From a virus (lineage: Duplodnaviria; Caudoviricetes), in IMG/VR virus record IMGVR_UViG_3300033463_000054, positions 1 through 64,000 of that record: a DNA stretch of 64,000 nt, one strand, 5' to 3'. Below are positions 1 through 64,000 of this stretch, piece by piece; the first letter of the stretch is position 1, and each line of letters starts with the position of its first letter. The translations under genes were made by a program, and so were the position numbers. The notes beneath the pieces were generated by a model. The model was not told the origin of the DNA and made no database searches. It saw only the letters and a program-made list of their open reading frames with translations.

Positions 1-148
1 TAAACTCTTCATGACAATCATTACGGCTATTCTCTTTAGCTAGCGCATAGGTAGTGATAGTAACATGAAAGTCAATAGATTCATCAAGGGTGCCATATTG
101 CTCTCTAATATTACGTATGAACTTTCGTCTATTAGACTTTTTACTCAT
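1..148 (-). CDS. hypothetical protein (partial, runs off window start)
   Basis: ATG at 148-146 overlaps the stop of the 148..459 ORF; frame MSKKSNRRKFIRNIREQYG... stays open to base 1. Confidence 0.55.
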   Translation of the reverse strand, partial: MSKKSNRRKFIRNIREQYGTLDESIDFHVTITTYALAKENSRNDCHEEF

Positions 149-459
149 CAAATATCACTCCTCTTAAGCTTTGTAAAGTCTATACCAGAGAGCTTATTAA
201 GCGCTTGTACCCAAAGCTGACGATCAGCCATCTCAAATATAAGTTTTTTCTGTTCGCCATCTTTGAATGACATAGTGATGGTGTAGATGGGCTTAGTTAC
301 ATATGAAGATGTCTGACCGGGATAGTTTTTAGGAAAACCCTTAGGTAAAGGCGTTTCGTCTTTTCTTTCCTCTTTCTCGAACTCGATCATCTTAATCTCC
401 TGATCGTCAAATATCAAGGGAATTTCAAAACCCTCAATGTTATCTACTATGATTTTCAT
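148..459 (-). CDS. hypothetical protein
   Basis: 103-aa ORF, tightly packed in minus-strand operon with GGAG upstream. Confidence 0.7.
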   Translation of the reverse strand: MKIIVDNIEGFEIPLIFDDQEIKMIEFEKEERKDETPLPKGFPKNYPGQTSSYVTKPIYTITMSFKDGEQKKLIFEMADRQLWVQALNKLSGIDFTKLKRSDI

Positions 460-465
460 AACCGA

Positions 466-810
466 TTACTCCTTTTCACATTCACAGTTATCGCATAATC
501 CACAAGGTCCTTTAGCCGGTTCTGGAGGGTCTGTTAACAGATTTTTCCATGCCATTTGAATTTTATATGCGTCATCCTGTACTGTTTTTTCAAGATTATC
601 TGAAACCTTAGCTCTCTCATAAATATCACGAACCATTTCTTTAATCTCATCTTTATACTTGTCTGCTAAGTCAGGTATTTCATGAGTATACACTGGTCTA
701 CCCTCAAGCTTTTCTAAAACATCATACATATACTTAAGATCTTCACCCTCAACCAGAACAATTTCTGTATATAGCGATATAACAGCCAAATCTCTAACAG
801 TTAAACTCAT
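466..810 (-). CDS. hypothetical protein with C-terminal Cys cluster
   Basis: 114 aa, ends CGLCDNCEC; 4-nt overlap with upstream gene. Confidence 0.7.
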   Translation of the reverse strand: MSLTVRDLAVISLYTEIVLVEGEDLKYMYDVLEKLEGRPVYTHEIPDLADKYKDEIKEMVRDIYERAKVSDNLEKTVQDDAYKIQMAWKNLLTDPPEPAKGPCGLCDNCECEKE

Positions 811-1199
811 ACATTTTTCTCCTTATCTTCAACATTAACACAAATATGATAATTAACCTTACACGGACTGTCAGGATTAAAAGGTATTGTGCTACCTGAA
901 CCCACAGTCGTGAGTCTACAATACACATGCTCGTCATCGTCACATCTTATACGACGTGGATGAAAGAGACAAATATCATAGTCTTTACCTCGTGTAAGTC
1001 GATTTATCTTCTCATCAAATTCCTGCAAATCCTCGTGAGTTATGGTGCGAATTGTACCGAGTTCATACTTCTCACCCGACACATGTTCATCCATGTCCTC
1101 CACGAGCTGTGTACAAAGTTTCTGGAAAATATCAAGCATCCCGCTATCGATCCTTTCCTTATTAATCTGTTCTGGTGTAGTATTTTCGAAACACCTCAT
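807..1199 (-). CDS. hypothetical protein
   Basis: 130-aa ORF in operon. Confidence 0.6.
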   Translation of the reverse strand: MRCFENTTPEQINKERIDSGMLDIFQKLCTQLVEDMDEHVSGEKYELGTIRTITHEDLQEFDEKINRLTRGKDYDICLFHPRRIRCDDDEHVYCRLTTVGSGSTIPFNPDSPCKVNYHICVNVEDKEKNV

Positions 1200-1446
1200 A
1201 TCGTTTAGTTCCTTTAGGACACACTACCCTTGCTACTCTCCATTCTCCGTTTGCTCCTCTATACCTAGTCTGATAAATAGGATAGCCTTCTCTCTTAAGC
1301 ATCCTCATAGCTTTGAGAAACGTGTTACCATGCACATCATACTTATTCCTATATTCACCATCCTTAGAAATATCAATAGGTATATGTTCCTTACTGAGTA
1401 AAGATTTAGTCTCTTCTACTATCCTATTAGCAGCTATTACTTTCAT
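1162..1446 (-). CDS. hypothetical basic protein
   Basis: 94 aa, GGAGGA RBS upstream. Confidence 0.65.
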   Translation of the reverse strand: MKVIAANRIVEETKSLLSKEHIPIDISKDGEYRNKYDVHGNTFLKAMRMLKREGYPIYQTRYRGANGEWRVARVVCPKGTKRYEVFRKYYTRTD

Positions 1447-1509
1447 TAGTTATTCCTCCAAATATAAAACTAAAAGAGAAAGGGAATGTTACTCCCCAGT
1501 CTCGTTTAA

Positions 1510-1917
1510 TCAACCTATTTTCTTGAATATTATTCTTATCATTTTCATTTCTATAAATGCGTCGATCTCGGTATTTTCTATCAAAAGTGATTTATGAATA
1601 CAATCGCTTCCGTCTTCGTCGTGATACGCGCACATAACATCCATAAACCAATGTACTATCATTTTTAGCGTTTTTACTTTGTTATCGATTTCATCTTCAG
1701 TAAACCAAGTGTCTATAAACTCAGTTATTGAATCTGATATTTCCGAAAAAACATCGTATTCGCTGCATCTTATTACATAGGTTATAATGTCATATAAATT
1801 ATATGCGGGTACTGTTGTGCCGTCAAATATCATTTGTAATTCACCATAATCGTATCCTTTTAAAGTTCTTACCTCGATGCAATTATTTTTGCCTACTTTT
1901 TTTACATTTTCATTCAT
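1510..1917 (-). CDS. hypothetical protein in a stand-alone promoter/terminator cassette (moron)
   Basis: 135 aa, GGAGG RBS; 27-bp motif at 1956-1982 upstream, TAACA-loop hairpin at about 1475-1503 downstream. Confidence 0.75.
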   Translation of the reverse strand: MNENVKKVGKNNCIEVRTLKGYDYGELQMIFDGTTVPAYNLYDIITYVIRCSEYDVFSEISDSITEFIDTWFTEDEIDNKVKTLKMIVHWFMDVMCAYHDEDGSDCIHKSLLIENTEIDAFIEMKMIRIIFKKIG

Positions 1918-1955
1918 AATAATACCTCCAAAAAATAAATATTAGGACATCTAGT

Positions 1956-1982
1956 CCATATAAGGAGATGTATTTATTGCGA
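1956..1982 (-). promoter_or_regulatory. 27-bp phage promoter-like motif (outlying copy)
   Basis: TCGCA-ATAAA-TACAT-CTCC-TTATATGG; same spacing as 11 other copies. Confidence 0.75.
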
Positions 1983-2003
1983 GATTAAAGATCGTTGAAA
2001 ATA

Positions 2004-3233
2004 TCAAAAGAACGCTTCACACCACTTACGCTCGTTAAACTTCTTCTTTTTATTAAGTGCACCATTAATAGCAAGATCAATAGAAGCCTTGGAACGCAAA
2101 TGATAGTAATATAAATCGATGTATGGAGTGTTAAGTCGGTCGATTCGTCCACATGCTTGTTCTAACTGCTTGTATGAATACGTCTGACTGTAAAATATCA
2201 CAGCGTTTGTTTCGATGCAGTTCCATCCTTCGCAACCAGCAGTATACTGAACCAAATAAACCCACTTCTTAGTCTTAGGTATGAGCTCATGTCTGTGTCC
2301 ATTCCACTCCGCTACAGCTACATCCGAACCATAATTGATACTACGCAAAATATCAAGCTCGTAGTCATAGTTATAGAAAACAATCACTCGACCATGTTTA
2401 TTCACAAGCCCTCGTAAAATATCAATTCGACTCTGATCCTCATTGACTATTCTTCTGAGTGTATAACATAACTCGCCAGCATTTAATATGGGTTCGTTTG
2501 TATAGGGATTGAATCGACTCTTTATTGTTTGTTTGTACTTGTCTCTGTCGAACTCACAGAAAATATCATTGTGGTGTCTAACCGTCTGTCGCTGAAAGTC
2601 CATATCGACCAAAATAGCATTACGAAGTCTAATAAGTCTCCCCACATTGTCATAACGATCAATCTGAGGAAACTTACTAAACCTTTTCCAAATAACATGT
2701 TGTTTCTCGAACTCTGTCTTATTAGCATAGAAACCATTAGCGATAAAGACCGGAATATAATCCGACCATGTATCACCCGGAGTTGCCGACAGCAGAATCC
2801 AGTTATTCCTACGACTTATCTTAATGAAAGTCTTACTCCACTTCCCATAACCTACGACTCGCTGCTCATCAAATATAAAGAACGCTCCCTCTACGTCCTT
2901 ATACTTGTGAATGTTATTCCACGAATCAATGACTACATGATGGTACTTATAACGATTCATTTCGTCACTAGTTGAGAGATGGAAAGGGACGAGTTCGTCA
3001 TCCCATTCCAAAGTATCTCTCTTACGTGCAGTGGTGATAATATAGAGATCTTTTCGAGTTTCTGCAGTATCCCACATAGGCTCGTACTCGTCTCCATAAA
3101 TATCACCGCCACACAGGTCGAAGTAATAAGCTATGGCCGTACGAGATTTACCAGAACCTACGCCACCACATAATATGCAGCCATCGTGTAACTCTCTAAT
3201 AGCTGCGAACTGATAATCTCGTAAACCAAACAT
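2004..3233 (-). CDS. superfamily 2 (SNF2/DEAD-like) helicase
   Basis: LRDYQ, Walker A GGVGSGKS, Walker B FIFDEQ, SATP motif III, QACGRIDR motif VI. Confidence 0.9.
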   Translation of the reverse strand: MFGLRDYQFAAIRELHDGCILCGGVGSGKSRTAIAYYFDLCGGDIYGDEYEPMWDTAETRKDLYIITTARKRDTLEWDDELVPFHLSTSDEMNRYKYHHVVIDSWNNIHKYKDVEGAFFIFDEQRVVGYGKWSKTFIKISRRNNWILLSATPGDTWSDYIPVFIANGFYANKTEFEKQHVIWKRFSKFPQIDRYDNVGRLIRLRNAILVDMDFQRQTVRHHNDIFCEFDRDKYKQTIKSRFNPYTNEPILNAGELCYTLRRIVNEDQSRIDILRGLVNKHGRVIVFYNYDYELDILRSINYGSDVAVAEWNGHRHELIPKTKKWVYLVQYTAGCEGWNCIETNAVIFYSQTYSYKQLEQACGRIDRLNTPYIDLYYYHLRSKASIDLAINGALNKKKKFNERKWCEAFF

Positions 3234-3424
3234 TACTTATCCTTCTGTCCTTTATTATCGTGTTTACTCAGCGCATCCTTGAACATCAGTGGTTTACGTG
3301 AGTTGTAGTTAACAGGGTTTGTGAGACACTCGTAACAAGGATCTTCCGTCTCACTTTTGTCGTAGTATCTGCAGTCTTTACAGAACTTTTCAAACTCTAC
3401 GAACATTTCGGTGGTTTCAGCCAA
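3233..3424 (-). CDS. small Cys-rich (putative Zn-binding) protein
   Basis: CKDC...CYEC in 63 aa; GGAGG RBS; stop overlaps helicase start. Confidence 0.65.
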   Translation of the reverse strand: MAETTEMFVEFEKFCKDCRYYDKSETEDPCYECLTNPVNYNSRKPLMFKDALSKHDNKGQKDK

Positions 3425-3453
3425 GGGAAACGCCTCCTTTAAATATCAATTAC

Positions 3454-4449
3454 TTACTCGTGACCAAGCTCTTCGCAATAGCCAATATAGCTGTGAAGTG
3501 TGAGATATGCGTTATAGATTTCACCCATAGCTATAAAGTTTATTACGGCAGTAAGCTCATAACCGAGTTTCTTATCCTTACAATAGTCAGCAACATCGAT
3601 TCTGTCTCTATAAGGATGACCGGTCAAAACACAGTGATCGGACTTCGACAGAATATAATTGTGATATCTGAACAGATACCATTCCGCCTTCTTGAGGTCC
3701 TCCATAAACTTGTCTTCGTCCTTCTTACCAGCTCTAGAAATATACTTTACAGCATTACCTGCATGATACGATAGCTGATACTGTTCAATGAAGTCTATAA
3801 CCTCATACTTGCCATCCGTATAATGGCTAGGATGATTTACGACGTCTTCTTCCTCATCCTCGTCGTAATCAACGTGGTCCTGAATATTATTGACCTTAGC
3901 TACTTTGACGAATTCATTGTGCATCTTCTTAGGAATCCACCAATACTGACCTTCTTTGCTTTCTTCCTCAATGTCATCATCAGCAATAACACTAGTAACC
4001 TCGGAACGATGAAGATCAAGAGCATCAGCTACCTCGTCTACAGTATATCCGGACTTGATCATATTCTTAATCTTATGTCTAATTCTAAGATCGGAATCCG
4101 CAACCTTCTCCTTGAGATAATCGATAGTTTCGCGATCTTCCTGAGCATCTTCACTAATGTTGTCCATCTCGGTGATTACATTCTCAATACTTTCATCGTG
4201 CTTAAAGAGCTGATCGGAGTGCTGTCTGAGAATCTTATTGACATCGTTAATCTTGGCGTCTACACGATCATCTCTCATTTTAAGCTGATACTTGAAAATA
4301 TCAAGATCGCCCTTCGTGATCATGTCTTTATTAATAGACTTAATAGAATCACCGAATCTAGTATTGAGTTCAGCAATCTGAGCATCGGATTCCATAATCA
4401 TCTCATAGAGCTTCTTCATAGTAAGAGGGTTATTATTATTAAATTCCAT
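3454..4449 (-). CDS. coiled-coil/HTH protein with C-terminal DUF3310 (SaV-like) domain
   Basis: VNHPSHYT-G-YEVIDFIE...GNAVKYISRAGKK...DLKKAEWYL signature; N-terminal coiled coil and GYTVDEVADALDL HTH-like segment. Confidence 0.75.
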   Translation of the reverse strand: MEFNNNNPLTMKKLYEMIMESDAQIAELNTRFGDSIKSINKDMITKGDLDIFKYQLKMRDDRVDAKINDVNKILRQHSDQLFKHDESIENVITEMDNISEDAQEDRETIDYLKEKVADSDLRIRHKIKNMIKSGYTVDEVADALDLHRSEVTSVIADDDIEEESKEGQYWWIPKKMHNEFVKVAKVNNIQDHVDYDEDEEEDVVNHPSHYTDGKYEVIDFIEQYQLSYHAGNAVKYISRAGKKDEDKFMEDLKKAEWYLFRYHNYILSKSDHCVLTGHPYRDRIDVADYCKDKKLGYELTAVINFIAMGEIYNAYLTLHSYIGYCEELGHE

Positions 4450-4489
4450 AAATATAAATCTCCTTTATTAAAGTCAAATGAAATATAAA

Positions 4490-5134
4490 TTAGTCGATTA
4501 CTTCTTCTCTTTCTTCAAGACCTGCTCCAGTGCTAACATCTTCCATCTCGCCCTCATCCACGTTTTCATCAGCAAGACGTACATAATTCTCGTGCTTAAG
4601 TCTCTGAACAGCCTCGTTATCGAGATAGATCCTCGAACCCGTAGCGCCGTTCTGATGCTGGTACTTGCCACGATAACCTCTCTCAGAAGGATTCTTGAGC
4701 TCCTCAAATACTATCTGGCAAATTCTACGACCTGTTTCGAGCTGGATAGATGAATTGCCTGTGTTTACGAGCTCCAGAGTTATCTGACCGTCAAAACCGG
4801 GATCGATGAAACCAGCGTTATGAATAAAGAGACCCATGCGACCGATAGACGATCTACCTTCAAGTCTAGCACAAATATCAAGAGGCAAGCTTACCCTCTC
4901 GAGAGTTGTAGCAAGGATCATATGTCCGGGAAACAGTACGAACTTATTGTTGTTGATGCTCTTGTAATGTATCTTAGAGCAAAGATTGGCCTTATGGAGA
5001 GGCTCGGGAACCAGAAAATGATTACCTAGTCTTAAATCGAGTGAAGCAGGCTGTATCTGTCCTTCAGAAATAGGGTCTATAACAATGTGACCGCTAGAAA
5101 GTGCTTCTCTAATATCGTAATCGCTGTAGATCAT
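4490..5134 (-). CDS. dcd: dCTP deaminase
   Basis: QIQPASLDLRLG, EGRSSIGRMGL, AGFIDPGFDGQITLEL, RICQIVF, YRGKYQ motifs. Confidence 0.93.
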   Translation of the reverse strand: MIYSDYDIREALSSGHIVIDPISEGQIQPASLDLRLGNHFLVPEPLHKANLCSKIHYKSINNNKFVLFPGHMILATTLERVSLPLDICARLEGRSSIGRMGLFIHNAGFIDPGFDGQITLELVNTGNSSIQLETGRRICQIVFEELKNPSERGYRGKYQHQNGATGSRIYLDNEAVQRLKHENYVRLADENVDEGEMEDVSTGAGLEEREEVID

Positions 5135-5206
5135 AAATTATTAACTCCTTTAAAAATATAATGAGGAGCTGCATGTAATCACACAACTCCTCTTAAACAT
5201 CAGAAA

Positions 5207-5797
5207 TCAATCGGGAAAGGGATTGTCTCTGTCGTCATCCTCATAATCGAGATCTTTGAACTTATACGCAAATGCATCCTCAGGAATATCCTGATAAACA
5301 TACATGGTATTAATCCAAAGCTGGTACTTACCATTATTCTTCTTCTCTCTACCACGACCGAGAACCACGTCGATACCGCGAACATGCATATCATCGATAA
5401 TACCGACAGTCTCTTCAGTGAGATCAACAGGACGCTTCTTGGGAGCTACGAGCTTAACTATGGTCTTCGAACCGAAAGTAAGCTTGATCTTTGTAATATA
5501 AACAGGATCCGCTACATCGATATCGTCCTTGGGCGTAGTCTCCCACATATCGATCTCGTACTGCTTAAATACATCGACCATGTCCTTAGGAACAGTGATG
5601 TTACAGAACCTCTCGTCAGTCTTAAATTCACGACCAACCTTAGGCTTTATAACTCTTGTCTCGCCTGCAAAGTTACGATTGTACTTATCCTCAGGACCAT
5701 GTCTTTCCCTAGGATTGGCTCTCATTTCGACGTCGTTGAGAACAAAAGTCACATAGCCATTGTTCTCGTAAAAACTATTCTCTGGCATAAATATCAA
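5207..5797 (-). CDS. putative single-stranded DNA-binding protein
   Basis: RNFAGE motif, acidic C-terminal tail ending DDDRDNPFPD, close to the polymerase gene. Confidence 0.6.
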   Translation of the reverse strand: MIFMPENSFYENNGYVTFVLNDVEMRANPRERHGPEDKYNRNFAGETRVIKPKVGREFKTDERFCNITVPKDMVDVFKQYEIDMWETTPKDDIDVADPVYITKIKLTFGSKTIVKLVAPKKRPVDLTEETVGIIDDMHVRGIDVVLGRGREKKNNGKYQLWINTMYVYQDIPEDAFAYKFKDLDYEDDDRDNPFPD

Positions 5798-5985
5798 GCC
5801 TCCTCGACGTCTGTGTCACCGTCAACAGTGTCGAGAGCAGGAGTCTCCTCTATCTCTGTCTCGATGAGTTCAACGCCGTCTGCCTCAGCGGTTCTCTTCT
5901 CGACCTCACGACCGATAAAATATCCAGCTGTGCCACCAACTGCTGTTCCGATTGCTGCTCCAATGATTGCCTTTGATACTTTCAT
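5794..5985 (-). CDS. small membrane-anchored acidic protein
   Basis: N-terminal GxxxG hydrophobic helix, acidic tail, AGGAGG RBS. Confidence 0.7.
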   Translation of the reverse strand: MKVSKAIIGAAIGTAVGGTAGYFIGREVEKRTAEADGVELIETEIEETPALDTVDGDTDVEEA

Positions 5986-6033
5986 TTTGAAAGTCCTCCT
6001 TATAAAAAATTTTTAATAAAAAATATAAAGACA

Positions 6034-6117
6034 AAGGTAAAATGGGATTCGAACCCATAAGCTCCGAATTTTCATATAAGTTCTGATTCGGCGTTTTCAC
6101 CGTTAAACTATTTACAT
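6034..6117 (-). tRNA. tRNA-like RNA with expanded (18-nt) anticodon loop; identity unassignable, no encoded CCA
   Basis: acceptor ATGTAAA/TTTACCT (one mismatch), T8A9, D arm GTTT-AACGGTGA-AAAC, anticodon stem CCGAA/TTCGG, variable AGCTT, T arm ATGGG-TTCGAAT-CCCAT. Confidence 0.7.
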
Positions 6118-6123
6118 TTATCT

Positions 6124-6150
6124 CCATATAAGCGTATGGTTTAATTGCGA
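6124..6150 (-). promoter_or_regulatory. 27-bp promoter-like motif immediately upstream of the tRNA-like RNA
   Basis: TCGCA-ATTAA-ACCAT-ACGC-TTATATGG ending 6 nt before the tRNA-like 5' end. Confidence 0.7.
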
Positions 6151-6153
6151 ATA

Positions 6154-9100
6154 TCAAAACGGTAATCCGTCATCATCCGCAAAGAAATCGCCATATTGGG
6201 TAATGTTTTCATATGCGTCGTCAACAAGCTGTCTATAATACGAAATATCAATGATGTCTTCGCCTTTATCCTTAAGAGCCTTGACTGATTCGCTATCAAG
6301 CCAACGATAATCCTTAGTTCCAGCAGCAAACGCATAACCCTCATCCGTCTTACGAACAAGTTTACCGCCACCACGAGTAACTGGTATGAACAAACCAACA
6401 CGACCAATGAACCTATAATCGTGACCTTTCTCGATTTCTGCGTTAAGAATATCAATTTCCTTAAGTATTTCCTTTTCAGACATGCCACGATACTTGACCG
6501 GCAGACTCGAAATTGCTACATCGGGAAGATTCATCTTATTAAGAGCAGCCTTAGCCTTACCGAGTTCTTTCTCCTGCTCTGATACGTCAGGAAGTGTTTC
6601 GTTCATATCCAAATATAAAGAAGTGTTCACGTTGACTGTAACGCCAAGATCATAGAAGTCAATATCCTCATGACTAAAGAGAGTCTTAAATACATAAGGA
6701 ACGTCGAACTCTTTACCTGTAGCTGTCCAACCACCATGTTTCTCATACTTCTTGGAATTGTCTTTAGGAATATAGCCATAATAATCCTGACACTTAGCAG
6801 GGTCTAAATATCTAGCAATATATACTGCGTTGTTGACAAGAGCCATCTTCTCATATGTTGCCTCATGCTCGAACGTATACCCATAAAGCTTACCGTAATC
6901 GTTCACAAACTGGATGATTTCACGGTTTGCATTAGGTATTTTGATCGAGTCTGTCTTTATATGAGCCACAGTAAACCCACGAGCCTGAACTTCATGTTTG
7001 AGATTCACCATGAACAGAGCTCCACGCTTAGCGACAATGTTATCGATGTTACGCGGATCCTTAAACTGGTTCTTGAACTTAGCAGATGTTAACCCATATA
7101 CAGAGTTAATAGGTATTTTGAGCGCAGACGAAAGTGCTTCAGCCTCTTCTTCAGACTCGAGATACTTAGCGAGTTTACCATCAAACATATTACGTACTTT
7201 ATCATACTCTTTATGTTTAATGTATATACGTACATCAAGAAGATCAACAAATCTCTTAGTGTAAATATCGCCAAACAAATTCTCGGCTTTAATAGAATGA
7301 GGATGCATTGACGCAATATCAAGCAGAGCTACATTATAGTGAATACCCGGTTCAGCATAAACGTAACCGCCTTCGCCTATGAGCTCGCCTCGATACCACG
7401 ACTCCCATACGCCTTTCTCGCTCTTAGAATATGTATAACCCGGGAATACCGGTTTGTGGTCTTTAAATACAGTATAGTTCCAATCACAATCCATATTAGG
7501 AACGTCCTCAAGAATATCATTGACATCTTTAATAGGTATCCCCATGAAACGATAATTGAACTGTGATTGAGGATCTTTATTGCCACCAAATATAATTCTC
7601 GTAGTATGCTGATTGTTGGTGTCATTTACAGTCAATCCAGACAAGTCAGCAAGTATTTCTCTGGCCTTAAAGTCAGAATATCTTTCATTAAATACAGCTT
7701 CTGTTGCAATAACATCGTTATCACAATATTCAGCAACGGTGTCCCATAAAGATTCGGGTACAGGCTTATCCCACGGAAGATTAAGCTCTACGTGATGTAT
7801 ACCAAGCTCAATCTCCCATTTCTTAAGAGACTGTTTCTTAGAACAGAAATCATAAACATCTGTATAAGATATGTTATATGCATCCGAGAAGAAACAATCT
7901 TTATCACCTTTAGTTATTATTCGCTGAGATAATTCATATAACGCTTCATTAGAATATCCCATCAGTCTAGCGTAAATAAGATGGTTATCATACTTACGAC
8001 AATTGAAACCTACGAGCTTAAACTTAAGCAAGTTTTCAATATCAACTGGTCTAGGATTGATCATGCGTATTACTGGATTGTCTCCAGCTTTCTTGTAGTT
8101 AACAAGAAACAAATTAGGAAACACTTCTATATCGAAGAATACCAAATCGCCGTCTTGAACTTTTGCATCGGAAATATCGTCCGACTTAAATTTCATTTTG
8201 AGCGCTTTCTTTAAGCATCCTTCTGCCTGATGCGTAGAACCAGCAGCAAATGCACATACGTCATCACGAAGATCAGTAACGTCATACACAATGCCTGACC
8301 TATACGCCTCTTCAAGTGTTTCAAATATAAAGTTAATATTACTGGTCGTGTCAGGATGAACTTCTTTAGCGAGACAGCGTGCTATACGTCGTCTGAGTTG
8401 TCGTTCGTTCTGAATGCGGAAATCTTCCACGGGTCTCACTCCTTTCAGTGGTAATCCGCTCGATATGGTTGCCACTGGAATATCATTGCAAAGTGTGAGT
8501 TTCCTTCTCAAAGATTGTTTCCCTATAAAGACTTTAACTTCAACACCCTCATCATAAATTCTACTGAGATCATCAACGTTTCCAGAATATAAATAATGAA
8601 GATGCAGACCTCCACCAGATTTACTAGTTTCGGCATATGTCTTAGGAAACTTATTAGCAGCTTTCAAATTTAGTTCGAGTGACTTGTTTCCATCTTTGTC
8701 ACGAATATCAAAGTCAATGACTATGTGATTCTCTGGTACTCGAACGTAATGAAGCTCTTTAGTATTAATGTCTTTGAGTTTAGTCTTCACCTTACTCCAC
8801 GCAGACAATGGCTTTTCATCATCTGTGGTGTATTGTGCTGGACATTCCGCCAGTAAAATATCAATTAGAGACGATTGCTCTTTAAGGTCTAGCCATGTAG
8901 TTAAATTCTTACGAACAGGAACAGTCTTCTTAACATCATTCTTTTCGAGTTTTGATGCTTTGAAACCCCGATAAAGTTTTCTGACATGCGTCCCATCCGG
9001 TAAATATGTACTTTCCACAACTTCGTCAAAGTAATTAGCAAGTTCTTCTTTAAATATCCTTAGAGGTAAAGTATGCATATTTGCATCGTCGCAATAATTC

Positions 9101-10233
9101 TTATATGTTTCCCATGCAGACTTAAGCGTAACTCCTTCATCTCTATTAAGTTCAAATATCCTGTCCTCAATAAAGTTATAGAAGTCGTTTGTTGCGCTAA
9201 GCATATTCACTGGGACATACGTATCGTAATAATTAGGATTCTCTACGAAAATATCAAGACAATGTTTTGCTATCTTACCAAGTTCAAACTTGATTTGAGA
9301 CAACAGTCTGAAGTATTCGTTATGAGACACCAAATTACCAGTAGGTGAAATATCAATTAATCGTCTAAGAAGACCTGACTTAGCATCAGTAATCTTTACA
9401 GGTTCGTTTGTCGCTATGATAAGAAGAGAATGAAATACGTTTGAATACGTTCTCTTAAACTTCTCGTCTACCTGTATCGGCTCGTGCGAGACTATACGAT
9501 TAAGACGAGTGTTATCTTCTATCTTATTAAGTTTACCCTCATGATCGATCGCTACTAAAGGATTTTGAGCAAATGCCTCAAGAGCAAATCGATCGGATGC
9601 TGAACCAAGATTCTTTGCACTAAAATCGTGACAATATCCGTCAAAGAGCCAACCAATAATATTAATAATAGTAGACTTACCCGTACCTGATGAACCATAG
9701 AACACAGCGAACTTTTGTAACGTTCTACTGTCACCAGATACGATGGAACCAATAATCCACTCAATTTTATGTTTCTCTTCTGGAGAATATAAAGTGTTAA
9801 CCAGAGAGTTCCATGCTTCAGGTTCGCCATCTGCAAGTGAGTATGACAGTCTTTTAGTGGCATAATCGCTCCTCTTGACTTCAGCATCAGCAAATATCAA
9901 TGTTTCATCCAGATTGTGAAAACTATCACGAATCTGCTTCTGACAATACTTATGCCATTTGTCAATAACACCGCTATCGCCATCCCACATGTATCTAATT
10001 ACAACATTATTAGTTGACTCCTTATACTTTTCGGCGAAAATATCAATCTCGCGATCAATCAGACGAGTTACATCATCCTCATCAGTCGACCATAAGCCCT
10101 TATCTTCACACCAAATAGCGTAGAAATCGCCACCTTTTACCATGAGGTCCTTAGACTTCTTTACTATAAACTTAGGATATATTTCTATACCTGTTTTAGT
10201 AGTAACCATGCATACCTTCATGAAATCAAGCAC
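6154..10233 (-). CDS. fused SF3 (D5-like) helicase / primase / family B DNA polymerase
   Basis: Walker A YGSSGTGKS; prim-pol-like VIDFD...SKSGGGLHLHY; exonuclease VFFDIEV...GFNCRKYD; PolB motifs LLDIASMHP, KIPINSVYG, IKTDS. Confidence 0.85.
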   Translation of the reverse strand: MLDFMKVCMVTTKTGIEIYPKFIVKKSKDLMVKGGDFYAIWCEDKGLWSTDEDDVTRLIDREIDIFAEKYKESTNNVVIRYMWDGDSGVIDKWHKYCQKQIRDSFHNLDETLIFADAEVKRSDYATKRLSYSLADGEPEAWNSLVNTLYSPEEKHKIEWIIGSIVSGDSRTLQKFAVFYGSSGTGKSTIINIIGWLFDGYCHDFSAKNLGSASDRFALEAFAQNPLVAIDHEGKLNKIEDNTRLNRIVSHEPIQVDEKFKRTYSNVFHSLLIIATNEPVKITDAKSGLLRRLIDISPTGNLVSHNEYFRLLSQIKFELGKIAKHCLDIFVENPNYYDTYVPVNMLSATNDFYNFIEDRIFELNRDEGVTLKSAWETYKNYCDDANMHTLPLRIFKEELANYFDEVVESTYLPDGTHVRKLYRGFKASKLEKNDVKKTVPVRKNLTTWLDLKEQSSLIDILLAECPAQYTTDDEKPLSAWSKVKTKLKDINTKELHYVRVPENHIVIDFDIRDKDGNKSLELNLKAANKFPKTYAETSKSGGGLHLHYLYSGNVDDLSRIYDEGVEVKVFIGKQSLRRKLTLCNDIPVATISSGLPLKGVRPVEDFRIQNERQLRRRIARCLAKEVHPDTTSNINFIFETLEEAYRSGIVYDVTDLRDDVCAFAAGSTHQAEGCLKKALKMKFKSDDISDAKVQDGDLVFFDIEVFPNLFLVNYKKAGDNPVIRMINPRPVDIENLLKFKLVGFNCRKYDNHLIYARLMGYSNEALYELSQRIITKGDKDCFFSDAYNISYTDVYDFCSKKQSLKKWEIELGIHHVELNLPWDKPVPESLWDTVAEYCDNDVIATEAVFNERYSDFKAREILADLSGLTVNDTNNQHTTRIIFGGNKDPQSQFNYRFMGIPIKDVNDILEDVPNMDCDWNYTVFKDHKPVFPGYTYSKSEKGVWESWYRGELIGEGGYVYAEPGIHYNVALLDIASMHPHSIKAENLFGDIYTKRFVDLLDVRIYIKHKEYDKVRNMFDGKLAKYLESEEEAEALSSALKIPINSVYGLTSAKFKNQFKDPRNIDNIVAKRGALFMVNLKHEVQARGFTVAHIKTDSIKIPNANREIIQFVNDYGKLYGYTFEHEATYEKMALVNNAVYIARYLDPAKCQDYYGYIPKDNSKKYEKHGGWTATGKEFDVPYVFKTLFSHEDIDFYDLGVTVNVNTSLYLDMNETLPDVSEQEKELGKAKAALNKMNLPDVAISSLPVKYRGMSEKEILKEIDILNAEIEKGHDYRFIGRVGLFIPVTRGGGKLVRKTDEGYAFAAGTKDYRWLDSESVKALKDKGEDIIDISYYRQLVDDAYENITQYGDFFADDDGLPF

Positions 10234-10267
10234 ACTATCTCACCTCCTTTCGGTAAAATATCAAGTG

Positions 10268-10507
10268 TTATGAGTTAGTGTCATCGATTCCGTAGATATC
10301 ACGATCGTTAACATAATTCTTTACTTCTCTTACTTTCTTTTCAACATGCTGATCGAGAAATACCGCATAACCAATTGCAGCACCAGCAAGAACACAAGCA
10401 AACACGGTTCTTCTTCTCATGCGCTTAACCTGCTTGGACATTCTCTCAACTTCTCTTGCGTTTCTCTCAATATCAAGAGCAAACTGCCTAATGATTACTT
10501 CATTCAT
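10268..10507 (-). CDS. small single-TM protein
   Basis: coiled coil followed by VFACVLAGAAIGYAVFL; GGAGG RBS. Confidence 0.7.
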   Translation of the reverse strand: MNEVIIRQFALDIERNAREVERMSKQVKRMRRRTVFACVLAGAAIGYAVFLDQHVEKKVREVKNYVNDRDIYGIDDTNS

Positions 10508-10525
10508 AGTAATACCTCCACCACG

Positions 10526-11098
10526 TTAATGTATATTATACTTGATCACATCATTAAGGTGTGCCTGCATCTGATACCAAATATCTTTTTCAGACATCTG
10601 ATAGATACTATACTTTTCCGATCGAAACATACAACCTTTACCTGTTGCATCGTATGTGTAGTTATGAAAGTTATTAATGCATCGATCGAATTCATTTTGA
10701 TTGAACTGGTTATCGCCCATATATCCGATACCTAAATTAGATAGCATCTCCCAGAACCATTGACTTGTTCGGTCTCCTTCGGATGCACTACCCATTATAC
10801 TATCTTCAATACGAACGGCTAGAGCAATTAGCATTTCCAGCATGTTACTAGGAGCTTCTTCAAACTCTATGAATTCTCTTCCGCTTACTCCATGTAGATA
10901 CTCATCCATCTTCCTTTCGAATAGATATCTCATAGATAAGCCGTCCTTTGCTCTCTCAACATCGAACGGCTTCATCTGTTCATACCTAAAGCGTGTAGAA
11001 TATAAAGTCTTGAAGAGCTTCTTATACCGAGGAAATACTCGCTCGTTGGCAATCTTTTTACAGAGCCAACTAAAGTAAAGTTCTTCAACACGTGTCAT
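10526..11098 (-). CDS. conserved phage hypothetical protein
   Basis: 190 aa, YFSWL...RAKDGLSMRYLF...MLEMLIALAVRIE...WFWEMLSNLG pattern recalled from related siphoviruses. Confidence 0.7.
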   Translation of the reverse strand: MTRVEELYFSWLCKKIANERVFPRYKKLFKTLYSTRFRYEQMKPFDVERAKDGLSMRYLFERKMDEYLHGVSGREFIEFEEAPSNMLEMLIALAVRIEDSIMGSASEGDRTSQWFWEMLSNLGIGYMGDNQFNQNEFDRCINNFHNYTYDATGKGCMFRSEKYSIYQMSEKDIWYQMQAHLNDVIKYNIH

Positions 11099-11103
11099 GT
11101 GTG

Positions 11104-11646
11104 CTATCCCCTATCCGGATACGGTTTGTCGCTATGAGCTATTGAATAGTCAACCTTATCAACAGGATCGCGAACATACAGCATATCCTCTTCAAATTCG
11201 CCGAAATGATAGAGGTTCTCCTTGCCTATCACTTCGTCAGGGTGTTCTATTATTTCGCCAGTATCATCATAAGCTAACACACCGTCTGCGTAATACGTCA
11301 GGTATTCTGTTTCGTACTCCTCGGCAAACAAATCAGGATCGATGCAATACGGCTCGTCCTTCTTTTCTTCAAGATGTCTCTTGTTGCCTATTTCGGTGTC
11401 ACCTGACCTACGTTCAACATTCATATCCTCGCCTCTGTATTCGTTAAGACGTACGGCAACTTCTTTTTCTTTATCAGAAGTTTCCAGAGCTTTCTTTTCT
11501 TCCTCGGCAATCTGTTTGAACGCATCTTTTACAGATTGTATTTCAGCTTCAGTATGTTCGCGCATAAGCTTCTTGGTGACAAAATATCCGCCAACAGCTC
11601 CTACACCAACACCGGCTACAAATATCATTACACCTTTTAAGTTCAT
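11104..11646 (-). CDS. membrane-anchored acidic phage protein
   Basis: N-terminal GxxxG TM helix; LTYYADGVL motif. Confidence 0.7.
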   Translation of the reverse strand: MNLKGVMIFVAGVGVGAVGGYFVTKKLMREHTEAEIQSVKDAFKQIAEEEKKALETSDKEKEVAVRLNEYRGEDMNVERRSGDTEIGNKRHLEEKKDEPYCIDPDLFAEEYETEYLTYYADGVLAYDDTGEIIEHPDEVIGKENLYHFGEFEEDMLYVRDPVDKVDYSIAHSDKPYPDRG

Positions 11647-11695
11647 TTAACGTTTCACTCCTAACATAGAAACTATAGCCCTTTTAAAAGCTTTA

Positions 11696-12172
11696 TTAAT
11701 AACCTTTTTCTTGATATGTGATCTTTTCGATAGACTCGACATTACCCTCGAAAATATCAATCGCGGATACTGTACCCATCTGTCGAACTTCGCGAGGAAG
11801 AGATTTTGTATCGACAATAAACTCGATCACATTACCGCCACCATCGCGCATTGGATGATACATATGCTTACTGTCAGTGTCACAATCGGCCTTGCAATCA
11901 CCGACCATGACGTTGAAAGTTTCACCAGTGTCGAGTGTTATTTTGAAGCAATCGCCGACAGTAGTAGAATAATATGATCCAAGAGCTACAAGATAATAGT
12001 CATCGTATCTCCTGAGTCCATTCTCGTCTGTCCATGCGTACTGCTGAAGTTTATACTGAGGACTTGACTTGCAGGTGATGTATCTATAATCCATATACGC
12101 TTTGAAATCGGTATCAACATCTTCTGGTACAGAAAATATCAATGCCGATGCAAGTAATATTCCAGTAATCAT
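11696..12172 (-). CDS. secreted protein, possibly 3D-domain/cell-wall hydrolase-like
   Basis: signal-peptide-like N-terminus; GLRRYDDYYLVALGSYY...GDCK...IEFIVD. Confidence 0.5.
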   Translation of the reverse strand: MITGILLASALIFSVPEDVDTDFKAYMDYRYITCKSSPQYKLQQYAWTDENGLRRYDDYYLVALGSYYSTTVGDCFKITLDTGETFNVMVGDCKADCDTDSKHMYHPMRDGGGNVIEFIVDTKSLPREVRQMGTVSAIDIFEGNVESIEKITYQEKGY

Positions 12173-12198
12173 GTCTCCAAATCTCCTTAAATATAAAT

Positions 12199-12591
12199 TT
12201 ACTTAGAATTCTTTGCGCTGTAAATGATTAATGCGGCCATTCCGCCTAAACAAAGAATTCCAACTCCCAGACCTATAGCGCTATCTATGTTTTTCTGTCT
12301 ATACGACATTCTCTTCATTTCTCTAAGAAACGCTATTTCATTTTGAGTTAAAGGTCTTTCGGGAAGCACTGGTACCTGTACAGCTTTCTCTACGATCTTT
12401 TCTACTTCCACAGGTACTTTCTCCACAATTTTTGTGATCTCTGGAGAAATACTTATGTTTGACAAATCGGTCAGGTTCGCATTACGCTGTTTCGCAGAAT
12501 ATGACATAACTGCTTTAGCTACGTCTGCATCCACTCCTTGAAACGTCGAACCATCTGCGAGTTTTATGTATGCCATGATATACCTCCACAA
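12199..12591 (-). CDS. protein with C-terminal TM helix and EKIVE repeats
   Basis: KIVEKVPVEVEKIVEK repeat; hydrophobic C-terminus. Confidence 0.65.
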   Translation of the reverse strand: MWRYIMAYIKLADGSTFQGVDADVAKAVMSYSAKQRNANLTDLSNISISPEITKIVEKVPVEVEKIVEKAVQVPVLPERPLTQNEIAFLREMKRMSYRQKNIDSAIGLGVGILCLGGMAALIIYSAKNSK

Positions 12592-12648
12592 ATATAATAA
12601 CCGCCCCTCGATGCATCGATGCTAAATATCAAGGAGCGGCATTGTTAA

Positions 12649-13605
12649 TTATACATACTGCAGAACGTTACCGTCTACATTAAAGTTCATCCAAATACAA
12701 GGTTCAACACCATCAAGAAATCTGATAGCACCCTTGTCCATCGTATGAGCGGCATTATATATACCAGCATCTATTTTGTGCGTAACTTCAGGATCATAAC
12801 GCCATCCAAGATACTGACCTGCTGATGTACGAGGTAAACCGAACGCATCCAGAACCTCATTAAGGAACAGAACAGCATGTTTACCGTTCTCTTTACCTCT
12901 CTTTTCAAGCTTATTATTCATATTAAATATTGTAAGCTCGATAAGATTAAGATTCTCCTCAGGATCCTTTGTCCAGAACGGAGACGTCTCACAGAACAGC
13001 ACTCGTGTATCGTTCTCATTAACATCGTACTGAGAAATATCAGTGCAAGGTAATGTCTGCTCTTCATTCGTTTCAGGATTAGTCACTACGACATTAGTTA
13101 CTCCATAAAGAAGTTCTTTGTCAATATCCTCGCCAAACCTGATACGAACATTCGAACGATAATCGTTAAATGTCTTCTGAAGACCCGTATACGCAGCTGT
13201 CATAGCTAAATATCTCTTGTTGAGAGTATGATGACCACCACACAGAAGACCTATACTTACACCTGTAGATATAACTGCAGGAGCATAATCCTTGGCAATA
13301 TCAAGCGCGGTCATGACATGAACCTTAGTTATTTCATTCTTGCACTCTTTATTATCATATACGCTAACTGTAGTCTCACCGTTCTCATCAACTTCGAGAG
13401 TCTTAGTATACTTATCTTTGATAGCATTGATCTTTTCGTCACGCGTATCTATCTTATCTTTAACCTTAAGAGTTGCATTGCAAGCCAATACAGTTCCGCC
13501 TACAACTCCGGCTATTCCAAATATCAAACAAAGTTCAGGACTATGCTTGATAAGTTTCATTTTACAGTTACGACCGAAACCTTTAACTGCCGTTATGACG
13601 CCCAT
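12649..13605 (-). CDS. DUF6353-like membrane protein (paralog 1)
   Basis: KHSPELC..GIAGVVGGTVLAC; AAYTGLQKTFNDYR; LFLNEVLDAFG...GW; homologous to 14194..15084 and 17081..17866. Confidence 0.7.
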   Translation of the reverse strand: MGVITAVKGFGRNCKMKLIKHSPELCLIFGIAGVVGGTVLACNATLKVKDKIDTRDEKINAIKDKYTKTLEVDENGETTVSVYDNKECKNEITKVHVMTALDIAKDYAPAVISTGVSIGLLCGGHHTLNKRYLAMTAAYTGLQKTFNDYRSNVRIRFGEDIDKELLYGVTNVVVTNPETNEEQTLPCTDISQYDVNENDTRVLFCETSPFWTKDPEENLNLIELTIFNMNNKLEKRGKENGKHAVLFLNEVLDAFGLPRTSAGQYLGWRYDPEVTHKIDAGIYNAAHTMDKGAIRFLDGVEPCIWMNFNVDGNVLQYV

Positions 13606-13606
13606 G

Positions 13607-14179
13607 TTACTTCCTCCTTAACGGTATAGGCTTAGGCAGACGAATATAATAACCGCCAGAACCAAGTACCGCTTTTGCTTCGTTAAGATTGTACCAACCA
13701 TAATTCTGGTACGTGTAGGGTGCGACTTCATTAACGAGTTCGTACAGATTGGATACTTCTACATAACTCCATTCGTCAAGAATCTTACCGAGCTTATAAA
13801 TTATACGCTCAGCATCACCTCTACTAGCGATCGCAGGCGATTCAAACATAAAATATTCACCGCGATCCTGCATTACAGGTCTGCTTGAAGAGCTCGAATT
13901 GCTAGAATTCGACTTATAACTATTATGGTAGCCACTTGCATTTTGACCATAATAATTTCCCTTAGTTTCACCGAAGAATAACATATCGATGAAGTTCTTA
14001 CCAAGAGCTGCGAACGTGTTCTTCAAACTCGGTATGAGAATATCTTCAACGAGACTCTTACCAATTTGATCAAAGTCATCGTTAATTATTGCTTTACCAA
14101 GTTTCGCCAGACCTGTAACAGGTTTCTTATTCTTATCTGTCTGCACGCTTGTCTGATTGTCTATTTTGATCTCAGGCAT
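13607..14179 (-). CDS. conserved phage hypothetical protein
   Basis: 190 aa; VEVSNLYELV...YGWYNL...YYIRLPKP resembles the C-terminal domain of the DUF6353-like neighbours. Confidence 0.65.
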   Translation of the reverse strand: MPEIKIDNQTSVQTDKNKKPVTGLAKLGKAIINDDFDQIGKSLVEDILIPSLKNTFAALGKNFIDMLFFGETKGNYYGQNASGYHNSYKSNSSNSSSSSRPVMQDRGEYFMFESPAIASRGDAERIIYKLGKILDEWSYVEVSNLYELVNEVAPYTYQNYGWYNLNEAKAVLGSGGYYIRLPKPIPLRRK

Positions 14180-14193
14180 CTATTTCACCTCCT

Positions 14194-15084
14194 TTACGAT
14201 ACAATCCATTCGACCGTTAGATCTACAGGATCGAAGTCCATATAATATTCATATATAATCATATCGCTCTCGCCTTCAGGAGTTTCTATGATCTTTTGCT
14301 CTATATGAACATCAAGCCAGCCAGAACTAATGGCTTCACATATGGACTCTTGATCCCAACCATACATATCACAATACTCTTTATGCTTGTGATCGGGTTT
14401 AAGACCTAAGAAATCGTAGAATTTAGTTAAAGAGACATATCCATTTTGAACAATCTCTCGTTGGAAGTGATACAAACCTCTGAGAAAACGATTAGGACTT
14501 ATTTCAAAATATCCGCCAACATTTTCGTCGTAGAAAGTAACTGTTTCGTCAGCGCTTATACCGTGATGTGCAAAGTAATCCGAAATATCAAAGTAAGCTG
14601 TATCGCTCTTGACTATCTCATCTACTATTTTGTCATCTACGTCATTAGAAATATCAAGTGCTTTGTTACGATATGTCGCGAACATGCTTGCTGCAGATGT
14701 AGCCGCTGCTATAAGAGCTGCTTCTTTTGTTGCACTAAATCTATAATTAAATATAATGCAAGAGAGCGCTCCTGCAGTGAATCCCACAGGAAGCGCCCAT
14801 GTTTTAACTACTTCTTTGGTCGAGAGCGTATACTCATCATTCGCTGTAAGATCTACAATCTGATGAATATTAGGCTCGCGTCCTTGCTGCTTAGTTCGAT
14901 CGACTATTTTGAGCACTTCATTAATGCGCTTATCATGCACTTTTGACATCGTCTTGCTCGTAGCATCCGCAACAGATACTACGGCACCGATCATGCATAC
15001 TCCAGCGCCTATAGATAATATCAATGACCCGTGCTTATTTACGAAGCGCAGTGTCTTTGACATCAGTGTGCTCAAGGTCTTCAT
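14194..15084 (-). CDS. DUF6353-like membrane protein (paralog 2)
   Basis: start moved to MKTLST (AGGAGG RBS); KHGSLILSIGAGV; GYVSLTKFYDFLGL...YGW. Confidence 0.7.
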   Translation of the reverse strand: MKTLSTLMSKTLRFVNKHGSLILSIGAGVCMIGAVVSVADATSKTMSKVHDKRINEVLKIVDRTKQQGREPNIHQIVDLTANDEYTLSTKEVVKTWALPVGFTAGALSCIIFNYRFSATKEAALIAAATSAASMFATYRNKALDISNDVDDKIVDEIVKSDTAYFDISDYFAHHGISADETVTFYDENVGGYFEISPNRFLRGLYHFQREIVQNGYVSLTKFYDFLGLKPDHKHKEYCDMYGWDQESICEAISSGWLDVHIEQKIIETPEGESDMIIYEYYMDFDPVDLTVEWIVS

Positions 15085-15319
15085 AAACGAACCTCCTCTT
15101 AACCCTGACATTTATCTCATCTTTATCGAGCCAAGCCTCTAATATAAAGTTTTCAGGGTTCTCCATCACGTCATTTATAACCGTGCGGCGCTTGGGCTGG
15201 ATTACAGAGGCATTCTTTCCGAGTTTGTTTGGTTTACCAAGAGATGTCGGCTTGCTAATATCAATCGAATTGAGCGCCTCTTTGACCAACGCACGCTTTA
15301 TCTGCTTAAGTAATATCAT
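15035..15319 (-). CDS. hypothetical protein
   Basis: 94-aa ORF filling the gap between operon genes. Confidence 0.5.
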   Translation of the reverse strand: MILLKQIKRALVKEALNSIDISKPTSLGKPNKLGKNASVIQPKRRTVINDVMENPENFILEAWLDKDEINVRVKRRFVYEDLEHTDVKDTALRK

Positions 15320-15962
15320 AGAGCAGAGATACGCTCTTAATCGTATCTATGTCTACGTTATCAATTACGTTGTCAAGGCTCTCAAGAACAGCCTTTGTGA
15401 TCTCATCCTTTGTGGAATCAACGATCTTGGAAGACATCTTAGTGTACTCCCCATTAAATGTAGGAAGATTCTGCAGGAATGTCTTACCCGTTCTATCGAT
15501 CATTTTGAGATCAGGAACCTTATCTACGAGGAAAGAGCTGTCAACATCGGTTGCTGCAGCCGCATATTCTGCCATAGGAAGATCTGCTATAGACTTATCC
15601 ACAAGAGCAGGAGCACCCTCAGTTATAGCTGCTTCAAGAGCCTGCTGATGTCTACGCACACCTCTCTTATAGTGCTTATAGTATGCATAACCACCTACAG
15701 CCGCACCTGCAGCGATACCTGTGAATATAAGAGCCTTCTTATGACGCTTGCACCAGCCGGTTACACGCTTAACGAGACCCTTCTTTCTTCTAGGCTTCTG
15801 CTGTTCCTCGGTAACCTCAGCGTTCTCTGCATTTTCAACAGTATCGTCGATGATTATGAGCTCTTCCTCCTCAGGAAGATCCTCAAGCTTGATAGCGTCC
15901 TGAGTGTCAACCTTAACGTTTGCGCTTTCCTGTGCCTGTGCGTTTGTGTTTGTCTTTTTCAT
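15306..15962 (-). CDS. membrane-anchored hypothetical protein, paralog of 15986..16450
   Basis: WCKRHKKALIFTG vs WCKEHERELIICG; C-termini NVDIDTIKSVSLLYDI vs KVDIDDIKAIQMLIDL. Confidence 0.7.
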   Translation of the reverse strand: MKKTNTNAQAQESANVKVDTQDAIKLEDLPEEEELIIIDDTVENAENAEVTEEQQKPRRKKGLVKRVTGWCKRHKKALIFTGIAAGAAVGGYAYYKHYKRGVRRHQQALEAAITEGAPALVDKSIADLPMAEYAAAATDVDSSFLVDKVPDLKMIDRTGKTFLQNLPTFNGEYTKMSSKIVDSTKDEITKAVLESLDNVIDNVDIDTIKSVSLLYDIT

Positions 15963-15985
15963 GATTAAATACCTCCAAAATATAA

Positions 15986-16450
15986 TTACTTAAGATCTAT
16001 GAGCATCTGAATAGCCTTAATATCATCGATATCAACTTTATTCAGAATTTCATCAGTTGCTTCATTAAGAACCGCGACCGCTAAATCGGGTTCATAACCT
16101 ACACCGTCAAAATCGGTGAATCTGTTAATTATGTTATCGCCTACGAAATTTAGAGTAGATTCAGCAGGAGCTACGAGCGCATCTGGAATATCGGGATACT
16201 TCTGTCTATAATAATTTGAGTTCGCGCCCATAGCCACTTCACTCTCTACAGGCAGAAATGTCACGCTATTATCATCAAGATTCATGACAATATCATTGCC
16301 TATATACTTGTTGGTTGTGCTCTTATGACGTGCATTGAGCTTCTTATTAATTATGACCGTGCCGACAATTACACCTGTCGTAGCACCACAGATTATCAAT
16401 TCGCGCTCGTGTTCCTTACACCAACGCTTTACCTTTCTTGCAAAACTCAT
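15986..16450 (-). CDS. membrane-anchored hypothetical protein, paralog of 15306..15962
   Basis: shared N-terminal and C-terminal motifs; GGAGG RBS. Confidence 0.7.
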   Translation of the reverse strand: MSFARKVKRWCKEHERELIICGATTGVIVGTVIINKKLNARHKSTTNKYIGNDIVMNLDDNSVTFLPVESEVAMGANSNYYRQKYPDIPDALVAPAESTLNFVGDNIINRFTDFDGVGYEPDLAVAVLNEATDEILNKVDIDDIKAIQMLIDLK

Positions 16451-16474
16451 ATTTAGTCCTCCATAAAATATAAA

Positions 16475-16741
16475 TTATAGTATAGTTCGCATAAAGCTTT
16501 CTATAGCATTTGCTGCATATGTAAATATAAAGTTATCGTAAGAAAACCTTACGAGTTTCCTACAAAAAGAGTCAATAACCAAAAGAGGAGGTTGATCATG
16601 CAGAAGCAACTCCTCCTTGAGTGCATTGAGAGCCCATAACTGCGTCGAATACTTTTCAGAATATTCGTTTTGATACTCCTTATTAACTATATTAATGTAA
16701 TCGTTTAACGCATTCAGAGCATCACGCTGGATCCTGTCCAT
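16475..16741 (-). CDS. hypothetical protein
   Basis: 88-aa ORF in operon. Confidence 0.6.
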   Translation of the reverse strand: MDRIQRDALNALNDYINIVNKEYQNEYSEKYSTQLWALNALKEELLLHDQPPLLVIDSFCRKLVRFSYDNFIFTYAANAIESFMRTIL

Positions 16742-17057
16742 TACGCTTTTCCTTCTCTCTTCTCTCCTTTTCGAGAAGAATATAATTAAGCTGTGCAGTT
16801 ACTTCGGTAGGAAGCTCAGACTTGACAAATTCACGCATTTCAGCTCTAAGAAATTCTTCGCGAGATTCTTTAGACTTAACATACGTTGTAGCTACCTCAC
16901 GTCTGATTGTCTCATCGCGCTCTCTACGCTCTCTCTGTGCCCTCTTTTTATATGTAGCAATATCATACACAAACGACACGCCTTCTGCGATAGATACAAC
17001 GGGACCAACTACATTTGCAACCTTAGTCAAAGGCTTCATTATTTTACCTATTCTCAT
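16722..17057 (-). CDS. hypothetical protein with amphipathic N-terminus
   Basis: 111 aa, GGAGG RBS. Confidence 0.65.
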   Translation of the reverse strand: MRIGKIMKPLTKVANVVGPVVSIAEGVSFVYDIATYKKRAQRERRERDETIRREVATTYVKSKESREEFLRAEMREFVKSELPTEVTAQLNYILLEKERREKEKRNGQDPA

Positions 17058-17080
17058 GAAAATATACCTCCAAATATAAA

Positions 17081-17866
17081 TTAATAATACCTGCTGTAGT
17101 GTGAACTACGCGGACGATTCTTAAACTTAATAGTCATTATCGGATGACCGCCATACATTATACTGTCATAGAACACGTCAATGAGACCTATATCAGTATC
17201 CCATCCAACGTCACCACCAAAATCAACAGGTTCAACACCTAACTTGAAGTAAAAATCATTAAGCGTCACGAAATCGCCCTTATTAATCTCATGATTAAGT
17301 TCAACTACAGCGGTCTTTACGTCATTTTCTGTTGTGTAGAAATATCTGTACGTAAATGTGTCGAGACAGAGATCTTGTTCCCTAAATACGACCTGCGTAG
17401 AATTATCAGGATCAATAATTGTCAAACCTGATTTTGATCGTTCATCCTCAATCTTTTCAGATCTTTCTTGATCGATCTTGGTTTCGATCTCTTTTACTTT
17501 TGTCTCGCCTAGCTCCTGTATCATCTTCTTCTTGTACTCTGAAAGTGCACCCTCAGATATAGCATATAATGATACAAGTGCTGCATTTTGCTTACGATAC
17601 TTAACTGCTCCGCCTATAATACACACGGCACCAAGCGTACCAGTCACCATCGTAGGAATATAACATTTCCACGTAGCGTCGATTTTTTCGGATGTGTCAA
17701 GGGGCGCTCCCTTTTCATCTTCTGCCTGACGCAAATTATCAAGCGCTCGTGGAGTATTTCTTATAGCTTCAACGATTGCAGTTCCATTGAGAATCAATCC
17801 CGTCGCTGTAAGAATCTCTGGTAATCGTTTCTCTGCGCCTTTGAGAAACTTTTTAAAGATACTCAT
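17081..17866 (-). CDS. DUF6353-like membrane protein (paralog 3)
   Basis: KRLPEILTATG; WKCYIPT; FVTLNDFYFKLG...VGW. Confidence 0.7.
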   Translation of the reverse strand: MSIFKKFLKGAEKRLPEILTATGLILNGTAIVEAIRNTPRALDNLRQAEDEKGAPLDTSEKIDATWKCYIPTMVTGTLGAVCIIGGAVKYRKQNAALVSLYAISEGALSEYKKKMIQELGETKVKEIETKIDQERSEKIEDERSKSGLTIIDPDNSTQVVFREQDLCLDTFTYRYFYTTENDVKTAVVELNHEINKGDFVTLNDFYFKLGVEPVDFGGDVGWDTDIGLIDVFYDSIMYGGHPIMTIKFKNRPRSSHYSRYY

Positions 17867-17946
17867 TACATTTTGAACTCCTTTCTTGTAATGATGAATA
17901 AATATAAAAACGAAAAGAGGCTGTTACACCTCTTCTCGCTAAAGAC

Positions 17947-18237
17947 TCAATCCTTTACATAACCTCCTTCGGCTATGTACTTATAATCGGACACAATCTC
18001 AATGCAAAGATCTCCAAGCTCCGTGAAGTCTTTCTCAAGTTTTGTCATATAATTTGCTAATCCTTCAGCATCGCCGTTGGATGTAAACTCTGTAACATCC
18101 TTTTCGATGTTCTTGAGTCTATCCATCCAAGCTTCGAGCCTGTCCAGATTATCATTCATATTGTCTCTTGAGATCGCGTTCTTCAGCTTCTTAGATCTCT
18201 CTTTGTTGTAATGTCTCTTCTTAAACATACACATCAC
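17947..18237 (-). CDS. cassette-encoded hypothetical protein
   Basis: 96 aa between motif 18267-18293 and hairpin 17915. Confidence 0.7.
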   Translation of the reverse strand: MMCMFKKRHYNKERSKKLKNAISRDNMNDNLDRLEAWMDRLKNIEKDVTEFTSNGDAEGLANYMTKLEKDFTELGDLCIEIVSDYKYIAEGGYVKD

Positions 18238-18305
18238 TCCTTAAGTTATTATTTGGAATTAGTCTTCCATATAAGGCGATGTATAATTTGCGGAGACTAT
18301 CGACA

Positions 18306-18512
18306 TCACATAATGAAATGATCGCCGTCTCGACTATACATAATATCGGTAGGCGGATCTTTCTTAACTGCTTTATAGTATGCAGGTCGTAGTGTATTAT
18401 ATATAGTATAATATACGTCTATGGACTTGCACACAGCACCACTAAGAGAATCTAAGAATAGATTAAATAGTTTCTTACCCATTTTGAGCAATCTCCTTTC
18501 GTGTACATTCAA
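18306..18512 (-). CDS. hypothetical protein
   Basis: 68-aa ORF; start uncertain, weak RBS. Confidence 0.4.
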   Translation of the reverse strand: MNVHERRLLKMGKKLFNLFLDSLSGAVCKSIDVYYTIYNTLRPAYYKAVKKDPPTDIMYSRDGDHFIM

Positions 18513-18612
18513 AGAACAAAACAGAGTGTGTTTGCTAGCTTCACTCTGCTTCGTCTGGAAGAATAAGAGGCTCTCATTTGAGCCCCTTACTCTCTCTAGG
18601 TAATATCTTTAA

Positions 18613-18933
18613 TTACTTTCCGCCGTGGAATACTTTGGTAAAGCCACTAAAGACAGATCTACTAATGTTACTTGTCAGATTGCCGGTCTTCTCAAAGTTG
18701 AGACAGGTTACACCCATTCCGACTCCAGCTACTATTTTACCGACGCCCAGAACAATATTAGCTGCATCGTTGCCTCTACTATTCCTCCTTTCACCTCTTA
18801 TTTTGAGCTGAGCTTCGATAATTTTCGCATCGTTGTCGTCGATTGGGGTATCCCAGTCATCGAGCTTTGCGATTGCCCTGCGTTCTGCCGCATTCTCAAT
18901 AGTATATCTTTTCTTGTGTCGTCTTCTACCCAT
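18613..18933 (-). CDS. cassette-encoded hypothetical protein
   Basis: 106 aa, AAGGAGG RBS, motif at 18973, hairpin near 18563-18597. Confidence 0.75.
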   Translation of the reverse strand: MGRRRHKKRYTIENAAERRAIAKLDDWDTPIDDNDAKIIEAQLKIRGERRNSRGNDAANIVLGVGKIVAGVGMGVTCLNFEKTGNLTSNISRSVFSGFTKVFHGGK

Positions 18934-19001
18934 AGTAGATTCCTCCTTGAAAATATAAATTTGGATATTACTCCATATAAGCCGATGTATCTTTTGCGAG
19001 G

Positions 19002-19232
19002 TTATTTCCTTCTCACTCGTAATATCACGATACCTTTCTTTTCTATAGACTTCGGCGAATCTATTTCTAGAAAGAAATACGGACCTTCTTTGTTTTCGTC
19101 GTATCGAACTTGAATATCGCCATCGAATTTAAACGCTAACACTAACACTGTTATTATTAGAAATAGTGCTACCATGAAACCTATTAATGCTCCGACTATA
19201 AGAGCACCATTCATTTTGATCATTCCTTTCAA
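19002..19232 (-). CDS. small single-TM protein
   Basis: long hydrophobic N-terminal helix. Confidence 0.65.
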   Translation of the reverse strand: MKGMIKMNGALIVGALIGFMVALFLIITVLVLAFKFDGDIQVRYDENKEGPYFFLEIDSPKSIEKKGIVILRVRRK

Positions 19233-19486
19233 GCAATCTCTTTAACTATATACTTCTTATACATCGGGATCTTCTCTATTGTCTTCGCGAGAGTCTTATT
19301 ATTTCGCCAACCCTTGAACTGTCTGAGCTCACCTTCGCTACGACCATACTTAAACCAGTCATATACTCCGTCGGTGTAGTTCTGACTGAACATATAAAAC
19401 TCCTTGCCGTTGCGTGAATAATAGAAATCGATCAGCCAGTTGTCGTTGTCCTTGGTGTTCTTTCTTACTACAAACTTTTCTCTCAT
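19229..19486 (-). CDS. hypothetical protein
   Basis: 85 aa, AAGGAGG RBS. Confidence 0.7.
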   Translation of the reverse strand: MREKFVVRKNTKDNDNWLIDFYYSRNGKEFYMFSQNYTDGVYDWFKYGRSEGELRQFKGWRNNKTLAKTIEKIPMYKKYIVKEIA

Positions 19487-19608
19487 TTGAAAATTCCTCC
19501 TTAAATATCAAGCGGGCGGTTATTAAAAATATAAGGAAAGGTTGTCGTTGTGTCGTAGGGACACCTTCTACTTCCTTTCCATATAAGCCGATGTAGAAAA
19601 TGCGAAAT

Positions 19609-19952
19609 TATGAACAAATTATGAACAAAAAGTCGTAGAAACAAGTTCTAACCAAATAACCAGTTTTATTTGCCTATTAATATATTTTTTACTTATTTTT
19701 TATTAAAAATACTATTAGGTATATAAAAAAGTGGTTATTTGGTTAAAAAACCCGCAAACGACGTAGGGAAGCCATTTGACGCCAACCACTTTCCATACCA
19801 GTTTTGCCCAAAACCAGTTTTGTTTGAAGTCATTTTTCGCGATCCGCGAATTTTGAGCATTTTTGCAATTTTTACCAAAAATAAAACTGGATTTGGATAG
19901 AAAATTGGATAATTTTCACAAAACTATCACATTCGTTCATAATTTGTTCATA
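19609..19952. other. putative replication origin
   Basis: ORF-free and AT-rich; bounded by perfect 18-bp inverted repeats (19609-19626 / 19935-19952); inner 14-bp inverted repeat (19649-19662 / 19732-19745); several ACCAGTTTT iteron-like copies. Confidence 0.6.
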
Positions 19953-20003
19953 TTTTAAAAATAAAAAGCTAAGAGGCTGTGTAAGCCCCTTAGTCTTGGA
20001 TTT

Positions 20004-20099
20004 TTAGTTCTTTTCAGACTCCTTCAGTTCCTTATATTCTTCTCTTGTCATTACCATTCCGTTATAAACTACATATTCCTTATTTTCGTTATTAGTCAT
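20004..20099 (-). CDS. 31-aa cassette microprotein (not in ORF track)
   Basis: MTNNENKEYVVYNGMVMTREEYKELKESEKN; AAAGGAG RBS; motif at 20164; hairpin near 19970-19995. Confidence 0.65.
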   Translation of the reverse strand: MTNNENKEYVVYNGMVMTREEYKELKESEKN

Positions 20100-20253
20100 A
20101 ATAACAACTCCTTTATAAATATATTAAGACTTGTTAAAGTCTAGAAAACATAACTATTGTTCTCCATATAAGGACATGTATATTTTGCGAGTTGTTTATG
20201 ACTAAATATAAAACAAAAAAGAGAAGAGGCTGTTACACCTCTCCTCAGTTGGG

Positions 20254-20484
20254 TTACTTCTTTCTAAGTTTCTGCCGCTTCTTCTCGATCATCTGATCAA
20301 GAGTGTCTTTGTGATTAACAACTCTAGCTCCGTTAAATCCTGATACTGCTGCGGACCCCACAATATATACAGGGGCCAGAGCAACGTCTAAAGCGGCACT
20401 TGCGCCACCAATAACTGCTCCGCCTACTGCACCTGCAGTGGTCTTTGCTATCTTCTTTATTTTCTTGCTAGTCTTCTTAGTCAT
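20254..20484 (-). CDS. cassette-encoded Gly/Ala-rich membrane peptide
   Basis: 76 aa, basic ends, glycine-zipper-like core; AAAGGAGG RBS. Confidence 0.7.
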   Translation of the reverse strand: MTKKTSKKIKKIAKTTAGAVGGAVIGGASAALDVALAPVYIVGSAAVSGFNGARVVNHKDTLDQMIEKKRQKLRKK

Positions 20485-20700
20485 AATGACTCCTCCTTTA
20501 GATAATTAAAAATTAGTTAGAAACATTAAGTTTCTTCCATATAAGGCGGTGTAATATATGCGAGCATCGATAAATATAAAAGAAAAAAGGAAAGAGAGGG
20601 TTGTTAGCCCTCCCGCTCCTTTTTATGATCTTCCCAACCTTTCTTAATTTTGTTTACTGATATAAAAGAGAAGAGGCTGTTACACCTCTCCTCAATTTAG

Positions 20701-20922
20701 TCAGAACATTCCATCATCCCAATTATCGGGATTCATGAATTTCGCTTCTATTCTAGAATTGTTTGCGGTCGTGAATCCTAATACAGTGTATCTAGCTAGG
20801 GTACCAATACTTTCAAATACACTTTTAATTAAATACTTAAATATCAAGCATACTGAAATGATTAGTCCTGCTAGAAATCCCATAATGTGATCCATTACCC
20901 TTTCTAAAATTTGATTGTTCAT
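20701..20922 (-). CDS. cassette-encoded small membrane protein
   Basis: 73 aa with hydrophobic helix; AAGGAGG RBS. Confidence 0.7.
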   Translation of the reverse strand: MNNQILERVMDHIMGFLAGLIISVCLIFKYLIKSVFESIGTLARYTVLGFTTANNSRIEAKFMNPDNWDDGMF

Positions 20923-21072
20923 TTCATTTCCTCCTTAAATATAAATTTGGAATATTCTTCCGTATAAGGCCATGTATTATATGCGGGCTTGTTTAGTATA
21001 AACGAGATTTATGTATTATATGCGGGCTTGTTCGAGCGAAAAATATAATAGTGTGAAAGAAGAGAGGATATG

Positions 21073-21249
21073 TTAATCCTCATCGTTGTCGATCGACATT
21101 CCTCTCTGCTTGAGAAAGTTAATCAATTCCAAAGTCTTATTCATTGCTTTCTCGAGATCGTTCATCATTTCGACTGTCTTTATTTCGCCAAAATTATTGT
21201 TATTAATTTCTTTAACCTCGGCGATATATTCTCTAGTCATATACGTCAT
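21073..21249 (-). CDS. 58-aa cassette protein (true start MTYMTREY)
   Basis: AAAGGAG RBS before 21249; the longer 21357 start would run through the promoter motif and hairpin; stop TAA lies in the hairpin loop. Confidence 0.7.
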   Translation of the reverse strand: MTYMTREYIAEVKEINNNNFGEIKTVEMMNDLEKAMNKTLELINFLKQRGMSIDNDED

Positions 21250-21343
21250 AGTTATCTCTCCTTTCAAATATAAAATTAGAATCCATTCTCTCTCATATAA
21301 TAGTATGTATAAAATGCGGGTAAATATAAAAGAGAAGAGGCTG

Positions 21344-21439
21344 TTACACCTCTTCATCTCTGAGCCATCCCTCTAAACAGAGAGATATAATTCCTTTAAA
21401 TATCATTGTCGATATAGCTTCTCTAATCTTATTTAACAT
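21344..21439 (-). CDS. 31-aa cassette microprotein (not in ORF track)
   Basis: MLNKIREAISTMIFKGIISLCLEGWLRDEEV; AAGGAGG RBS; stop TAA is in the hairpin loop. Confidence 0.65.
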   Translation of the reverse strand: MLNKIREAISTMIFKGIISLCLEGWLRDEEV

Positions 21440-21516
21440 AAAAATTCCTCCTTTTATTGGTTATGGTCTCCATATAATAGTGTGTATTAATTGCGGGCGA
21501 AAAAGAGAAGAGGATG

Positions 21517-21711
21517 TTACTCCTCGTTCTCTTCGTTAGTTTCTTCCTCATTCCTAAACATATAGCTAGGCGATTTATGTTCTGTCACACATATTAAAAA
21601 TATAACCGTCGTAATTACCAGTATGATTGCGCCTATTGTGCCAAATACAATATTGCCACTAAGCACGCCTAGTATTGATAATACATTCAGTATCATTTCT
21701 TTTATTGTCAT
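21517..21711 (-). CDS. cassette-encoded small membrane protein
   Basis: 64 aa, hydrophobic N-terminal two-thirds, acidic tail; stop TAA in hairpin loop. Confidence 0.7.
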   Translation of the reverse strand: MTIKEMILNVLSILGVLSGNIVFGTIGAIILVITTVIFLICVTEHKSPSYMFRNEEETNEENEE

Positions 21712-21792
21712 AATAAATTCTCCTTTGTTATTAGTTTATTTTATTAGGAATATTCTTCCATATAAGAATATTGAAAATTTGCGAATCGCGAA

Positions 21793-22203
21793 TTAATACA
21801 TTTTAGAATCCAACATCCAGAAAAACTTCCTATACATCTTATAATAAACATTCTTACAGCAAGGAATACCCATTTTGAGCAAAAGGTAATCATACCCGAC
21901 ATCGTGAGTAACGCCATAGAGAATATACTTGCCGAGTGAAGGATCTGTGTCAAATGCAGCCTTCTCTACACGTTCAATCTGACTTAAATAATACTCTCTT
22001 TTCTCCAAAACCCACGAAATATCAGTCTCGGATAATCTCTGTCGCTTACCATGTATCTCGATCATACCACCACGATAACCATCAAGTGACCTGAGAATAT
22101 CACGCCACTCATCGTATTGCAGACACATGTGTTTTAGCTCAAGAAAGCGATGTTTAGATAGCTTATACTCGTTCTTGTTTGAAATATCATTCCTGACTCT
22201 CAT
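21793..22203 (-). CDS. putative transcriptional regulator (RinA/ArpU-like)
   Basis: ELKHMCLQYDEW...IPCCKNVYYKMYRKFFWMLD C-terminal HTH-like pattern. Confidence 0.5.
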   Translation of the reverse strand: MRVRNDISNKNEYKLSKHRFLELKHMCLQYDEWRDILRSLDGYRGGMIEIHGKRQRLSETDISWVLEKREYYLSQIERVEKAAFDTDPSLGKYILYGVTHDVGYDYLLLKMGIPCCKNVYYKMYRKFFWMLDSKMY

Positions 22204-22442
22204 ACCCGCTCTCCCTCCCAGACGTAACCAGTTTCCTCATATAAGGCTTTCGGTGAAATATAATAGTTAATGCGACCTTTCTTACTTGTCATATCGTCGA
22301 GAGAAGTCACTGTCTTACCTCCGCGTGTCGCTATTCCTATTTTGAGATAACCCGAGATGATCCCAGCACGAACCCATGATGGATCTTTACCGTATACTTT
22401 AGCCACCACAGCTATAGGAACTGATCCTCTACTAAATATCAT
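22200..22442 (-). CDS. putative excisionase/Cro-like HTH protein
   Basis: 80 aa, VPIAVVAKVYGKDPSWVRAGI HTH; divergent from the integrase. Confidence 0.55.
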   Translation of the reverse strand: MIFSRGSVPIAVVAKVYGKDPSWVRAGIISGYLKIGIATRGGKTVTSLDDMTSKKGRINYYISPKALYEETGYVWEGERV

Positions 22443-22532
22443 AGTAGTACCTCCTTAAGTTTAGATACTACCTTTATACCACGAAAAATAGTTACCTGAG
22501 TCTCCTAAAAAAAATAAAATACAGTGTAGGAC

Positions 22533-22562
22533 TTGACAAATCATACACCGAAATGATATAAT
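22533..22562 (+). promoter_or_regulatory. consensus sigma-A promoter facing the integrase
   Basis: TTGACA (22533-38), 18-nt spacer, extended -10 TGaTATAAT (22554-62). Confidence 0.7.
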
Positions 22563-22582
22563 AAAAAAAAGAAGAGAGGATG

Positions 22583-22744
22583 TTATTCCTCATCCTCTTC
22601 TTCCTCGGACAGAAGATCCCACATTTTTTGAATCATTTTGTCTCTTTCTTCTAATGTTATAAGTCCACTTACAAAGTCCATTTTAATCTTCGGGATTACA
22701 AATGAATATATATAAAAGTTTCTTATAATTTTTGAAATTTTCAT
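22583..22744 (-). CDS. 53-aa cassette protein with acidic tail (not in ORF track)
   Basis: MKISKIIRNFYIYSFVIPKIKMDFVSGLITLEERDKMIQKMWDLLSEEEEDEE; AAGGAG RBS; motif at 22776; stop in hairpin loop. Confidence 0.7.
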   Translation of the reverse strand: MKISKIIRNFYIYSFVIPKIKMDFVSGLITLEERDKMIQKMWDLLSEEEEDEE

Positions 22745-22833
22745 AAAATCAACTCCTTAAATAGTTAGTTTCTGTCCATATAATAGTATGTAGTTTTTGC
22801 GAATCGCGAAATATAAAGAAAGGATCTGATCAA

Positions 22834-24036
22834 ATGCTAATCAAATGTCCCGAATGTGAACTTCAAGTATCTGATAAGGCTCTAGCTTGTCCTCATTGTG
22901 GTTACCCTCTTAAACCCGCAAACAACGATACACTGTCAACAAATATAAAACAGAAAAGATCACCAAAACACAGAAGACTCCCTAATGGTTTCGGGCAAAT
23001 ATCTGAGCTTAAAACCCGTAACCTTAGAAAGCCTTTTCGTGCGATGGTGACTGTAGGTAAGGATGTTCGTGGTAGACCGATATGTAAACTCCTCAAACCA
23101 GAAGCCTATTTCTCGACCTATAACGAAGCCTATCAAGCGCTCATAGAATATAATAGATCACCATATGACATCGCTGCAGACATACCCATAAACGACCTCT
23201 ATACTAAATGGAGTAGAGAATACTTTAAAACAGTCAGCGTGGGTCAACAGAATTCAACTGACCTCGCATGGAAATACTGTCACCAGATACATGACATGAA
23301 AATATCAGAGATACGTATCAGGCATCTACGAACATGTATCGAGCAGGCAGATTACACGTATGCAGGCACGACTCATAAAGCAAGCCCGGTAATGAAGTCA
23401 AATATAAAGTCACTACTCAACAAACTCTACGATTATGCTATCGAGTATGAGCTAATTGACAGAAATTACGCTAGAGAGATGAAAATATCAATCGAGGATG
23501 CCGATTCAAAGCACCATATACCCTTCACCGATAAAGAGCTCGCTACTCTCTGGGAACATTCAAATGACAAAACTATTCAAATCATTTTGATCGGGTGCTA
23601 TTCAGGTTGGAGACCCCAAGAACTCATTAAGATGACTAAAGATCGCGTTGATCTTGAAAATATGACATTCACAGGAGGTATAAAGACTAAGTCAGGAACT
23701 AATAGAATTGTGCCTATACATCCAAAAATATCACAGTTCGTTAAAGAGTTTTATAACACATCAGTAACAGAATATCTCTTACAGCCTGATAATAAGAAGC
23801 TTTCATATGATCATTACCATTATCTCTTTAACAAAACCCTCAAAAGCCTAAATATCAATCCAGAACATACGCCTCACGACACCAGAACGACATTCATAAC
23901 TAACGCCAAAAAATATAACGTGAACGACTACGCAATTAAGAGAATAGTCGGACACGCTATAACTGATGTCACCGAGGACACTTATACAGTAAGACCTATC
24001 GAGTGGCTTAAAGAGGAAATTGAAAAAATAAAATAA
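22834..24036 (+). CDS. int: tyrosine integrase with N-terminal zinc ribbon
   Basis: CPEC/CPHC; RRLPNGFG arm-binding-like segment; catalytic R (SGWRPQE), K (KTKSG), HxxR (HDTR), GH, Y (EDTY). Confidence 0.92.
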   Translation: MLIKCPECELQVSDKALACPHCGYPLKPANNDTLSTNIKQKRSPKHRRLPNGFGQISELKTRNLRKPFRAMVTVGKDVRGRPICKLLKPEAYFSTYNEAYQALIEYNRSPYDIAADIPINDLYTKWSREYFKTVSVGQQNSTDLAWKYCHQIHDMKISEIRIRHLRTCIEQADYTYAGTTHKASPVMKSNIKSLLNKLYDYAIEYELIDRNYAREMKISIEDADSKHHIPFTDKELATLWEHSNDKTIQIILIGCYSGWRPQELIKMTKDRVDLENMTFTGGIKTKSGTNRIVPIHPKISQFVKEFYNTSVTEYLLQPDNKKLSYDHYHYLFNKTLKSLNINPEHTPHDTRTTFITNAKKYNVNDYAIKRIVGHAITDVTEDTYTVRPIEWLKEEIEKIK

Positions 24037-24039
24037 TGT

Positions 24040-24360
24040 TGAAGAAACTGAGACATTGTTGAGTTTAGCAAAACGACATGGAATGACAATTTGTTCAGTA
24101 TAGGATTTCAGTGTACGACCAAATAGTGATGTAGGAATAGTGTATGAGTAACCTACATTCGACTGTTACTAATAATATCTAACCGCTTTATACGACGTCG
24201 ATCTATAGCCATTTTGATCACCGCTCAACCGAGTTCAATTTCTTTTTAAGAATTTACAAATCGTTCATATTCGCCATTTGACAGCTAAAATGTAGGAATA
24301 AAGTATAAACGTAATACTCCTGCCTGCGACTTATCTTGCAAATATTTACAGACAGGAGTG
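24040..24360. other. probable attP region
   Basis: non-coding gap downstream of int, between convergent gene blocks; TGTAGGAATA repeated at 24130 and 24291, inverted CCTACA at 24152; hairpin 24316-24359. Confidence 0.5.
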
Positions 24361-24540
24361 TATACGTGTATGCTCTTCTATAAGTAAGTCGTTTCATTTT
24401 GAACAAGAGTAAGTCTCTTATACTTTACTACTTTAGAACAGCAGTGACAAATCAGTGTAGAGTGTAACGTTTATGTAACTTGTAACCAGATGAGAATATA
24501 AAGTCACCTAGCTCTAATCACCACGACGTTTCTTAAGATG

Positions 24541-24885
24541 TCAGGAAGTATGATCGCCCTGAACATTGATTCTCCACTCGAGCATGTCTAAGTTATCTTG
24601 TAGAGAATTACTTAAACCACTACCATTAGGAGGATCGAAGAGCTGTCTGACTTTGAGATATATGTAGGTCTGAATCATGTTAAGATCCGTACCGTCATAG
24701 AACTCGCTCCATGTTGCTTTATCGTCTACAATGTAGAAACCGGGAGTTCCTACACCGAGCTGATTAAGAATATTGAGCGAAGTGTTTATATGAACGATGA
24801 TGTCGGTGTCGAAATGGTCATACCCTTCGGCACTACCGCCAATCATCTTCTTAATAGTACCCAAGATACTATCCATTTTGAACAC
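24541..24885 (-). CDS. putative head-tail connector/adaptor
   Basis: SILGTIKKMIG...FDTDIIVHINT...LNQLGVG...YIYLKVRQLFDPP...LEWRI, recalled siphovirus family. Confidence 0.6.
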   Translation of the reverse strand: MFKMDSILGTIKKMIGGSAEGYDHFDTDIIVHINTSLNILNQLGVGTPGFYIVDDKATWSEFYDGTDLNMIQTYIYLKVRQLFDPPNGSGLSNSLQDNLDMLEWRINVQGDHTS

Positions 24886-24897
24886 ATCCTTCGTTTG

Positions 24898-25308
24898 TTA
24901 TTTCCAAGGACACATATCGTTTGGCTTACGATCGAAGTTTAAACCAGAAAGTCTATCGTCAGTTTGTCCGTAATGAATATAGTTGTGAGTATCGAACGAC
25001 ACGCATATTAGATTCTCGGGATCAAATATACAGTCGGCTCGATCCAGCACATCATCACGAGTAATAGGGTTGAGATGATGAATGAGGATCCTGTCAAACA
25101 AATCATAGCCCTTACAAGCTAAGTCACAGCCATTATCTCGTACGATGATCTCATTACGGAGTTGACGCCATTCAGCCGAATTGTATAACTTCTGATTCAA
25201 AAATCGATCGAATCCAAACGTCTCGTCTCCTATACCGCCACCAATATATGCGTATTTTAAACGCTCATCGTATGTCGGGATTCTGATTAATTCTGAATAC
25301 GATTTCAC
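24898..25308 (-). CDS. HNH endonuclease
   Basis: WRQLRNEIIVRDNGCD...IHHLNPI...ENLICVSFDTHNYIH. Confidence 0.85.
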   Translation of the reverse strand: MKSYSELIRIPTYDERLKYAYIGGGIGDETFGFDRFLNQKLYNSAEWRQLRNEIIVRDNGCDLACKGYDLFDRILIHHLNPITRDDVLDRADCIFDPENLICVSFDTHNYIHYGQTDDRLSGLNFDRKPNDMCPWK

Positions 25309-25321
25309 GCTTATTACTCCT

Positions 25322-26185
25322 TCACGCTTTAATCTTCTTCACCACAGCACCGGGATACTGTTTCTTGACTATTTTGAGCAGGTCGGTTGCCTGTGACTGT
25401 TTGTCGAATGTGTCGACTACTACCATATACTTATACTTCTGCTCGGTAGTCTCGGTCACAACGGGTTTTACTTCTTTAGCATAGCCATTGAGTCCTCTCT
25501 GCTTCATGAGGCTGGGATAATCCACATTACACTCATTGAAGTCGAAGTAGCACCTATGACCTATGAGCATGCCGTTCGGTGTAAACTGCCACATACCATA
25601 AGGTTCGGGATAGTTGCATTTTGAGTTATACTGAGCTACCCACAGAGCATACTTCCTTCTGGTTTCAGGTGTGACATACTGAAGCATCGGCGATTTCGAC
25701 ATATACAGTCCTGCAAAGTAACCGTTTGTCTCAAGAATATCACAGAAAAGGTTGACTATGTTAGTGCAGAAGATCTGACCTATTTTGAACTGTCTAGCTT
25801 CTTCAAGGTCGAAGAATATGGGATACTCGAACTTCTTACCCTTGATACACTGTAGACATGCTTCTGCTTCCTGCTCAACATCAGCAGTAGACTCAGCATA
25901 TGAGTACCAATATGCACCAACGTCCAGACCTACATCCTTAGCAGCTTTGTAATTCTGTTCGAACTTGGTATCCTTCTGCTTAGCGACTTTGCCGAAACCC
26001 GCTCTTAGAATAACATAAGAAACCCCGGTCTTTTTGAGCAGATCGAAGTCCACATCACCATTATGCTTGGAGAGATCGACACCAAGTTTCTTAATCGAAG
26101 ACAGGTCAGGATGCGGGTAATCACGGAAAGTCTTAATACCAAGAGTATTACTTGAGTCGATTGAGAGATAGTTATATACTGCCAT
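25322..26185 (-). CDS. endolysin, GH25 muramidase with C-terminal SPOR-like domain
   Basis: GVDLSKHNG, VILRAG, GAYWYSYA, PIFFDLEE, LWVAQY, GMWQF; start probably MAVYNY. Confidence 0.9.
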   Translation of the reverse strand: MAVYNYLSIDSSNTLGIKTFRDYPHPDLSSIKKLGVDLSKHNGDVDFDLLKKTGVSYVILRAGFGKVAKQKDTKFEQNYKAAKDVGLDVGAYWYSYAESTADVEQEAEACLQCIKGKKFEYPIFFDLEEARQFKIGQIFCTNIVNLFCDILETNGYFAGLYMSKSPMLQYVTPETRRKYALWVAQYNSKCNYPEPYGMWQFTPNGMLIGHRCYFDFNECNVDYPSLMKQRGLNGYAKEVKPVVTETTEQKYKYMVVVDTFDKQSQATDLLKIVKKQYPGAVVKKIKA

Positions 26186-26462
26186 CGTCCACACTCCCAT
26201 GCTTTACACGATCTTTTTCTTCAGCCCTCTTTGCATCATTCCAACGATCCATATCTCCAACGAGGTATCCTGTGATGCGCCTGTACCGACAAAAAGGAAT
26301 ATCGTCATAATGAAAATCGATGTCAACAAAGTCATTGTCTACTATAGTAATATGCATCTCTTTACAATTAGGATGCTTTTTGTTTGCCATGTTGACATAA
26401 GCATCAATTTCCTTCTGTGGAAGTTCGCCGTTTTCGACAACGACCTTTATCATTTTGATCAC
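26172..26462 (-). CDS. stand-alone NrdD C-terminal glycyl-radical-domain protein
   Basis: C-terminus RYRRITGYLVGDMDRWNDAKRAEEKDRVKH matches the class III RNR C-terminal glycyl-radical loop; only about 93-96 aa. Confidence 0.75.
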   Translation of the reverse strand: MIKMIKVVVENGELPQKEIDAYVNMANKKHPNCKEMHITIVDNDFVDIDFHYDDIPFCRYRRITGYLVGDMDRWNDAKRAEEKDRVKHGSVDDGSI

Positions 26463-26713
26463 TCCTCAGTCTTATTAATTTCGATCTCGTCATGCTCTGT
26501 TTCAGTAGGGATACTATCAACAGTATGATGAGCATCGACATTGCTTTCCGCCAAAATATAAATTATGAGAGTCGCGCATGCTGTGATGAGACCGGTTATC
26601 TGGGTCTTTTCTTCCTCAGACGCACCAAATATCACCATAACTGATATGACGACACCTATAACTGCCATCCAGAATTTCCTAGACGACAGTTTACGCTTCC
26701 AGTCTATTTTCAT
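26459..26713 (-). CDS. holin
   Basis: IDWKRKLSSRKFWMAV, two TM helices, YILAESNVDA; upstream of the endolysin. Confidence 0.85.
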   Translation of the reverse strand: MKIDWKRKLSSRKFWMAVIGVVISVMVIFGASEEEKTQITGLITACATLIIYILAESNVDAHHTVDSIPTETEHDEIEINKTEE

Positions 26714-26718
26714 TTTGA

Positions 26719-27354
26719 TCAGCTCCTTATGTTCTTTGAAAGTAGCTTGTATGTTTGACCGTTATCCCTTGTAAACTCTTCCGATTCTTCAAAACCAAGT
26801 TTAATAGCGGTTTGAATTGACTTACTGTTTTCGCTATCAGTACCCCAAATGAGACGATTAATAGACTGATCGAGAGTTCCATTTTGAGCCATCTTCTCTA
26901 TCTCTTTATTACCTTTTTCAACAAGTCGAGAAGCATATCCGGCATGTCTGTATTTAGGATCATTACGAACACCTATAGAAATATCGATAATATTCTCGTC
27001 TTCTATATGACCTTGCCAATACTCAATAAACGCTACGGGAACGTCCTTTATTTTGATCACGTCAGCATACACTCTATTAGCCGTATCGTACTTTGTTTTA
27101 GGGTCATAGTAGTATTTGGGAGCTTTCTCATTAGGACTCTCGGCTTGAATATAAGACTTCTCTCTATCACTAAACGTCTTATAAATATCATTGATGTCCT
27201 TATTATACTGTTTATGCTTCCCTATTGAATCAGTAGAACGAGTAATATCGTGTTTCTCACCCTGATACGGTCTGACTCCTGAACCCCAAGGATAGCGTCC
27301 AGAGTGTCGAGGAGTACCGTAATGATACAGCTCGCTATCGGTCATTTTGATCAA
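26719..27354 (-). CDS. GNAT acetyltransferase with ELYHYG N-terminal motif
   Basis: PKYRHAGYASRLV acetyl-CoA motif A; N..SIQTAIKLGF motif B; N-terminal ELYHYGTPRHSGRYPWGSG. Confidence 0.75.
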   Translation of the reverse strand: MIKMTDSELYHYGTPRHSGRYPWGSGVRPYQGEKHDITRSTDSIGKHKQYNKDINDIYKTFSDREKSYIQAESPNEKAPKYYYDPKTKYDTANRVYADVIKIKDVPVAFIEYWQGHIEDENIIDISIGVRNDPKYRHAGYASRLVEKGNKEIEKMAQNGTLDQSINRLIWGTDSENSKSIQTAIKLGFEESEEFTRDNGQTYKLLSKNIRS

Positions 27355-27371
27355 TTAGGGCACTCCCCTTT

Positions 27372-27785
27372 CTACTGTATAAACCCGCCCTCGTCGAGCA
27401 GCTTATTATACACTCTTCGTATGTGTTGAATGGCTATCACGCAGGCATTATTCTTGTAATTGGGATGCTTCTCACAATACGTCTCGTAAATATCCACTTC
27501 TTCCATGGTCTGCTGGAAGTATTCGCGAGAGTGATGTATACCATTGATAAGCTCGTCGTCAAAGCGTAGAATTCGTGTTCTAGCATTTGTCGCAGAGTTA
27601 GCATCTACTCTCTCCGATACTTCCATCACCACGTCAGTTAGCTTGTCTATCTTTTTGTTAGTCTCGTCGATCTTCTCAGCAGTCTTATCTTTGCGGCCTA
27701 TGAGAAACTGTATAAGCCCCCATAGACCGCTAGACGCAATGACCGCTACCACGACAGCAGTAATCACCTCGGACATAGGCATCAC
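27372..27785 (-). CDS. lysis-module membrane protein (holin-associated)
   Basis: N-terminal TM, coiled coil, ARTRILRFDDEL...YCEKHPNYKN motif. Confidence 0.6.
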   Translation of the reverse strand: MMPMSEVITAVVVAVIASSGLWGLIQFLIGRKDKTAEKIDETNKKIDKLTDVVMEVSERVDANSATNARTRILRFDDELINGIHHSREYFQQTMEEVDIYETYCEKHPNYKNNACVIAIQHIRRVYNKLLDEGGFIQ

Positions 27786-29176
27786 TCCGCTAAGAACGTG
27801 TTGTACAGACTGCGCATATTTGCTTCCACGGTTGCATCACTTTCAGATGTACCGATTACGCCAAAGTATTTCACATAGCCATTTGCCTGTTCACCTAAAT
27901 ACCCTGAGCCGAATTTATCAGCATTGCATACAGCGACATATCGTCCACAGTTTACAGGAGATTTGTCTATCTGTATTACATCATCATTAGCAGCATCATA
28001 TACAAATCCGCTTGCACCATCTGTTGTGTCTGCCGCTGTGAGCCTTATCGCCACAACAACATAATCTGAACAAGTGATGCCTGTATCTGTATCATCACCC
28101 CATGCGGCAACATATATTGGACTGCCTCTGAGACCGATACCTTGTGAATTGTCACGAGCAGCAAAAGCACACAGAACTCTTGACTGACTGGAAGGACTGA
28201 CAAGTTTCAGAACTGCATACGCTGTAAATGGGTGCTGAGGATATGTCAAGTCAACATAAGGTACTACATCATTATCAGAAGCCGAATTTACATATACGGC
28301 ATCTTCTGCTGAGTTATATGACGGTTTATGTTCATTGCTCTTGTAAATAGCAGGATGCTCACCTGAACCCCATGTGTTTTCACTTGCATCAAAATTGTCC
28401 TTTGTAGCTTCACAGAACAGGAACGTGCTGTCACTGTAAGGCAGATATTGAGCGGCAATATAGTCAGCACCGTTCACGAGTATACCTCGATTAAATCCGC
28501 TCTGACTATCCTGTATACCAACAAGCCCTTTCGCTTGTTTCTGTGCCGTAGTCAAAACATTCCATTGTGCACTTGTCATAAGCTCCACGTCCTGCGCCAC
28601 GTTTACGGTAACACTAGAATATCCAGCAAGGTCATCGGTCGAAGCGGTATACGTGCCATTTTGAGTAATCGTGGAGGATTTGGCATCTATGGGTACATCA
28701 ACAGAGACACTCGAATAACCATCCAGATTTTCAGAGCTTGCTGTGTAAGTACCATTTTGAGTAATGTTCTTCGAGTCGACATTAGGCGACACACTCACAT
28801 TCACCGTCTTATACCCATCAGCATTGTCAGATGAGGCATTGTATACGCCATTTTGAATAACGGACTTCGTGATGAGAACTGCTTCTGATCCGCCTCCTGA
28901 ACCACCCACTTCACCAAAAGGACAAGACGAGTATTCCTGAGCGTGACATTCGAGAGTTGTAGCACCGAGAGTGTAAATATCATCGTTGATCGAAGTGAGC
29001 ATGAGTATCTCGCCGGCACCAAGCTTAGCAACGTTATCCGCGTTTGCTACTATACCCGGCTTATCACTGACATAAACACAATCTTCGCCAAGGTTTTTAA
29101 GCCAGATATACTGATAACGCCTATTAAACTTTATCTGCTGCTCGGCTGCCGTCGTTACAACCGTTTTAATCTGCAT
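27782..29176 (-). CDS. tail fibre/structural protein with internal repeats and lectin-like C-terminus
   Basis: three ITQNGTYTAS..LDGYSSVSV-type repeats; N-terminal about 95 aa paralogous to 36242..37213. Confidence 0.65.
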   Translation of the reverse strand: MQIKTVVTTAAEQQIKFNRRYQYIWLKNLGEDCVYVSDKPGIVANADNVAKLGAGEILMLTSINDDIYTLGATTLECHAQEYSSCPFGEVGGSGGGSEAVLITKSVIQNGVYNASSDNADGYKTVNVSVSPNVDSKNITQNGTYTASSENLDGYSSVSVDVPIDAKSSTITQNGTYTASTDDLAGYSSVTVNVAQDVELMTSAQWNVLTTAQKQAKGLVGIQDSQSGFNRGILVNGADYIAAQYLPYSDSTFLFCEATKDNFDASENTWGSGEHPAIYKSNEHKPSYNSAEDAVYVNSASDNDVVPYVDLTYPQHPFTAYAVLKLVSPSSQSRVLCAFAARDNSQGIGLRGSPIYVAAWGDDTDTGITCSDYVVVAIRLTAADTTDGASGFVYDAANDDVIQIDKSPVNCGRYVAVCNADKFGSGYLGEQANGYVKYFGVIGTSESDATVEANMRSLYNTFLAE

Positions 29177-29189
29177 TTGTCACCCTCCT

Positions 29190-29348
29190 TTATTCTTCAT
29201 TTTGATCGCCATGATCGTCAGATTCAGGATAATAGCCGCGTCTCACAAGTTCCTCGTAGACCTGCTCACGATACTTCAGAGGGACCTGATCGAGTGTCTT
29301 TTCACCCTTTTCAATAAGGTCAGCGTATACTTTTACAATATAACTCAT
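29190..29348 (-). CDS. CD1375-like small protein (not in ORF track)
   Basis: 52 aa MSYIVKVYADLIEKGEKTLDQVPLKYREQV...; start overlaps the upstream stop. Confidence 0.7.
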   Translation of the reverse strand: MSYIVKVYADLIEKGEKTLDQVPLKYREQVYEELVRRGYYPESDDHGDQNEE

Positions 29349-29617
29349 CAAATCATCTCCTCAAAAAGTTCAGTTAGTGCGAGCTGGGTATTGGTCACCT
29401 GCTCATTGAGTAGTGCTATGTATTCATCTTTGGTGTATTCGAGAAGTCTGTACTTGTAGCCGGTATGAGTGGAGACCGTTTCTTCGCCAGTCTCTTCGTC
29501 AAACCCGTAATCAGGCACTTCCTCCTCTTCAATATTCTCAGCGAGAAAGACCTTAGTTTCTCTGATGTCAGGAGTAATAGGTCGTTCATCTGCGTGAGTG
29601 ATGCCATAATCTTTCAT
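29348..29617 (-). CDS. small acidic protein coupled to the RT (tail-fibre chaperone-like, or DGR accessory)
   Basis: 89 aa; ATGA overlap with RT stop; YTKDEYIALLNEQVTNTQLALTELFE coiled-coil C-terminus. Confidence 0.65.
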   Translation of the reverse strand: MKDYGITHADERPITPDIRETKVFLAENIEEEEVPDYGFDEETGEETVSTHTGYKYRLLEYTKDEYIALLNEQVTNTQLALTELFEEMI

Positions 29618-30681
29618 AAGCTTAAAGCTCCTTCCATTTTGATTTTGAGTTGAAGTTTAAGTTGAATAAGTCTCCTTTGTATAGTTTCCAAATACAAATG
29701 TTCCAAGTGTCGACAATTAGCGTGTTTAGTCCATCCTGAATAAGACGCAGTAACACACCGATCATGCTCACCAAGCCACTCTTTGTCTTTCATTTTGAGC
29801 AGTTTGTGTCGCATGGCTTTCTTGGTTGTGGTTCTAAGGAGTGTATGTGAGCCAAAGAACACGTAACCTAAGAAGTCAACGCCTCGAACATATGTAGGAA
29901 ACACCTGCCAGTTCGATTTGATTTTAAGATTAAGCGTTTCTTCTATATAAGCCCTTATTTCTTTAAAGAGTTCATGAAGCTTAGTTTTATCGTTTGCAAA
30001 TATCACAATGTCGTCCATATAGCGATGATAATATTTAACGTGTTTTACTTCCTTAATCCAATGATCAAAGTCTGATAAATATAAGTTTCCGCAATACTGA
30101 GATAAATAGTTTCCTATTGGTAAGCCTTCTTCGTCAGGCACACTATCTATTATCTCATCGATAAGCCAAAGGAGTTTCTGATCTTTAAACATCCTTCTGA
30201 ATTTCATTTTGAGTATTTCGTGATCAATTGATTGGTAGTATTTGGAAATGTCGAACTTCAGACAATACTTGCAACCCTCAAAGTCATTCTCTATATCATT
30301 TTGAACACGTCGCATACCATAGTGTACGCCTCTTTCGGGAATAGCAGAATATGTATCAGCGGTCATAGTTCGAATGAGATACGGCTCGATTACCTGAATT
30401 AAAGCCCAGTGAACTATTCTATCAGGATAATATGGAAGTTTGTGTATTCGTCTGAGTTTGTTATGCTCTTTACGCTCAAAGACATGGTATTTTGAGGTGT
30501 GATAAGTCTGAAACATAAGAAACCGCGAGATTTTGTCTAAATAGTAATCAGTATCGGCGTCGACCATCTTTACTTCGTTATACCAGCCTTTACCTCGTCT
30601 AGCATTCTTATGAGCAAGTCTTAGATTGTCCATATCGTAGACTTTCTCATATAGATTACCTACTCTCTTCATTTTGATCAT
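29614..30681 (-). CDS. DGR reverse transcriptase
   Basis: KFDISKYYQSIDH, GLPIGNYLSQ, RYMDDIVIF, GVDFLGY; about 355 aa with no maturase/endonuclease extension. Confidence 0.95.
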   Translation of the reverse strand: MIKMKRVGNLYEKVYDMDNLRLAHKNARRGKGWYNEVKMVDADTDYYLDKISRFLMFQTYHTSKYHVFERKEHNKLRRIHKLPYYPDRIVHWALIQVIEPYLIRTMTADTYSAIPERGVHYGMRRVQNDIENDFEGCKYCLKFDISKYYQSIDHEILKMKFRRMFKDQKLLWLIDEIIDSVPDEEGLPIGNYLSQYCGNLYLSDFDHWIKEVKHVKYYHRYMDDIVIFANDKTKLHELFKEIRAYIEETLNLKIKSNWQVFPTYVRGVDFLGYVFFGSHTLLRTTTKKAMRHKLLKMKDKEWLGEHDRCVTASYSGWTKHANCRHLEHLYLETIQRRLIQLKLQLKIKMEGALSL

Positions 30682-30840
30682 CTCTTTTCTGTCTGTTTTT
30701 CAATTTACATCTCATTCTTCAGTTTTCGGTTTTGTTGGAGTTAGTCCCGAGCTTTCGAGTATGATAATACCTACTAACACAGTTTCACCACGATATTTTT
30801 TGCCAAGGGGCAGGGTAAAATCCTAGTCTACAAATAAAAC

Positions 30841-30952
30841 CAACAAAGACGGCCACCGATATTACGATTCCGATTACCCACGCTATTATTCCAATTCCAG
30901 TAAAACGGACCGGCATTAGAGCTATTATTCCAATTACCGCCACGATAGACGA
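30841..30952 (-). repeat. DGR template repeat (TR), 112 nt
   Basis: non-coding; in target frame reads VYRGGNWNNSSNAGPFYWNWNNSVGNRNRNIGGRLC with ten AAT codons. Confidence 0.96.
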
Positions 30953-30978
30953 ACATCGGTAGAACTTTACCTATAAAA

Positions 30979-31024
30979 AGGAGAGAACATTTGCAGGCGT
31001 TGACTCGTACAAATATCCTCTCCT
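30979..31024 (-). other. 17-bp RNA stem-loop 5' of TR
   Basis: AGGAGAGGAUAUUUGUA pairs with UGCAAAUGUUCUCUCCU using three G-U pairs, so it is fully paired only on the minus-strand RNA. Confidence 0.75.
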
Positions 31025-31129
31025 AATTATTGAGCTTATATATATTTTATGTCTAACTAGATGTCAAATTTTACATTTTGTTCCAAAATGATTATCTCAG
31101 ACTATACAGTCTTCGATTACGAATTTACT

Positions 31130-31171
31130 TTGCTGCCAAGAAGGAGGCTTCGCTCCGCTCAGCTATCTAGG
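31130..31171 (-). other. IMH/hairpin element downstream of VR1, nearly identical copy at 32782-32823
   Basis: CCTAGAT(A/T)GCTGAGCGGAGCGAAGCCTCCTT(C/T)TTGGCAGCAA after both VRs; absent after TR and after the third paralog. Confidence 0.75.
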
Positions 31172-32688
31172 CAACAAAGACGGCCACCGATACTACGAGC
31201 CCGACTACCCACGCTATTACGCCAAAGCCAGCAAAACGGACCGGCATAAGAGCTATCAGCCCAACAACCGCCACGAAAGACGATTCTGTATCCATTGAGG
31301 TTTCGGGTGGAATACTGATAATCGCCTACTGGTTTCGTGGAATCAGCTCCCGTTCTTTGTGCCCTCGTTGCAATAAATCCCCAATCGAATTTCTCGCTCC
31401 ACCCGAAGTTATTTATGTAGCCATAAGCGTTCGTGACACCCAAAAATCCTTCACAAGTGATACCTGTGGATTCATAGTTGCCAGATTTCTTACTTTCGGC
31501 GTAATTATAGTCAGTACAGTAGTAAGCTACACCACCTCTTTTGTAGCCATTACCCCAGATGTTAACGCCATTAGTGAATTCCCAGAGATTACCCCAGTCA
31601 TTCTCTCGACCTCTGTATCGTATGGAGACTTTACCGTTCGTGGTTGATGTGATCTTAACTCCTGCACTCGAGATTTGAAGTGTCGATGATGCAGCACCAG
31701 ACCCGTTACCAAGGCTAGCAGTAGAACCAGTCTGTACTCCCTCGTTACCCGTCGATGAAGCATACGCCGTACAACCATTTCCAATCACACTCTGCATATT
31801 AAACGTCGCATACTCCACTACCATCAGCATTTGTTCCATGGAGTGGATTTGGAAGTTCTCGGAGTGCCATTTTGATCCTCTATTCTGGCACATCTTTTCT
31901 ACATTCGGTCGGGTGAGGACATTTTGGGGTGTGCCGGATGCGTAGGACATGCCAGATGCAGGCTTAACTCCGGCTATCGAGCAAAACTTATCGTTATCGA
32001 AGTCGTAAATATAAGTCTGCGGGGTTACTGTGGGATCGCCTGTTACGGGGTCCCAAGTAATGTCAAGATCATCGTACAAGACGTAAGCCGAACCTGACAC
32101 GTCATACACACTGCCCTCGTAAGCCGAAATATAAATACCGTCCATCTCATTACCATCGGGATCGAGAAATGCAGGATGGACTTTGAAACCATATTTGGGG
32201 GTGTCTGAGAGGTAGTAATTGACTTTGAGCAGATGATAACCCTCAGGATCAGTGTATTCAGTGGGTGTAGAAGCCGTAGCAGGTATCTCCTCAACCGCTA
32301 TCTTTTCCATTTTGAGCGGAACTGTGCGGTAATAGAACTTCGGCTGGTAAACCATCACCTGACCATTGCTGCCGTCTTCAGTATAGCCAACATCACCATA
32401 CCAAGCATTAACAGTACCGTCATCAGCCAGATTACAAAGCTTACGATTACCATACATGTTATATGTATTGAAGTCCGAGCCTGCAGTCTTTCCCACAGCA
32501 CCAGCCAGTCGAGTAAATGTCGAGTTCTCGAAGTCAGCCTGCAAGCCGATAATGTCATTTTGATCAGGATAACCTATCCACGCTTCAATGTCCCTTATAT
32601 CATCCCAACCATCAGCATACTTCACATCGAATGTGGTTTGAGTATTGCTTATTGGGACTGTAATATTTGAAACTTCTGAATTAGCCAT
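31159..32688 (-). CDS. DGR target 1, tail-fibre/tropism protein with C-terminal CLec-like domain
   Basis: NDWGNLWEF...RGGCW...GGRL CLec/FGE-type motifs; carries VR1. Confidence 0.9.
   Translation of the reverse strand: MANSEVSNITVPISNTQTTFDVKYADGWDDIRDIEAWIGYPDQNDIIGLQADFENSTFTRLAGAVGKTAGSDFNTYNMYGNRKLCNLADDGTVNAWYGDVGYTEDGSNGQVMVYQPKFYYRTVPLKMEKIAVEEIPATASTPTEYTDPEGYHLLKVNYYLSDTPKYGFKVHPAFLDPDGNEMDGIYISAYEGSVYDVSGSAYVLYDDLDITWDPVTGDPTVTPQTYIYDFDNDKFCSIAGVKPASGMSYASGTPQNVLTRPNVEKMCQNRGSKWHSENFQIHSMEQMLMVVEYATFNMQSVIGNGCTAYASSTGNEGVQTGSTASLGNGSGAASSTLQISSAGVKITSTTNGKVSIRYRGRENDWGNLWEFTNGVNIWGNGYKRGGVAYYCTDYNYAESKKSGNYESTGITCEGFLGVTNAYGYINNFGWSEKFDWGFIATRAQRTGADSTKPVGDYQYSTRNLNGYRIVFRGGCWADSSYAGPFCWLWRNSVGSRARSIGGRLCCLDS
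31172..31283 (-). repeat. variable repeat VR1
   Basis: ungapped 112-nt match to TR; 16 mismatches, all at TR adenines. Confidence 0.96.
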
Positions 32689-32810
32689 TTTGATTTCACC
32701 TCGATTTTATTTGAAGTGTTTATGTATAGATTTCTCACGAATTTACTTTCAGCATGCGCTGACATCCCTCAGGAATTCGGGTTGCTGCCAAAAAGGAGGC
32801 TTCGCTCCGC

Positions 32811-34733
32811 TCAGCAATCTAGGCAACAAAGACGGCCACCGATACTACGATACCGAGAACCCACGCTAAGATTCCAAGCCCAGCAAAACGGACCGGCATA
32901 AGAGCTATTATTCCAAGCACCGCCACGATAGACGATTCTGTATCCGTTAAGGTTTGATGTATAGTACCCATAATCGCCTACTGGAAGTGTCGCACTAGCT
33001 GGTGTACCAACAAGTGTCGGTATAAACATCCAGTCACATTCTACATTCCATCCAAAATATCTCGTGTAACCATTAGTCTTGGTGCAAGTAATATTGGTCG
33101 AAATATAATTCTCGGTCTTTTTACTCTCAGCGAAAGTCCAATCATCGCAGTAATAAGGTATACCGCCACGCTTTTTGCCATTACCCCAAATATTAAGACC
33201 GTTCGTGAACTTATACATATTACCCCAGTCGTTCTCTCGACCTCTGTAACGTATAGAAAGTTTATTTGTTCCATCTGTAGAGGTATAAGTCGTGGCTCCT
33301 GTGGAAATATATCTCGTGGTTGTAGTTGCTGCTCCTGTACCGTTACCTATTGACGTCGTAGCTCCTGTCTGTACAGTATTAGATTCAGTGGAAATATCAG
33401 TAATGCCCGTTACACCAGCACCAATAGCTGTCTGCATATTAAACGCACCATACTCGATTACCATAAGGAGTTGTTCCATCGACACGACTTGAGCATTCTC
33501 GCTATGCCATTTTGAACCTCTATTCTGGCACATTGATTCTACACCAGTTCGAGTCATACTAGTATGCTTAAGGCCACTTGCAGGTTTAACCCCGGCTATA
33601 GAACAAAACTTATCTGTGGTTGTATCAGCCAAATAAGTATCATGAGTGTAATTACCATCGTCACTCATATCGTCATAAATGAGATACTTAGCAGCCGAAA
33701 CGTCGTAAATACTTCCCTCATACGCGGAAATATAAATTCCATCCATCTCATTACCATCAGCATCGAGGAAAGCTGGATGTACCTTAAACCCATACTTAGG
33801 CTTGTCGGAGATGAAGTAATTGGCTTTAAGGAGGTGATATCCCTCGGGTTCGGTGTACTCGGGTGTAGCTGCCTCTGGGTCAATTACTTCAGGAGCAATC
33901 TTTTCGAGTTTGAGAGGGAGGACTTTGTAGTAAAATTTCGGCTGATAGACCATGACCTGTCCATTCGAGCCGTCTTCTATATATCCCTGCTCACCATACC
34001 AAGCATTAACAGTACCATTATCAGCAAGGTTACAGAGCTTCCTATCACCATACATTTTGAACACATTGAAATCCGATCCTGCAGTCTTACCTACAGCACC
34101 AGCCAGTCGAGTAAACGTCATGTTTTCGAAGTCGGCCTGTAAACCCACAATGCTCGTATCATCAGGATATCCCAGATACGCATGCATATCCTCAAGCTGT
34201 TCCTTAGCGTAAGCGTCCTTTATGTTGAGAAGCATATTAGGATGTGTGACAACTCTAATGCTTGTGGAGTTAAGCCATGTCAGACAGCTAGCCGCAGTAT
34301 CATAACCAAAGAACGTCCACCAGTTTCTATAACCTTCAGGAGGTATCTCAAACCAAACTTGTGCATCTGTATATGACGTTGTAGTACCGTCAAGTTTATT
34401 ATACGTGTCATAATCCAGTGTTAGAATCATTGTATCATAATAGAAAGTAAATCTGAAGTTCTTGTAAGTAAGTACACCATCAAGATATGATCCCGGATTA
34501 TTCATTTTGATCCATATAGACTGTGGAATATAAGCATTACGAGTTCCATCGGGATAATAAGTCATTCTAGCCATTGCAAATCCCGGAGAGTATTCATCAG
34601 TCCAGATATTGACTCTTAAATCGCCTATATAAAAGTCCCCATTCGTGTCGTTTACCACCACATCCGCAGCAGAGGGATAAGTGATATCGTAATCCATGGG
34701 GACCGTCACTTTAGACATAGTTGCATTTGGCAT
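32811..34733 (-). CDS. DGR target 2, paralogous tail-fibre protein with an extra N-terminal domain
   Basis: same core as target 1; probable start MPNAT; carries VR2. Confidence 0.9.
   Translation of the reverse strand: MPNATMSKVTVPMDYDITYPSAADVVVNDTNGDFYIGDLRVNIWTDEYSPGFAMARMTYYPDGTRNAYIPQSIWIKMNNPGSYLDGVLTYKNFRFTFYYDTMILTLDYDTYNKLDGTTTSYTDAQVWFEIPPEGYRNWWTFFGYDTAASCLTWLNSTSIRVVTHPNMLLNIKDAYAKEQLEDMHAYLGYPDDTSIVGLQADFENMTFTRLAGAVGKTAGSDFNVFKMYGDRKLCNLADNGTVNAWYGEQGYIEDGSNGQVMVYQPKFYYKVLPLKLEKIAPEVIDPEAATPEYTEPEGYHLLKANYFISDKPKYGFKVHPAFLDADGNEMDGIYISAYEGSIYDVSAAKYLIYDDMSDDGNYTHDTYLADTTTDKFCSIAGVKPASGLKHTSMTRTGVESMCQNRGSKWHSENAQVVSMEQLLMVIEYGAFNMQTAIGAGVTGITDISTESNTVQTGATTSIGNGTGAATTTTRYISTGATTYTSTDGTNKLSIRYRGRENDWGNMYKFTNGLNIWGNGKKRGGIPYYCDDWTFAESKKTENYISTNITCTKTNGYTRYFGWNVECDWMFIPTLVGTPASATLPVGDYGYYTSNLNGYRIVYRGGAWNNSSYAGPFCWAWNLSVGSRYRSIGGRLCCLDC
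32824..32935 (-). repeat. variable repeat VR2
   Basis: ungapped 112-nt match to TR; 12 mismatches, all at TR adenines. Confidence 0.96.
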
Positions 34734-34753
34734 TTTGAGTAACACCTCCTTTG

Positions 34754-36202
34754 TTAATTATTTGATGTAGGGCCGAGACACATTATGCGAGCACCCATTC
34801 CCCTACTATAAGTACCTACGCTATAATGACAATGCCAAGAAAAAGATCCAGCAATTGTGGTATTAAGCCAAGCACCACCAAAACAAGCCATTCGATAATT
34901 ATTAAGATTTGAAGTAACATAAATATAATCACCTACAGGAGTAGATGAATTGGCGCCATTACCAACTAATGTTGGAAAAAACCCCCAATCGCAATCGTTA
35001 CTATACCCAAAATATTTAATATATTCGTTAGCATTAGTTATAGTAATACCCGTGGTTTTATAATTTTCAGTGCTTTTGCTGTCTTCATAATCAAAATCAT
35101 CACAGTAATATGGTATACCACCACGTTTTTTACTATTTCCTAAAATATTTAATCCGTTTATAATCTTATATACATTTCCCCAGTCGTTCTCTCTACCTCT
35201 GTATCTAATTGATAGTTTATCTGTTCCATCGGTAGCAGTATAAGTTGTGGCGCCTGTAGAAATATAACGGGTTGTGGTCGTTGCTACTCCTGTACCGTTA
35301 CCAATTGAACTCGTAGCACCTGTCTGAACACTACAACTGTCTACAGATGTGCTAGATATATTTGTAACCCCATCGCCTATTGCAGTCTGCATATTAAACA
35401 TGCTATACTCGATTACCATTAAAAGCTGTTCCATCGATACTACTTGAGCATTCTCGCTATGCCATTTTAAACCTCTATTCAGACACATCGATTCAATTCG
35501 TCGTGCACTTAAAACATGTTTATTACCAGAAGCAGGTTTAACTCCGGATATTGAACACATTTTATCAACAGTGTCATCAGCAATATATGTACCAAGCGTA
35601 TAATTACCATCGTCACTCATATCGTCATAAACTAAATACTTCGATTCGCTAACATCATAAATTGATCCTTCATAAGCTGAAATATAAATTCCATCCATCT
35701 CATTACCATTAGGATCAAGAAAAGCAGGATGAATTTTAAATCCCGGCCATTTGAAGTCGGAAATATAATAATCAGCTTTAAGAAGATGGTAACCTTCACA
35801 ATCGTGACCCGTTTCAGTTATAAGTTCTTTCTCAATAGGCACAACTTTATAATAGAACTTCGGCTGCCACACCATGACTTGTCCATTGCTGCCATCTTCA
35901 GTATATGTTAAATCTTCATACCACGCATTCACAGTTCCATCATCAGCGAGGTTACAAAGTCTACGTCCGCCATACATCGGGAACCTATCAAAGTCACTAC
36001 CAGCATTCAAACCCACAGCATCACCAAGTCGTGTGAATGTAGAATTTACAAAGTCTGCATGAAGACCTACCACGCCTTTAAGCGGATAATACCCAATATA
36101 ATCGCCAACATTGGTAAGCTCGTTTCTTAGATTAGCATCTTTAAAATATAGAGTCTCATTACTTCCAGATATAGGTACAGTACAAGAAACAATATCACTC
36201 AC
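34754..36202 (-). CDS. third paralog of the DGR targets, no longer matched to TR
   Basis: same protein core; C-terminal VR-equivalent differs from TR at many non-A positions and lacks the downstream hairpin. Confidence 0.85.
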   Translation of the reverse strand: MSDIVSCTVPISGSNETLYFKDANLRNELTNVGDYIGYYPLKGVVGLHADFVNSTFTRLGDAVGLNAGSDFDRFPMYGGRRLCNLADDGTVNAWYEDLTYTEDGSNGQVMVWQPKFYYKVVPIEKELITETGHDCEGYHLLKADYYISDFKWPGFKIHPAFLDPNGNEMDGIYISAYEGSIYDVSESKYLVYDDMSDDGNYTLGTYIADDTVDKMCSISGVKPASGNKHVLSARRIESMCLNRGLKWHSENAQVVSMEQLLMVIEYSMFNMQTAIGDGVTNISSTSVDSCSVQTGATSSIGNGTGVATTTTRYISTGATTYTATDGTDKLSIRYRGRENDWGNVYKIINGLNILGNSKKRGGIPYYCDDFDYEDSKSTENYKTTGITITNANEYIKYFGYSNDCDWGFFPTLVGNGANSSTPVGDYIYVTSNLNNYRMACFGGAWLNTTIAGSFSWHCHYSVGTYSRGMGARIMCLGPTSNN

Positions 36203-36241
36203 TGTGCATTCTCCTTTCCATTTTGATTGAATTTACTTAGG

Positions 36242-37213
36242 TCAGGACACAGTGACTGTATCTGCTGTACCAGTGAATGTCGGGGTGGAAATTGTGCCTG
36301 CAGGAGTAATGTCACCATTAGAGGTAAGAGTGCTTCCTGTGAATGTCGGCGTGGAAACAGTACCTTCAGGAGTATATGTACCGGTTGCAGTAGCGCCTGT
36401 CATGAATGTCTTAGCAGTATCGGCTGTCGGAAGTGTACCGGGTGTGTAGCTAAGATTCTCCGTAGCGCTATCATAGCTAAATACGGGAAGCGTACCAACT
36501 GCCGTTATACCTGTAACGGAGCCAGTGGTAGGTGTAACGCTAATATTCACGCTACCCTGTGTACCTGTGAATGTGGGAGTGGAAATTGTGCCTGTAGGAG
36601 TACCGGAGACTTGTACCGGCATGAGATTACCAGTAAATGTCGGGGTAGAAATTGAACCTGCAGGAGTAAAGCTACCCGATGCACTATCCTTAAATGCCAG
36701 ATCGCCAAGACCAGACATATCGCCGAATTCGCTCCAATACAGCCCATCAAAGATAAACTCCTGATGAGAGTAGATAGCGATGTCTCCATTTTGAGCTTCA
36801 ACCGGTTCGCCGTTAATGGTAATCGGGTTGGTAGACGCTCCATCGGTGAGGGCAGTAGTAGTCGTGCCGAGGAAGTGTATACCGCCCTGTCCGCCACCTC
36901 CGCCACCACCGGAAGCAGCACCTCTAAAGGGACACTCGGCAAAGAGCTGTGCATGACACTCAAGAGTAGTCTCGCCAAGTGTGTATATCTTATTGTCAAG
37001 AACAGTCGTCACAAGACCCATCTGACCAGCCTTGAGCAGTATAACATTGTCAGCTTCTGCCACTATGCCAGACGTATCAGACATGTAAATATCAGTGTCA
37101 CCAAGATTGCGCACCCAGACATAAACACTGTCCTTCTTACCGCCAAAATTGAACTTCTCAAACACTATTTCCTGTTCAGCAGCAGTCGTTATCACTGTTT
37201 TTATTTGTATCAT
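36242..37213 (-). CDS. tail fibre/structural protein with five GTISTPTFTG-type repeats
   Basis: N-terminus paralogous to 27782..29176; poly-Gly linker; Thr/Gly/Pro-rich repeats. Confidence 0.7.
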   Translation of the reverse strand: MIQIKTVITTAAEQEIVFEKFNFGGKKDSVYVWVRNLGDTDIYMSDTSGIVAEADNVILLKAGQMGLVTTVLDNKIYTLGETTLECHAQLFAECPFRGAASGGGGGGGQGGIHFLGTTTTALTDGASTNPITINGEPVEAQNGDIAIYSHQEFIFDGLYWSEFGDMSGLGDLAFKDSASGSFTPAGSISTPTFTGNLMPVQVSGTPTGTISTPTFTGTQGSVNISVTPTTGSVTGITAVGTLPVFSYDSATENLSYTPGTLPTADTAKTFMTGATATGTYTPEGTVSTPTFTGSTLTSNGDITPAGTISTPTFTGTADTVTVS

Positions 37214-37240
37214 TAGGATTGCTCCTTTCTATTTTGAAAT

Positions 37241-38203
37241 TTAATAAGAATTCGGTAATACACCGCTTTTAAGACCGGTATATACATCATAAAACATATC
37301 TTTAATAAATGATGCGTAATCCTTATTTAATTTATCGCTAGTATTTTTTATTTTTGAAACATAAAACAAACTACAATCGCCAAATATTGCCATGCTATCA
37401 TTACCGCCCAGATTCATAGTCCATGTATTTTGACCCGGAATCCCTTCAGAATAACTATCATTATCTATAGTCGAACCGTATGAAAACCAAGTAGACATCC
37501 AATCGACAACCGTTGTTACTGATACACTAACTCCAATAATAGGTTGTCCCGACGTAGAATTTATATGATAGTAATAAGTCGGTCCGGATACTGTAGCTGT
37601 GATTGAATTACCAATATCATCTATCTGTCCATGATAACCTGTTAAATATCTATTTCCTACATGATCTCCTATGTTTTTTGTGTTTATCCAACGATATAAT
37701 GGTGTAGTTCTATATATTGCTGATGCGCCTGTTGTAGGATACTTGCCATCAACGCCGGTATACCATACTTCAAAAAACAATGGTACATCAGAATCAAGCC
37801 ATGTATATTGATACTGTAAATCCTCCAAAGGTGTCCGATAACCCAAACTATAACTATAATTACTAGAAAATAACATATCTATAAATTCATATAGTTTACC
37901 GTTATTAGTTTTAAAATTTGGAACATACATTTTAAATCGATATTTTCTACCATAATTAAACTCGCCTACATTTTGAAAATATTGAGTGTTAAAACTTACT
38001 CCATGTTCTCCATCATCACCATTTGAAAATATATTTACAGTAGGATCTATCATATCGTTAACATTCACTAATGCTCTATTATACAAATAACCTGTTGGCG
38101 GAATATACGTATTATTCGATAATGCGGTCAATGTCATTCCACTATAAGACCCACTTCCACCCATCATTATTCTAGCAGCATTGTAATTATCGCTCATATA
38201 CAA
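37241..38203 (-). CDS. putative baseplate/receptor-binding protein
   Basis: N-terminal NYNAARIMMGG shared with the adjacent gene; Tyr/Asn-rich. Confidence 0.55.
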   Translation of the reverse strand: MYMSDNYNAARIMMGGSGSYSGMTLTALSNNTYIPPTGYLYNRALVNVNDMIDPTVNIFSNGDDGEHGVSFNTQYFQNVGEFNYGRKYRFKMYVPNFKTNNGKLYEFIDMLFSSNYSYSLGYRTPLEDLQYQYTWLDSDVPLFFEVWYTGVDGKYPTTGASAIYRTTPLYRWINTKNIGDHVGNRYLTGYHGQIDDIGNSITATVSGPTYYYHINSTSGQPIIGVSVSVTTVVDWMSTWFSYGSTIDNDSYSEGIPGQNTWTMNLGGNDSMAIFGDCSLFYVSKIKNTSDKLNKDYASFIKDMFYDVYTGLKSGVLPNSY

Positions 38204-39125
38204 TCACTCCTGTACTATCAATTTCTTTATAATGATTAGGAAATGGATCGTAATACGTATTAATAGCATTAATTTTAGCAATGTGATACATCAATTCTTC
38301 CATAGAAACAGAATGCCATATTACGGTACTATTCCAAGGAGTATAATGATTGGTACTAACCACTGAATATGAAGCATCTTCCCATTCTGCGCCTGACTCA
38401 TAAGCCCCTCGATGTATTCGTACACCTGATCGATACGGTCCAGACGATTCTAATACAAAATGTCCACTACCAACTGTGTATCCAGATTGTTGCACGCGTA
38501 TCCTATTTTCAGGATTAGCCATCATTGTCCAAAATTCCTGTCTAAGTTTACCAATATCAGTATATTTATCAGGGGCCGTATATAATGTATAGTCTTCTCT
38601 AGAATATAATTTTAATTCATTATCTGTAGAAGTAATGAATAACGGCACGTCTATTCCGGTTTTATAGAAAGCAAATAATGTGTTAGCATATATTACATAG
38701 CTATCAACATAAGAATAATCCAAATCATGATAACCGGTACCAGCGTCATTTATGAATCCGTAATACATATACCAAGAATATGATGGATTAAAAACAATAT
38801 GAGTTATAGGAGTTTCGTTGTCGCTACTATTTGCAATAGATTTAGCGCCCATTCTAACATCGATCTCATAATCGTCACCCATTTTGAACACTATATGATA
38901 TGCCGATCCTGCAAAAAACTCATCATAAACATTCCAATTGTATACAAAAGGGTTTTGTTGGTTATAATACCGCTTCGTAGCAACCTTAACCTTGTCCCAC
39001 ATCTCGTTTTGTATAATACTTCCGCTTGGAGCAAATTCTCCGTTAGCTATAATAAGTTTATTTACTTTAGTAACGTTGCCGCCCGGACCATCCATCATTA
39101 TTCTGGCAGCTTCTATATTATTCAA
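38187..39125 (-). CDS. putative baseplate/receptor-binding protein
   Basis: probable TTG start after AGGAGG; NIEAARIMMDG motif. Confidence 0.55.
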   Translation of the reverse strand: MNNIEAARIMMDGPGGNVTKVNKLIIANGEFAPSGSIIQNEMWDKVKVATKRYYNQQNPFVYNWNVYDEFFAGSAYHIVFKMGDDYEIDVRMGAKSIANSSDNETPITHIVFNPSYSWYMYYGFINDAGTGYHDLDYSYVDSYVIYANTLFAFYKTGIDVPLFITSTDNELKLYSREDYTLYTAPDKYTDIGKLRQEFWTMMANPENRIRVQQSGYTVGSGHFVLESSGPYRSGVRIHRGAYESGAEWEDASYSVVSTNHYTPWNSTVIWHSVSMEELMYHIAKINAINTYYDPFPNHYKEIDSTGVIVYER

Positions 39126-39232
39126 GATGTGAGACCTCCTTTCTGTTAAAATGTTTTCTGGAAAATACCTTCTGGGAAAATTTTCCATTTTGAATTCTTG
39201 AAAAATGTTGAATGCTAATGAAACTTTTTCAT

Positions 39233-40852
39233 TTAGGAATTGTTGTTAGATGGAAAATACGTGCCTTTAGCTACATCTTCCTTGGTTATGTCGCTGCGTT
39301 CATCACCTGAGCCAGTTGCAGTATAAACTTCTTCATGATCAGCCGTCTCGGTAACAACAGTATTATCATCAATCTTCTTAACTCTTGTTGGTTCAACCAT
39401 CTGATAATAAGTTGTTCCATTTTGAGCAACCGCCTGAAGTATACCTGCCGATTTAGCTTTTGCTCGATCGTAATATTCGGTGAGCATCTTTGGACTCGTC
39501 GGAATAGTATAGTTATCATAAATTTGAAATCTATACTCTGTAGCTCCGGGATTATCGAGATCCATAGATAAAGCTGAACAAACAAATTCATCATTATCGT
39601 ACTCATCCTGTCCATGAGCATCACCGGCATTAAAGTACGCTCCCCAACCAATATTTAAAAAGTTATTAGGATTAAACTGAGATTCGTCACTATCATGTTC
39701 AAACATATCAGCTAAAAGTATTGGAGTATATCCTTCATCTCGTACTTCTGACAACCAAGCAAGTTCTACAGCCGTTACATTAAATTCACACGCTTTTCTC
39801 TTTTCATATGCTGTAAGATTAGCTTGTGCTACAGCTTCAAGGGTTGTTCTATCAGTACATTCACTATAATCTATAGTTTTTTCTATATAGCCGTACTCTC
39901 CAAGCAACGAACTAGCCATATAATCACTAGTCGCCATATACGCTTTGTAGTTTTCACCTGACGGAGAATGCCATGTGCAATCTTCACTCAAACGTATTTT
40001 ATTGGCACCAAGAGGTATAACTGCATTATAAATTTCGAGACCGTCACCATTATTCTTATAATCTACCAAGTTGTTAGCGAATTCTATACGTTTTACAGAT
40101 TCGCCCCACGGTAAATATGCTACAAATAAAGTAAGACCATCGCCACTATCGTCCCTATATTCAGCCCATATACCAACTTTAGGATCAAGCCCTGCTATTT
40201 CACTAAACATATCGAAGAATGTTCTATAGTCGTCTATACTAGCATACGTAGCATAATTTATATACCCATTATATGAATCGGGATCTGTTGGATCATACGG
40301 GGTTACAACTACGAAACTATCAAACTTTCTTTTATATGCTTTTGTTGTAACAATGGCGTTGTATTCCCCAAAAAGCTCATCCATAAGTTTGATTGCGGAC
40401 ATGTTATATGCTTTATTTTCGTTTTGACCAGACGCCCAGAAATATTTCCTAGGACGAACCATAACATCGTTAAGAAACGCAAGAGCTCCTTCACAAGTAA
40501 TGTTTCGTTCAAGATTAAAAGTCTTTTCAATTGTTAATACACGACCATACCATATATTATGTCCATTTGTATAAGTATGATGTTCTGCATCGTAATCGCA
40601 ATCTATATCGACTTTAATAGTTGTGCCTAAAGGAAACATTGAATTAACTAAGGGATGCTCAGGACCAATTGTAAACGTAAGAGATCCAGCTCTATTCATT
40701 TCTTTTTCCATTTTGATATTATAAGCAAATGCTTTATCCTGCTCAATAGGAGACCCATAAATAAAGTCTGGAAAATTCTCTGCGGCATGAACTAATTGCC
40801 AGTTATAAGTTGTTGAATGAACACTGGTATCAGCAAAAATATAAAATTTCAC
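39233..40852 (-). CDS. tail tip/Tal-like (prophage tail endopeptidase family) protein
   Basis: AGSLTFTI.PEHP, IWYGRV, ITCEGALAFLND, IEFANNLVD, YNAVIPLG; follows the Dit gene. Confidence 0.75.
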   Translation of the reverse strand: MKFYIFADTSVHSTTYNWQLVHAAENFPDFIYGSPIEQDKAFAYNIKMEKEMNRAGSLTFTIGPEHPLVNSMFPLGTTIKVDIDCDYDAEHHTYTNGHNIWYGRVLTIEKTFNLERNITCEGALAFLNDVMVRPRKYFWASGQNENKAYNMSAIKLMDELFGEYNAIVTTKAYKRKFDSFVVVTPYDPTDPDSYNGYINYATYASIDDYRTFFDMFSEIAGLDPKVGIWAEYRDDSGDGLTLFVAYLPWGESVKRIEFANNLVDYKNNGDGLEIYNAVIPLGANKIRLSEDCTWHSPSGENYKAYMATSDYMASSLLGEYGYIEKTIDYSECTDRTTLEAVAQANLTAYEKRKACEFNVTAVELAWLSEVRDEGYTPILLADMFEHDSDESQFNPNNFLNIGWGAYFNAGDAHGQDEYDNDEFVCSALSMDLDNPGATEYRFQIYDNYTIPTSPKMLTEYYDRAKAKSAGILQAVAQNGTTYYQMVEPTRVKKIDDNTVVTETADHEEVYTATGSGDERSDITKEDVAKGTYFPSNNNS

Positions 40853-41484
40853 AGACTCACCACCCTCGTGTAAGTAGGAGGTGTTGCTCCATCAGATACA
40901 TACTTCATCTTATAGGGATAAACGTCATAGCTTATAGTGAGCGTAGAATAGTTATTTTGAGTTTCGAAACCAGAGACATTTACTCGACCTGACCAATACC
41001 ATTCACGATTACTGAACTGATCAACAAAATCATTCGTAGGTGGTACAGGGGGTTGAGGTCTGCTAGCATCGAGATTATTAAACTTCTCGAAATATGCATC
41101 GGAGCATTCATCAAAGAACTGAATGTTTACCACTTGGCCATGAAGGAAGTTCATTATCTCGCTGTAACGTTCCCACCAATACTTTTCAAGCTCGGGTCGG
41201 CCTTCGGAGTTAATGGATTTGTTCATGAGTATGAATTCCATTGATCCGGATCGGTTTTCGAATCGGGGAGCACCTGTCAGAACATTTGAGAGATCGAGTT
41301 TGGAATGCGCTCCCGGTATATCGACGTAATTTGTCTTAACGTTAGGAGGCGCTGTCTGCGGTCTCTTAGAGGGTATCAGATGCCAGTCAAGCCAAGTATG
41401 TTTGGAAACCTCTACATTAGTATTGTTACGGGTTTCTTTCTTAGTGAATAACACGGCATGAGTACCGTCGTATATCGCATACAT
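40849..41484 (-). CDS. distal tail protein (Dit-like)
   Basis: HTWLDWHLIP...PPNVKTNYVDIPG...LDLS...YWSGRV; directly after the tape measure. Confidence 0.75.
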   Translation of the reverse strand: MYAIYDGTHAVLFTKKETRNNTNVEVSKHTWLDWHLIPSKRPQTAPPNVKTNYVDIPGAHSKLDLSNVLTGAPRFENRSGSMEFILMNKSINSEGRPELEKYWWERYSEIMNFLHGQVVNIQFFDECSDAYFEKFNNLDASRPQPPVPPTNDFVDQFSNREWYWSGRVNVSGFETQNNYSTLTISYDVYPYKMKYVSDGATPPTYTRVVSL

Positions 41485-41533
41485 TAGAGTTGTAACCTCC
41501 TTTTATTTCATTTTGATCATCTAAACAACTCAA

Positions 41534-41667
41534 AGCAAAGCGTATCAAATGCAAGTTATGTTTAACGAGCAACCAAGACGTGAGGTGACATCTATATAAA
41601 CAGTCGTGGTGGCGGAAACTGTCAGGAGTAATCGTCATTATGAGGGAGGTCTTGTATACGCTCTGCT
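41534..41667 (-). ncRNA. candidate structured non-coding RNA
   Basis: 12-bp closing stem (41534-45 / 41656-67, one G-U on minus strand); nested CAAGAC/GTCTTG and TGACA/TGTCA or ACAGT/ACTGT stems. Confidence 0.4.
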
Positions 41668-41694
41668 GTCAATTGTTTATATATAAAAAAAAAT

Positions 41695-41734
41695 GCCTAC
41701 TAACTCAACCGTTAGCGCGATCAAGCTAGTAGGC
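41695..41734 (-). terminator. intrinsic terminator after the tape measure gene
   Basis: GCCTACTAGCT/AGTTAGTAGGC stem followed by A and a T9 run on the minus strand. Confidence 0.75.
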
Positions 41735-41767
41735 TAAAAACAATGGAGGACTAATTAATTATTTTGA

Positions 41768-44700
41768 TCAAACACCGCGAGCTTTGAGTGCTGAAGCGAC
41801 ACCAAGATCTTTATTGGTAAACTGAGATATTAGTTTCAACTGAGCAGCGTTAATGGTTGCGGGGACAGGTGTCGTCGCGGAAGTATAGGTATTATCGTTA
41901 ATCATGCCAAGATATGTCAGCATACTGTTCTGGATTGTACTCATCTCATTGACCTTATTGTAAATAGAAGCAGTATTAGTTTCTATACTCATCAGGTAAT
42001 CGATTGTGGATCTAGCAGTCTGAGCAGCAGATTGAGATGTCGTGCCGGTTTGCTGTCCATTTTGAGCAGTACCGGTCTGACTCTTTGTGCCAGTATAATT
42101 GGTCTTTGTGCCACTTGTCTGCTGACCATTAACCTGAGACGTTTTAGCCTGCGAGTTCTGAGCATTTTGAGTAGCATCAGCCATCATCATTACACCATCA
42201 GCTGTAGTCTGTTGAGCTTGAGTCTGCTCTTGCATAGCGGTGATGCCTTCTTCAAAGTACATCATGTCTGTAGGATTATAGAACTTGAATTTACCGTCGT
42301 CGGTCATTATAGGCTTACCGTTCTTATCGGTAATAAGCACTCTATAGTAACTCAACTGTTTGCCATAATATTCCTTACCGAGATAATCCTTGTCCTTAAC
42401 AAACTTATATACGCTCTTGTTCTCAGCCTCGATGTATTTACCTGTTTCAGGATCATAGAGCACATTCTTGCCATTCTTAGATTTACTAGGCGTACCCTTA
42501 CTATTAGTTATTAGAACTTTACCATTACCGAGATCGTATCCGAAATAGGCTTTACCATTTTTATCATCGCCCCAAGTATATCTAGCAGTTTGAGCTAAAT
42601 AATCCTTGTCGTAAATCTTAGCAGTAACGTCTTTAATATACATATCTTTTTGCTGCTGTATAAGGTTAGCCTCTTTTTCTTTAGCCTGATCTTCGGCCAT
42701 AAGAGCGTTCCAAAGAGCAATATTAGCTTCCATGGTCTTAGTGTCCATAGTAATCATGTTACCCTTGGCGTCACTAACCATACGCAGATCCTTATCAACC
42801 TGATACCAGAAATCGGATCCAACATCACGCTTCCACCAAATTTCAGGATCGTTGTAATCCTTTGCAAGGTTATAGCCGTTATCCTTAGCCGCTTTCTCAA
42901 CCTTTTTAGCGGTTTGCTGGAATATAGGAGCAACGAGATTAAGAGTCTTAGCAGCTTCGATATAAGTGCCGTCGAGACCTCTGAGGACCATGTTGTCGTC
43001 TTTGGATTGTCCAGTATAGCCTGCGATCTGATCTTTAACTTCCTGACTAGCATTAGCAAAGTTAGAATTATTAGTCATAGAGTCGGCAAGACCGTCCATA
43101 TAGGCAGTTCCATCAAGAGCTCCAAGATCGCCAAAGTCATTTTGACCAAATCCATACTTGTCATACAGCGATGCAAGATCCATTTCAGGCATCTTAGTCA
43201 TTTCGCCGAGATCAAGTTCAGGGAGTTTAAGATCGTCAGTATTAAGGAGGTCTTCCATGTTAAAGTTACCAGCAGCTTCAGAAATAGCATCTGCTATAGG
43301 GTTCTCACCTTCGCCGAGTTTGAGGAATTCACTGAAATCGAGCCATTTCTGACCATCTTCACTTTCAAACAGATCAGTTATACCCAAGAAGTCAGTAACC
43401 TCTTTAAGTGTTTCTTCATTAAGCAAAGACGATGTATCCCAGTTCCATCCAACAGCTTCAGTAAATGCCGTTACGGGATCTTTACCTTGAGCCATATACT
43501 GCTGCCATGTTTGAATAGTATCCTGAGCCTTACCGGAAAGTTTCTCCCATGAAAGATTTGTTTTGATTTTCTGATAAAGTTTAGAATTAGTGTCAAGACC
43601 TATAGCATTAGCAAACTGATCCACAGACTCGCCGAAGTTAAACTGTATACCGGATTTCTCAAGCCATGAATCAAACTGTGTCTTGAGATCATTAAGAGTC
43701 GTACCGAACGTGCCGGATACCTTAGACGCAACATCTTTAAGTCCAGCAGCCCATGCCACATTACCTGCATTACCGGAGAACAAGTTAGCAATTACAGACC
43801 AGAAACTATCGACAAATCCCTGACCAGCATTAGCACCGGCTGTTACACCAGTTTGTCCGCCCCATTTAACCATTGAGGCTTCAGCTTCAGCTTCGGTAGC
43901 GCCCTTATAAGTGGGATCATTTTTAGCTTTGTTTTTGAGTGCTTCTATTCTAGCCGCCGTATCAGGACTAATATTGACAGTAACGTCATCACCGATAATA
44001 TTACCATCGCCAGATACGCCACCGCCAAGACCAACGTCTTCAGCATTTTCCCAATACGAATCTAAAACGCCAAACCTTTGTTCAATTTCACTTGCTTGAT
44101 AACGATCGTTAATATTAGATTTAATACTCTTTAAATATTCTGAATTCTTTCTTTCGTATTCAACCTGCTGCTCCATAGAAGTTTTCATTGCTGCACTTCT
44201 AGTAGCTTCGGCTTCACGCTGTCTTGATTTTAAACTGATTTGGTTTCCTTCAGAATCTATAAATGTACCACCTGCACGAATATAAGCTTCAACAATGTCA
44301 TCAGTAGTGGGTTTATCTTCACCCCAAAACGCAGGATCGAACGAATCATTAAATAATTCAACAAGTTCGTCTTGTCTAGCATACGACCATACATTGTCGC
44401 TATCTATAAGCTTTCTAAACGCATCTTTTGTAGCAACCGTATAATCAACTATACCATTAATTCTCTGCATATCAGCAGTGGATTGATCGAAATATGATCT
44501 ATAATTTTCTTTAGCCTGTTCATCAAGCGATTGTAGTCTCTTATTCTCCTGACGAGCATCATAAATTTGAGCACCAAGATCTTTAAAGTAATTGGTCCAT
44601 CCCATTTTGAGTATTCCAATTACTGCTTCAGCCATGTCGCTCGTTTGCTTAAGTATGTCACCAACAGCAAGAAGCATCGAATCTACAACCAATGTTGTGA

Positions 44701-47700
44701 AATCGCCGAGTATTGTAGCCCATTCTTCTTTATGTGTTTCAAGCCATGTCGTGAGGTCATTAAGACAATTTTCTATGGTAGACCAATTATTAGACATATC
44801 AATAATTGCTTGAACGACTAAATAGAACGCCAAAGCGAGTAAAAATACCGATGCAGCAAATGCTAAACAACCAAGAGAAAGAGGTCCTAGTAATGCTCCT
44901 AGTATACCCAATATAACCGTAACTATACCAAGAACTATACCAAAAGTAACAAAGATTTGAACACCCTTTTCAATAGCATCCCAACCATCTTTAGATTCTT
45001 CTGCAGCCTTAACGAGCATGATTATAGCACCGGCAATAGCCACCAACGATAGAGCAACTATACCAAATGCTACAGATATCATAACTAGCGATGCCGCAAC
45101 TTGTATTAAATTAGCTCCGGGAACAAATGCACCAATTAATCCTATTGCTATGAATAATGCTGCAATTATAGCAATAACTTGGAAAGCGTTATCCCATGTT
45201 GGATCAAGTGCTGCAACAATACCAAGAGCACCAGCTATAGCCACAACACCCGCAGCCATTATAGCAAACGAAGCTGCTGCAGTAAGAAGATCGCTAGGAT
45301 TTAAGAAGTAATTAAGAATATAAATATACACGGCCGCCAAAGCCATTATAATACCTATAAACGCTTCTGCATTTAGCACGGCATTTTCGTTTTCACGTGC
45401 TGCATCAGCGATCATTTTGACCGCAAACGATATAGCAAGAACCGATACCGCCATAATTGCCAACGATCCGGCAGCAGCAAGCATCTTACCGGGTTCGCCA
45501 AGGGTCTTAGTAAGAAGCCATAGAGCGCCTATAAATAAAGCTAAGACACCAAATATGCCAATAACACCTAATATAAATTTTATTGAATTATCAGTTTCTC
45601 CCCATTTCCACTCGGACATGTATTCACCGGTGGACTTTACCATCTCGACAACTGCAAAGAGAATGATCGCCATAACTGCCATAAGACCAATCATGGCCCA
45701 TATCTTACCAGCAGTAACATCCTTTAGAGTATACCCTATCGCGGCAATCAATACTGCAAGCATAGCCATTATGATCGCAAGGCCAGCAAGACCCTGAGCA
45801 TATACGTCAATATCAAGGTTACCGAGTATAGTTAGAGGAAGAATAAGCAATGTAATAGCACCAACTACGAGCATTAACGCCTTACCAAAGTCAGCCATAT
45901 CCTTGCCGAAGCTAGTGATGCTATCCTTGGTTTTCTTACGTTTAGAGAATATACCCTTTCGCTTAACTTCAGTTGATTCGGTGAGAACCTTAGAACCACC
46001 GCTAAGCTTGGTCATACCTCCGTAGAAGAGCATTAAAACGCCTATAAACAACGCCAATACAGTCATAAGCTGAGCAAGACGAACTATACCCTGCTTATAA
46101 ATATTAGGATCAGATATGCTCGAAAGAATGCTCAGCGGTACAAGCAGAAGTAAAAGTGCACCGGTGACAGACAATAATCCAACACCAATAAAGAATACGC
46201 TCTTTGCTATTCCAGTAGCATCTCCGAACTTTCTAGCTCCTATTTTGACTATAGCACTTATTAGCGCAAATACCGCACAAAGTAAAGCAAGCCAACCAAG
46301 AACTTCAGTAAGTTTAGCTATGCCGCCCTCATAAATTTGAGGATCCATTTCGCCAAAATGTTCTATAACATCCGCTATAAGATCCAAACCAGCGGCAATT
46401 AATAATAATGCACCAGCGGCTGATAGAATTGTCGTGCTAAACATCGGACTTGCAGTTAACAATCTACTTAGTCCTATTACTATAGCAACATAGGCTAAAA
46501 CATAAGACATTATGCCAAAAAGTCCAAAGAAACCTTTGCCAATGTCAGTCCATGACATTGCGCCTATTTGTTTTATAGGTATTATAAGCAAATCAATAGC
46601 AGCAACCATGACAAGTAATGCCGCTCCTATAAATAACAAATCACTAGCCCATCGATCAATTCGAAGAGCATTTGCCATGCCTACACCGCCGAATAAGCTT
46701 CTACCAGAAACTATGTCTACGAGTGCACCAACAAATATAACCATCCAAGACATTAATAGAATAGTTGCGACTCCACCTTGTATAAGAAGCGGTAAAGGAG
46801 TATATGCCAATATTTCAATAGGTATAAGAAGTAGATTTATAGCAACTGTAATTTCTATAAGCGCAAGACCTATATGAAGAATACCTGCACTAGATGAAAT
46901 CATATGAGCTGAATTAGCGAGATTCGACATCATCTTAGTTGTAAGCTTAAATAATTTACCAATCCATTTTAAGAGGAAAGACAATGCTAGATAACCCTGA
47001 AGTAGTAACGGGAAAGGTATAGCCGAAAGAGCAACTAAAGAAACAACAAGTGCACCAATAGCCACAACTACAATACCAAGAGTTATGGCCATCGTCTTAA
47101 TATTTTGATAGAAAAGTTCAGGCCCTCTAAGCGACATCATCTTGCCTGTATTCTTAGGATTAGCCATTTTCGATATGCAAAGAAGCATTAACGAAATATA
47201 AACGCCTAAGAACATTAGTGCGGAAAGACCTTGAGTGAGTTCTTCTCTAGGAAGTTTACCAAGAGCCTTGATCGAGGGTCTAAGCATGTTTATAGCGATG
47301 ACCATTATGATCATCGACTTAAATAGCTGAGTCAGGGCCTGCATTTCACCCTTGTATTTAATTACACTCTGCTTTGAGAATGATGCTACAGCTATTCGCA
47401 GCATACCCACAAAGAACGACATAGCCGCCATTAGACCAGCAAGACCTAGGAGACCGATAATCATCTCTTCGGGATCCATCTTACTGATTTTCATCATTAC
47501 AGCTGCTAGAATTAGCATAGACATAGCTACACTAGTAAGCTGTTTCATCATACCAGCGAGACCAGATGCGCCGACCTTAGACGATGTAATACTGGAAATA
47601 ATAGCCATTGAACCAAGGAGAGCTACAAGAGTGCCGCCCATTATGAGCATTACAACTTTAAGCTTCTGAGGTTCGATCTGAGCAAGCAACAGTGCAGCAA

Positions 47701-50230
47701 TAGCTATTTCGAGAATAGCTGCGCCGATCTGCTTAAGTATAGTAGCCTTTATTGCTGTCTGGAATGTTTCAAGTGTCTCTTGGAATGTCTCGATGGCTTC
47801 ATTAATGGCATCCATGATCGTGAGGGTTTTGCCTTCCATAACAGCCATAACGATCGACTGTATGAGAACGAAAAGCATACCCAGAATACCAAGACCTGTA
47901 CCAGATCCATTAGATCCAAACGAGCTGTCTTTAAATGATGCAAAGAACTTATTAACCATTTCAGCGCCAAGAGCGAAGAAATTGATTATCTGAGTCATCG
48001 CATTGACAACTAGAGTACCAATGTTTTTGATCAATGTAGGAAGCTGAGCAAACAGTCTACCAAGAGCCTGACCAAAACCAGTCTGCATAAATTTATTGTA
48101 TGCATCGGTCAACTTTGTAAATATAAAGTTAGCGATACTCTGAAGAGTAGTAAGAACTGTGTTACCAGCCTTCTGAAGAGTGCTAGCAAATCCAGTAGTT
48201 TCAGTTTCAGCCTTACTGAAGAAGCCACTAATAAACTTAATAACACTGCCGAGTAAGAACTTACCGAGATTTGTGAGATACTCTATAACAGTATCGTCCA
48301 TTACAGACTGTTTAAACTTAGTAATAAGTGCAGCTATAATCTTGCAGACGATCTCAATAGTCCTAGCTATCTCTTTACTCTTCTCTTCAAGCACGGATCC
48401 ATTTTCATCAACTTTAATAAAGAGATCAAGGATAGTGTCGAATGAGGGAAGAATAGCCTTTATTATACGAAGAATACCCTTACCAAGAGAGCCAATTACA
48501 CGAGCAACCGCCCTAACGATTTTGAGCAAACCACGGAAAGCTTCACGTATTCTTTCAGCGAGGGAAGTAGCTCTCTTCATAGCTAGCTCGGCTTCGGTCA
48601 TCTTCTCTTCATCACGTTCAGTAATAATAGTGCTTACCGTTGCCTTAACTACTTCTAACGCTTTATTAAGTCTAAAAGTAGCATAAGCCAAATGCATACC
48701 CATTCGTTCGAATGTCTGCATATGAGGAAATGTTTCTTTAAATACATCTCCTAAAGCAGTTTCTATAGCTTCTTTTATGCTATAAAATATATCTCGAAGA
48801 TTAGTAAATACCGAACTTCCTTCAGTACCAAACAAAAGCACTTGACCATGAAACTTTTTCCAAGCTTCAGTGATCTCAAGTATATAATCTACAGGCTGAG
48901 CAAATATATCGTAAAACAGATCGCCAAATTTAGTCCAAATCTTTTTAGCTTCCTCATAATTACCAAATATAATTTGGAATATGTTCATCCATTTGGTTGA
49001 AACTGCATCTGCTGTAGCCGAGATAACATCTGCAAACGTTTTGTATTCCTGAGCTGCCAAGAATGCAGATCTACTCATATTATAGAAATAACCAGTGACA
49101 TTTTCGCCCTTTAGATTCTTAGTGACTTTGGTCATATCCAAAGCCTGTTCCATGCTAATACCTAAATCACTAGTTAATTTCTTAAGCTCTTCTGAATCTT
49201 TACCGTATTTAGCAATAATATCAGACATCTCTTTTGAGTATGTCTCATTTACCCAATCGAGATAATCTACAACACCCGAAGCAAGATTAAATGAAATTTC
49301 TTTATCATTTGCTTCGTAGTAAGCATCTTTTATACTATCAGCAATGGCTTCGGTACCTTTATCTTGTATCTCTTTTACATAATTGGAATACTGACCATAA
49401 ACCTTGGTCGCTTCCATCATTATTGTACTATCAAACCACTTATCTTTAAGTGTGCTTCTGAAGTTCTCAACAGTAACCCCATACTTATCAATAACATCTT
49501 CAGAAATCTTTCCTGATTTATAAAGTTCTTTAGCTGTAAGAATCACAGTTTCCTTAAAGCTAGCAGTTGCCATGTTAGCGTTCTCAATCGATTTCCAGTC
49601 CTGAGACTGCATCGCTCCAGCGCCCATCGCCTGTGAGAAATTATACATAGCTGCAGAAGCTTGCTGAAGATTAGCACCTGAGAGATATGCCCAGTTTGAG
49701 ATACCCATCATTGCCTGAGAAGCTTCTTCAAGTTCAATACCAGCAGAAGTAAACTTACCAATATTATTGGTCATGTCCGTGAAGTTAGCAGAAGTCTCGT
49801 CTGTATACCAGTTGAGCTTTTCCATCTGCTCTTCAACAAACTCTATAGATTTACCAGTAGCGTTCATGATTGTCTGAACACTACTTAGTTTTTCTTCGTA
49901 TTTTGAGAAACCAGCATCTATCTGATCGAAAGTCAGACTATTTATAGCCCTTTGTGCGGAAGCGATTGTGTTCGTGAAGAAAGCACCAATCTCGCCACCG
50001 ATTTTGAGCATAATGCCTCTAAAGAGTTCAGCCTTAGCGTTAATAACTGTCTCGGCATTACTCATACCCTTACTAACAGCATTAGAGATACTGTCGGGTT
50101 TCAAGTTATCTCCCAGTGTGGAGACTTGCTTATCTATGCTTTCGAGACTCTTTTGGCTCTTGGCAATATTCTTTTCAAAGGCCTCGTTATCAAAGACCAT
50201 TTGAACGACTCTCTTGTCAACTGTGCTCAC
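41768..50230 (-). CDS. tape measure protein
   Basis: 2820 aa; N-terminal tape-measure domain (LNWYTDETSANFTDMT...MQSQDWKSIENANMAT); long hydrophobic Ala/Ile/Leu/Gly repeats. Confidence 0.92.
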   Translation of the reverse strand: MSTVDKRVVQMVFDNEAFEKNIAKSQKSLESIDKQVSTLGDNLKPDSISNAVSKGMSNAETVINAKAELFRGIMLKIGGEIGAFFTNTIASAQRAINSLTFDQIDAGFSKYEEKLSSVQTIMNATGKSIEFVEEQMEKLNWYTDETSANFTDMTNNIGKFTSAGIELEEASQAMMGISNWAYLSGANLQQASAAMYNFSQAMGAGAMQSQDWKSIENANMATASFKETVILTAKELYKSGKISEDVIDKYGVTVENFRSTLKDKWFDSTIMMEATKVYGQYSNYVKEIQDKGTEAIADSIKDAYYEANDKEISFNLASGVVDYLDWVNETYSKEMSDIIAKYGKDSEELKKLTSDLGISMEQALDMTKVTKNLKGENVTGYFYNMSRSAFLAAQEYKTFADVISATADAVSTKWMNIFQIIFGNYEEAKKIWTKFGDLFYDIFAQPVDYILEITEAWKKFHGQVLLFGTEGSSVFTNLRDIFYSIKEAIETALGDVFKETFPHMQTFERMGMHLAYATFRLNKALEVVKATVSTIITERDEEKMTEAELAMKRATSLAERIREAFRGLLKIVRAVARVIGSLGKGILRIIKAILPSFDTILDLFIKVDENGSVLEEKSKEIARTIEIVCKIIAALITKFKQSVMDDTVIEYLTNLGKFLLGSVIKFISGFFSKAETETTGFASTLQKAGNTVLTTLQSIANFIFTKLTDAYNKFMQTGFGQALGRLFAQLPTLIKNIGTLVVNAMTQIINFFALGAEMVNKFFASFKDSSFGSNGSGTGLGILGMLFVLIQSIVMAVMEGKTLTIMDAINEAIETFQETLETFQTAIKATILKQIGAAILEIAIAALLLAQIEPQKLKVVMLIMGGTLVALLGSMAIISSITSSKVGASGLAGMMKQLTSVAMSMLILAAVMMKISKMDPEEMIIGLLGLAGLMAAMSFFVGMLRIAVASFSKQSVIKYKGEMQALTQLFKSMIIMVIAINMLRPSIKALGKLPREELTQGLSALMFLGVYISLMLLCISKMANPKNTGKMMSLRGPELFYQNIKTMAITLGIVVVAIGALVVSLVALSAIPFPLLLQGYLALSFLLKWIGKLFKLTTKMMSNLANSAHMISSSAGILHIGLALIEITVAINLLLIPIEILAYTPLPLLIQGGVATILLMSWMVIFVGALVDIVSGRSLFGGVGMANALRIDRWASDLLFIGAALLVMVAAIDLLIIPIKQIGAMSWTDIGKGFFGLFGIMSYVLAYVAIVIGLSRLLTASPMFSTTILSAAGALLLIAAGLDLIADVIEHFGEMDPQIYEGGIAKLTEVLGWLALLCAVFALISAIVKIGARKFGDATGIAKSVFFIGVGLLSVTGALLLLLVPLSILSSISDPNIYKQGIVRLAQLMTVLALFIGVLMLFYGGMTKLSGGSKVLTESTEVKRKGIFSKRKKTKDSITSFGKDMADFGKALMLVVGAITLLILPLTILGNLDIDVYAQGLAGLAIIMAMLAVLIAAIGYTLKDVTAGKIWAMIGLMAVMAIILFAVVEMVKSTGEYMSEWKWGETDNSIKFILGVIGIFGVLALFIGALWLLTKTLGEPGKMLAAAGSLAIMAVSVLAISFAVKMIADAARENENAVLNAEAFIGIIMALAAVYIYILNYFLNPSDLLTAAASFAIMAAGVVAIAGALGIVAALDPTWDNAFQVIAIIAALFIAIGLIGAFVPGANLIQVAASLVMISVAFGIVALSLVAIAGAIIMLVKAAEESKDGWDAIEKGVQIFVTFGIVLGIVTVILGILGALLGPLSLGCLAFAASVFLLALAFYLVVQAIIDMSNNWSTIENCLNDLTTWLETHKEEWATILGDFTTLVVDSMLLAVGDILKQTSDMAEAVIGILKMGWTNYFKDLGAQIYDARQENKRLQSLDEQAKENYRSYFDQSTADMQRINGIVDYTVATKDAFRKLIDSDNVWSYARQDELVELFNDSFDPAFWGEDKPTTDDIVEAYIRAGGTFIDSEGNQISLKSRQREAEATRSAAMKTSMEQQVEYERKNSEYLKSIKSNINDRYQASEIEQRFGVLDSYWENAEDVGLGGGVSGDGNIIGDDVTVNISPDTAARIEALKNKAKNDPTYKGATEAEAEASMVKWGGQTGVTAGANAGQGFVDSFWSVIANLFSGNAGNVAWAAGLKDVASKVSGTFGTTLNDLKTQFDSWLEKSGIQFNFGESVDQFANAIGLDTNSKLYQKIKTNLSWEKLSGKAQDTIQTWQQYMAQGKDPVTAFTEAVGWNWDTSSLLNEETLKEVTDFLGITDLFESEDGQKWLDFSEFLKLGEGENPIADAISEAAGNFNMEDLLNTDDLKLPELDLGEMTKMPEMDLASLYDKYGFGQNDFGDLGALDGTAYMDGLADSMTNNSNFANASQEVKDQIAGYTGQSKDDNMVLRGLDGTYIEAAKTLNLVAPIFQQTAKKVEKAAKDNGYNLAKDYNDPEIWWKRDVGSDFWYQVDKDLRMVSDAKGNMITMDTKTMEANIALWNALMAEDQAKEKEANLIQQQKDMYIKDVTAKIYDKDYLAQTARYTWGDDKNGKAYFGYDLGNGKVLITNSKGTPSKSKNGKNVLYDPETGKYIEAENKSVYKFVKDKDYLGKEYYGKQLSYYRVLITDKNGKPIMTDDGKFKFYNPTDMMYFEEGITAMQEQTQAQQTTADGVMMMADATQNAQNSQAKTSQVNGQQTSGTKTNYTGTKSQTGTAQNGQQTGTTSQSAAQTARSTIDYLMSIETNTASIYNKVNEMSTIQNSMLTYLGMINDNTYTSATTPVPATINAAQLKLISQFTNKDLGVASALKARGV

Positions 50231-50613
50231 GTGCTCATCTCCTTCTGGAACTTATTCATGATTTCTTCGTATATAGGGGACAAAGCAGGATTGATGTAAT
50301 CTCTCCCCTGTACACGAAAACCGGTCTTAGTAACAAAACCATATTGTATAACTATAGCAACAGGTACGCCATTTTGAATATTTGTATTATCCCAGAGAAG
50401 TAGAGTTTTTCCATTCTGGTGTTCTATTCGATAAGTCCAAGATCTGGAGGTCAAACCTGTCCGTTTAGGTGTATAATACTCAAGATTTCTAACACCTTGT
50501 TCGCCGTACTCAGCAAGAATCTTATCTATCTCTTTTTGAGACATACGTTTAAAGAATGAAAACGTATTAGAGAAACTGCCACTATTCTTAAATCCAATAG
50601 CACTTTTAGACAT
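50227..50613 (-). CDS. HK97 gp10-like neck/tail completion protein
   Basis: TPKRTGLTSRSW...IQYG...VQGRDYINPAL. Confidence 0.7.
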   Translation of the reverse strand: MSKSAIGFKNSGSFSNTFSFFKRMSQKEIDKILAEYGEQGVRNLEYYTPKRTGLTSRSWTYRIEHQNGKTLLLWDNTNIQNGVPVAIVIQYGFVTKTGFRVQGRDYINPALSPIYEEIMNKFQKEMST

Positions 50614-50633
50614 AGTCAGACCTCCCTTCTATT

Positions 50634-51293
50634 TTATACTGGAACGAAATAAGTTTTATAACTATATCCCTGAATAGTTAAATCGCCAGTCTGCTTATCA
50701 CGATAAGTATAGAAATCACGATTCCAGCCACTATAACCTTTCACAAACTCTTCACCGGTCTTAGTGGTTTTAATATTTTTAACATCTTTAATTCTAGTAT
50801 TACCATACTTATTAATGGCGTCATTTACAGCATTCTTATATCGATTAAGAGCATGTTCTGCCTGAGCTCTTTCAATATTTTTCATTTGCTGAGCAGCTCG
50901 GTTAACCTGTTCGGAACGTTTAGTTATCTTAGAATCTTCGCCAAAGACTTTCTTAACAACATTAAGATTACGCTCGGATTTCTTAGCAAACCTATCTGCT
51001 GCTTCGCTAAATTCTCTACGTTCTATAGCCGAATTACGATATTCATTAAGAACCTTCTTATCACTCTTATACTGTTTCTTAGTCTCACGATTCATTCGCT
51101 TACCAGTCTCTCCATATCGACCATAATGAATAACACCCTCAGGAGTAAGAGAACCATCTTCATTTTGATACTTACGAATTCCCCACTTCTGACCATCTAC
51201 ACCATGATGATAAAGTTCATTATCGTACTGTCCGGATCTATTTTGAAGTATCGTAGTCGCTGCACGATACATTTCGAGGCTATATTCTGACAT
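50634..51293 (-). CDS. HHGxxGQKWG-motif (DUF7211-like) protein
   Basis: ELYHHGVDGQKWGIRKYQNEDGSLTPEG; probable start MSEYSL; basic helical body. Confidence 0.7.
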   Translation of the reverse strand: MSEYSLEMYRAATTILQNRSGQYDNELYHHGVDGQKWGIRKYQNEDGSLTPEGVIHYGRYGETGKRMNRETKKQYKSDKKVLNEYRNSAIERREFSEAADRFAKKSERNLNVVKKVFGEDSKITKRSEQVNRAAQQMKNIERAQAEHALNRYKNAVNDAINKYGNTRIKDVKNIKTTKTGEEFVKGYSGWNRDFYTYRDKQTGDLTIQGYSYKTYFVPV

Positions 51294-51351
51294 TTTGTAT
51301 TCACTCCGATCTTTAAAAAGAAAATAAGCTGTTGAGAGGAAGATGCTATTA

Positions 51352-51903
51352 TCACATCTTCCCCTTAGCCGCTCTACGCATCTGATTGAGTTTAGCATAA
51401 TGATCTGCAGTTTCACCCTTAGACATCTTCTTAGGATTGTTCTTTATACCACAAACCTTGAGTAAAGTCATAAGTTTATTCAAATGCCAATATTGACATT
51501 CGAATGGTATTTCAAGAGAGATCATGTAATAGTATATAACCTCGGCGGTTAATACTTCTTTCTTTCCTTTGTTCTTATCCTTACCGTGAAACGTAGTAGC
51601 AGTATGAGAATCTTCCATATATTTAACAATAATCTCCAAAGCAGAGTCGTCTGTTATAATACGTTTCGTCTGCTCTGGAGATAGTATTTCATGATTGACT
51701 TCATTAAGCGCCATATACGGAATGTAAGATAGGACGTCATCTTGAGTAGTTTTCTCGGTAAGGAATGGTTTCTTGTATACTTCTTCCCATTTTGAAACAG
51801 TATACAAAGAATGTTCGAGTTCTATGTTTACCTCTTCCCCGTATTCGAACGATTGTGTTTCTTCATTGAATAATTCTATACGAGGAAGAGCGATTTTGAG
51901 CAT
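51352..51903 (-). CDS. tail assembly chaperone (second)
   Basis: LEHSLYTVSKWE..YKKPFL...IPFECQYWHLNKL; position before the tape measure. Confidence 0.65.
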   Translation of the reverse strand: MLKIALPRIELFNEETQSFEYGEEVNIELEHSLYTVSKWEEVYKKPFLTEKTTQDDVLSYIPYMALNEVNHEILSPEQTKRIITDDSALEIIVKYMEDSHTATTFHGKDKNKGKKEVLTAEVIYYYMISLEIPFECQYWHLNKLMTLLKVCGIKNNPKKMSKGETADHYAKLNQMRRAAKGKM

Positions 51904-52349
51904 TACTTATTGTCTGCCTGAGGAAGCATAGACTGGCCATTAGCCTGCTGCTTTGCCATCTCGACCTTTGCCTGCTCAGCCAGATCCTTAGGCATGATTC
52001 CGGTAAGGAATGCTGTCAGCTTATCGGGATCACTTATGAGCTCCATAAAGAGTTCGCTGTATGCGGCGGTGTTCTTGAAGTTCTCAGAGAGCTTCTCGCC
52101 GTTCTTAACCTTAACGAAAGAAATGCCATCAGCACCCTTCTCGCCGTAGCTCATGAGGATGAATTCTTCAACAACATCAACTATACCCTTTACATCCTGA
52201 GAAGTAGCTATCTGACGAAGTCTTCTGTCAAGACCGCCCTTTTCTCTGGTCTGCATGTTGATCAGTTCTGCCTTTGAGAGATTGAAATAAAACTTATCGG
52301 TAATCTCATTACCTTCGAGATCTGTGAATGTAATTTCCTTGGTAAGCAT
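51903..52349 (-). CDS. tail assembly chaperone
   Basis: ITFTDLEG...FYFNLSKAEL...SYGEK...AYSELFMEL. Confidence 0.65.
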   Translation of the reverse strand: MLTKEITFTDLEGNEITDKFYFNLSKAELINMQTREKGGLDRRLRQIATSQDVKGIVDVVEEFILMSYGEKGADGISFVKVKNGEKLSENFKNTAAYSELFMELISDPDKLTAFLTGIMPKDLAEQAKVEMAKQQANGQSMLPQADNK

Positions 52350-52373
52350 TGAATTTTTCTCCTTTCGAATTTG

Positions 52374-52404
52374 GAGACCCCATTTTGAATTTTATGAGGT
52401 CTCC
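52374..52404 (-). terminator. stem-loop between structural genes
   Basis: GGAGACC...GGTCTCC inverted repeat. Confidence 0.45.
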
Positions 52405-52440
52405 GAAAACCATTGTTAAGTGCTCGTAAAGAGCAATGTC

Positions 52441-53199
52441 TTACTCCTCGGGATCCTCAACTATGCTGATGGTTATTGTCTTATCAGCATAAGTGGGAGC
52501 ACCGAGAACAATGTACTTCTTGCCCTGCTTGTAACCAGCATCCTCTGCCTTAATGTAGAGAACAAACTGACCAGCAGAGAGACCAAGAGCAGTAGCTTCA
52601 TCAACATCTGCAGAAGTCATAGTGTATTCTGTGCCCATAGCTACCATAGTGGAGTCCTTGAAAGTAGCACCAACTATAGTATCGAGACCAGTGTCTACAC
52701 CAAAGCCGAGCCACTTGTGAGTGCCCCAACCCTCGCCATGGTCAGCGTCTTCAAGATCAGCAACTGTGCAAGAAAGAGTGATTGTGATGGTGTCGTTAGC
52801 AACATCGATGGACTTGATCTTCTCAACGTTTGCTCTATCCTCGTCGGTAGGAAGTGCCGATGTGGTAACAACCTCAGTAGCATCAACGTCATCAAGCTCG
52901 TTGGGCGCAATAACACCAGCAGTCTTGAGAGCAGCTATGAGAGTTGCAACGTTAGCGTCATCAGCAACAACTGCCTTAGAGCCATCAACAAACTCGCCAC
53001 GTACAACCCACTTGTCGCCGCCGAAGTCACCGTAGTTCTTGGTGAAGTGTGTATCAGCAGGCTCGTGGATCGCAGGCTGTCTATCAACTATACCCTTCTT
53101 AGGATCTTCATCCTCGTAAGGAGTATAATCTTCGTAAGTAGTTACAGGGGTGTTGAGACGATCAACTATCTCCTGCATCTTCTCACTGTAATCAGTCAT
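52441..53199 (-). CDS. putative head fibre/decoration protein
   Basis: TKNYGDFGGDKWVV...ATLIAALKTAGVI motif; acidic; beta-rich C-terminus. Confidence 0.5.
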   Translation of the reverse strand: MTDYSEKMQEIVDRLNTPVTTYEDYTPYEDEDPKKGIVDRQPAIHEPADTHFTKNYGDFGGDKWVVRGEFVDGSKAVVADDANVATLIAALKTAGVIAPNELDDVDATEVVTTSALPTDEDRANVEKIKSIDVANDTITITLSCTVADLEDADHGEGWGTHKWLGFGVDTGLDTIVGATFKDSTMVAMGTEYTMTSADVDEATALGLSAGQFVLYIKAEDAGYKQGKKYIVLGAPTYADKTITISIVEDPEE

Positions 53200-53280
53200 T
53201 GAACTTCATCTCCTTGTTTAAGAGTAACACGGGACGCTATTTGCTTCACGCCCCGTGCTGATTATGCTATTTTGAAGTTA

Positions 53281-54237
53281 TCAGGTTGTGCCCCAAACAG
53301 CATTATAAGTCTTATCGCCAACGGCCGTAGTAGGTACAGAAGTAACGAGATCGCCAGAGCCATTAGCTTCGATCCAACCAATAAGCTCGAGATCGTCCTT
53401 ATCAACAGCGGAAGCAGCAGGAAGATCCTTTGCTGTACCACTAGTATAGGAAGTATAGCTAGAAGCAGAAGAAGGATTTACCCACTCACCGCCAGTAAGG
53501 TTAAGAGTAAGCTTAAATGTACCAGTCGCAGCGCTGAGGATCTGATATACATATGTAGGCTTAGGAAGGAAAGGATCGGTAGAATCAGTACCATAAACCA
53601 TTTCCTCAATAGTCTTAAGAGCACCACCGTTTGTATCATTCTCGAAATCTCTGGAATCAAGAACGATATGAGAAGTAGGCTTAGGAGTTATCTGCTGGCC
53701 TTCATAAGTGATTTCACCTATTGCTGTAGGAGTGGTCTCGAAATCCCAGCTCAGGGTCTCCGCATCAGGAGAATCGTTGATTGTCTCATGATCTCTGCTG
53801 GAAGGAGAGCAAGTAGCCTTATAAACGAGATGAAGCTTATAACCTCTTTCGAAGCCTTCAACATCATCGCCTATAGTGGACTTGTAAGCAAGACCAAAAG
53901 CACGTCTAGCCTGCTGAGTTATAAGCATCTTACCGAGCTTCTTCTCACCATTGCACTCACCAAACTCGGGAGGATACTGGTATGCTTCAATAGAGCCACC
54001 GAACTTCTCAGCTGCTCTGAAGGAACCATACTTAATATCGTCTGCCCAAAGTTCGGTCTCATCCGCGCCCTCGGGAGATTCGCCAACCTTGGTTACACCA
54101 TTGAAATTAACGCCAACCTGATAGTCAGAGTTAGCAACGGGTGTGTCAGACTTAGTTGTTGCAAGGAAAAGGGCAACATCCTTAATACCGGCTTCGAAAT
54201 ATCTTTCGCCGTCCTGATCCCATGTCATCTTTGCCAT
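53281..54237 (-). CDS. major tail protein with C-terminal accessory domain
   Basis: WDQDGERYFEAG...ESPEGAD..ELWADDIKYG...IEAYQYPPEF...GYKLHLVY; C-terminal LNLTGG...LIGW...TYNAVW resembles an InlB B-repeat/Flg_new domain. Confidence 0.85.
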   Translation of the reverse strand: MAKMTWDQDGERYFEAGIKDVALFLATTKSDTPVANSDYQVGVNFNGVTKVGESPEGADETELWADDIKYGSFRAAEKFGGSIEAYQYPPEFGECNGEKKLGKMLITQQARRAFGLAYKSTIGDDVEGFERGYKLHLVYKATCSPSSRDHETINDSPDAETLSWDFETTPTAIGEITYEGQQITPKPTSHIVLDSRDFENDTNGGALKTIEEMVYGTDSTDPFLPKPTYVYQILSAATGTFKLTLNLTGGEWVNPSSASSYTSYTSGTAKDLPAASAVDKDDLELIGWIEANGSGDLVTSVPTTAVGDKTYNAVWGTT

Positions 54238-54278
54238 GTGGATTTCCTCCTTGATTTAAGAATTTTCACCATTTTGAT

Positions 54279-54602
54279 TTAATAGTAAACGGTATAAACT
54301 ATGTTATTCATGTTATCCGCCGTAAACCGTCTATCGAAGCTAGCGAAACGAAGTTCATCAAGACGTTCAGGAATCTCAGTATCGGGATCCTTGTCTATGA
54401 TGGTGACTTGGTATCTGCGAATCTTGCTGTATTTGCGATCGTCAGCTGGTTTCACATCATTCGCTTCGTGCTCGTATATGATACACGGAAACTTAAGCTT
54501 GAGGTTCTCAGGAGGCTGAAAGTATACGTTTCGGCTACCGAGAATTGTACAGAGGATCTCATGAAGTTCAAGTCTCCTCGTCGTCATCGGGCTCGTTGAC
54601 AT
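54279..54602 (-). CDS. tail terminator/completion protein
   Basis: RLELHEIL...NVYFQPPE.LKLKFPCIIY...YQVTIIDKDPD. Confidence 0.75.
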   Translation of the reverse strand: MSTSPMTTRRLELHEILCTILGSRNVYFQPPENLKLKFPCIIYEHEANDVKPADDRKYSKIRRYQVTIIDKDPDTEIPERLDELRFASFDRRFTADNMNNIVYTVYY

Positions 54603-54903
54603 TATACAGACCTCCTACCTCAAGTTCAATTCGTGGCGGTTCGATTGTGATGTTTGTTACTTTGAGCTTCTGTTTCATCCACTCAACGTAGCGTATGGAA
54701 GTGAAATTTTCGAAAGCAAACGGATCGGCGACTATACTGATCTGGTTCGATATATTCACATCATCATTTACTTTTTGTCCATCGAGCCTTCTCCTCACGC
54801 TGGAGACATCACCCGCATAGAACCTTTCAATGATCTGTTCTTCCCATACGCCGGGTCGTGTTTCGACAGTCGTAGCATAGCCCACCGCTCCGTAAAACTT
54901 CAT
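54568..54903 (-). CDS. head closure/head-tail adaptor
   Basis: KFYGAVGY...PGVWEE...NQISIVADPFA...IRYVEW. Confidence 0.7.
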   Translation of the reverse strand: MKFYGAVGYATTVETRPGVWEEQIIERFYAGDVSSVRRRLDGQKVNDDVNISNQISIVADPFAFENFTSIRYVEWMKQKLKVTNITIEPPRIELEVGGLYNVNEPDDDEET

Positions 54904-54939
54904 TAATTACACCCCATTTTGAATTTTCAGCCGATTAAA

Positions 54940-56823
54940 TCAGCCGTTGTTCTCCTCTTCAGCCTCGGGAGCAGTTGTCTCAGTCTCGAGAACAATTGCA
55001 GAGAAGGGCTTGATAAGAGCGCCGGAGCATCTGGTCTCGATCAGATACTTCTGTGCGTTGTAATCGATATCAAACTGATCATACCACTTGATCTGGCCAC
55101 CGCGGTCAGTACCGATGTTATAGTCAGTGAGATTAACGATTATACCATGGAGCTTGTAAGCCTTACCGGTCTTGGTATCAACTCTTACGAGGTTCTCCAT
55201 AACGGGAACTGTAACGATGTCGCGAACACGGAGCTTAGTAGCAAGCTTCTCTACGCTATCATAAAGATCTCTACCAGTAGAATCAGTGAGGAGAAGGAGC
55301 TCGGTAAGGGACTGCTCGGTGATGAAGAGAGTAGGATTGCCGGAACCCTTGTAGTCAACTCTTGCTCTTACAGCACCCTCGATGAATGCTCTAGGAGTCT
55401 CATCGGGAAGAGTATACTTGATTGTGAAGAAGTCCTCATCGGTCCAGATAGGTCTGATCTTGAGGGGATCGATCTTGTCATCAGAAGATGTGGGTCTGCC
55501 GTCGCCTACGAGAGCTGCACGAGCGATTTCCTCATCGAGCTGAGTTCTCATTTCCTTGTTAAGGATAGTGATGAGATCGTAGTTACCGCCAGAGATGTCG
55601 ATAATGTCATCCTTCTCAACCTTCTGCTTCTTGTAGATGGTTGTAGGCTCTGTGGTTCTCTTGAGGAGGCTGAAGATCTGCTCCTTCTTGAACTTACCCT
55701 TGATGTAACCTCTAGCCCTTGCGTCATCTGTGGTAAGATCGCCATAAAGGGACTTGGTGCGAGCAAAAGCGGACTTATGAGTTCTGTCCATGAATACCTT
55801 CACCCAGTCAGTGTTTCTGGTGACAAAGTCAATGTCATCATTAAGTGCCTTGGGATCGGGGAAGAGAAGATCAATGTCCTCTACACCGTGAGCAAGTACA
55901 GACTCCTTAAGAGAGCCATATTTCTTCATGTCAGCAAGTGCTTCCTTAAACATAGTACCTGCTTCCATCTGCGCATGTGCGATATAATCGCCCTGTGATT
56001 CGAATACGTTGTGTGTCATCTTAGCATCCTCTCCTTCTTTTTCTTTTACAGCATCTTCTACTGCCACGCCGATAAGAGCATAAACAACATTCTTCTGCTC
56101 ATCGGTCATACTATCGAATACGTCCTTAACGGTCTTGCCCTCGCCATCAGCATGGGACATTTCCTCATCGTATTCATCGTAGTTGTTGTAATCGCTGAAA
56201 TCCATAGTGGGAACTTCCTCCTGTTCTTCAGACTGATTATGAGCAAGTATCTCTTCGAATGTGCTGGTTATTGCTCCAGTAAACGAATGAGCCATTTCCT
56301 TTACCTCCTCAGAATCGATAATGTTATCATTTTGATTTTCCTCGTAATCGTCATCACTATGATATATTACTTCTTCAAATTCCATACCAGTAGTAATAAC
56401 AGCACCCTCTTCACCATCTGCATGACAAATAACATCATCGATGTATGCTCCGGGATTAGCGCCTGCAAGAACAAGCGAAACTTCACGGATTGTACCGTGT
56501 TTTACATTTCTGCCATTTATGTGCTCGAGGCCGTTCGCATAAATAGACAGACTGGTTATATCGCCATTACGTACTCGTTCCTTAGCATCTCTGCCCTCGG
56601 GACTGTCGTTAAATACGCCATAGCAATATACGCCCTCAGGACGATTCGCTAGAAGAGCATGACCTAGTACATTAGATATTTCACCATGTTTATGGTTCCA
56701 CATCAGAGGTACCGTCATACCATTACTGTCGGCAAAAGCATCCTGAAGAATTACTCTTCCATCAGTGCAACGAAGATTATTTCTTGTTGCCCAACCGCTG
56801 AAATCATAACTCACTGTTTTCAC
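54940..56823 (-). CDS. prohead protease-scaffold-major capsid fusion (HK97-like)
   Basis: N-terminal protease (FSGWAT, VPLMWNH, SLSI, IREVSLVLAGANPGA), acidic linker, capsid domain (LDEEIARAALVGDG...FDIDYNAQKYLIETRCSGAL). Confidence 0.9.
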   Translation of the reverse strand: MKTVSYDFSGWATRNNLRCTDGRVILQDAFADSNGMTVPLMWNHKHGEISNVLGHALLANRPEGVYCYGVFNDSPEGRDAKERVRNGDITSLSIYANGLEHINGRNVKHGTIREVSLVLAGANPGAYIDDVICHADGEEGAVITTGMEFEEVIYHSDDDYEENQNDNIIDSEEVKEMAHSFTGAITSTFEEILAHNQSEEQEEVPTMDFSDYNNYDEYDEEMSHADGEGKTVKDVFDSMTDEQKNVVYALIGVAVEDAVKEKEGEDAKMTHNVFESQGDYIAHAQMEAGTMFKEALADMKKYGSLKESVLAHGVEDIDLLFPDPKALNDDIDFVTRNTDWVKVFMDRTHKSAFARTKSLYGDLTTDDARARGYIKGKFKKEQIFSLLKRTTEPTTIYKKQKVEKDDIIDISGGNYDLITILNKEMRTQLDEEIARAALVGDGRPTSSDDKIDPLKIRPIWTDEDFFTIKYTLPDETPRAFIEGAVRARVDYKGSGNPTLFITEQSLTELLLLTDSTGRDLYDSVEKLATKLRVRDIVTVPVMENLVRVDTKTGKAYKLHGIIVNLTDYNIGTDRGGQIKWYDQFDIDYNAQKYLIETRCSGALIKPFSAIVLETETTAPEAEEENNG

Positions 56824-56831
56824 CTACTTTA

Positions 56832-57227
56832 TTATGAATTGATTTTATTCATACATGCTCTTATAGCTTCACGTTCTTTTTCGTTTGTAGCCATTTTAAG
56901 CATGTCGTCTAGACGTTGTATGAGTTCGCGATGTTCATCATGTGTGCTATGACCATCGCCATAATTAACGTCATAATACATACGACTGGAACCAATCGGA
57001 TATCTATCTGCATAACTATTATAAGAACGATTTCGTCTATAGCTATTATAGCTGTCATCACGAGAATATCCTCTTTCTTCCATAGCGCAAACAGTATCTA
57101 TGCATTTAATAGCATGCGAGAGTTTGTCTATATGATCCAGCTTTTCAGGAGAAAGGGGTTTTTCATCAGAAAACGTTTCGAGCTCGCGCATCAGCTTTTC
57201 TCGGAGCTCATAAATTTTGTTGCTCAT
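56832..57227 (-). CDS. hypothetical protein of the six-gene module
   Basis: 131 aa, helical ends around an R/S/Y-rich low-complexity centre. Confidence 0.7.
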   Translation of the reverse strand: MSNKIYELREKLMRELETFSDEKPLSPEKLDHIDKLSHAIKCIDTVCAMEERGYSRDDSYNSYRRNRSYNSYADRYPIGSSRMYYDVNYGDGHSTHDEHRELIQRLDDMLKMATNEKEREAIRACMNKINS

Positions 57228-57241
57228 TTTGAACTCCTTTC

Positions 57242-57703
57242 TTATCTCGACATAACAAGGTCAGGACGAGATATAACGATATTAGCATTCTGCACAAGTA
57301 TAGCCTGATCGCTTGTGTTTACTATTGACAGCGTTTCACAACAACCTCTCCATATCTGAGCGTTAACTGCACAAGATACGTTAAAGTATTCTTCAACAGC
57401 TGCCGGAGTAACAATCATCGTGCTTGTCGGTATAACAGATCCGTCTATAGCAAGAGCAAGACTTATCTGTTCAGCAGTACCGCCTGTAGGAACAGCTATA
57501 TTAGCTCTGAACATGCAAAGGTATTCTGCCGACTTAGCACAACATCCACAAGGCATCTGAGGAACATAACCTCTAAGGAGAAAGCTACCACTACCATCAC
57601 GATGTCTCACAAGACCTCTCGTACAAGGAACCGGTGCTTCTGTAAAAACTACAGATCCATTAGAAGCTACAATCTGAACAGCATTTGCCGAATATTCAGC
57701 CAT
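57242..57703 (-). CDS. Cys-rich beta-sandwich protein (BclA-CTD/C1q-like), six-gene module
   Basis: QIVASNGSVVF...FRANIAVP...ISLALAIDG...CCETLSIVN...VQNANIVI. Confidence 0.6.
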   Translation of the reverse strand: MAEYSANAVQIVASNGSVVFTEAPVPCTRGLVRHRDGSGSFLLRGYVPQMPCGCCAKSAEYLCMFRANIAVPTGGTAEQISLALAIDGSVIPTSTMIVTPAAVEEYFNVSCAVNAQIWRGCCETLSIVNTSDQAILVQNANIVISRPDLVMSR

Positions 57704-57716
57704 TCAGAACACCTCC

Positions 57717-58493
57717 TCAACCATTACAGCCGCAACCGTAACCGGTGTTATTGGGATATGTAAATATAGGCTGAGATCCATATACAGGCTGAGAAGGAAC
57801 AGGACAATTCTTCAGTCTGTTATACAGAGCATCTACCTCATTTGTAAGTCCCTGAGCGATGTATGCATTCTGCTGAGCAATGGTAAGCTGTCTTTCAAGA
57901 TCGGCTATCTTCTCGTTCTTAGCATCGATCTTATCATTGCACATCTGATCGAGGATTCTCTGGGTGTTAGCTGCATTATTAGCTATGAGATCACGAAAAC
58001 CGTCAGACATAGCGGCTCTGTCTGCACAATTCTCAGTAGCAACAGTATACTTCACGTCAGCTATGTTAGCACGGTTCTCGCAGCAACAATTCTGGAGATC
58101 CATTGCCAGATTATTCATCTGATTGCTAACGGTAGTCTGAGCTGCAAAAGCCTGCTGCATACCAGACATCTGTCGATTAGCGGCTGCTGACTCGGCGTTT
58201 GCAAAACCACTCGTGATCGCAGAAGAGATACCACCAAGAGTTCCAGCTATTGCAGCCTGATCGAACCCTCTGGACATCTGATCCTGTGTCTGAGCGTTAT
58301 AGAAATATGGAGCGCTCGAACCCCAGCCCGAGTTGCCACCAAATCCGCCATTGCCCCAATTGCCGTTCATAGCAAGAAGAAGGAACAATAGAAGATATGC
58401 TCCATCGCCACCAAAACCGAAACCGTCATTGTTTCGATTATTGCCAACAACCGCTGCCATATCTGCAGCAGACATTCCATTTGTTTCAGTCAT
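57717..58493 (-). CDS. Gly-rich/TM/coiled-coil protein with CCC and GCGC motifs, six-gene module
   Basis: start MTETNG (GGAGG RBS); GFGFGGDG, LLLFLLLAM, LQNCCCENR, terminal GCGCNG. Confidence 0.75.
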   Translation of the reverse strand: MTETNGMSAADMAAVVGNNRNNDGFGFGGDGAYLLLFLLLAMNGNWGNGGFGGNSGWGSSAPYFYNAQTQDQMSRGFDQAAIAGTLGGISSAITSGFANAESAAANRQMSGMQQAFAAQTTVSNQMNNLAMDLQNCCCENRANIADVKYTVATENCADRAAMSDGFRDLIANNAANTQRILDQMCNDKIDAKNEKIADLERQLTIAQQNAYIAQGLTNEVDALYNRLKNCPVPSQPVYGSQPIFTYPNNTGYGCGCNG

Positions 58494-58570
58494 AAGGATT
58501 ACCTCCCAAAATAAAATCACACTTTTAATAGTGTTTTCAAGTCTCTTAACAAATGCTGTCCATTTTGATT

Positions 58571-59980
58571 TTAACGATAACGTCCTTTTTTACAAGCTTC
58601 ATCAATCACATCATCATACCGACCGCATATAGACTGATAAGCAGTATTAAATTTACATTGTACATCAGGATTATCAAGAGGGATTTTATTAGTCTTGGCG
58701 TAATTTATGATCATCGAATTGAACTCAGTATGCGCAGAGTGTTTTATTTCGTTAACCGTATCATCATCGATCTTACCATCGAGAGATCGTACATACTTAA
58801 CGAATGCATCTCGATTAACATTAATAGCATCCATAGTTACGCCATGTATAAGATAAAGATGTTTATCAATCTCGATATTGAATGAATGCTCCATGTCTGA
58901 TGATTTCGAGTGACTTGAAGCACGTGATACCGACTGATGCATTTTCTTCTTTTTACCGCTATTCAAAGCCTGTGATAGCAAATACCCACGAGGATTGGCT
59001 ATAGCAGATACTGTATTTGAAGTTTTCTGGAGTTCAGTAGGTTCTCCGCTATAATCTATCTTAGGTTGATTAGCCTTATTACGTTGACGTTCTTCTTCGC
59101 TTTGCCGACGTATGTCATCATTGGTCTTCTTTATCATATGATCAGCATAAGCTCTTTGTATTTCTTTTTGATCCTCCTCAGGCAGATCCTTGTACGGATT
59201 CTCTTTTGTCTTTGGAGCAGGGATCGTTACAGCAGCTTTAATTTGCTTAGGACCCATAGGTTTAGCACCTGTCTGGTTGGTAACTTCCTTATCGAGAAGA
59301 TCCTGTTTCTTTTTAGCCTTTACGTCATCTGTTGTCGCTATATTAGGCTTGTTTGAAACATGTTCTTCATTAGGTCCATGACCGGATTCTCTAGCTTTAT
59401 CTAACATCGTCTGTTTCTTTGAATTATTATTAATAAAATCTTCTGTAGCAGATGTTATTGATTCATCATAAGCTTTTCTGTTATAACGAGCATCGGAAGA
59501 AGACAGATTATGTATTCGATCAGATGATGAACTAGAGCTATCAGTTATTTGGACGCTATCAGTTTTACCCTCATACATAGGTCGCATTGCATTACCCATA
59601 TCTGGAGTCATAGCGTTACCAAGTGGTGTATTCAGTATTTTTTCATCACCGTTTTGCATTTTCTTCATAACAGTAGCTGCATCATCCGGTCCATGCCCTT
59701 CTCTACGAGCTTTTTCAGCAAGAACTTTAGCTTTCATCTTATTAAGATTAGATTGATTTTCTTCCTGTTTTGCACGTTCCTGACGCTGAGCTTCTCTTAC
59801 TGCTTGTCCACGAGCTCGATCTTCTTCGGTGAATTCATCTTCACCAAAGATATGTTCGCCCTTTTTCATACCTTTACGACCATAATGCATTAGTTCGTCA
59901 TCATAAATGCCGTATTGTTCAGCACGATTATCGAGAATCTTAATCGCCGCGTGAAACATTTCATTATTCAAAGAGCACAC
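58571..59980 (-). CDS. charged protein with ELMHYGRKGMKKG motif
   Basis: 469 aa; variant of the HHGxxGxKWG motif; internal repeat KARREGHGP/KARESGHGP. Confidence 0.7.
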   Translation of the reverse strand: MCSLNNEMFHAAIKILDNRAEQYGIYDDELMHYGRKGMKKGEHIFGEDEFTEEDRARGQAVREAQRQERAKQEENQSNLNKMKAKVLAEKARREGHGPDDAATVMKKMQNGDEKILNTPLGNAMTPDMGNAMRPMYEGKTDSVQITDSSSSSSDRIHNLSSSDARYNRKAYDESITSATEDFINNNSKKQTMLDKARESGHGPNEEHVSNKPNIATTDDVKAKKKQDLLDKEVTNQTGAKPMGPKQIKAAVTIPAPKTKENPYKDLPEEDQKEIQRAYADHMIKKTNDDIRRQSEEERQRNKANQPKIDYSGEPTELQKTSNTVSAIANPRGYLLSQALNSGKKKKMHQSVSRASSHSKSSDMEHSFNIEIDKHLYLIHGVTMDAINVNRDAFVKYVRSLDGKIDDDTVNEIKHSAHTEFNSMIINYAKTNKIPLDNPDVQCKFNTAYQSICGRYDDVIDEACKKGRYR

Positions 59981-59995
59981 CTCCTTACATTAATA

Positions 59996-60217
59996 TTATT
60001 TACCAAACATACGCTGCATTTCGTATACTTGGTTTAACATATTTTGAGCACTATTAACCTGTTCTTGTGTAAATTCTCCAGATTGCAGTTTCTGTTGAAT
60101 TATTCGATTCGGATCACCAGTAAAATTCTGTCGAAACTGTTTATACTGTTCGAGAATATTCATCTGGTTATTTTGAACGGGTCTACTATTTCCAAGAGCA
60201 TTGAATAGATTAGCCAT
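59996..60217 (-). CDS. small Gln/Asn-rich protein, six-gene module
   Basis: NLFNALG...GDPNRIIQQKLQSGEFTQEQ. Confidence 0.7.
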   Translation of the reverse strand: MANLFNALGNSRPVQNNQMNILEQYKQFRQNFTGDPNRIIQQKLQSGEFTQEQVNSAQNMLNQVYEMQRMFGK

Positions 60218-60689
60218 CAGACTTTTCCTCTCTTGTTATCTGTTTGTCATAGTTCTTTTTGTAATTCTGCTTCCTATTAACGATTTCACTAAGCCTCTGT
60301 TCAAGCTCATCTCTTGTTACAAACTTGTCAGTGTCAACAGTAGATACAGGTTTAGATTCAACCTTAGCCTGTTTCTCATACACGACCAGTTCGTATGGTG
60401 CATTAGGAAAAGCAGTTTTAATAAATATAAATTTGTCATCCTTACTCATGAACATCTGAGTTATACCAGCCGCTACAGGATAATTTTCCACAGCCTGTCT
60501 ATCCTCAACCTGAATAATCTCAGCTCGAATAGTTGGCGGTGTCATCTGTTGAGTAGGCTGTACATTTTGAACTGTTTGACCTACCGGATTTTGTGTATAA
60601 TTATACGAGGGATAAGTCTGAGTCGGAAATGGATACTGTGTACCATAACCATATGTCGGATTATACCCCGTAGGAAAATACTGAGGCAT
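60210..60689 (-). CDS. Tyr/Pro/Gln-rich protein, six-gene module
   Basis: low-complexity N-terminus; AVENYPVAAG...FIFIKT...KFVTRDELEQRL. Confidence 0.7.
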   Translation of the reverse strand: MPQYFPTGYNPTYGYGTQYPFPTQTYPSYNYTQNPVGQTVQNVQPTQQMTPPTIRAEIIQVEDRQAVENYPVAAGITQMFMSKDDKFIFIKTAFPNAPYELVVYEKQAKVESKPVSTVDTDKFVTRDELEQRLSEIVNRKQNYKKNYDKQITREEKSDG

Positions 60690-60691
60690 TT

Positions 60692-61081
60692 CTATCGCTC
60701 CTTATAGAAATAATAAAGCGGGACAACATCACCGCTATCCCACGTATCGTAATAATTGCCGTCTATGACTGTTACAGCATGCTCACCTGTACAAAGAATA
60801 TAAATCCCATAAGGATGATCCATACAGAAATCTCGAACGGTGTAACAATCGGGACAAGTGTTATGTAAAGTCTCCATCGTATAACCATGCTTTAAGAGAT
60901 ATGCTTTCCAAACCCGATTAGACGACGGCATATCGCACATTTCATAACCCTGAATGCAAACGTCAAGATAAACGTCTCTCCATTCACGATCCATAGCTAT
61001 CGATATCGCTCTAATAACACAATCAATCACAAGATTGTTGCATGGGTTTGGATTACAATATACAAAACCCATTTCAATCAC
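60692..61081 (-). CDS. putative papain-like cysteine peptidase, six-gene module
   Basis: NPNP...DCVIRAI (Cys), HAVTVIDG (His), YDTWDSG (Asp). Confidence 0.6.
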   Translation of the reverse strand: MIEMGFVYCNPNPCNNLVIDCVIRAISIAMDREWRDVYLDVCIQGYEMCDMPSSNRVWKAYLLKHGYTMETLHNTCPDCYTVRDFCMDHPYGIYILCTGEHAVTVIDGNYYDTWDSGDVVPLYYFYKER

Positions 61082-62190
61082 TTCTTCTTAGCATAAGATT
61101 CGTAAATTCTATCGAATTCTCTGTTCTGTATCTCACGATACTTATCGGTCAACAATTTACGATTGGCGGCACTGGCAGCTCTAAGCTCCTTGATATGAGC
61201 TCGGAGTTCATCAGATGCACCCTTTTGTCTCGTTCTAGAATCCTCGTTATAAGCCTTGAGTTCCTCGCGAACAGACTTGATACCATCATTAATACTCTTC
61301 GTAGCTTGCTTAACCCCAGCGGCATTAGATGCTCTATAATTAGCAAGCTCTTCAGAATTCTTAGCTTTATAATCTTTAAGTCCGCTTGAAACACCAGACT
61401 TAGACGTAGCAAGGTCAGCCGATATTTTAGCATTTTCATTGCTCTTATCTGCTCTAATCTTAGCAATGTCTTTCCTAAGCGATTCCTTCTGAGAAGTATC
61501 TTTGGTTGATTTGATTTGTGCTTGTTTCTGTTCTATCTTTGTCTGAGCATTTTGAGTAGTACGCTCTTTATCGCGCTTAGCCTTTTCGGAAAGTTTCTCT
61601 TTGGTCTTTGTTGCAGTATCAGATGCTCGAGTATTATCGTTCTTAATGTCAGTACGCTTCTTCTCGAGTTCTGATTTAAACTGCTCTTTCTTTCCAGCCA
61701 ACTGTTCTTTAAGCGTTTGGATACGAGCATTAATCAACTCTTTGTATTTGCCTCGTTCATCGTTAGCCAAACCTTTAAGCTGAGTAATAGCGTTCTGAAT
61801 TTGATCAATCTGTCCCTGAGTAGTATTTTTAATTGACTCTTGTTCAGTCTGCTTTTCTTTCTTAATGTTCTCCTGAACTACAGAGTAAATCTCTTTACCC
61901 TCGTCAGAAAGCTGTGATTTTGAACGAGTTCTACCTTTGAGCTGTTTAGTTTTCTCGTAATACTCATGGGCCTTCTGGTAATTGTAGTAAGGGCTTGAAT
62001 ACGCGTTCTTAGTCGGTCCATATCCAGCTCCACCTTGAGTACCATCGCTAGCAGCGTGTATGAGATAACCTTCTCGATTAACATCCATACCTCTAGCGTT
62101 AAGCCACTGTTTGGAGAATTCCATCAGAGCTGCATTATTTACGCCATTTTGAATTTTACGTACCATCAAGCTCCGCCTCCAGACTATCAA
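61078..62190 (-). CDS. basic coiled-coil protein with YLIHAA / SPYYN..KAHEYY motif
   Basis: 370 aa, Lys/Glu-rich; directly after the portal (minor head or cargo candidate). Confidence 0.65.
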   Translation of the reverse strand: MIVWRRSLMVRKIQNGVNNAALMEFSKQWLNARGMDVNREGYLIHAASDGTQGGAGYGPTKNAYSSPYYNYQKAHEYYEKTKQLKGRTRSKSQLSDEGKEIYSVVQENIKKEKQTEQESIKNTTQGQIDQIQNAITQLKGLANDERGKYKELINARIQTLKEQLAGKKEQFKSELEKKRTDIKNDNTRASDTATKTKEKLSEKAKRDKERTTQNAQTKIEQKQAQIKSTKDTSQKESLRKDIAKIRADKSNENAKISADLATSKSGVSSGLKDYKAKNSEELANYRASNAAGVKQATKSINDGIKSVREELKAYNEDSRTRQKGASDELRAHIKELRAASAANRKLLTDKYREIQNREFDRIYESYAKKK

Positions 62191-63502
62191 GCTCGGCTTC
62201 CTGCTTATCTATCTCGGCTATTGCCTTATCAAGTTCTTCATCAGTCATCTGTGAAGGATCCATGTTAGCATAATCTGGCTGACTTGTTTCGGCACCAGCA
62301 ACATTTGTCATGTCATACGGCATGTTCGAGTTAACAAGCTGATCAGCCTTAGGATCGCTAGAAGGTTTCATACCCAGTGCCTGACGTACCTCATTAGAAG
62401 TAAGTATCTCGTTTCTAGTAAGCTTATCAGCAAGGTCTGCAAGCTGAGACATAGGCACGAGACTAAACCTATCGTGGAAGTATCTTATAGCCTGCCTCTG
62501 TGTACGAGCGGTTTTAGATAAGAATTTACGTTCCATCTCTTCAGTTATAGCCTGCACAATAACCTCAATTACACGCGTCATATAATTCAGCATTTCAGTC
62601 TCACTAGCTGTACCATTCAGTATTTCAGGTGTCATGCCAAGCTGACCATAAAGCATATTAGTGAGGTATTCGATCTGAGCTTGAAGATTATTCTCAAGAG
62701 GTCTACCTAAAGTAGTAATCTTCTCAGTACCATCAGTATAAGCAATGCCATACTTAGACTCTGTAAGCTGCCTTTCAATCTCAGTTCTACGCTTTTCAGC
62801 CTGCTCTCTTCTAGCTTCTGACTTGATAATGTAAGGAAGCTGAATGATCATCTGAAGTTTACCATTATTCTCTTCATCGACAGCATCGAGCAAAGATAGT
62901 TTCTTGATCAGTCGTTGTAAAGTTGAGTTTGGAGCATTCATGATGGGATAAAAAGGGTTCTCGACCAAAGCACAACACCGTTTGGAAAAAGGAATATCTT
63001 GTTTTTCCATAGTATCTTCATTGTATACTCGAACCTTCACCCATGTCGGATGCCACTCAACAACCTGCCCAACTTTCATCTCAAGAACTTTATAACTATC
63101 AGTTAGCTCCGGATCAGTGTCGGTACGAAAGGGCACGATCGCTATATGGCCCTGATCGATCAAGGTAAATGCAGCATCGCGCATAAACTCTCTACCTGTC
63201 TGATCTCTGTTCGCTTCGGTATTAAGACAATAATTCAACGTACTGTCTATATTAGACTCATAATTACCGTTTTCATCGACTTTAACATGCCGGACATCTA
63301 CCCTAGAACAATCAACAGCTATTTTATTATAAATAGCTGCTATAATCGATCGTTCTGCACCCCAGTTCATACGCGGTCTATCTGGTTTAAACGAAGAACT
63401 CCGCTCAATAACCGAAACCGATGTAGTTGCAGGAGGTGTGGGATCACGATTCATGAAGGCATTCCAAGCATGTTTCAGCCTGTTAGTTATTGTTTCTGCC
63501 AT
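62156..63502 (-). CDS. portal protein
   Basis: RLKHAWNAF...IYNKIAVD...LNTEANRDQTGREF...ADKLTRNEILTSNEVRQ; 448 aa upstream of the head genes. Confidence 0.9.
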   Translation of the reverse strand: MAETITNRLKHAWNAFMNRDPTPPATTSVSVIERSSSFKPDRPRMNWGAERSIIAAIYNKIAVDCSRVDVRHVKVDENGNYESNIDSTLNYCLNTEANRDQTGREFMRDAAFTLIDQGHIAIVPFRTDTDPELTDSYKVLEMKVGQVVEWHPTWVKVRVYNEDTMEKQDIPFSKRCCALVENPFYPIMNAPNSTLQRLIKKLSLLDAVDEENNGKLQMIIQLPYIIKSEARREQAEKRRTEIERQLTESKYGIAYTDGTEKITTLGRPLENNLQAQIEYLTNMLYGQLGMTPEILNGTASETEMLNYMTRVIEVIVQAITEEMERKFLSKTARTQRQAIRYFHDRFSLVPMSQLADLADKLTRNEILTSNEVRQALGMKPSSDPKADQLVNSNMPYDMTNVAGAETSQPDYANMDPSQMTDEELDKAIAEIDKQEAELDSLEAELDGT

Positions 63503-63518
63503 TTTGAATTTTCACACC

Positions 63519-64000
63519 CTATCTTCGTTTAATCAAATCTTTTACACTACCGCCTTCGGAGTAAACCGGGTAAAGTGCTTTAGAAGCAAACCTTCCGGCA
63601 GTCTTTCCGAGTGTAGCTCCCTTAGCGGCCGCAGCAGTACCACCAAAAGGTTCGAACTTGGTCTTAACACCCATCTTCTTCGCAACTTCTTTATACATCT
63701 TATGAGCATTGTAACCAGCAACCGCACCAGCATCACGCGCAAGTTTGGTAAACTCTCGTTCGAATTCCTTCTCGGACGCAGCAGCTTTTCCAAGTTTTGC
63801 TTTAGTCTTATTGTAGGTATCTGTAATAAATCCTTCAGACAGATCCGAAACTGTTCGAGCCACAGTTTTACTTATTCTCGACATGTCAGAAGGACTAGAC
63901 AAATATCGATAAAGATCTACGCCCTTATCTGACAGAATATTCTGCACTTCATCAGCCGCAGATCGAATCAAATCTGTAGGATCTTTAGCAAAGTCAGTAG
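63519..64000 (-). CDS. hypothetical protein (5' partial)
   Basis: frame of the 150-aa ORF stays open to the window end. Confidence 0.55.
   Translation of the reverse strand, partial: TDFAKDPTDLIRSAADEVQNILSDKGVDLYRYLSSPSDMSRISKTVARTVSDLSEGFITDTYNKTKAKLGKAAASEKEFEREFTKLARDAGAVAGYNAHKMYKEVAKKMGVKTKFEPFGGTAAAAKGATLGKTAGRFASKALYPVYSEGGSVKDLIKRR

Follow-up and report, generated by a model that had tools for sequence, protein, structure and literature searches.

RNAs that keep the shape of a tRNA and do not decode are well documented in organelles and eukaryotic viruses, and hardly in phages. The t-elements of plant mitochondria are cleaved by RNase P and RNase Z, receive a CCA tail and are not aminoacylated (PMC1920247; 10.1101/2024.09.09.612099). 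Like the phage unit described here, they derive their fold from tRNA, have lost an intact anticodon region and encode no CCA, and they sit at the 5' or 3' ends of mRNAs with which they are co-transcribed, as we propose for the phage unit. They differ in being organellar, in not lying a fixed few nucleotides behind a promoter and in having no described leader-trailer helix that reaches the 5' end; their cleavage has been demonstrated, whereas that of the phage unit is inferred. Terminal tRNA-shaped modules are also excised by RNase P and RNase Z from MALAT1 (mascRNA) and from the tRNA-miRNA transcripts of murid herpesvirus 68, and the small RNA is not aminoacylated; these modules belong to eukaryotic hosts, are made by other polymerases and share no homology with the phage unit. 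Among phages, the species 1 and 2 RNAs of T4 and the c4 RNAs of P1 and P7 are small, non-decoding RNAs with tRNA-like features that depend on host tRNA processing. Compared by description, they are to our knowledge not promoter-abutting cloverleaves with a variable anticodon arm, and a full-text literature search found no account of promoter-abutting, non-decoding tRNA-like RNAs in phages. Annotation pipelines miss such RNAs or mislabel them as odd tRNAs or as "tRNA-Phe with intron". The distinctive traits of the phage unit are its abutment on a promoter and its leader-trailer helix.

The element lies in a 64,000-nt stretch of viral DNA (hereafter the window; positions 1 to 64,000 of the 94,897-bp record IMGVR_UViG_3300033463_000054) from a cattle-gut Clostridia phage. 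The original prediction, made from the letters of the window, described a promoter-driven tRNA-like RNA with an enlarged anticodon loop. Every feature it named was found in the sequence, and its account needs amending in the strand, since all of them lie on the minus strand (Table 1). The D arm, T arm, 5-nt variable loop and near-perfect acceptor stem are present, as is the 18-nt loop within its stem, and position 73 is not followed by CCA.

Table 1. Features of the tRNA-like unit and its surroundings in window coordinates, with the anticodon arms of the two closest relatives
Feature	Position	Strand	Description
Upstream gene	6154..10233	-	1359-aa primase/helicase-DNA polymerase fusion; phrog_4210, 1768 bits
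Phage-specific promoter motif	6123..6150 (6150->6123)	-	27 bp; TCGCAA 6150-6145, N12, CTTATATG 6132-6125, GG
Predicted purine-rich leader	6118..6125	-	8 nt (GGAGAUAA) from the putative start; pairs with trailer 6033-6026
tRNA-shaped RNA body	6034..6117	-	84 nt; Rfam, model R1, intron-allowed ARAGORN, family covariation
Acceptor stem	6117-6111 with 6041-6035	-	6/7 paired; U2.C71 mismatched
D arm	6108-6093	-	4-bp stem; loop contains GG
Anticodon arm, window	6091-6087 with 6068-6064	-	5-bp stem CCGAA/TTCGG; loop 18 nt
18-nt "anticodon" loop	6069..6086	-	CTTATATG at 6080-6073, then AAAA; lineage-specific variable region
Variable loop	6063-6059	-	5 nt
T arm	6058-6042	-	canonical T loop
Position 73	6034	-	U73; CCA absent after it
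T-rich trailer and AU-rich leader	6001..6033	-	first 8-12 nt pair with the 5' leader, remainder U-rich tract
Ribosome-binding site and 63-aa gene	5794..6000	-	AGGAGG at 6000-5995, gene at 5985-5794; first gene downstream of the unit
Anticodon arm, L132			stem CTAG/CTAG; loop 14 nt
Anticodon arm, L133			stem CAGAC/GTCTG; loop 6 nt

We first scored the body against tRNA models. It matches the Rfam tRNA model RF00005 at 47 bits, against a gathering score of 29 (E-value 6.6e-7 for the whole window and 4e-9 in a local search), is the sole Rfam tRNA match in the entire virus record, and scores 60.3 bits with R1, a covariance model of its own family. The tertiary nucleotides G18/G19, T54-C56 and A58 are all present. 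ARAGORN does not call the element as a tRNA under default settings; with introns allowed, a check that had been suggested from the outset, its call is tRNA-Phe(GAA), and the 11 nt that it sets aside between nucleotides 32 and 33 leave the loop TTGAAAA. Nearest-neighbour folding gives the cloverleaf -7.4 kcal/mol against -15.2 for the minimum free energy (MFE) structure, and energy alone thus does not favour it; what backs the predicted cloverleaf is its match to covariance models and the way its stems co-vary in relatives. The MFE structure of the window RNA pairs the loop insert with the 5' acceptor/D strand, a pairing we rejected because 69% of loop shuffles equal or beat it. Descent from tRNA-Phe is not claimed either, as the element, when globally aligned in a crude comparison with 82 phage tRNAs, did not consistently resemble any one isotype. 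The GAA is not taken as a sign of Phe ancestry because it is only the residue left once 11 nt are deleted.

Like canonical and phage tRNAs (RF00005), the element has a 7-bp acceptor and D, anticodon and T arms, with U8, A14, G18 G19, T54 Psi55 C56 and A58. It differs from them in its 18-nt rather than 7-nt loop, in belonging to a family without a conserved U33 or anticodon, in an AU-rich acceptor that is extended by a -1:73 pair and further pairs, and in abutting a promoter of the phage polymerase; it also lacks the CCA that true tRNAs in related phages encode. The features of a decoding loop (7 nt, U33, a 3-nt anticodon and a purine at 37) are not found together in it. With intron-containing tRNAs (archaeal and eukaryal ones with bulge-helix-bulge introns, bacterial ones with group I introns in the anticodon loop) it shares extra nucleotides in the anticodon loop and can be modelled by ARAGORN, but their introns lie at 37/38, whereas its 11-nt insert lies at 32/33 and its orthologues have no exon-joined loop.

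The claim that the element has its own promoter was borne out: a copy of the phage motif lies directly ahead of it, beginning 4 nt past the stop codon of the polymerase gene. This motif (TCGCAA-N12-CTTATATG-G/A purine run) has 17 copies in the 94.9-kb genome, all on the minus strand, and a matching arrangement is present in the two closest relatives, L132 and L133. A search for sigma-70-type promoters on the minus strand at the element gave no match. Since a purine run follows the TAT(A/T)AT core in every copy, we took the first G after TATAT as the likely start, which would place transcription initiation at about 6125. Minus-strand copies of the promoter were located at 1981, 6149 and 18292-22801 (10 copies) in the window and at 75950-90954 (6 copies) beyond it. 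Downstream, the T-rich tract reported in the original prediction extends from 6033 to 6001 and runs to AGGAGG and an ATG at 5985; it is highly conserved in L132 and L133, and T arm and T tract together were flagged as terminator-like. The 63-aa gene that follows encodes a glycine-zipper membrane protein (Pfam Gly-zipper_Omp, 28.1 bits). This protein has an acidic tail, and its gene is the first after the unit in the window, L132 and L133 alike.

We next looked for relatives, using the 1359-aa polymerase fusion as a marker. This search returned 80 related viral contigs, which share 44-59% identity with it and for the most part measure 55-63 kb, 80 metagenome contigs and 15 contigs binned in Clostridia-type metagenome-assembled genomes (MAGs). 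Viral records were searched with the Rfam tRNA model and then with R1. The GenBank phage collection held polymerase fragments at 74% identity only and no close relative, and an exact pattern of anticodon stem plus T arm found G045 and unrelated tRNAs among the viral contigs. The hosts are Clostridia-type MAGs, and the phage genes use strong AGGAGG sites. The tRNA-like genes of the relatives split into two sharply distinct classes. Class 1 consists of ordinary tRNAs (Met, Leu, Ile) with a GC-rich acceptor, encoded CCA, a 7-nt loop and no adjoining promoter. Class 2, to which the window element belongs, comprises about 30 distinct sequences with an AU-rich acceptor, no CCA and an abnormal anticodon arm. 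An own promoter had been said to argue against a dead relic, and the two classes strengthen that argument: the CCA-less genes with odd loops sit behind a promoter, a position that canonical tRNAs in these phages do not share.

Class-2 units share a fixed order of family promoter, 2-9 nt purine leader, CCA-less tRNA-shaped RNA and T-rich tract. The body starts 2-9 nt past the family promoter core (...TATTATGAG, then the body), with the exception of L107/L108, which have a partial motif only. Downstream of most units a ribosome-binding site and a gene follow within 20-90 nt, and in 13 of 19 cases this gene encodes a DUF6353 membrane protein. A second promoter comes directly after the unit in five cases (L101, L102, L106, L127 and L221). 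Units are detectable in about 21 of 50 related genomes only, and we therefore regard them as accessory. Their usual site is about 6 kb upstream of the polymerase, ahead of DUF6353; in the window clade the unit instead follows the polymerase. Where relatives have several DUF6353 genes or one, it is mostly the first that comes after the promoter and tRNA-like unit. The window carries DUF6353 (PF19880) paralogues at about 17887-17108, 15069-14284 and 13590-12680 on the minus strand, and its DUF6353 site has a promoter at about 18292 and no tRNA-like element. Because the usual site has kept the promoter only, the window unit appears to have been relocated. A second long-loop member, L101/L112 (G045:22389-22478, minus strand), has a 23-25 nt loop on a CCGA/TCGG stem and near-identical promoters on both flanks, making it a self-contained small-RNA cassette.

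The search for homologs and covariation that had been proposed as a further check thus yielded about 30 copies with strong covariation in the acceptor, D and T stems. In an alignment of 22 members, 90% of the cells in these stems are paired, compared with 32-50% in a slid-register control. Compensatory cells, in which both sides have changed, number 122 against 35 in column shuffles, and none of 500 shuffles reaches the observed value. G18, G53, T54, A58 and C61 are invariant in the family. Evolution has thus conserved the acceptor/T-arm stack and the D/T elbow and has kept the anticodon stem closed, with loop length and sequence left free. As in t-elements, decoding features have been lost while the acceptor/T arm and elbow are kept.

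The anticodon arm was compared most directly in the closest relatives by polymerase, the metagenome contigs L132 (80% identity, C-terminus) and L133 (70%). Both have the layout of the window: polymerase stop, promoter, tRNA-like body, T-rich trailer, AGGAGG and glycine-zipper gene. The T arm is identical in all three, and acceptor and D stems differ by compensated changes. Their anticodon loops cannot be aligned and hold no common anticodon. Between the window and L132, three anticodon-stem pairs have changed on both sides, as read from the sequences, so that the hairpin is kept but the loop is not. Across the family, the arm is lacking, is a mini-hairpin of 2-4 bp, or carries a loop of 3-8, 14, 18 or 23-25 nt; part of the family has 5-6-bp stems with 3-8 nt loops. 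It is absent in L107, L103 and L123, where 12-13 nt separate the D and T arms, and almost no member has U33 within a 7-nt loop. Seven members (L103, L123, L104, L124, L107, L109 and L231) are 62-67 nt long, with the anticodon arm a 2-4-bp hairpin or lost and the other arms kept.

The orthologue comparison indicates that the long loop is neither an assembly oddity of one record nor conserved functional sequence. The original prediction had named a normal 7-nt loop in relatives as what would speak against it; the relatives have none, and long loops recur in independent assemblies (14 nt in L132, 23-25 nt in G045). Judged from these sequences, the 18-nt loop is a lineage-specific expansion, a variable appendage that is neither intron nor anticodon. 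Of the functions first suggested, a tRNA mimic gains support, since a conserved family keeps the tRNA body without a usable anticodon loop. A decoy against anticodon nucleases or T-box sensing is unlikely in that form, the anticodon loop being the least conserved part; as a decoy tRNA for anticodon nucleases the element was rejected because mimicry of a host anticodon was not found and some members have no such arm at all. The same pattern would be compatible with a decoy for factors that recognise the acceptor, T arm or elbow. These results advise caution in reading long-loop tRNA matches in phage genomes as introns or suppressors.

We then examined the sequences that flank the body. The leader, from the putative start G to position -1, pairs with the trailer from position 73 onward. 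In 24 non-redundant members, 76 of 122 leader-trailer positions form Watson-Crick pairs and 30 of 122 form G-U pairs, against shuffle means of 57.7 and 37.7, and one of 2000 trailer shuffles was as good. Trailer Cs lie opposite leader Gs at 26 of 34 positions where 15 of 30 are expected. The -1:73 pair is G-C in 14, A-U in 9, G-U in 2 and unpaired in 4 of 29 members. In most members the run of pairs equals the length of the leader, and in the window 12 consecutive pairs form. The pairing would prolong the acceptor helix to the predicted 5' end of the transcript, and the U-rich tract comes after the helix. When leader and trailer are included in the fold, the MFE structure contains the long helix (z = -1.9). 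The end of the helix would mark the transcription start, so that for an uncharacterised class of phage-polymerase promoter this site could be predicted from sequence alone.

On balance, we think the element is a member of a conserved phage RNA module that is processed by the host, and neither a decoder nor an intron-bearing tRNA. The comparative evidence establishes a structurally constrained tRNA L-shape with a closed, sequence-free anticodon arm, placed at the start of the transcript predicted from a phage promoter. The phage's own RNA polymerase would initiate at about 6125, on the G that follows the TATAT core, and after the 8-nt purine leader the RNA would fold into a canonical tRNA L-shape. 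Pairing of the leader with the U-rich trailer would carry the acceptor helix to the very 5' end. Host tRNA end-processing enzymes would then, most likely, recognise the RNA by its shape. In Clostridia, the candidates are RNase P on the 5' side, RNase Z on the CCA-less, U-rich 3' side and perhaps the CCA-adding enzyme. The outcome would be the release of a small, stable tRNA-shaped RNA and a defined 5' end for the downstream mRNA, as in t-elements. RNase Z and the CCA-adding enzyme read the acceptor/T arm and elbow, not the anticodon. The same is true of RNase P (PMC4919913). We favour end processing because the parts that appear to be under selection, namely the acceptor/T-arm stack, the elbow and a U-rich trailer in place of CCA, match those that these three enzymes read. 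In Bacillus-type bacteria, moreover, RNase Z cuts CCA-less precursors. Some observations point the other way. Selection for leader-trailer pairing is unexpected if both ends are simply cut off, and fits a role of the uncut form, either in protecting the 5' end or in forming a terminator stem; RNase P also acts less well on a substrate whose leader is fully paired. The five units followed by a second promoter look more like genes for stand-alone small RNAs than like signals for mRNA processing. The occurrence of the unit in about 21 of 50 related genomes, as an accessory element, also weighs against the model. End processing, finally, does not account for the exact promoter word in the loop of the window element.

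Two alternatives take up these points. The unit may be a stand-alone small RNA that serves as a decoy or sponge for a host or phage factor that recognises the elbow, the T arm or the acceptor end (such as a toxin or defence nuclease that targets tRNA, or a nucleotidyltransferase), so that real tRNAs are protected or abortive infection is blunted. We consider this possible, if unlikely. It draws on the five self-contained cassettes directly before another promoter, on the movement of the unit between genomic positions, on the elbow and T arm being the most tightly conserved parts and on the accessory status of the gene, which is usual for anti-defence genes; the hypervariable or absent anticodon loop nevertheless excludes mimicry of a specific anticodon-nuclease target. 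The unit may also act uncut, as a 5'-terminal structure whose tRNA fold and closing helix protect the triphosphate 5' end from decay by RppH and RNase J1, and, with the U tract, it may add a leaky promoter-proximal terminator that tunes the downstream gene. This agrees with a helix that reaches the predicted first nucleotide in most members, with the excess of trailer Cs opposite leader Gs, with the long helix in the MFE structure, and with the U-rich tract behind it and the terminator-like T arm and T tract. A simple hairpin would suffice for such a role, however, leaving G18/G19, T54, C56, A58 and the whole L-shape unexplained, and a branched closing helix, rich in AU and GU pairs, is ill suited to intrinsic termination. 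We rate the uncut structure as rather improbable.

The remaining alternatives deny the element a function in its present form or make it a decoder. A decaying tRNA pseudogene, a one-off insertion or an assembly error, functionless in each case, would account for the weak AU-rich body, the acceptor mismatch and the poor cloverleaf energy. No near-identical genome was found among GenBank phages or viral contigs for comparison of assemblies, and the promoter word in the loop was perhaps gained by local copying. Decay is contradicted by the covariation, with compensatory changes in all four stems in the window clade and the family, and by the conserved place behind the promoter, and long loops appear in three independent assemblies (window, L132 and G045); we judge this explanation very improbable. 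A genuine tRNA-Phe(GAA) with an 11-nt intron between nucleotides 32 and 33, spliced to a working decoder, is the reading that the ARAGORN call invites, as removal of the 11 nt leaves a textbook U-U-GAA-A-A loop. The mini-intron found no support in the orthologues, whose loops of 14 and 6 nt yield no shared 7-nt loop, nor in the family, with loops from 0 to 25 nt. The insert is at a non-canonical position, and its 11 nt could accommodate neither a bulge-helix-bulge motif nor the core of a group I ribozyme; the predicted anticodon arm has a 5-bp stem with a 3-bp extension, a 9-nt loop and no double bulge, and no Rfam intron family was found at the element. A search of the 94.9-kb phage genome for splicing and ligase genes left PF01974, PF01139 and PF09414 unmatched, so that RtcB, a splicing endonuclease (EndA) and an Rnl2-type ligase are absent from it, and we know of no tRNA-splicing endonuclease in the bacterial hosts. 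The missing splicing enzyme and the shortness of the insert leave the mini-intron unsupported. The U2.C71 mismatch, U73, the lack of CCA and a body that in a crude comparison fits no isotype add to this, and we hold an intron-bearing tRNA-Phe to be barely credible.

What a phage gains from a non-decoding tRNA shape is now testable: the shape may punctuate the transcript, control its 5' end or act as a decoy for host factors that bind tRNA. The case provides a conserved architecture, the covariance model R1 and about 30 examples from gut and rumen Clostridia phages.

The original prediction further pointed out that the loop contains the same word as the promoter core, and the two copies of CTTATATG are indeed identical. 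The window contains 11 copies of this 8-mer, where 3.8 +/- 1.7 would be expected, and the chance of its falling inside an 18-nt loop is about 3e-4, for a word chosen after being seen. The AAAA after it resembles the purine run at a start, and the genomic promoter at 81100 reads CTTATATGAAAG. The L133 loop has no copy of the promoter core, though the core of its promoter equals that of the window; no promoter resemblance was found in the loops of L132 and L133, and the G045 loop shows a weak, gapped resemblance only, judged by eye. The word may stem from a local copying event in a freely varying region; less likely than that, it is a payload mimicking the melted strand of the promoter. The tRNA shape would then be a scaffold with a swappable anticodon-arm payload, here a single-stranded RNA copy of the initiation region (about -7 to +5). 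Such a copy could regulate phage transcription by feedback, through binding to the phage RNA polymerase or to a factor that recognises the promoter. 6S RNA, which acts on the host enzyme, offers a loose parallel. The feature is absent from both orthologues and leaves only a faint echo in G045, which weakens this idea, and we find it very doubtful. A complete internal promoter in the loop was rejected, since neither TCGCAA nor TACA lies upstream at the right spacing, and so was an antisense action on phage mRNA, since pairing with the one plus-strand copy of the 8-mer that was found, at 9100, does not extend beyond 8 bp.

Two further roles for the locus were considered. An attP or integration site fits poorly, as the unit is a complete AU-rich cloverleaf and not a host-like 3' half. 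As the primer of a replication origin the unit is at most distantly conceivable: the cumulative GC skew declines steadily along the whole window and never turns, and an AU-rich leader is found behind each of the promoters.

Other unusual tRNA-like genes and RNAs were seen along the way. On an unrelated GC-rich viral contig of 53 kb (L118:4236-4342, minus strand; IMGVR_UViG_3300036790_000232), a tRNA-like gene with a greatly enlarged anticodon/variable region adjoins a second odd, tRNA-Gly-like gene. A relative with several canonical tRNAs (G012) also has a weak ARAGORN "tRNA-Stop(TTA)" with a poor acceptor stem (L087:835-907, minus strand), which could be a suppressor-like or degenerate gene. 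Within the window itself, positions 30723-30817 on the minus strand match the Rfam RT-17 RNA at 45.4 bits, against a gathering score of 40.4.
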